From positions 6,698 to 30,697 of the forward strand of contig CAWTZF010000048.1 in NCBI GenBank assembly GCA_963920015.1: a stretch of 24,000 nt of DNA. Direction: 5' to 3'. A model generated the notes under the pieces. It saw only the letters and a program-made list of their open reading frames with translations. It was not told the origin of the DNA and did not search any database. Positions 1 to 24,000 of this stretch are shown here, piece by piece; the first letter of the stretch is position 1; each line of letters opens with the position of its first letter. Made by a program: the position numbers and the translations under genes. This stretch comes from an uncultured Nitrosopumilaceae archaeon. Lineage in GTDB: Archaea; Thermoproteota; Nitrososphaeria; Nitrososphaerales; Nitrosopumilaceae.

Positions 1-27
1 TACAATATCCAGTATTTCCTATTAAAT

Positions 28-456
28 TTAGTTGAAAGGTTTCAATAGATTAGTATATGTTTTAACAGTTTCTGTTTTTCTGTAAATTGGAGTATAGATT
101 TTTAGCTTTACTGAATTTTTTTCTTGAATAACTAATTTACCATTCACAAATTCTTCTTTATCTAATCTTAAATGTAAATTAGAATTTTCTAATCTTTCTT
201 CAATATTTTCAATAATCTGTTCTATTTGCTCCTGGGAAATTTTTGATACTAAGGTGTTTACAAAGTTATTAGCTGATTTTTTTGTGATCTTTGCATTAAG
301 TAAAGTAATAGGATTATCAAAATGACCCGTTAGATTTTCCAAGGAAAAATCTTCTTTTTTTAACCCAAATATTTCTTCAAATTTATTAAAAAATTTTGAA
401 ATATCTTCCGTGGCATAAATGATTACATCAATGGTAACTTCAATTCTGCTTGCCAT
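28..456 (-). CDS. Small RNA-binding / predicted exosome-associated protein (COG1325/DUF54-like)
   Basis: 142-aa ORF. The N-terminus RIEVTIDVIIYATEDISKF resembles the beta-strand-ATEDxxKV start I recall for this small archaeal family. It lies directly downstream of rps3Ae. A TATA-like TAAATAAT is centred about 27 nt upstream of the ATG. Confidence 0.5.
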   Translation of the reverse strand: MASRIEVTIDVIIYATEDISKFFNKFEEIFGLKKEDFSLENLTGHFDNPITLLNAKITKKSANNFVNTLVSKISQEQIEQIIENIEERLENSNLHLRLDKEEFVNGKLVIQEKNSVKLKIYTPIYRKTETVKTYTNLLKPFN

Positions 457-484
457 TCTAATTTAGAAATTAATCTAGGATTAT

Positions 485-1096
485 TTAGGCCTGAAGAAGA
501 GCAATTTGTTCTTCAGCAGTCTTGATGAGTTTGACTTTTTCTAAACCAACATGTCTCATTCGAATTAATTTTTTAGTTGCAGCCATAATATCTGAATTTA
601 TCTTACCGTAACATGTTGCTTGGACAAACTCATCAATAGTCATTTTTGGTACTGTTGATTCAATAATATCTCGTGCAATTAATCTAAGCGCATGTTTTCT
701 AGACGTGTTTAATTGTCTGTGTGTTAATGCAACTACTTTTAATCTAAACACATACCCATCCTTGGTTTTTGCATCAATGATGAAATTTATTTTAGAAGAA
801 CCTCTTCTAATCAAACTTCGCAAAAATTCTTTTGCATACTCATACCGTTTGAAAATTGTAGTAGCTTTGTCATCTTGAACTTTGTCTATCTGAAAATACA
901 TCTTGTATTGATGTTGAGAAGCATCTCCTTTTAGAATATCAAAAAGTGTAACTTCTATTACTCTACCTAGAGCCTTTTCTTCATTAGTAATAGGAATGTA
1001 TGCTATTGGTACATTGTTAAAAGAATCTGGAGCTAATACTGTAACCCATTTTTTCTCTCTCCACTTGTCTTTTACTCTAGTCTTTCTTCTAGCCAA
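485..1096 (-). CDS. rps3ae: 30S ribosomal protein S3Ae (eS1)
   Basis: 203 aa. The N-terminus (M)ARRKTRVKDKWREKKWVTVLAP is the characteristic S3Ae start. The start codon is TTG (plus-strand caa at 1094-1096), immediately preceded in frame by TAA, so no ATG alternative exists. Confidence 0.9.
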   Translation of the reverse strand: MARRKTRVKDKWREKKWVTVLAPDSFNNVPIAYIPITNEEKALGRVIEVTLFDILKGDASQHQYKMYFQIDKVQDDKATTIFKRYEYAKEFLRSLIRRGSSKINFIIDAKTKDGYVFRLKVVALTHRQLNTSRKHALRLIARDIIESTVPKMTIDEFVQATCYGKINSDIMAATKKLIRMRHVGLEKVKLIKTAEEQIALLQA

Positions 1097-1136
1097 TTAG
1101 TAACGACCTTTGAATCCAAAATATAAGGGTATGTAG

Positions 1137-2399
1137 CTAGATGGTTTCTTTTCCCATGTAACTATGCAAAACTTTTGGAATACTAATGTGGCCATCTTTA
1201 GTTTGAAAATTTTCCATAATAGAAACTAAAACTCTAGATGTTGCAACAAGAGTACTATTTAGGGTATGGAGAAATTGTGTTTCTTCATTTGTTTTATCTC
1301 TAAATCTGATCTTTAATCTTCTTGCCTGGTAATCCAAGCAATTTGAACAAGAAACAATCTCTCGATATGTATTATGTCCTGCCATCCATGCTTCTATATC
1401 ATATGTCTTGGCTGAAATCTTTCCCATATCTCCACTTGAAAGAAGAACCACGCGATATGGAATTCCAAGATTTTGATAAAATTCTTCAGCCGTCGAAATC
1501 ATCTTTTCATGTTCTTGCCATGATTCTTCAGGTCTAGCAAAAACAAATTGCTCTATTTTTTCAAATTGATGCACTCTGAATATTCCTTTTTGATCCCTAC
1601 CGTGAGCCCCTGCTTCTTTTCTAAAACAAGGACTAATACCTGCATATCTAATTGGCAGTTTTTTACCTTCAATAATTTCACCAGAATGCATTGCAGCCAT
1701 GGCATGCTCTGAAGTGCCAATTAGATAGAGATCTTCATCTTGAATTTTGTAAATCACACCTTCAAAATCTTCAGCAATTATTGCTCCTTCCATTGATTTT
1801 TTATTTATCATGTATGGTGGCTGTACTAACATGTAATTTTTTTGGGCAAGAAAATCTAGAGCATAATTCATTAGAGCCTGATTAAGTCTTACCAAATCAT
1901 TTTTGAGATAATAGAATCTTGCTCCTGATACTTTCGCTGCTCTTTCTAAATCTACCAAATCTAAATTAGCAGATATGTCAATATGATCTTGAATCTTAAA
2001 ATCAAACTCTGGTGCATTTCCCCATCTTCTTATCTCTTTGTTTCCAGTTTCATCCTGAGCAATTGGCACTGATTCATGTATCAGATTAGGAATTGTATAT
2101 GCAAGCTTTGCATAGTTTTGTTCTACAACTTTTTGTTCAGATTCAAGATTTTCTAAACCCTTTCCTACATTTACCATTTCATTCAAAAGCTCAGTTGTAT
2201 TTTCTCCAGCTTTCTTTTTCTGTCCAAATTCAACAGATACCTGATTTTTCTTTTTTCTTAACTCATCAGTTTTGATAATGTGTTCCCTTCTTTTCTTATC
2301 TGCTGAGATTAAGCCCTCTAAATCAAATTTGATAGCTCTGTCCTTTAACATCTGTTGTATTTTTTCTGGATTCTCTCTGAGAATCTTAGGGTCTAACAT
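1137..2399 (-). CDS. serS: Seryl-tRNA synthetase
   Basis: 420 aa. It has an N-terminal coiled-coil arm (MLDPKILRENPEKI...). Class II motifs are present: CFRKEAGAHGRDQKGIFRVHQFEKIEQF and a C-terminal LNSTLVATSRVLVSIMENFQ. Its ATG overlaps the stop of the upstream gene (TAATG). Confidence 0.95.
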   Translation of the reverse strand: MLDPKILRENPEKIQQMLKDRAIKFDLEGLISADKKRREHIIKTDELRKKKNQVSVEFGQKKKAGENTTELLNEMVNVGKGLENLESEQKVVEQNYAKLAYTIPNLIHESVPIAQDETGNKEIRRWGNAPEFDFKIQDHIDISANLDLVDLERAAKVSGARFYYLKNDLVRLNQALMNYALDFLAQKNYMLVQPPYMINKKSMEGAIIAEDFEGVIYKIQDEDLYLIGTSEHAMAAMHSGEIIEGKKLPIRYAGISPCFRKEAGAHGRDQKGIFRVHQFEKIEQFVFARPEESWQEHEKMISTAEEFYQNLGIPYRVVLLSSGDMGKISAKTYDIEAWMAGHNTYREIVSCSNCLDYQARRLKIRFRDKTNEETQFLHTLNSTLVATSRVLVSIMENFQTKDGHISIPKVLHSYMGKETI

Positions 2400-2641
2400 T
2401 ATTCTATCACTTTTAGTACAACTTGAACGTGTTCTAAAACCTCATCGATGGTGGCAATTAGCGTTTTCATGTTATCCTGACCCTGAAAATTAAAAACAAG
2501 TTTGTTATCAATATTTTCTATTTGTAGTGTCAAGTTTTCTGGAAAATTTATGTTGTCAGGCTCGAGAGATTTCTGAATAGCTTCTGCCTTTTTTTTGGTA
2601 ATATTGTTAAGAGTTACCTGAACCTTGCACGTTAATGACAT
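2399..2641 (-). CDS. pcc1: KEOPS complex Pcc1-like subunit
   Basis: 80 aa, with size and layout of archaeal Pcc1. It has an internal beta region and a C-terminal helix (TLIATIDEVLEHVQVVLKVIE) like the Pcc1 dimerisation helix. It sits in a stop/start-overlapping chain with the neighbouring genes. The start overlaps the upstream CDS by 35 nt, so the start is uncertain. Confidence 0.55.
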   Translation of the reverse strand: MSLTCKVQVTLNNITKKKAEAIQKSLEPDNINFPENLTLQIENIDNKLVFNFQGQDNMKTLIATIDEVLEHVQVVLKVIE

Positions 2642-4025
2642 TTGACTCTAAATAATCTAAAAATCCATCCAATTTGTCTTTAGTTATTCTGGCTCCAGCT
2701 GCAGCATCATGACCTCCGCCAACACCTTCGAATTTTTCTGCACCAGTTCTCATCAGGGCACTCAAATTTACATCTGATTTACATCCAAATGATTTTCTTG
2801 ATGAAAACTTAATCGTTCCTTCTTCACCATTAGTCCTCAAGATGACTATCTTTCCAGCATTTTTTGGAGAGCCGGCAATTAGAGAAGAGATCGTACCAGT
2901 CATTGTCTCTGGAACAACACCCTCACCATTTACCATTACACACATTTTACTTTCTGAAATCCTCCATCGCTCATTTGCTAAAATATTCATGTAGTTTCTA
3001 ATCATTTTTCTATATTCTTTGAGAATATTTTCACCTTCTTGTAGAAGCTTATTTCTATCTCCCATACATATCCCAATTCCAACACCTGCTTTGCTAATTC
3101 TTCCACAAGAATTTAGCATAGTTGAAAATTCTCTACAATCCCTCAAAAAACTCCTTCTATCTTCTCTAGGAAATGTATATGTATACCCAATTAATTCTTC
3201 GATAATCTCAGTTGCATTATTTCCTGGTGTAAATTTAGTAATTGATTCTATCAATACTCTCTTTTCTTCCTCATTTAATTCGGCAGGAACTCTCCATCTT
3301 CCACCATCTTTGATCTTTATTCCAGAAGATTTGATCAAGGAAAGACAAGCATCACGATTCCAAGTAAGTCCCTCAATGAAGGGTTGAGATGTAAAGGCCA
3401 AAGCATCTGGAATTGGCCTTGTTTCCCTTCCAACAAGTAATATGTCTAAATCAATGTCTAGAAGACCCTGCTCTTTTGCAGTGTTTGCAATCTCAAAATT
3501 TTTTCCAATAAAAGATTTCTTTGGTCCTTGATCTTGTCTATCTCCTAGTGCCGAGACTACAGCAATTGCAGATAGATCAATATTCTTCGCATCCAGAGAT
3601 TTTGAAGCTAGATATGCCATTCCACCAGCACAAATCTCCGTACCGCCATCTATGCCGAATTTCCAAGCATTGATCACTCTCTCATTATCTAGTTCTTCAT
3701 CCGGAATTTGATGATGATCTAAAACAGTCCAATTATCTCCTAATTGCTCATCCAGTTCCTTTGCAAAACCTCCTCCTAAATCTGTAATAACGTGAAAATC
3801 TCTTGAATCGTCTTTAAGATTTGCAATCACTTTCTTGTTGAATTCATTTGCTGTACTTAGAGTACATTTTGCACCAGCTCGAATCAATGCTTTTGTGATA
3901 ATACTACCTGAGGTTAATCCATCACAATCAATATGTGTAATTACTGAAATTGATTTTTTTGATTTAATACAATCAAAAATTTTGTCATCAAAATACCCAA
4001 ATGATTTTTCCAGTTCCTGGACCAT
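2607..4025 (-). CDS. DHH/DHHA1 phosphoesterase, archaeal RecJ/GAN (Cdc45-like) nuclease
   Basis: 472 aa. DHH motifs are HIDCDGLTSG, ITDLGGG and VLDHHQ. The DHHA1 motif is GVGGGHDAAAGA near the C-terminus. Confidence 0.85.
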   Translation of the reverse strand: MVQELEKSFGYFDDKIFDCIKSKKSISVITHIDCDGLTSGSIITKALIRAGAKCTLSTANEFNKKVIANLKDDSRDFHVITDLGGGFAKELDEQLGDNWTVLDHHQIPDEELDNERVINAWKFGIDGGTEICAGGMAYLASKSLDAKNIDLSAIAVVSALGDRQDQGPKKSFIGKNFEIANTAKEQGLLDIDLDILLVGRETRPIPDALAFTSQPFIEGLTWNRDACLSLIKSSGIKIKDGGRWRVPAELNEEEKRVLIESITKFTPGNNATEIIEELIGYTYTFPREDRRSFLRDCREFSTMLNSCGRISKAGVGIGICMGDRNKLLQEGENILKEYRKMIRNYMNILANERWRISESKMCVMVNGEGVVPETMTGTISSLIAGSPKNAGKIVILRTNGEEGTIKFSSRKSFGCKSDVNLSALMRTGAEKFEGVGGGHDAAAGARITKDKLDGFLDYLESNVINVQGSGNS

Positions 4026-4474
4026 TACTCTAGCTGGGCAACTACGGACTTATATTTCCAGTTTTCAGGAATTCTACCAATTCTTTTGTAGTATATTGAC
4101 AGTCTGTGAACCTTTGCTTCAATTAGCTCGAGGGATCTAACATTTCTTCTATCTCCCTTGTTTGATTTAAGATGTTTTTGTAATCCTACTGCCTTTTTCA
4201 CAATGTTGTCTAAATCCTCAGGCATATCTGAGACAAGTTTATTTTCTCCTAAAATTTTTGCAATTGTTTTCTTTGTAATTGGTTTAACAAGTGGAATTGC
4301 ATATTGATCACGAAGTTTAATTCCGATCTGACTTTGTGACAAACCTGCCTTTGCATACTTGACAACTAATTCTTCTACCTCAGTTGGATTTTGTGAAATC
4401 CATGAAGGAGCTCGAATTGTAACTGGTCTAGTCGAATGCGATTTTCCATGTCTATGACTATGAAGTCGTCCCAT
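4025..4474 (-). CDS. rps15: 30S ribosomal protein S15 (uS15/S13e)
   Basis: MGRLHSHRHGKSHSTRP is the typical archaeal S15 N-terminus. The ORF-track start at 4498 is a TTG lying inside a TATA-like box (TTTAATTT, plus 4497-4504). The ATG at 4474 sits about 27 nt downstream of that box, so I place the start at 4474. Confidence 0.9.
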   Translation of the reverse strand: MGRLHSHRHGKSHSTRPVTIRAPSWISQNPTEVEELVVKYAKAGLSQSQIGIKLRDQYAIPLVKPITKKTIAKILGENKLVSDMPEDLDNIVKKAVGLQKHLKSNKGDRRNVRSLELIEAKVHRLSIYYKRIGRIPENWKYKSVVAQLE

Positions 4475-4598
4475 GTCATGCGTGTGACTTCGGAACAAAA
4501 TTAAACGTTACTTGAAAAACTGATTCAAAATTTATCGGTCCATTATCAAGAATAAAGGTTAAATATCTATGAACTGTTTATTTGAGCAGGTAAACGGT

Positions 4599-4937
4599 AT
4601 GAATAAAGTACTACTAATCGGTTCTGTATTTGCCATATATGCTATCGGTTATTCTGTTGCTTATGGTACAACAGGTATTGCATATGCACAATACATGGGC
4701 AATGTCGGCGCAGGTGGAGAAACAGGCATAGCTACACTTGAAGAAACACTGGAACTTGCAAGAAGAAAAATGGAAGCAGTCGCAGCAAATCCAGACGCTG
4801 GTTCAGGAACTCCTATTCTTGATGCTACTGGTGTAGTTGGCGCAGCAATAATTTCACTTGCAGTCTTTGGTGGTATTTCAATGGTATTCTTTGTTAGAGG
4901 ACGATCTGGCAAATATGCTGCTGTTGGAACAGGCTAA
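4599..4937 (+). CDS. Small membrane protein with N-terminal hydrophobic helix or signal and C-terminal TM anchor; candidate accessory AMO subunit
   Basis: 112 aa from the ATG at 4599. The N-terminal hydrophobic segment is KVLLIGSVFAIYAIGYSVAYG, followed by an acidic helical middle. The C-terminal TM segment is VVGAAIISLAVFGGISMVFFV followed by RGRSGK. The ORF-track ATG at 4569 sits 3 nt after a TATA-like box (TTAAATAT 4559-4566) and is therefore unlikely to be transcribed. Confidence 0.6.
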   Translation: MNKVLLIGSVFAIYAIGYSVAYGTTGIAYAQYMGNVGAGGETGIATLEETLELARRKMEAVAANPDAGSGTPILDATGVVGAAIISLAVFGGISMVFFVRGRSGKYAAVGTG

Positions 4938-5049
4938 ACAAAACTATTTTTCTCTAATTTTATTATCATTGCTTAAACGAAATCTTAATCTCGCACATAT
5001 TGCAAATAACAGAAATATATATATCGCACAAATAGCGTTCACATAGATA

Positions 5050-5319
5050 ATGATTCCTCTCTTGGGCACGTTCCTAAGCATTCTGTCCTCAGTAACTGGG
5101 CAAATTGGACCAAACTATGACCCATTATTTTACGATGTTATGATTTACATCTTTGGAACCATCATGTTCACAATATTCCTACTTTCACTTATTTCATTTC
5201 ACTTACGTGTTCACGGATGGTCATACAAAGACAATCGTGAAAGATGGATTGATGAATTAGACGGACACTTTGAGAGAGAAGGTATTGGTCTAATTCCTGA
5301 CAATGGCAGATACTGGTAA
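5050..5319 (+). CDS. Small two-TM membrane protein, unknown function; candidate accessory AMO subunit
   Basis: 89 aa. The hydrophobic segments are MIPLLGTFLSILSSVTG and VMIYIFGTIMFTIFLLSLISFHL, followed by a charged C-terminal tail. An AATATATATAT box (5013-5024) is centred about 27-30 nt upstream of the ATG. T-rich sequence follows the stop. Confidence 0.6.
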   Translation: MIPLLGTFLSILSSVTGQIGPNYDPLFYDVMIYIFGTIMFTIFLLSLISFHLRVHGWSYKDNRERWIDELDGHFEREGIGLIPDNGRYW

Positions 5320-5379
5320 GATTATCTTTTCTTTTTCATTATTTTTCATAACTTTATAGAAAGTAGCTAAACTTCTAAT

Positions 5380-5937
5380 CTATGGCTTTGGTGGTAGAAA
5401 ATCTGATGGCAAGAAATCCCTATCCTTAGACTCCTCATAGTCTCTGGTGACAAATTCGGCCCTATACTTGTATCCATCTACAAGAAGAGTATTGATAAAA
5501 TCTGGAGATTCCTTTCCGTTAACAAAGATTTTTGACTTATCTTGTGCCATATCCTTAAATGGAAATCCGCCTTCGTGATATGTACTCCAAGTCCATAGAA
5601 AATGACCTATTTCATATGGATATTCTTCTTCCCATTCTGCGAAAATAACTCCGTCATCAGAAATTGTGTATAGAGAATGTGTACATCCTTCATTCATGCC
5701 AATTCTGGCTGGAATTTCGGCTTTGAGTCCGTCAATATAGAGTTCTAGAGTAGCTGAAATTCTGTATGGGGTTTCTCTATGATCAATACATGCTTTCAGA
5801 GGATCGTCTACGGATAAATAACCCTGAATTAGACTTGCACCTACCGCAAAAACAGCCCCAATGACGGCAACTTTCCCAAGAAAAATCAAATTTTTTCTGC
5901 GCCTTATGGGGTCTCCTCCAAAGAATGGGAAAAACAT
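5380..5937 (-). CDS. Membrane-anchored extracytoplasmic protein, unknown function
   Basis: 185 aa. It has a basic N-terminus then a single TM segment (LIFLGKVAVIGAVFAVGASLIQGYL). The roughly 140-aa soluble domain contains 2 Cys and several His/Trp/Tyr. A TATA-like CTTTAAGTAA (plus 5958-5967) is centred about 27 nt upstream of the ATG. It is tail-to-tail with the 89-aa gene, and its 5' end faces the 3' end of amoB. Confidence 0.6.
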   Translation of the reverse strand: MFFPFFGGDPIRRRKNLIFLGKVAVIGAVFAVGASLIQGYLSVDDPLKACIDHRETPYRISATLELYIDGLKAEIPARIGMNEGCTHSLYTISDDGVIFAEWEEEYPYEIGHFLWTWSTYHEGGFPFKDMAQDKSKIFVNGKESPDFINTLLVDGYKYRAEFVTRDYEESKDRDFLPSDFLPPKP

Positions 5938-6157
5938 GTTCTCTCTTTTTTAACGAATTACTTAAAGTCCTTTCCGAATTATTCAAATGGTTCATCAACT
6001 ACTTCTAGCACATCAAATTGATCTTATTCTGATTGATATTTAGATTTTCTATACTTAACCAAAAAGCCATTCATTAGAAAATGGAATGTACGTCCAAATA
6101 AAATTTTGAATTAAAATTATGATGATTTTGTAACAAAATGAAAAGGTGGAAGGTTGT

Positions 6158-6727
6158 TTAGATTACTTGCCAGGGACGTGTTGCAAAAACAACGACATAT
6201 GCAGCTCCAATCACGATTGCTTGGTATGCTATGTTTGCGTAAGGGATTGGTTTGAGAATATACTCGCCCTCTACAATTACAGTTTGTCCTGGACCAAGTC
6301 CTGGACCTACGTTAGCAACATTGAGTTGTGTGTGAACGTGATAAACGCCTGGTTCAAGTGCTTTAGCGCAAATTTGGTAATCTACAACAGAGTTTCCTTC
6401 AATATCAAAGACGTTACCTGGTGGGTCTCTAGATAGAATCTCCCATCTATTACCTGCATTTGTTGATTCTGAGAAGATTGATACCCATGCTCTAGACTCT
6501 CTTTCAATAAGACTGACTAAAGTGCCTTGAAGACAAAGTGTTTCGCCTGTGTTAAGAGATTGTCGATTAAAGCTTTCATCTTCAATTCGAATAAAACGAC
6601 TTTGAAGCTGTGCTTGTACTCCGTGTGCCTCTGCATTTGGAATGATATAATCAACCCAATTGAAACCAATTGTTCCTAATGCTAAAATTACACCGAGTCC
6701 TAATATCATTAGTTTTTGTTTGAACAT
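6158..6727 (-). CDS. amoB: Ammonia monooxygenase subunit B (archaeal type)
   Basis: 189 aa. A signal or TM segment precedes AEAHGVQAQLQSRFIRI, which is the mature N-terminal His region of archaeal AmoB. It has a single cupredoxin-like domain and a C-terminal TM segment ending TRPWQVI. Length and sequence match remembered Nitrosopumilus AmoB. Confidence 0.95.
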   Translation of the reverse strand: MFKQKLMILGLGVILALGTIGFNWVDYIIPNAEAHGVQAQLQSRFIRIEDESFNRQSLNTGETLCLQGTLVSLIERESRAWVSIFSESTNAGNRWEILSRDPPGNVFDIEGNSVVDYQICAKALEPGVYHVHTQLNVANVGPGLGPGQTVIVEGEYILKPIPYANIAYQAIVIGAAYVVVFATRPWQVI

Positions 6728-6877
6728 AGCTATCCCGTTAATTACACTGAGTGAAAACTTACGTCGTTATATGTTTTACCTTAAAAGTTGAGATCGAAAA
6801 TTAAATTCCATTGATTAACACTAATGTTATACAATGAAAGTACAATTTTCAATATTAGAATTTATGAATAATTTTGA

Positions 6878-6923
6878 ATGTTTTTATGTAAATTTTATGT
6901 TATAACCAATAGATCGTATGTAA
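6878..6923. promoter_or_regulatory. Phased TATGTWA motif array in the amoB/amoC divergent spacer
   Basis: The copies are gTTTTTATGTAAA (6878-6890), TTTTATGTTA (6891-6900) and gTATGTAAAA (6914-6923). Spacings between copies are 11 and 21 nt, roughly one and two helical turns. The array lies 65-110 nt upstream of the amoC start. Confidence 0.25.
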
Positions 6924-6957
6924 AAATTCATAAAATCTCTTTAATTTTGAACACATC

Positions 6958-6965
6958 TTTTATAT
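6958..6965 (+). promoter_or_regulatory. amoC TATA box (leaderless configuration)
   Basis: TTTTATAT is centred about 27 nt upstream of the ATG at 6989. That is the spacing expected between an archaeal TATA box and the transcription start site. Confidence 0.5.
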
Positions 6966-6988
6966 CTCAATCAATGACCATTACTACT

Positions 6989-7552
6989 ATGGCACAATTG
7001 CCCGCATTAATCCCAAAGGAAGTTGAGATTCAGAGACTTAAGAAAATCTGGATGATCATCATTGCTATGGGTTCAACTGCTGCATCTGTAGAGGTCGACA
7101 ACTTTGTCGATGGTTCTCTACATCAAACTTCTATCAGAGATAGTGCATTCACACCAGCTCACTGGTGGTTGTACAGTCACTTTGTAGCTCTCCCACTAGG
7201 TTGGGCTTCAGCTGCAATGTATGATAGAAAAGTACCAATTCTCAGAGGTCCAAATAACTCTATGAACACTGGTTTGAAGATGACCATTCTTGGTTACTTA
7301 GCAACAATGTTCACTATTGGAATCAATGAAATGTGGCACTTTTGGTTTGTAGAGGAAATATTTTCAGTACCGAATCACTGGATGTTCAATATGGGTGTAG
7401 TCGTAGCCTTTATGGGCGCTCTTGCATACGTAGTTAGAGTATATGCAAGACTAATCGAACTTGGCGCAGAAACACCAGGTGAGAATCCATACATTGCTGA
7501 AATGTACAAGATGGCCTTAGAGGGCAAACTGTACAGCAGAGCAATCCCATAA
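6989..7552 (+). CDS. amoC: Ammonia monooxygenase subunit C (archaeal type)
   Basis: It starts MAQLPALIPKEVEIQRLKKIW and ends LEGKLYSRAIP, matching remembered Nitrosopumilus AmoC almost throughout. The ORF-track start (6878) and the ATG at 6974 lie within or upstream of the TATA box. 6974 remains a possible alternative start. Confidence 0.93.
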   Translation: MAQLPALIPKEVEIQRLKKIWMIIIAMGSTAASVEVDNFVDGSLHQTSIRDSAFTPAHWWLYSHFVALPLGWASAAMYDRKVPILRGPNNSMNTGLKMTILGYLATMFTIGINEMWHFWFVEEIFSVPNHWMFNMGVVVAFMGALAYVVRVYARLIELGAETPGENPYIAEMYKMALEGKLYSRAIP

Positions 7553-7560
7553 ACAAAAAA

Positions 7561-7583
7561 GTGCGAAAAGCACACTTTTTTTT
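7561..7583 (+). terminator. amoC terminator: short hairpin plus T8 run
   Basis: GTGC-gaaaa-GCAC hairpin at 7561-7573, followed by eight T (7576-7583), 9 nt after the amoC stop codon. Archaeal RNA polymerase terminates at oligo-T tracts. Confidence 0.55.
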
Positions 7584-7594
7584 CTTTATTTTAA

Positions 7595-7657
7595 TTTTAT
7601 AAACAGAGATCGATTTTTACACTTTCTTTAAGAAAGACTTAAAAGGATTTGGAGGTG
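7595..7657 (+). promoter_or_regulatory. amoX promoter (TTTTATAAA) and Shine-Dalgarno-like GGAGGTG
   Basis: The TATA-like box is at 7595-7603. GGAGGTG at 7651-7657 lies 11 nt upstream of the amoX ATG. Unlike amoA and amoC, this gene appears to have a roughly 40-nt leader. Confidence 0.4.
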
Positions 7658-7668
7658 GTATAATCCAA

Positions 7669-8031
7669 ATGACTCTTCCAAAAGGATTTGGTTCAGCAGG
7701 AGGAGGCGGAGCAGGTGCTGCTGACGTCGAACGTATGATAGGTAGACGTATTGAAAATATGGTCGGTATGTTTACACTTGCATACATTGCAGCATGGTTA
7801 GCAACTTTTGCTGGTACAGCCGCAGGATATTTCTATTATCCATGGGCATATCCAACAAACAGTGGTCACTTTGCGTTTATCGTCCTAACAATTGTGGAAT
7901 CAATTGGATACATCTTCGTTGTCAAAATCGCTGAAGAGGGCTCTGCTAAGAAAAGTAATTATCTTATTGCAGGTACAGTCGGTGTTATAGCTATTCTTAC
8001 TCCACTTATAGTGATATTCGTTGGTCACTAA
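7669..8031 (+). CDS. amoX: AmoX, small membrane protein conserved between amoC and amoA in AOA
   Basis: 120 aa. It has a Gly/Ala-rich N-terminus and hydrophobic helices (MVGMFTLAYIAAWLATFAGTAAGYF, FAFIVLTIVESIGYIFVV, LIAGTVGVIAILTPLIVIFVG). Its position between amoC and amoA is the defining synteny of amoX. Confidence 0.85.
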   Translation: MTLPKGFGSAGGGGAGAADVERMIGRRIENMVGMFTLAYIAAWLATFAGTAAGYFYYPWAYPTNSGHFAFIVLTIVESIGYIFVVKIAEEGSAKKSNYLIAGTVGVIAILTPLIVIFVGH

Positions 8032-8046
8032 AACCAACTTCCGACA

Positions 8047-8059
8047 TTTTTCTATTTTT
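8047..8059 (+). terminator. T-runs downstream of amoX
   Basis: Two T5 runs (8047-8051 and 8055-8059) lie 15-28 nt after the amoX stop. Confidence 0.35.
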
Positions 8060-8100
8060 CCACTAGAAACTGTATTCCGATCTTCCTAGTGTAGTAAAAT

Positions 8101-8109
8101 TTTATATAT
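8101..8109 (+). promoter_or_regulatory. amoA TATA box (leaderless configuration)
   Basis: TTTATATAT is preceded by an A-rich BRE-like GTAAAA. Its centre is about 27 nt upstream of the amoA ATG (8132). Confidence 0.5.
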
Positions 8110-8131
8110 TGACACTTTATTCTATTGCGTA

Positions 8132-8782
8132 ATGGTCTGGCTTAGACGATGTACTCACTACTTATTCATAGTAGTAGTTGCGGTTAACTCAACCCTGTTG
8201 GTAATTAATGCAGGAGACTATATCTTCTATACAGATTGGGCCTGGACGTCATTCGTAGTATTTTCTATAGCAAATACTCTGATGATGTCTGTAGGTGCAG
8301 TATACTACCTGTTGTTTACTGGAGTTCCAGGAACAGCCACGTATTATGGTCTGATTATGCAGGTGTATACATGGGTAGCAAAGGGTGCTTGGTTTGCACT
8401 TGGATATCCATACGACTTTATCGTAACACCAATGTGGATACCATCATGCATGTTGTTAGACTTAGTATATTGGGCGACAAAGAAGAACAAGCACTCACTG
8501 ATACTATTCGGTGGAGTGCTGGTAGGAATGTCGTTCCCACTGTTCAATATGATTAACTTGTTAACGGTCGCAGACCCGCTAGAAACTGCGTTCAAATATC
8601 CAAGACCCACATTACCACCATATATGACGCCAATCGAGCCGCAGGTCGGAAAGTTCTATAACAGTCCGGTTGCGCTTGGTGCGGGTGCTGGTGCTGTGTT
8701 GGCAGTTACGTTTACTGCGCTGGGTGCTAAACTCAATACGTGGACGTATCGATGGATGGCCGCTTGGTCAAAGTGGGACTAA
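8132..8782 (+). CDS. amoA: Ammonia monooxygenase subunit A (archaeal type)
   Basis: 216 aa. MVWLRRCTHYLFIVVVAVNSTLL..., FKYPRPTLPPYMTPIEPQVGKFYNSPVALG... and ...NTWTYRWMAAW are near-identical to remembered Nitrosopumilus AmoA. A T7 run (8809-8815) follows the stop. Confidence 0.97.
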   Translation: MVWLRRCTHYLFIVVVAVNSTLLVINAGDYIFYTDWAWTSFVVFSIANTLMMSVGAVYYLLFTGVPGTATYYGLIMQVYTWVAKGAWFALGYPYDFIVTPMWIPSCMLLDLVYWATKKNKHSLILFGGVLVGMSFPLFNMINLLTVADPLETAFKYPRPTLPPYMTPIEPQVGKFYNSPVALGAGAGAVLAVTFTALGAKLNTWTYRWMAAWSKWD

Positions 8783-8949
8783 AAATCCAAACTTTTCATT
8801 CTCTTAAATTTTTTTAGAGTGTTGTAAGCTCGAAAAATTTTTGAGCGAAATTTGTATTTAAGCTATTCTACATTTGATTAAAAAATATTGTACACATTGT
8901 AATCTTTTACAAATTTACCAGTATTCAATAAAATTCAAAACCATGAGGA

Positions 8950-9810
8950 ATGAAGCCTCAATATCGTCAGATTACCATCACGGTTCCAAAACCATTCGTA
9001 AAATGGGCCGGAGGAAAGAGGCAATTAATACCAGTTTTGAACAAGGAATTTCCTCAAAAATTTGGTACCTACTTTGAGCCATTTTTAGGAGGTGGTGCTG
9101 TCTTGTTTCATCTACTATCACAAAATCCAAATCAAAAGTGCTCCGTTTCAGATCTTAACTCTGATTTAGTTCTTACATACATAACAATTCGAGACAGAGT
9201 CGAAGAACTGATATCTTCTCTCAAAAAACATTCCAAGAAATATTCAGATGACAAAAATTCTTACTATTATAAAATTAGAGAAAAAGAACCAAAAGAACAG
9301 ATCGAAAAAAGTTCACGATTACTCTTTCTAAATAGAACATGCTTTAATGGTCTCTACAGAGTCAACAGCAAAGGAAAATTTAATGTTCCTCTAGGGAGAT
9401 ATTCAAATCCAAATATAGTAAATGCAGAAAATCTGATGGCAGTAAGTAGAATCCTTCAATCCCAAAAAATCACTATTATATGTCGTGATTTTTCTTCAAT
9501 TTTAGAAGACGCAAAAAAAGACGATTTCATCTACTTTGATCCTCCCTATCAACCAGCTAGTCAGACTGCCAATTTTACAAGCTATACTAATAGAGACTTT
9601 AATTTTGAAGATCTTAAAAGATTAGCAGATCTTTGCAATGATCTTGATTCAAAAGGATGTAAAGTAGTTTTGTCAAATTCCAATACCTCTGAAGTAAAAG
9701 ACATGTTTGATAGAAACTGGAAAATTAAAAAAATTCAAGTCAATCGCGCCATCAATTCTGATTCAAAAAAGAGAACTGGACATTCAGAATTAGTCATAAA
9801 AAATTACTAA
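8950..9810 (+). CDS. dam: Dam-family (D12 class, alpha-type) N6-adenine DNA methyltransferase
   Basis: 286 aa. VKWAGGKRQL and FEPFLGGGAV (AdoMet motif I) are N-terminal, and FDPPY (motif IV) is C-terminal. That motif order matches Dam, DpnIIA and EcoRV-type methyltransferases. The stop codon (9808-9810) directly abuts the 3' end of tRNA-Thr. Confidence 0.85.
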   Translation: MKPQYRQITITVPKPFVKWAGGKRQLIPVLNKEFPQKFGTYFEPFLGGGAVLFHLLSQNPNQKCSVSDLNSDLVLTYITIRDRVEELISSLKKHSKKYSDDKNSYYYKIREKEPKEQIEKSSRLLFLNRTCFNGLYRVNSKGKFNVPLGRYSNPNIVNAENLMAVSRILQSQKITIICRDFSSILEDAKKDDFIYFDPPYQPASQTANFTSYTNRDFNFEDLKRLADLCNDLDSKGCKVVLSNSNTSEVKDMFDRNWKIKKIQVNRAINSDSKKRTGHSELVIKNY

Positions 9811-9883
9811 GCTTCGAGCGGGATCCGGACCCGCGACCTTTACCTTACCAAGGTAACGCTCTACCAGGCTGAGCTATCGAAGC
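9811..9883 (-). tRNA. tRNA-Thr (anticodon GGU), no intron, atypical T-loop
   Basis: The reverse complement folds as GCTTCGA/TA/GCTC-AGCCTGGTA-GAGC/G/TTACC-TTGGTAA-GGTAA/AGGTC/GCGGG-TCCGGAT-CCCGC/TCGAAGC. All four stems are perfect. The T-loop is UCCGGAU instead of the UUCRAAU seen in the other four tRNAs here. A TATA-like AATTATAAGG lies about 29 nt upstream. Confidence 0.8.
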
Positions 9884-9975
9884 ACGAAAGTTCGGTTGTA
9901 GAAAATCCTTATAATTCTTGGTTATGATCTGAAAATCTCAAAACTGTTAAATCTCAAACAAAAATTAGCTATCTT

Positions 9976-10096
9976 GGAGGAGTAATCAAGCCTGGCCAAA
10001 GTAAGCAATTATGCTTTTGGACATGCAGGACTTAAGATCATATAATGGGTGATCCTGTCTCTCAGGAGTTCGTGGGTTCAAATCCCACCTCCTCCA
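9976..10096 (+). tRNA. tRNA-Leu (anticodon UAA) with two introns
   Basis: The acceptor is GGAGGAG/CTCCTCC plus discriminator A, and the T-arm is GTGGG-TTCAAAT-CCCAC. The variable arm is T-CTC-TCAG-GAG-TTC, and the anticodon arm is CAGGA-CTTAAG[intron]A-TCCTG. Intron 1 is 10002-10022 (21 nt, in the D-arm) and intron 2 is 10037-10051 (15 nt, position 37/38). Removing both gives an 85-nt class II tRNA with a restored D-stem (ATC/GAT). Confidence 0.85.
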
Positions 10097-10102
10097 CTGC
10101 TA

Positions 10103-10489
10103 TTATTTTGGATGTTTAATTCCTCGAGAATTCAAAACTTCGTAAACATCAGGAAGTGAAAATACAAAACCAATGTGAACGCAATCTTTTTCATTACATA
10201 ATTGGCAAAATAGCTCTCCCCTTTGAATTGCCACTTCAGCGATTCTATTTTTGATATTGTCTTTGAGGATCACTCTATCATCGTCAACTGAAATCTTTTC
10301 TAGCTTTGGAGCATATCTTGCAAAGGTTTTGTCCTTTAGCATATTCTCTTCTAGCATGTATGTAATATATCCAGCAAAACTGTTGACGCCTTTCATTGAA
10401 AGTTCGTCTTTGCTCTTCTCGTATACGTCATAGAATTTATCGTATACTGATTCTGAAACTGTAATTGATTTGAATCCAGGTTTCGGCAA
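10103..10489 (-). CDS. Ribbon-helix-helix (CopG/Arc-like) N-terminal domain protein with Cys/His-containing C-terminal domain
   Basis: 128 aa. The N-terminus KSITVSESVYDKFYDVYEKSK...FAGYITYMLEE fits a beta-alpha-alpha RHH pattern. The C-terminal CQLCNEKDCVH cluster is a possible metal site. The start codon is TTG, with no in-frame ATG upstream before a stop. A palindromic TTTAAA (10511-10516) lies about 25-27 nt upstream. Confidence 0.5.
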   Translation of the reverse strand: MPKPGFKSITVSESVYDKFYDVYEKSKDELSMKGVNSFAGYITYMLEENMLKDKTFARYAPKLEKISVDDDRVILKDNIKNRIAEVAIQRGELFCQLCNEKDCVHIGFVFSLPDVYEVLNSRGIKHPK

Positions 10490-10607
10490 TTTACTTTCCT
10501 CTTACCGTAATTTAAAGTACAAGTATTTAACATTTGTTCTTAACCTTTGAGACACCTATTGGTGAAGGAAAATTAGACTTTATACCATACCAGAATTCAT
10601 GAGCTGT

Positions 10608-11504
10608 ATGGTCAGAGGATATCAGACTGATGATCTAAAAGACAAACTAGTTGAGCTACTACGAGACGCAAAGACTGGTTTGTCTGGTGTTGAAATTTCT
10701 GAGAAACTCGGAATTAATAGAATCACCATGACAAAGTATCTCAAAGTCTTTGCAGCAGAAGGTATGCTAAGACAAAAAAATATTGGAAATGTAACTCTCT
10801 GGTTTATTGAAGAAGGAACAGAACAATTTCATTTCCCTGATGACTATTTCAAAGTAAAAACAAAATATCTTGAATACTTGCAAGTAATTTCTGAGAATCA
10901 GATTTACAATTTGATTAGAAACTGCCTTCATTCTGATGCTAAAATTCCAAAATTAATGTCAGAGGTAATAATTCCAGCCACAGAACATACCAAAAAATTG
11001 TATGAAGATGGCAAGATTGGAAATTCCGAAAAAAAACTCTTAGATAATTTTACTTCAAAATCAATTCAATTAACCAATTTACTTCCAACAGAGTCTGACC
11101 CCAAAAAGAATGTGATTATTATTTCAGCTGATGCTAATAGCACATTGCTAGCCGAAGCTGCTTCGGCCTCATTTCATTCTGAAGAATGGACTGTATCATC
11201 CTTGGGAGATATGTCAGCTGCAATTGATGTTTTATTTGATTTGGATCTGCAAAAATTTCTTGGAAAAGTTTGGAAGAAAAAAAATGGAATTATGATTACT
11301 GTAGTTTTTGCAGACACAGAAGAAGGTCTGAACTTTTTTGCAGAATCTGTAAATTCTGTTAAAGAAGAGATTGGAAAAAATCTCCATCTTATCTTATGTG
11401 GAAAGCTTGGAAAAAAGACAAGCATTCAATCAGATCTCACTACAGATAATCTTGATGCAGTACTGCAATGGTCTCAAACGGTGTATGAGAGTCTAGAATC
11501 TTAA
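10608..11504 (+). CDS. Winged-HTH regulator with helical linker and cobalamin-binding-like (Rossmann) C-terminal domain
   Basis: The wHTH is LSGVEISEKLGINRITMTKYLKVFAAEGMLRQKNIGNVTLWF. The C-terminal half (NVIIISADANSTLL...WTVSSLG...IMITVVFAD...LHLILCGKLG) has the strand/helix pattern of B12-binding domains but lacks the DxHxxG histidine. CTTTATAC (10578-10585) is centred 27 nt upstream of the ATG at 10608. The ATG at 10599 is the ORF-track alternative. Confidence 0.55.
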   Translation: MVRGYQTDDLKDKLVELLRDAKTGLSGVEISEKLGINRITMTKYLKVFAAEGMLRQKNIGNVTLWFIEEGTEQFHFPDDYFKVKTKYLEYLQVISENQIYNLIRNCLHSDAKIPKLMSEVIIPATEHTKKLYEDGKIGNSEKKLLDNFTSKSIQLTNLLPTESDPKKNVIIISADANSTLLAEAASASFHSEEWTVSSLGDMSAAIDVLFDLDLQKFLGKVWKKKNGIMITVVFADTEEGLNFFAESVNSVKEEIGKNLHLILCGKLGKKTSIQSDLTTDNLDAVLQWSQTVYESLES

Positions 11505-11514
11505 AAAACAGATA

Positions 11515-11603
11515 TGGGCCGAGTGAGATTCGAACTCACGACCTTTCGATGTCTGAATATGATTTATCAGTCGAACGCTCCAGCCAAGCTGAGCTACCGG
11601 CCC
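11515..11603 (-). tRNA. tRNA-Ile (anticodon GAU) with one canonical intron
   Basis: The reverse complement reads GGGCCGG/TA/GCTC..GAGC/G/TTCGA-CTGATA[14-nt intron]A-TCGAA/AGGTC/GTGAG-TTCGAAT-CTCAC/TCGGCCC/A. The intron is 11551-11564. The BHB is perfect: central helix CUGA/UCAG and bulges UA|A and AC|A. Confidence 0.88.
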
Positions 11604-11636
11604 ACGAAAAAAACTCGAGGATGCAGTCATTTAAGT

Positions 11637-12191
11637 TTAATTTTCTTTCCACTTGATGGAACACCCAATTGAAGGATCAAAATCCTTTTCGATACTTTGC
11701 CCATCAAGCAATTTTATAATATTGTTAATCATGGTCTCTTCAGTAGCCGTGTCCTCAGGTTTCATTGCATTATCAATTCTTCCATGAAAGACAAGTTTGT
11801 AGTCTTTGTCAAATAGAAAAGGATCTGGAGTACACATTGCTCCATATTTTTTTGCAATCTCCTGAGTTTCATCAACTAGGTATTCAAATTTCATGCCTTT
11901 TTCTGCTGCAATATTTTTCATACTCTCAAAACTATCATCAGGATACTTTACAGCATCATTACTGTTTATTCCAACAATTGCTATCTTATCTCCAAATTTT
12001 TCATGAATCTCTTTTATGGCCTCAATCTTTGCTTTCACATAGGGACAATGATTGCACATGAAAATAACAAGTAATCCTTCAGAATCTTTGTAATCATTTA
12101 ATGAATGCTTTTTGTCATCAATTCCTGTTAATTCAAAATCTGGTGCTTGATCACCTTTGTTCAACTTTATTTGGGATTCAAGTAAAACCAT
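11637..12191 (-). CDS. Thioredoxin-fold thiol-disulfide oxidoreductase (redoxin/AhpC-TSA-like)
   Basis: 184 aa. The CxxC motif sits in LLVIFMCNHCPYVKA, in a typical TlpA/redoxin context (GDQAPDFEL...). Confidence 0.75.
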   Translation of the reverse strand: MVLLESQIKLNKGDQAPDFELTGIDDKKHSLNDYKDSEGLLVIFMCNHCPYVKAKIEAIKEIHEKFGDKIAIVGINSNDAVKYPDDSFESMKNIAAEKGMKFEYLVDETQEIAKKYGAMCTPDPFLFDKDYKLVFHGRIDNAMKPEDTATEETMINNIIKLLDGQSIEKDFDPSIGCSIKWKEN

Positions 12192-12279
12192 GCATCAAAG
12201 ACATCAAAATGCAAATAAAATCTTTGCCAACTTAGATGAAGAGAACAATTAAAATCAACACATCTTTGATCCACTTCGT

Positions 12280-12353
12280 GGGCTGATAGTATAGCCTGGT
12301 AGTATACCCGCCTTGCACGCGGGGGGTCAGGGGTTCAAATCCCCTTCAGTCCA
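12280..12353 (+). tRNA. tRNA-Ala (anticodon UGC)
   Basis: It folds as GGGCTGA/TA/GTAT-AGCCTGGTA-GTAT/A/CCCGC-CTTGCAC-GCGGG/GGGTC/AGGGG-TTCAAAT-CCCCT/TCAGTCC/A. The G3:U70 pair characteristic of tRNA-Ala is present. Confidence 0.9.
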
Positions 12354-12438
12354 CTTACACAATTTTATACCTGACGATCTACAGTGGGTTTCATTTCTCT
12401 GGATGGATTTAAATAGCATTTATTATCGATAGTTTAGC

Positions 12439-12546
12439 ATGGCAAACCCAATAGATGGATGGCCCGTTTGGATTCCACTAATTGTAGGTTTAGCTCCAGG
12501 TCTTGTATACTGGATAGCAATTACCGCAAGACGTACCGGCAAGTAG
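12439..12546 (+). CDS. 35-aa hydrophobic micro-protein (absent from the ORF track)
   Basis: The product is MANPIDGWPVWIPLIVGLAPGLVYWIAITARRTGK*, a single TM helix with a basic C-terminal tail. TTTAAATA (12408-12415) is centred 27 nt upstream of the ATG, the same geometry as the confident genes in this window. Confidence 0.4.
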   Translation: MANPIDGWPVWIPLIVGLAPGLVYWIAITARRTGK

Positions 12547-12676
12547 TAAAACACTAGAAATAACATCTTTTTCTTATTTATTATTCGTAGATTCTATTAG
12601 GTTAAACGTTGTAACCTACCTTGTTTACAATATGATATGTCGCACGAGATTAGTTACTTCTTGTAATTCGATTCAT

Positions 12677-13747
12677 ATGAAGGGAGTCTTTCTTGGAATT
12701 TTTTTGGCACTTCTGATATTTCCAATAAGTTCTGGTTTTTCTCAAACCATCTCTGATACTGATCCAACACTTGCAATTGTTCTGACAAGCTATACGCCAT
12801 ATCATTACAAAGATGAAGGCGGTCACACTATAATCATTGGCGAAGTAGAAAACACAAAAAACTTTCCAATAACTGGAATAAAGATTTGGGCTGGATTCTA
12901 TAATGATGTAAATTTGCAACCACTTGAATCTGTTATAGGAAGTACGCTTTTAGAACTCGTTCCGCCTAATGGTAAATCTGCATACATGATAAAATCTCCA
13001 AGTCCTAATGCCGCAATAACTAATGTCTCTGTCAATATGCTTGGATTCAATTCTGGTAGTGACAAATCTCAGGTATTAGAAATTTCATCAGAGGATCTAC
13101 AGATAAGCGATAGAATCTCTTTTACTGGGAGCATAACAAATACTGGAGGTACTGACTCTGAAAACACCAAAGTTCATCTAATCTTTTATGATGCTTTTGA
13201 ACCTCCAAGACTACTCAGAATATCATCAATTGAAGTACCAAATACCATACCTCCTGATTCAACTGAAAACTTTGTGTTTGATGAGCCACTACTTACTCAA
13301 GCAGTTGGTTTTCAAGTACTTGCTGAATCAGCAAGCTTTCAATCAAATACTCTTGATATTGAAATAACTCCACCAGAACTTATAACAAAATTAATTTCCA
13401 TAAATGATGTTTCAATTACCGATAATCAGGGTAATCGATTATCTGATGTGAAAGCAAATACTTCAATTAATATTCAAAGTAACATTTGGATTCAAATTGC
13501 TTCAGAAAAAGAAACCTACGATCAGCCTTATGTTTACTATGCACAGATAAAACAATCCGGTGAAAAAGCATTTGTAGAATATATAGGAACATTTGAAGGA
13601 AAATTTGAAGGTCCTGATTCCCAAATTCCAACTGTAGAATGGACTCCAGAAAAAAATGGTCTGTACTTTATTGAGACCTTCGTGTGGGATCCAAACGCTG
13701 TTCCAATTGCTTCAAAAGGACCTATAATCATAGTTTTAGTTAACTAG
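12677..13747 (+). CDS. Secreted or surface protein with repeated beta-rich (FxLYD-like) modules
   Basis: The start is set at MKGVFLGIFLALLIFPISSGFSQ, a signal-peptide-like segment. The ORF-track start at 12632 adds 15 non-hydrophobic residues. There are two similar modules (ENTKNFPITGIKIWAGFYND and SENTKVHLIFYDAFEPP) and a third beta-rich C-terminal domain. Confidence 0.6.
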   Translation: MKGVFLGIFLALLIFPISSGFSQTISDTDPTLAIVLTSYTPYHYKDEGGHTIIIGEVENTKNFPITGIKIWAGFYNDVNLQPLESVIGSTLLELVPPNGKSAYMIKSPSPNAAITNVSVNMLGFNSGSDKSQVLEISSEDLQISDRISFTGSITNTGGTDSENTKVHLIFYDAFEPPRLLRISSIEVPNTIPPDSTENFVFDEPLLTQAVGFQVLAESASFQSNTLDIEITPPELITKLISINDVSITDNQGNRLSDVKANTSINIQSNIWIQIASEKETYDQPYVYYAQIKQSGEKAFVEYIGTFEGKFEGPDSQIPTVEWTPEKNGLYFIETFVWDPNAVPIASKGPIIIVLVN

Positions 13748-13778
13748 ATTTATTTTCAAAACATGTACAAAATACATC

Positions 13779-14243
13779 ATGTCAGATTTTGATTTAGTAG
13801 CAACGGGAGGAACATTTGATCTAATTCATAAGGGTCATTTAGCACTACTTGAAAAATCATTTTCAATATCATCTAAAGTAATAATTGGACTGACAAGTGA
13901 TGACCTTGCCACAAAGAAAGACAAAAAAATTTCTAACAATTATCAAAATCGTTTTGAATCTTTGAAATCAATCATTAAGGAGCATTTTCCAAATTCACAA
14001 TACGAAATAAGTAAACTTGACAATGATTTTGGCCCCGCAGTACTTGAAGGAAAAGTACAAGCACTAGTTGTCAGCAAAGAGACTAGCTTTCAAGGAGAAA
14101 TTCTAAACAAATTACGTAAAGAAAAAAATCTTCCTGAAGTAGCAATAATTGTAGTTCCAATAGTCCTTGCAAAAGATGGCGACAGAATATCTTCAAGTAG
14201 AATAAGAAATTCTGAGATAGATGCTGATGGCAACTTGTCTTGA
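13779..14243 (+). CDS. coaD: Phosphopantetheine adenylyltransferase, archaeal type (cytidylyltransferase fold)
   Basis: 154 aa. It carries GGTFDLIHKGHLALL ((H/T)xGH nucleotidyltransferase motif) and RISSSRIR (ISSTxxR-like motif). Confidence 0.8.
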   Translation: MSDFDLVATGGTFDLIHKGHLALLEKSFSISSKVIIGLTSDDLATKKDKKISNNYQNRFESLKSIIKEHFPNSQYEISKLDNDFGPAVLEGKVQALVVSKETSFQGEILNKLRKEKNLPEVAIIVVPIVLAKDGDRISSSRIRNSEIDADGNLS

Positions 14244-14307
14244 ATTGACAAGAAACTTGTCTATCATTGAGTAAGCGGAATAAAACAATAATTCTCAATT
14301 TGAGACT

Positions 14308-14637
14308 ATGGCCATCATAAATCATATGATGAAAAAACTAGATGATGATGTAAGTAATCTCAAAAAAGGTCTATATCCTGAAAATCTTGCTTTCTGGTAC
14401 GATAAAGTAATCAAAGAAACCAAAGAGATGGCTCCTCCATGGCTTCAAGATAAAATCAAAGTAAAACAGGATCCCATTCTTACTATGAAATTCAATGTAG
14501 ATATTTCAAAACGGGCAGTACGATATTTTATGATGGCAATTGATGACAATTTAGATAAAATGCCATATACGACAAAACTGTATTTCCTGAAAGTTCAAGA
14601 AATCATGGACTCTGAAGTGGATAAATCACTTGTCTAG
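14308..14637 (+). CDS. Hypothetical protein
   Basis: 109-aa ORF with normal-looking codon usage and no strong competing ORF. No motif recognised. Confidence 0.5.
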   Translation: MAIINHMMKKLDDDVSNLKKGLYPENLAFWYDKVIKETKEMAPPWLQDKIKVKQDPILTMKFNVDISKRAVRYFMMAIDDNLDKMPYTTKLYFLKVQEIMDSEVDKSLV

Positions 14638-14639
14638 TC

Positions 14640-14921
14640 TTACTCTTTAATTATCTCAACTTCATCTTCAATGACTTTAATTCCAACAATCTTGTGTTCT
14701 TTCTCCAATACAGATTGAATAAAATCTGCAAAAGCTTCAGCATTTTCTTTATTTTTCAAAACAACACTGTGGGCAGATTTGTCCTTTAATGCTACTACAA
14801 GTTCATTTTCAAAAATATTGATAATTTTTGCAATGAATGTCTCTTTACTTTCTTTAATGTAGACTAGAGTTACAAGCTTTTGAGCTTCATATTTATCAAA
14901 ACAACTAACTTTGATCTTCAT
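14640..14921 (-). CDS. Hypothetical protein, translationally coupled to trpS
   Basis: 93-aa ORF. Its ATG overlaps the trpS stop (ATGA, 14918-14921). No motif recognised. Confidence 0.55.
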   Translation of the reverse strand: MKIKVSCFDKYEAQKLVTLVYIKESKETFIAKIINIFENELVVALKDKSAHSVVLKNKENAEAFADFIQSVLEKEHKIVGIKVIEDEVEIIKE

Positions 14922-16030
14922 ACATTTTCAAAAAGAAATTTGTTTAGTTGATCTCTTGCTTTTTCTCGCCGTTCTTGATGTCCTTTGAGAAATTCATTTA
15001 TCTTTTCAATTAAAATTGCTTTTAGTTCTCCTGTTAACAGCTTTCCAGATTTATAATCATCATAAATTTGCTTTAGTTTATTATCATCTGGTTCAAAGAA
15101 AATTCTCAAATATTGATATGAAACATCAATGTCTGGATCTCCTCCCAATTTTCTATGTTGTTCAATATCTGGCTGACCACCTGAAAATGCATATTTGTTA
15201 ATTTTTCTTTTTACTACTTCTGGTGAATCTGTTGTGAAAATAGTACCACTATCTTCAGAAGCTGACATCTTTCCTCCAGGACCTTGAAGTGCTGGAATCA
15301 TAATGTTGTGAATTATTGCTGGTTTTATTTTTCCTATTTTGGGTGCTATATCTCGTGTTAATCTAAAATGAGGATCTTGGTCAACTCCTAGTGGAATCAA
15401 AACTGGTTTATCTTCTAAAAAGCAGGGTGCTGATTGAAGTGAGGTATAGAAGATCATTCCAATATTGGTTTCATTAGTAAATCCAAACACTGCCTTGGTA
15501 TTTGAGAAATTGATTTTTTTTGCTACTTTGGCAGCTATTGGATACAGAGTCTGAATGTTTTGCGTGTTGATTATTATCTTTGTATTCTCGGGCTTGAAAC
15601 CCAATGCGATAAAATCCAAGGCATTTTCATGGGCAAACTTGTTTGTCTCTTCTAATGTCAGGTTTTGCTTTGCAAAGAATTTCTCATCATCAGTGAGTTG
15701 GAAATACATGTTAACACCAAATTTATCTTGTAACCATTTTGCAAAAACCCAAGGAATCAAGTGACCTATGTGAGTATGACCTGAGGGACCACGTCCAGTA
15801 TACAAAAAGAATTTGTTTCCTTTTTCATATTCATCTAATAATTGCTTCATATCCCTATGAGAGAAAAATATTCCACGTCTTAACATGAAATGATCCTCTC
15901 CTGCTATTTTCTTAATTCTGTCTAAGATTTGCGTGGAAAGTTTTTCGGTACCAAATTGTTTGATTAATTTATCATAATCAATATCTCCTTCTACATGCCA
16001 AGGTGTCACAATAAAGTCATCAGCTGGCAT
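14918..16030 (-). CDS. trpS: Tryptophanyl-tRNA synthetase (archaeal/eukaryal type)
   Basis: 370 aa. The N-terminus DFIVTPWHVEGDIDYDKLIKQFGTE is typical of archaeal TrpRS. It has a HIGH-type motif (GHTHIGHL) and KMSAS. Confidence 0.9.
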   Translation of the reverse strand: MPADDFIVTPWHVEGDIDYDKLIKQFGTEKLSTQILDRIKKIAGEDHFMLRRGIFFSHRDMKQLLDEYEKGNKFFLYTGRGPSGHTHIGHLIPWVFAKWLQDKFGVNMYFQLTDDEKFFAKQNLTLEETNKFAHENALDFIALGFKPENTKIIINTQNIQTLYPIAAKVAKKINFSNTKAVFGFTNETNIGMIFYTSLQSAPCFLEDKPVLIPLGVDQDPHFRLTRDIAPKIGKIKPAIIHNIMIPALQGPGGKMSASEDSGTIFTTDSPEVVKRKINKYAFSGGQPDIEQHRKLGGDPDIDVSYQYLRIFFEPDDNKLKQIYDDYKSGKLLTGELKAILIEKINEFLKGHQERREKARDQLNKFLFENV

Positions 16031-16052
16031 TCAAGATTGACTTAGGTTAAGG

Positions 16053-16060
16053 TTTAAAAA
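16053..16060. promoter_or_regulatory. Shared A/T box in the 46-bp trpS/pheS divergent spacer
   Basis: TTTAAAAA has its centre about 26-27 nt from the trpS ATG (16030, minus). It is also about 26-27 nt from the second in-frame TTG of pheS (16083, plus). Confidence 0.35.
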
Positions 16061-16076
16061 GTCTTTTTAGCACTTT

Positions 16077-17477
16077 TTGCTGTTGTCCAAAGTTTTTCAT
16101 GACATTGAAAAAAAAATTATCAAAGCACTAAAAGAAAAAAAAGACCTTTCTCCTGAAAAACTTGAAGAAGCAACTGAATTGTCTCCAGACCAAATTAGAA
16201 GAGGGATTGAATGGCTTAAACTCAAAAATTTAGCCGATGTAAAAGAATCAAAAGAAATTTTTCTGAAATTAGGTAAAAATGGAAAGATCGCATTTTCTAA
16301 AGGATTACCTGAGAGGCAGCTGTTAAATTTTCTAAAAGAAAAACCACGTCATATTTCTGAATTACAAAATGAATTAAAATCTGTTTTTGGCCCAGCAATA
16401 GGCTCTGCTAAAAAAAACATGTGGGTAAAAATAGATGATAATGTTTTTTCTTTAAAAAATGAACCATCTGGATTTCCTGAAGAAGATATCATAAACCAAA
16501 TTGGAGAGAGAAAAATTTTGATTAGTAAAATCAATGACAAAAAAACACTAGATTCTCTAAAAAAAAGACCGGATTACATTATAGAAGAAGTTGAAAAATC
16601 AAAAATCATTTCATTATCTAAAGATGCAAGCGACATTGATCTTGAAAAATCTGAATCAGGTGCCATTGACGTTGAAGCTGATGTGCCTGAAGTTCATGTA
16701 GCAAGAACCCATCCTCTTAAAGATACAATTTATGAAATCAGAGAAACATTTGTTACTCTAGGGTTTACTGAAATTAACGGACCACTTAGTCAACCAAGTT
16801 TTTGGAACTTTGATGCATTATTTACCCCCCAAGATCATCCTGCAAGAGAATTACAAGATACTTTTTATCTTGATGGAATTTCAGCAAAAAAAATTGCATC
16901 ACCTGATCAAATTAGAAAAGTTTCAGCCACACACAAGAATAGTTGGCGATATTATTGGAATATAGATGAAGCAAGAAAGATGGTTCTTCGAACACATACA
17001 ACATGTGTTACAATCAAACATCTTGCTGAAAACAATCCTGATGAAGCAAGAATATTTTCTTTAGGTCGTGTATTTAGAAATGAGAAAGTAAGCTACAAAC
17101 ATCTTGTAGAATTTAATCAAATTGAAGGAGTTGTCGTTGGTAAAAACGTAACACTTCGAGATTTGATGGGAATTCAACGAGAATTTTATCGCAGGATGGG
17201 TCTTACAAAAATTAAATTTTGGCCAACATTTTTCCCGTATACTGAACCATCATTACAAACTATGGTATTCAATGATAGACTTGGAAAATGGGTAGAATTA
17301 TTTGGAATGGGAATTTTCAGACCTGAAGTTACAAAACCATTAGGAATAAAAAATCAAGTTTTAGCTTGGGGAGGAGGAATTGAAAGAATTGCTATGCTAA
17401 AGTATGGTCTAGATGATGTTAGAGAATTTTACAACAACAACTTGAACTGGTTAAGGAGTGCAACAAAATGCCAGTAA
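16077..17477 (+). CDS. pheS: Phenylalanyl-tRNA synthetase alpha subunit
   Basis: 466 aa. It has N-terminal wHTH-like repeats and class II motifs FRNEKVSYKHLVEFNQIEG and GGGIERIAMLKYG. There is no in-frame ATG near the N-terminus (TAG at 16068), so the candidate starts are TTG 16077, CTG 16080 and TTG 16083. Confidence 0.92.
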   Translation: MLLSKVFHDIEKKIIKALKEKKDLSPEKLEEATELSPDQIRRGIEWLKLKNLADVKESKEIFLKLGKNGKIAFSKGLPERQLLNFLKEKPRHISELQNELKSVFGPAIGSAKKNMWVKIDDNVFSLKNEPSGFPEEDIINQIGERKILISKINDKKTLDSLKKRPDYIIEEVEKSKIISLSKDASDIDLEKSESGAIDVEADVPEVHVARTHPLKDTIYEIRETFVTLGFTEINGPLSQPSFWNFDALFTPQDHPARELQDTFYLDGISAKKIASPDQIRKVSATHKNSWRYYWNIDEARKMVLRTHTTCVTIKHLAENNPDEARIFSLGRVFRNEKVSYKHLVEFNQIEGVVVGKNVTLRDLMGIQREFYRRMGLTKIKFWPTFFPYTEPSLQTMVFNDRLGKWVELFGMGIFRPEVTKPLGIKNQVLAWGGGIERIAMLKYGLDDVREFYNNNLNWLRSATKCQ

Positions 17478-19105
17478 TCGAATTAAATTATTCTAGGTTA
17501 CAAAAACTTGTTGGTAAAACTAATAAGAAAAAAATCAAAGACACACTTCCATTTTTAGGATTAGATATCGAATCTGAATCAAATGATGAAGTTCGAATAG
17601 AATACAGTCCTAACAGACCTGATTATTCTACTGATTTTGGTATTGCGTTAGGACTACAAGGATTACTTGGACTAAAAAAAGGAATTCTTAAACTAAGTAT
17701 CAAAAAAAGCAAAGCCTATGATGTCAATGTAGATTCATCTGTTAGCAAGGTTAGACCATTTGTCACAGGTATAGTTGCAAAAAATGGCAGAATCGATGAC
17801 AAGATCTTACGCCAATTCATGGTCATGCAAGAAGACTTGCACTTTGGCATTGGAAGACGAAGAAAAAAATCATCTATTGGTATACATGATCTAGATAAAA
17901 TTTCATTTCCACTAAAATACACGACAACCTCCAAAGATTACAAATTCATCCCTTTAAGTTATAACAAAGAAAAAACAATTTCTAATATTCTTGAAAACAG
18001 TGATGTTGGAAAAGAATATGGTCACATTTTGGGAAATTCTTCCAAAGTTCCAATAATTTTTGATTCTCAAAACAATGTAGTTTCTTTTCCCCCAATAATT
18101 AATGCTGCATTAACTACTGTTACTACAAAAACAAAAAATCTATTTGTTGAAGTTACTGGAATGAATAAAACTGATGTGGAAGATATGTTATCAGTTGTAG
18201 CAACAATTCTTCAAAGTGCAGGCTTTGAGCTAAATACAGTAAAAATCTCCGGCGCAAATAATTCTACACCAACATTGAAGACAAAAACTATGAAACTAGA
18301 CCCTACATTAGTTAACAAAATGCTTGGTTTGACATTATCTTCCAATGCAATTTCTTCGGCTCTTAGAAAATGTAGACTAGATGCCAGTTTCACAAAAAAC
18401 AAAATTGTGTGTGAGATCCCACGATATAGATTTGATATTTTTGGACATATGGATTTGGTTGAGGAGGTAGCATTAGGATATGGGATAGAAAATCTTGAAT
18501 CCAATCTGTCTACATCACAAACACTTGGTCAAAAAAATAATCAATCTACAAATTTGGACTCCCTAAGTTCTATAATGATTGGACTTGATTACATGGAAGC
18601 TCTTAATTCTAGTCTTACAAGTAAACGAATTCTCTATGATATGACTGGAAGAGATTCTTCTAAGATGATCTCTGTAATTGATTCAAAAAGCCAAGAGCAT
18701 ACTATACTCCGTAATTCACTTTTACCAGCATTGATTGAAAACCTATCAAAGAATATTCATGAATCTTATCCACAAAAATTGTTTGAAACCGGAACTGTTT
18801 TTTTAAAAGGAAATCCAATAAAAGAAGAAATTCACTTAGCAGCAATTTGTACACACAAAGATGCAAATTTTACTGAAACCAAATCAATTTTGCAATCTGC
18901 GCTGAAAACTGGATTTAATATTTCATGCAAAACAAAAACGTTCTCAAATTCAATGTTTGAAAAAGGACGTGCTGCAGAAATTACAGTAAGCAATAAAGCA
19001 GTTGGAATAATTGGAGAATTTTCTTCAAATATTGTTGCTGGTTTTAAGATTAGAATGCCAGTAGCAGGATTTGAAATCAAACTGTCTGGGTTAATATTTG
19101 ATTAG
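17468..19105 (+). CDS. pheT: Phenylalanyl-tRNA synthetase beta subunit (archaeal type)
   Basis: 545 aa. It overlaps the pheS end by 10 nt. The archaeal/eukaryal-type beta subunit layout is present (N-terminal MPVIELNYSRLQKLVG, central B3/4-B5-like region, C-terminal catalytic-like fold). Confidence 0.9.
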   Translation: MPVIELNYSRLQKLVGKTNKKKIKDTLPFLGLDIESESNDEVRIEYSPNRPDYSTDFGIALGLQGLLGLKKGILKLSIKKSKAYDVNVDSSVSKVRPFVTGIVAKNGRIDDKILRQFMVMQEDLHFGIGRRRKKSSIGIHDLDKISFPLKYTTTSKDYKFIPLSYNKEKTISNILENSDVGKEYGHILGNSSKVPIIFDSQNNVVSFPPIINAALTTVTTKTKNLFVEVTGMNKTDVEDMLSVVATILQSAGFELNTVKISGANNSTPTLKTKTMKLDPTLVNKMLGLTLSSNAISSALRKCRLDASFTKNKIVCEIPRYRFDIFGHMDLVEEVALGYGIENLESNLSTSQTLGQKNNQSTNLDSLSSIMIGLDYMEALNSSLTSKRILYDMTGRDSSKMISVIDSKSQEHTILRNSLLPALIENLSKNIHESYPQKLFETGTVFLKGNPIKEEIHLAAICTHKDANFTETKSILQSALKTGFNISCKTKTFSNSMFEKGRAAEITVSNKAVGIIGEFSSNIVAGFKIRMPVAGFEIKLSGLIFD

Positions 19106-19118
19106 AGCTAATCTAAAC

Positions 19119-19291
19119 TGCCCAAAGAGCATGCACACAGACGGATTAGGATGACGTTGATCGTATTGATTTCGATGATTTCTAATTCACCCAGGTGTGC
19201 AACATGATGGGCACCCCGGTTTCAGAACCCAAGGAGGTTTACGGCTAACACCAATGATCTTGTGCGAGTCAGAACCGGGGAACATTTTTTT
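19119..19291 (+). ncRNA. Structured RNA candidate, possibly a two-hairpin H/ACA-type sRNA
   Basis: The spacer is GC-rich in an AT-rich genome. Helices are 19119-24/19208-13, 19132-38/19195-201, 19143-51/19180-88 and 19214-21/19273-80. K-turn-like tandem G.A pairs occur at 19052-style positions 19152-54 with 19177-79 and at 19234-35 with 19256-57. ACA lies at 19202-04 directly after the second helix, and at 19282-84 after the last helix, followed by T7. A TATA-like TTAATATTT (19091-99) lies about 25 nt upstream. Confidence 0.45.
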
Positions 19292-19332
19292 AAAAACACA
19301 ATAATAGTTCATTTTATGATATTTGGAATACA

Positions 19333-19752
19333 ATGACAAATTTTTGGTTAGCAAAACAAGAACCCAGCGGACCAAGAGGATACAGTTTTTCGACTCTAGA
19401 AAAAGAAAAGAAAACAGTTTGGGAAGGAGTTCATAATAATTTAGCATTAAAGCATATGAAAAATATGAAAAAAGGAGATCTTGTTTTTTATTATCACACC
19501 GGAGATGAAAGACAAATTGTAGGAATTATGGAAATTACATCAAAACCTTATCCAAATCCTAAAGAAGATAACGAAAGATTTGTTGTAGTAGATGTCAAAT
19601 ACAAAAAACCACTAAAAAGACCAGTTATTTTAGATGAAATGAAAAAACAAAAAAAATTCAAAAATTGGGAACTATTGAAAATATCCAGGTTATCAGTAAT
19701 GCCAGTTCCAAAAGGAATTTGGGATACAATCATAAAAATTTCTCAAAATTAG
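19333..19752 (+). CDS. EVE (PUA-like) domain protein
   Basis: 139 aa. FWLAKQEP...WEGVHNNLALKHMKNMKKGDLVFYYHTG...IVGIMEITSKPYPNP matches the EVE/DUF55 pattern (thymocyte nuclear protein 1-like). Confidence 0.75.
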   Translation: MTNFWLAKQEPSGPRGYSFSTLEKEKKTVWEGVHNNLALKHMKNMKKGDLVFYYHTGDERQIVGIMEITSKPYPNPKEDNERFVVVDVKYKKPLKRPVILDEMKKQKKFKNWELLKISRLSVMPVPKGIWDTIIKISQN

Positions 19753-19800
19753 GATAGACAAAATCGGTTTATTGATATAGGTCAAAGCTTTAGAAAAATT

Positions 19801-20040
19801 ATGGCGACAGCTTATGTTTTAATAAACTGTGAACTTGGTTCTGAGGAAGCAATTATCCAACAACTGAAAGGACTAGAAGGAGTAAAAGAAGTTCATGGAA
19901 CCTTTGGTGCATACGATATTCTTGTAAAAATAGAATCAGATACAGTAGAAAAACTACGTGAAACAATTACGTGGAAGATCAGAAAAATCGAGAAGATTCG
20001 CTCAACTCTTACGTTGATGGGAATCGAAGGCCAAACATAA
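19801..20040 (+). CDS. Stand-alone Lrp/AsnC-type ligand-binding (RAM) domain protein
   Basis: 79 aa. AYVLINCELGSEEAIIQQLKGLEGVKEVHGTFGAYDILVKIESD is the typical beta-alpha-beta-beta-alpha-beta RAM domain pattern, with no HTH. A T-run follows the stop. Confidence 0.7.
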   Translation: MATAYVLINCELGSEEAIIQQLKGLEGVKEVHGTFGAYDILVKIESDTVEKLRETITWKIRKIEKIRSTLTLMGIEGQT

Positions 20041-20058
20041 TCACCCTTTTTTCTTAAT

Positions 20059-20622
20059 ATGCTTCTGCACTTTATCTTTGTAATAAAAGAAGAAGATCTT
20101 GATAAACGAAAAAAAGAGTTTGAATACGTCAAACAGATGGCTAAATTTTTTAAAATTTGGATAAAAGAAAATTTCTCTAAAGATTATGATATACAATGTG
20201 ATGAGATGATAACGAAAAAACGAAGTATCTTTCAAAGACTAGATACTCACAATCTTTTAAAAGATCATAAAGAACGTGGAGGAGAAATTTTTCATTTTTA
20301 TCTATGTCATTTTAGACCAATATGGACTGATTGTACCTGTGAAGGTTATCATGCTGAAAATTTTGGTATGTTACTATGGTCTCAACCAAAAGATCAAGAA
20401 GACATATTATATCTTGCTGAAAAAAATTGTACAACAGTATCACATGAGTTATCTCATGAATTGCTTAGACAACAAGGACACAAAAAGTATATTGATGTTG
20501 TTCATGATGTATGGCTTAAACATACTTCCTCTGTGACTCCATTTGTACAGTATGGAAAAAATTTTGAAAAGACAGATGACAAACCAATGTTTCTTGCCAT
20601 TGATACATCAGAATTTTCTTAG
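20059..20622 (+). CDS. Hypothetical protein with HExxH motif (putative metallopeptidase-like)
   Basis: 187-aa ORF containing TVSHELSHELLRQQGH and a Cys cluster (CHFRPIWTDCTCEGYH). The start is uncertain: the ATG at 20059 is 7 nt after the upstream T-run, and the ATG at 20137 (MAKFF) is an alternative. Confidence 0.45.
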   Translation: MLLHFIFVIKEEDLDKRKKEFEYVKQMAKFFKIWIKENFSKDYDIQCDEMITKKRSIFQRLDTHNLLKDHKERGGEIFHFYLCHFRPIWTDCTCEGYHAENFGMLLWSQPKDQEDILYLAEKNCTTVSHELSHELLRQQGHKKYIDVVHDVWLKHTSSVTPFVQYGKNFEKTDDKPMFLAIDTSEFS

Positions 20623-20666
20623 TATAGTGGTGTTTAATTGAATGACTATTTAGTAAGTTTTACTTT

Positions 20667-21299
20667 CTAACATTTTGTTACAGAATAAATATTGTTTTCA
20701 AAGTTGGCAGTTTTGAAATCTAATTTATTTTCAGGATCTTTTGTACGAGATTTGCTTAGATTTTCTAATTCTACTAGTGAATCTCCTTTGAATCCTACAG
20801 AAGAACCAAAAATTGCATCAGTCAGCATTGTTCCATGATCTCCTTTTTTGATATCATCTACAATATTGTAGAATTTCGTAGTATCTCTCTTGTTTACTGG
20901 ATTACCTGTTGGTTTATTGAAAGCCACAGCAATGTACATACCATTATTTTTTACAGCAACTTGCACTTTGTGATTTTTCCCTGATGCGCCAGGAATTGAT
21001 TCATTGATCAAAACTTGACATTTATGATACATGCTTGAGACATATGCATAGAATCTAAATTGAGCAAATTTTCCTAAATCATCTTCTTCACAATCAACAA
21101 AGACTTTATGTAAAAGCCCCAAGGCGTCATCATTCATGCTTTGTAATCTATCATCAATTCGTCCCCTCTCTAACAAATCTGAATTACACTCTTTAGCAAC
21201 TAATTCAAGAATAAAGTCTGGCAAATTGTAATTTTTCAGAGCAGAAACATAAGAACCTGCTTGCGACATACCAAACTTTGGAAAACCTTTATTCACCAT
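20667..21299 (-). CDS. Hypothetical protein
   Basis: 210-aa ORF with no competing ORF and no motif I can name. It is convergent with the HExxH gene. Confidence 0.5.
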   Translation of the reverse strand: MVNKGFPKFGMSQAGSYVSALKNYNLPDFILELVAKECNSDLLERGRIDDRLQSMNDDALGLLHKVFVDCEEDDLGKFAQFRFYAYVSSMYHKCQVLINESIPGASGKNHKVQVAVKNNGMYIAVAFNKPTGNPVNKRDTTKFYNIVDDIKKGDHGTMLTDAIFGSSVGFKGDSLVELENLSKSRTKDPENKLDFKTANFENNIYSVTKC

Positions 21300-21491
21300 T
21301 TTTAATCAGACCTCACTTACACTAGCAAGTAATTTTTTACTCCCCCACAATATCTTTAGGAAATCGTTTTTGGCTTATAATTGTTAAGAAAATATCGTGA
21401 AAAGTTCTTTAATTCCTCTATTATTGTTAGAAAAAATTTCGAAATATTAAATTCTGGTTACAACCTAGCATCAATTGTGGAAATAGAAACT

Positions 21492-23744
21492 ATGCCTGAA
21501 TTAGTATCCAGGGTTTACAAAAAATTAGAAGAAAATATTTCAAAATATAGAGAAATTGTTGGAAGGCCATTAACTCTTGCTGAAAAGATTCTTGCTGGGC
21601 ATCTTGTTGAAGTAGATGATGAAAAATTAGATGATGGAATAAATTATGTATTTTTACGTCCTGACAGAGTTGCACTACAAGATGTAACTGGTCAAATGGT
21701 TATCCTTCAGTTTATGTCTGTTGGCCTAAAACAAACTAGTTTACCAACTACCATACACTGTGATCATCTGATTAGAGCTCAAGTAGAGGGAGAAACTGAC
21801 ATGAAAGTTTCTCTAGATGAGAACAGTGAAGTTTTCAAGTTTTTAGAATCTGCAGCTAGCAAATACGGATGTGGTTTTTGGAAACCTGGAGCAGGAATAA
21901 TTCATCAAGTTGTTTTAGAAAATTATGCTTTTCCGGGTGGATTGATGATAGGAACTGATTCACATACGCCAAATGCAGGAGGACTAGGAATGATTGCAAT
22001 TGGCGTGGGTGGTGTCGATGCAGCTGAAACAATGGCTGGAATACCATGGGAATTGTTGTATCCAAAACGAATAGGAGTTTATCTAACAGGTGAGCTAAAC
22101 GGATGGACTGCACCAAAAGATATCATTCTTCGTGTAGCCGGAGATCTAACAGTCTCTGGTGGAACAAATGCAATTATAGAATATTTTGGACCAGGAACAA
22201 AATCAATTAGCTGTACTGGAAAAGCAACTATTACAAACATGGGTGCAGAGATAGGTGCAACATGTTCTATATTTCCATATGATCAAAGAATGGAGACGTA
22301 TCTTCGTTACACTAACCGAGAACAAATTGCAGTTCTTGCAAATGCAAATACAAACTTGCTTACGCCTGATTCTGACGTTGAAGAAAACCCCGAGAAATAT
22401 TTCGATAAAGTAATCAAAATTGATCTGACAACACTTGAGCCTCACATAGTTGGACCACATACTCCTGATTTAGCAAGACCAATATCAAAACTCGCAGAAG
22501 ATGTTCAATCAAACAAATACATTGATGAAATTTCTGTTGCCTTAATTGGAAGTTGTACTAACTCATCTTACGAAGATATGTCCAGAGCTGCTAATTTAGC
22601 AGAGCAAGCAAAAGCCAAGGGAATAACAGCAAAGATTCCTCTTTTAGTTACTCCTGGTTCTGAACAAATTAGAGCAACAATAGAACGAGATGGTCAAATG
22701 GCATCTTTGCAAGAAATTGGTGCAACAGTTCTAGCAAATGCATGTGGGCCTTGTATTGGACAATGGAATAGACCTGAACTTAAGAAAGGACAACCAAATA
22801 CGATCATTACATCATATAACAGAAATTTTCCAGGAAGAAATGATGGAAGAAGAGAAACTATGAATTTTATTGCAAGTCCAGAAATGATAATTGCATTAGC
22901 ACTTGCAGGAAGTCTTTCATTTAATCCTCTTTCTGATACTCTCACAGCATCGGATGGTTCAAAATTCAAACTAAATCCTCCTAAAGTTGCTCCAGAGGTT
23001 CCAGAAAACGGTTTCAAAAAAACTGAAGGAATTTTTATTCCACCTTCTAGTGATCCTGAAAACATTAAGGTAATTATTGATAAGAACAGTAAAAGATTGC
23101 AAGTTTTAGAGCCATTTTCTGCATGGGATGGCAATGACTTTGAAGAGTTAACAATCATGGTAAAAGCAAAAGGCAAGTGTACAACTGATCATATTTCTCC
23201 TGCAGGTGCTTGGTTGTCATTTCGTGGTCATCTTGATAATCTTAGTGATAATATGTTGTTAGGCGCAGTTAATGCATTTAATGACGAAGTTGGAAAAGGA
23301 AAAAACATACTAAGTAATGAAATTGAATCATTTCCACAAATTGCACGAAAATATAAAGAAAAAAAATTACGTTGGGTAATAATTGGCGATAGTAATTATG
23401 GTGAAGGTAGTAGTAGAGAACATGCTGCAATGACTCCTCGATATTTGGGATGTACTGCAGTTATCACCAAGAGTTTTGCAAGAATTCATGAAACTAATCT
23501 AAAAAAACAAGGAATACTGGCATTGACTTTTGCCAATCCTGATGATTATAACAAAATTCAAGAAAATGACAGAATTAGCATTACTGATTTGAATAATCTT
23601 GAACAAGGAAAACCTGTAAAGTGTATTATTTCACATGATGATTCAAAAGAAGAGATTTTACTTCGTCATTCCTACAATAAATTTCAGTTAGAGTGGTTCC
23701 GTGCAGGATCAGCACTCAATGTTTTACGCTCAAAAGAAAATTAA
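21492..23744 (+). CDS. acn: Aconitate hydratase (mitochondrial-type aconitase)
   Basis: It carries RPLTLAEKILAGHL, GTDSHTPNAGG, IGSCTNSSYEDM, NACGPCIGQW and SYNRNFPGRND, plus swivel-domain GDSNYGEGSSREHAA. The start is set at the ATG (MPELVSRVYKK). The ORF-track start at 21381 is an upstream TTG extension. Confidence 0.93.
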   Translation: MPELVSRVYKKLEENISKYREIVGRPLTLAEKILAGHLVEVDDEKLDDGINYVFLRPDRVALQDVTGQMVILQFMSVGLKQTSLPTTIHCDHLIRAQVEGETDMKVSLDENSEVFKFLESAASKYGCGFWKPGAGIIHQVVLENYAFPGGLMIGTDSHTPNAGGLGMIAIGVGGVDAAETMAGIPWELLYPKRIGVYLTGELNGWTAPKDIILRVAGDLTVSGGTNAIIEYFGPGTKSISCTGKATITNMGAEIGATCSIFPYDQRMETYLRYTNREQIAVLANANTNLLTPDSDVEENPEKYFDKVIKIDLTTLEPHIVGPHTPDLARPISKLAEDVQSNKYIDEISVALIGSCTNSSYEDMSRAANLAEQAKAKGITAKIPLLVTPGSEQIRATIERDGQMASLQEIGATVLANACGPCIGQWNRPELKKGQPNTIITSYNRNFPGRNDGRRETMNFIASPEMIIALALAGSLSFNPLSDTLTASDGSKFKLNPPKVAPEVPENGFKKTEGIFIPPSSDPENIKVIIDKNSKRLQVLEPFSAWDGNDFEELTIMVKAKGKCTTDHISPAGAWLSFRGHLDNLSDNMLLGAVNAFNDEVGKGKNILSNEIESFPQIARKYKEKKLRWVIIGDSNYGEGSSREHAAMTPRYLGCTAVITKSFARIHETNLKKQGILALTFANPDDYNKIQENDRISITDLNNLEQGKPVKCIISHDDSKEEILLRHSYNKFQLEWFRAGSALNVLRSKEN

Positions 23745-23751
23745 ATTAACG

Positions 23752-23900
23752 TGGGGCCGACCGGAATTGAACCGGCGACCTACGGGTCACTACAGCTCCA
23801 AACTCACATCATCTTTTCATCAGTAGCTTAGTTTAACCTCTGGAGCCCTTAGCGGTGATCTTATAGATACTGTCGCCCTACCAGGCTAGGCTACGACCCC
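23752..23900 (-). tRNA. tRNA-Trp (anticodon CCA) with two introns
   Basis: The reverse complement reads GGGGTCG/TA/GCCT-AGCCTGGTA-GGGC/G/AC[23-nt intron]GGG-CTCCAG[52-nt intron]A-CCCGT/AGGTC/GCCGG-TTCAATT-CCGGT/CGGCCCC/A. Intron 1 is 23849-23871 (position 28/29) and intron 2 is 23788-23839 (position 37/38). The mature length is 74 nt. The anticodon loop CUCCAGA and A73 fit archaeal tRNA-Trp. Confidence 0.8.
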
Positions 23901-24000
23901 ACAAACTATGAGAAAAATTGGTCGAATTTTAAGTTATTTTTATCAAGGTTTATTGGTAATCAAACGAAATTGTCAATTAGCAGGATTAATCATGGTTAAA

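Follow-up and report, generated by a model that had tools for sequence, protein, structure and literature searches.

In the ammonia oxidisers that are the most abundant on Earth, AmoY and AmoZ belong to the enzyme with which nitrification begins, and their correct annotation matters. The two subunits were defined in N. viennensis as NVIE_004540 (AmoY; UniProt A0A060HGB8) and NVIE_004550 (AmoZ; UniProt A0A060HD33) by Hodgskiss et al. 2023 (PMC10030591), a study that a first-pass annotation of the DNA analyzed here had correctly cited. That work reported BN-PAGE co-migration, DSSO cross-links and co-expression of AmoY and AmoZ orthologues with AmoABCX, with AmoZ associating more weakly with the complex and amoZ being less strongly expressed in N. 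maritimus. Both families were reported to be exclusive to AOA (Table S15), each protein was assigned a single transmembrane (TM) helix by Phobius (Table 2), and the amoABCX and amoYZ clusters were found to lie 1–2 genes apart in most Nitrosopumilaceae. Table S16 of the same paper gives the orthologues used for synteny, including those of Ca. Nitrosarchaeum limnium SFB1, in which amoA, amoX, amoC and amoB are Nlim_1890, Nlim_1891, Nlim_1892 and Nlim_1893, and amoY and amoZ are Nlim_1896 and Nlim_1898, respectively. In public records, AmoY and AmoZ are still called ‘hypothetical protein’ and are not covered by any Pfam or NCBIfam model, and the start of amoZ is often placed 10 codons too far upstream.

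A 2026 bioRxiv preprint (10.64898/2026.08.31.748207) presents the cryo-EM structure of the N. maritimus ammonia monooxygenase (AMO), cites PDB 9XJ2 as the archaeal AMO structure entry, and renames AmoX, AmoY and AmoZ as AmoD, AmoF and AmoG, respectively. AmoF and AmoG are described there as a clamp-like heterodimer that bridges adjacent protomers and makes electrostatic contacts at its termini, such that the N-termini touch the periplasmic domains and the charged C-termini lie on the cytoplasmic side. Together with AmoH, a subunit whose identity is not given, this pair closes the base of the trimer. NmAmoG is described as ‘single-transmembrane’, and its TM helix is proposed to stand in for a helix missing from archaeal AmoB. 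The same preprint describes NmAmoE as a protein that has one TM helix together with a domain at its C-terminus, encoded by an amo-cluster gene that is marine-specific, weakly conserved and missing from terrestrial lineages. Moreover, His55 and His73 are given for NmAmoF in its MD set-up, as is His67 for NmAmoD, with no histidine for NmAmoG.

The DNA analyzed here, referred to as the window, is a stretch of 24,000 nucleotides from an uncultured Nitrosopumilaceae archaeon (contig CAWTZF010000048.1). Its amo cluster has the order rps15(−), ORF1(+), ORF2(+), a 185-aa gene(−), amoB(−), amoC(+), amoX(+) and amoA(+). Sequence comparison leads us to assign, with a probability of about 95%, ORF1 (4599–4937, + strand; 112 aa, 11.3 kDa) as amoZ, the equivalent of NmAmoG, and ORF2 (5050–5319, + strand; 89 aa, 10.4 kDa) as amoY, the equivalent of NmAmoF, such that the two products would be small archaea-specific accessory subunits of AMO. 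Shown in the present analysis are the reality of the two genes, their orthology and synteny, the footprints of their promoters and the layout of their helices; synteny was assessed in 82 loci, of which 80 come from Nitrosopumilaceae genomes and two are of the N. limnium type. The coordinates and lengths of the two ORFs in the first-pass annotation were right, as was their distance from amoB, since both lie within ~1.56 kb of that gene.

The neighboring genes were identified as follows. The amoZ neighbor rps15 (4025–4498, − strand), which encodes ribosomal protein S15, was identified from synteny in 74 loci and the N. limnium gene table. The amoB gene (6158–6727, − strand; 189 aa) matches Pfam Monooxygenase_B and NCBIfam AmoB and is 77% identical to Nlim_1893. 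The amoC gene (6989–7552, + strand) matches Pfam AmoC and is 93% identical to Nlim_1892 from residue 1 of the latter; its true start is at 6989, and the mechanical ORF opens at 6878. The amoX gene (7669–8031, + strand; 120 aa), which corresponds to NmAmoD, is 71% identical to Nlim_1891, the amoX of Table S16 (PMC10030591), and lies between amoC and amoA, in synteny with the amo genes as had been recognized earlier. The amoA gene (8132–8782, + strand; 216 aa) matches Pfam Archaeal_AmoA with an E value of 2.5e-111. An Rfam scan of window positions 4000–9000 returned no match, and a PDB sequence search with ORF1, ORF2 and AmoA gave nothing relevant from a copy that did not include the archaeal AMO entry 9XJ2. 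The window lineage shares ~74–76% nucleotide identity with the nearest of the 80 loci.

The identity of the two small genes is derived from full-length blastp matches to the N. limnium genes of Table S16. ORF1 aligns over its full length with Nlim_1898 (62% identity, 110 aa aligned, E 7e-47), and ORF2 aligns with Nlim_1896 over 89/89 aa (85% identity, E 1e-61). One of the ORF1 homologues itself carries the NCBI name Nlim_1898, and the gene order at the N. limnium locus is that of the window. The first-pass annotation had offered the two ORFs as candidates for AmoY and AmoZ, leaving undecided which would be which, and had allowed for further undescribed subunits; comparison with the published sequences bears out the former guess, settles the 112-aa product as AmoZ and the 89-aa product as AmoY, and leaves no need for the latter. 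How, then, are these proteins tied to the founding members of each family? The N. viennensis and N. maritimus names among the homologue clusters gave only ‘hypothetical protein’ entries, and for this reason the link to the founding members in these two organisms was made via N. limnium (Table S16), gene order and protein sizes.

Both ORFs have the properties of conserved genes. The protein collection contains 192 homologues of ORF1 and 118 of ORF2, with lengths almost all between 106 and 112 aa and between 83 and 94 aa, respectively, and a profile search found relatives of ORF2 encoded in at least 559 species genomes. Relative to the 80 loci, differences at codon positions 1/2/3 amount to 0.28/0.24/0.46 for ORF1 and 0.13/0.04/0.35 for ORF2, and this third-position excess argues that both are coding sequences under purifying selection. 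Compared with the 80 loci, ORF2 has a median identity of 87% and ORF1 one of 58%; AmoZ evolves much faster than AmoY, and ORF2 is much more constrained than ORF1. The named matches among ORF2 relatives all belong to Nitrosopumilaceae, Nitrosotalea or Nitrososphaerales, apart from a few evidently mislabelled MAGs, and Nitrosocaldus was not recovered among them. The exact 89-aa sequence was found on two short metagenome contigs only.

The arrangement of the cluster is equally conserved. The dominant order, S15(−) AmoZ(+) AmoY(+) ORF185(−) [Nlim_1894-like(−)] AmoB(−) AmoC(+) AmoX(+) AmoA(+), is observed in nearly all of the 80 loci. AmoZ is present in 79/82 loci, nearly always 100–200 nt upstream of AmoY, and S15 stands alongside amoZ in 74 loci. 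A single gene separates amoY from amoB in the window, and the small gene at the Nmar_1504 position is missing, as it is in ~16 loci. This spacing, in the window and in the other loci, agrees with the published distance between the amoYZ and amoABCX clusters, and the synteny check that had been suggested earlier shows the linkage of amoZ and amoY to the amo genes to be kept across 80 species loci. The N. viennensis order NVIE_004540, NVIE_004550, rps15p is likewise the rps15-amoZ-amoY neighborhood of the window. The AmoZ and AmoY genes also lie side by side, with rps15 on one flank and amoB on the other, in contigs whose AmoY falls in a cluster that NCBI labels Nitrososphaerales/Nitrososphaeraceae; the AmoZ of these contigs has 106 aa and shares 35% identity with ORF1 (pairwise E 1e-13), and they lack the 185-aa gene. 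The ORF1/ORF2 feature is already known and gives no new biology; the window represents one more Nitrosopumilaceae genome with the published amoABCX/amoYZ arrangement.

Each gene was described by the first-pass annotation as having its own TATA-like box and T-rich terminator, and the boxes prove to be real phylogenetic footprints. The amoZ promoter block agaataaaGGTTAAATAt (4549–4566, + strand) contains the TATA-like sequence GTTAAATA at 4558–4565, and GTTAAATA stands ~41 nt before the amoZ ATG (mostly at −41/−42) in 72/74 distinct upstream sequences, with variable flanks. A second element, AGGTAA (4588–4593, + strand), is found at −11/−12 of the amoZ ATG, also in 72/74 distinct upstream sequences, and may represent a Shine-Dalgarno-like element or a part of the transcript start region. 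The amoY promoter block aTATATATATcgca (5015–5028, + strand) lies ~30–35 nt before the amoY ATG. Within it, TATATAT (in 5015–5024) occurs at −30 to −32 of the ATG in 73/76 distinct upstream sequences, and ATATCGCA is found at a fixed distance before amoY in 62/76. The position of TATATAT suggests that the amoY mRNA is leaderless or has a very short leader. Such separate promoters would fit the lower reported expression of amoZ than of amoY in N. maritimus.

The upstream footprint also bears on the start of amoZ. A 122-aa ORF opening at 4569 was considered as amoZ and rejected, in that homologues start at the aligned 4599 ATG in 69/74 cases. The conserved TATA block directly precedes the ATG at 4569, which makes the 122-aa form seen in public gene calls an over-extension of a gene that starts at 4599. 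Downstream, T-rich tracts are present after both genes. The tract after the amoZ stop codon (4945–4964, + strand; T5 at 4947–4951 and T4 at 4958–4961) is a candidate archaeal oligo-T terminator whose T-rich pattern is conserved, with T5+ within 60 nt in 28/77 loci only. The tract after the amoY stop codon (5322–5346, + strand) contains T4, T5 and T5 and is likewise a candidate terminator; T5+ occurs within 60 nt in 77/80 loci and the motif cttttcattattttt is near-invariant. In the intervening region, Nlim_1897 was rejected as a gene; it is a 41-codon antisense ORF between N. limnium amoZ and amoY, and its tblastn match in the window (5081–4953) coincides with the conserved amoY promoter/start region.

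The helix layout of both proteins was derived from hydropathy and from AF2 monomer models, whose confidence is modest (pLDDT 71 in the case of AmoY, 60 in that of AmoZ). ORF1 has hydropathy segments at residues 3–23 and 71–101 and AF2 helices at 3–32, 47–63 and 78–102, such that the N-terminal hydrophobic helix, charged helix and C-terminal TM segment noted earlier for the 112-aa product are all seen. Residues 1–30 constitute a signal-peptide-like N-terminus ending in AYA|Q, with an invariant A-Q junction, and the corresponding A-x-A|Q-Y motif (AYA|QY in the window) is found in 70/79 AmoZ homologues. This portion is followed by a conserved QYMGNVG, a charged helix at ~47–63 (TLEETLELARR), an invariant GSGTP motif, a TM segment at ~78–102 and the basic tail RGRSGKYAAVGTG. 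Considering that both Table 2 of PMC10030591 and the cryo-EM preprint count a single TM helix, the N-terminal segment of AmoZ is best read as a cleaved signal peptide. There is no cysteine in ORF1 or in any of the Nitrosopumilaceae homologues (79/79), and an AmoZ disulfide of the N. viennensis type is therefore impossible in ORF1. The prediction of a disulfide in the outer domain of AmoZ concerns the AlphaFold model of the N. viennensis protein alone (PMC10030591); Nlim_1898, a published AmoZ, also lacks cysteine, and thus the disulfide is not family-defining.

In ORF2, one segment (residues 25–54) exceeds the TM hydropathy threshold and coincides with an AF2 helix at 25–55. The N-terminal segment of the protein contains a 16-residue helix at 3–18, with a maximum 19-residue hydropathy of 1.47. 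The remainder is characterized by an invariant GPNYDPLFYDVM motif, a charged C-terminal helix at 62–77 and a conserved GLIPDNG(K/R)YW end. The first-pass annotation had attributed two TM helices and a charged tail to the 89-aa product. The charged tail is confirmed, with 14 charged residues among 37, and the second TM helix was rejected, given that there is a single hydropathy segment and that published AmoY is also single-TM (PMC10030591).

An independent fingerprint is provided by the histidines listed in the preprint. H55 and H73 of ORF2 occupy the same positions as His55 and His73 of NmAmoF and are kept in 82/82 loci. ORF1 has no histidine, as listed for NmAmoG, and the AmoX of the window has a histidine at residue 67 (counted by eye on the translation), which fits His67 of NmAmoD.

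The 185-aa gene (5380–5937, − strand) between amoY and amoB is 47% identical to Nlim_1895 and is present in 80/82 loci. Hydropathy of its product indicates one N-terminal TM helix at ~15–43 and a C-terminal domain of ~140 aa, and its identity across loci, 36–62%, is the lowest of the cluster. This gene is the positional equivalent of Nlim_1895 and Nmar_1505 and probably encodes the ‘AmoE’ of the preprint; we equate AmoE with Nmar_1505 by elimination, as the preprint gives no locus tag for NmAmoE.

A fundamental question is whether ORF1 and ORF2 could be something other than AmoZ and AmoY. One hypothesis is that they are conserved small membrane proteins that merely lie beside rps15 and the amo genes and serve another membrane role, such as that of a respiratory or transport accessory. 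The database record would accommodate this, in that Pfam and NCBIfam scans found no family model for either ORF and all database names of their homologues are ‘hypothetical protein’. The lower expression of amoZ in N. maritimus and the lack of correlation between AmoZ and AmoABC in N. viennensis BN-PAGE (PMC10030591) would also point in this direction. However, in two AOA the orthologues of both proteins were found to co-migrate with AmoABCX and to be cross-linked to it (PMC10030591), and orthologues have been modelled into the cryo-EM density of the N. maritimus AMO (10.64898/2026.08.31.748207), the families are reported as AOA-exclusive, and linkage to amoB is kept in at least 80 species. 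The published data on the complex already contradict the hypothesis of another membrane role, and we consider it very improbable.

It is more improbable still that ORF1 or ORF2 encodes some other, perhaps undescribed, subunit, such as the ‘AmoE’ or ‘AmoH’ of the 2026 preprint. Positional counting could mislead here, given that N. maritimus has three genes (1505–1507) between Nmar_1504 and rps15, and AmoH is left without identification in the preprint. Nonetheless, both ORFs match the N. limnium amoY and amoZ genes over their full length, the His55/His73 fingerprint fits AmoF, and it is the neighboring 185-aa gene, not ORF1 or ORF2, that fits the description of AmoE. The notion that both are chance reading frames in AT-rich DNA between genes draws on the shortness of the ORFs and on the overlapping mechanical ORFs on both strands; it is the least credible of the three and is already refuted by hundreds of full-length homologues, invariant motifs, the third-codon-position excess, promoters conserved at fixed distances and the detection of orthologue peptides by mass spectrometry. 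The assignment of ORF1 as AmoZ and ORF2 as AmoY is retained in what follows.

How would these two proteins act in the window organism? Complex membership and the clamp role are taken from the literature on the orthologues, and we infer signal-peptide cleavage, leader structure and an N. maritimus-like behavior of the proteins encoded here. Each gene would be transcribed from its own TATA-box promoter, with the amoY transcript probably leaderless and the amoZ transcript probably short-leadered. AmoZ would be exported via its signal-like N-terminal segment, probably with cleavage after AYA, and the mature protein would expose the charged helix and GSGTP loop on the outer (pseudo-periplasmic) side, followed by one TM helix and a short basic cytoplasmic tail. 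AmoY would insert with its short N-terminal helix on the outer side, a single TM helix and the highly charged C-terminal helix on the inner side. By homology to the N. maritimus enzyme, the two may pair as a clamp-like heterodimer wedged between neighboring AmoABCX protomers, with charged termini that would hold the trimer together; the basic tail of AmoZ and the charged tail of AmoY are consistent with the clamp described in the preprint. By the same analogy, the pair may partly replace the second TM helix and the C-terminal cupredoxin domain that are missing from archaeal AmoB. A more speculative and rather doubtful idea is that the differing promoter and leader layouts (TATA at −41 and AGGTAA at −11 for amoZ; TATA at ~−31 and a probably leaderless transcript for amoY) mean separate regulation of the clamp halves, with the stability of the AMO trimer tuned via the supply of AmoZ, and that the missing gene at the Nmar_1504 position makes for a slightly different accessory shell.

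When compared with the published AmoZ proteins (NVIE_004550, NCAV_0486, Nmar_1507 and Nlim_1898), ORF1 shares the signal-like N-terminus, a helical segment on the outer side and a single TM helix at the C-terminus, as well as the place between rps15 and amoY that is seen in N. viennensis and other Nitrosopumilaceae. It differs in that the outer segment of mature AmoZ is predicted to have only one helix and in having no cysteine, and at 112 aa it compares with 123 aa in N. viennensis and 130 aa in N. cavascurensis. Relative to the published AmoY proteins (NVIE_004540, NCAV_0488, Nmar_1506 and Nlim_1896), ORF2 is alike in its single TM helix, its position beside amoZ and a single gene away from amoB, and its His55 and His73. 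Its 89 aa fall within a range of 82–89 aa, the N. viennensis protein having 82 aa (9.56 kDa) and the N. cavascurensis protein 85 aa. The differences are slight, namely an extra histidine at residue 51, where most relatives have tryptophan, and a single gene, not two, separating amoY from amoB in the window lineage. In relation to the bacterial enzyme, the literature likens AmoY and AmoZ to AmoB's C-terminal cupredoxin domain as a functional analogy only, in that they would provide comparable contacts between protomers. AmoY and AmoZ differ from that domain in being separate small polypeptides that have no cupredoxin fold.

Between amoY and amoB, on the minus strand, lies a gene (5380-5937) whose 185-aa product is 47% identical to Nlim_1895 of N. 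limnium. The gene is found in 80 of the 82 Nitrosopumilaceae loci compared and its product is poorly conserved, with identities of 36-62% across these loci; it is absent from the Nitrososphaerales-type loci (contigs L083-L086). A 2026 preprint describes a subunit termed AmoE for the AMO of N. maritimus (10.64898/2026.08.31.748207), and the 185-aa product fits that description. By elimination, AmoE is probably Nmar_1505. The 104-aa gene that adjoins amoB in N. limnium, Nlim_1894, occupies the position of Nmar_1504, a soluble cupredoxin-like protein (10.64898/2026.08.31.748207). Comparison of positions 5938-6157 with 11388-11702 of the N. limnium amo locus (L001) revealed no Nlim_1894 homologue in the window, and this shorter layout, lacking a gene at that position, is common to the window and about 16 of the 80 loci.

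Public gene calls start amoZ at the ATG at 4569, which yields a product of 122 aa through the extension 4569-4598. This longer call is rejected as an annotation artefact because that ATG sits directly 3' of the conserved TATA block and homologues begin at an ATG aligned with 4599. In N. limnium, the interval separating amoZ from amoY carries an annotated antisense ORF of 41 codons, Nlim_1897 (L001:10352-10477), for which tblastn gives a match in the window at 4953-5081 on the minus strand (49% identity, E = 1e-9). Since this match overlies the conserved amoY promoter and the amoY 5' end, Nlim_1897 is most likely not a gene.

Directly 3' of amoA is a D12-class N6-adenine DNA methyltransferase gene (8950-9810, plus strand; Pfam E = 7e-65). 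N. limnium has a gene of this family, coding for 286 aa, at the same position (L001:14574-15434), so the amoA neighbour is conserved too. Further downstream, between tRNA-Thr (9810-9883) and tRNA-Ala (12280-12354), ARAGORN reports a 91-nt tRNA-like gene (11514-11604, minus strand) with an odd four-base anticodon call (gata), which may be an intron-containing archaeal tRNA.

Contigs L083-L086 are ENA metagenome contigs whose AmoY cluster is labelled Nitrososphaerales or Nitrososphaeraceae by NCBI. In these contigs, rps15-amoZ-amoY-amoB-...-amoX-amoA are kept together and amoC is absent from the cluster, a layout that is more clustered than the 'scattered' arrangement described for Nitrososphaeraceae.
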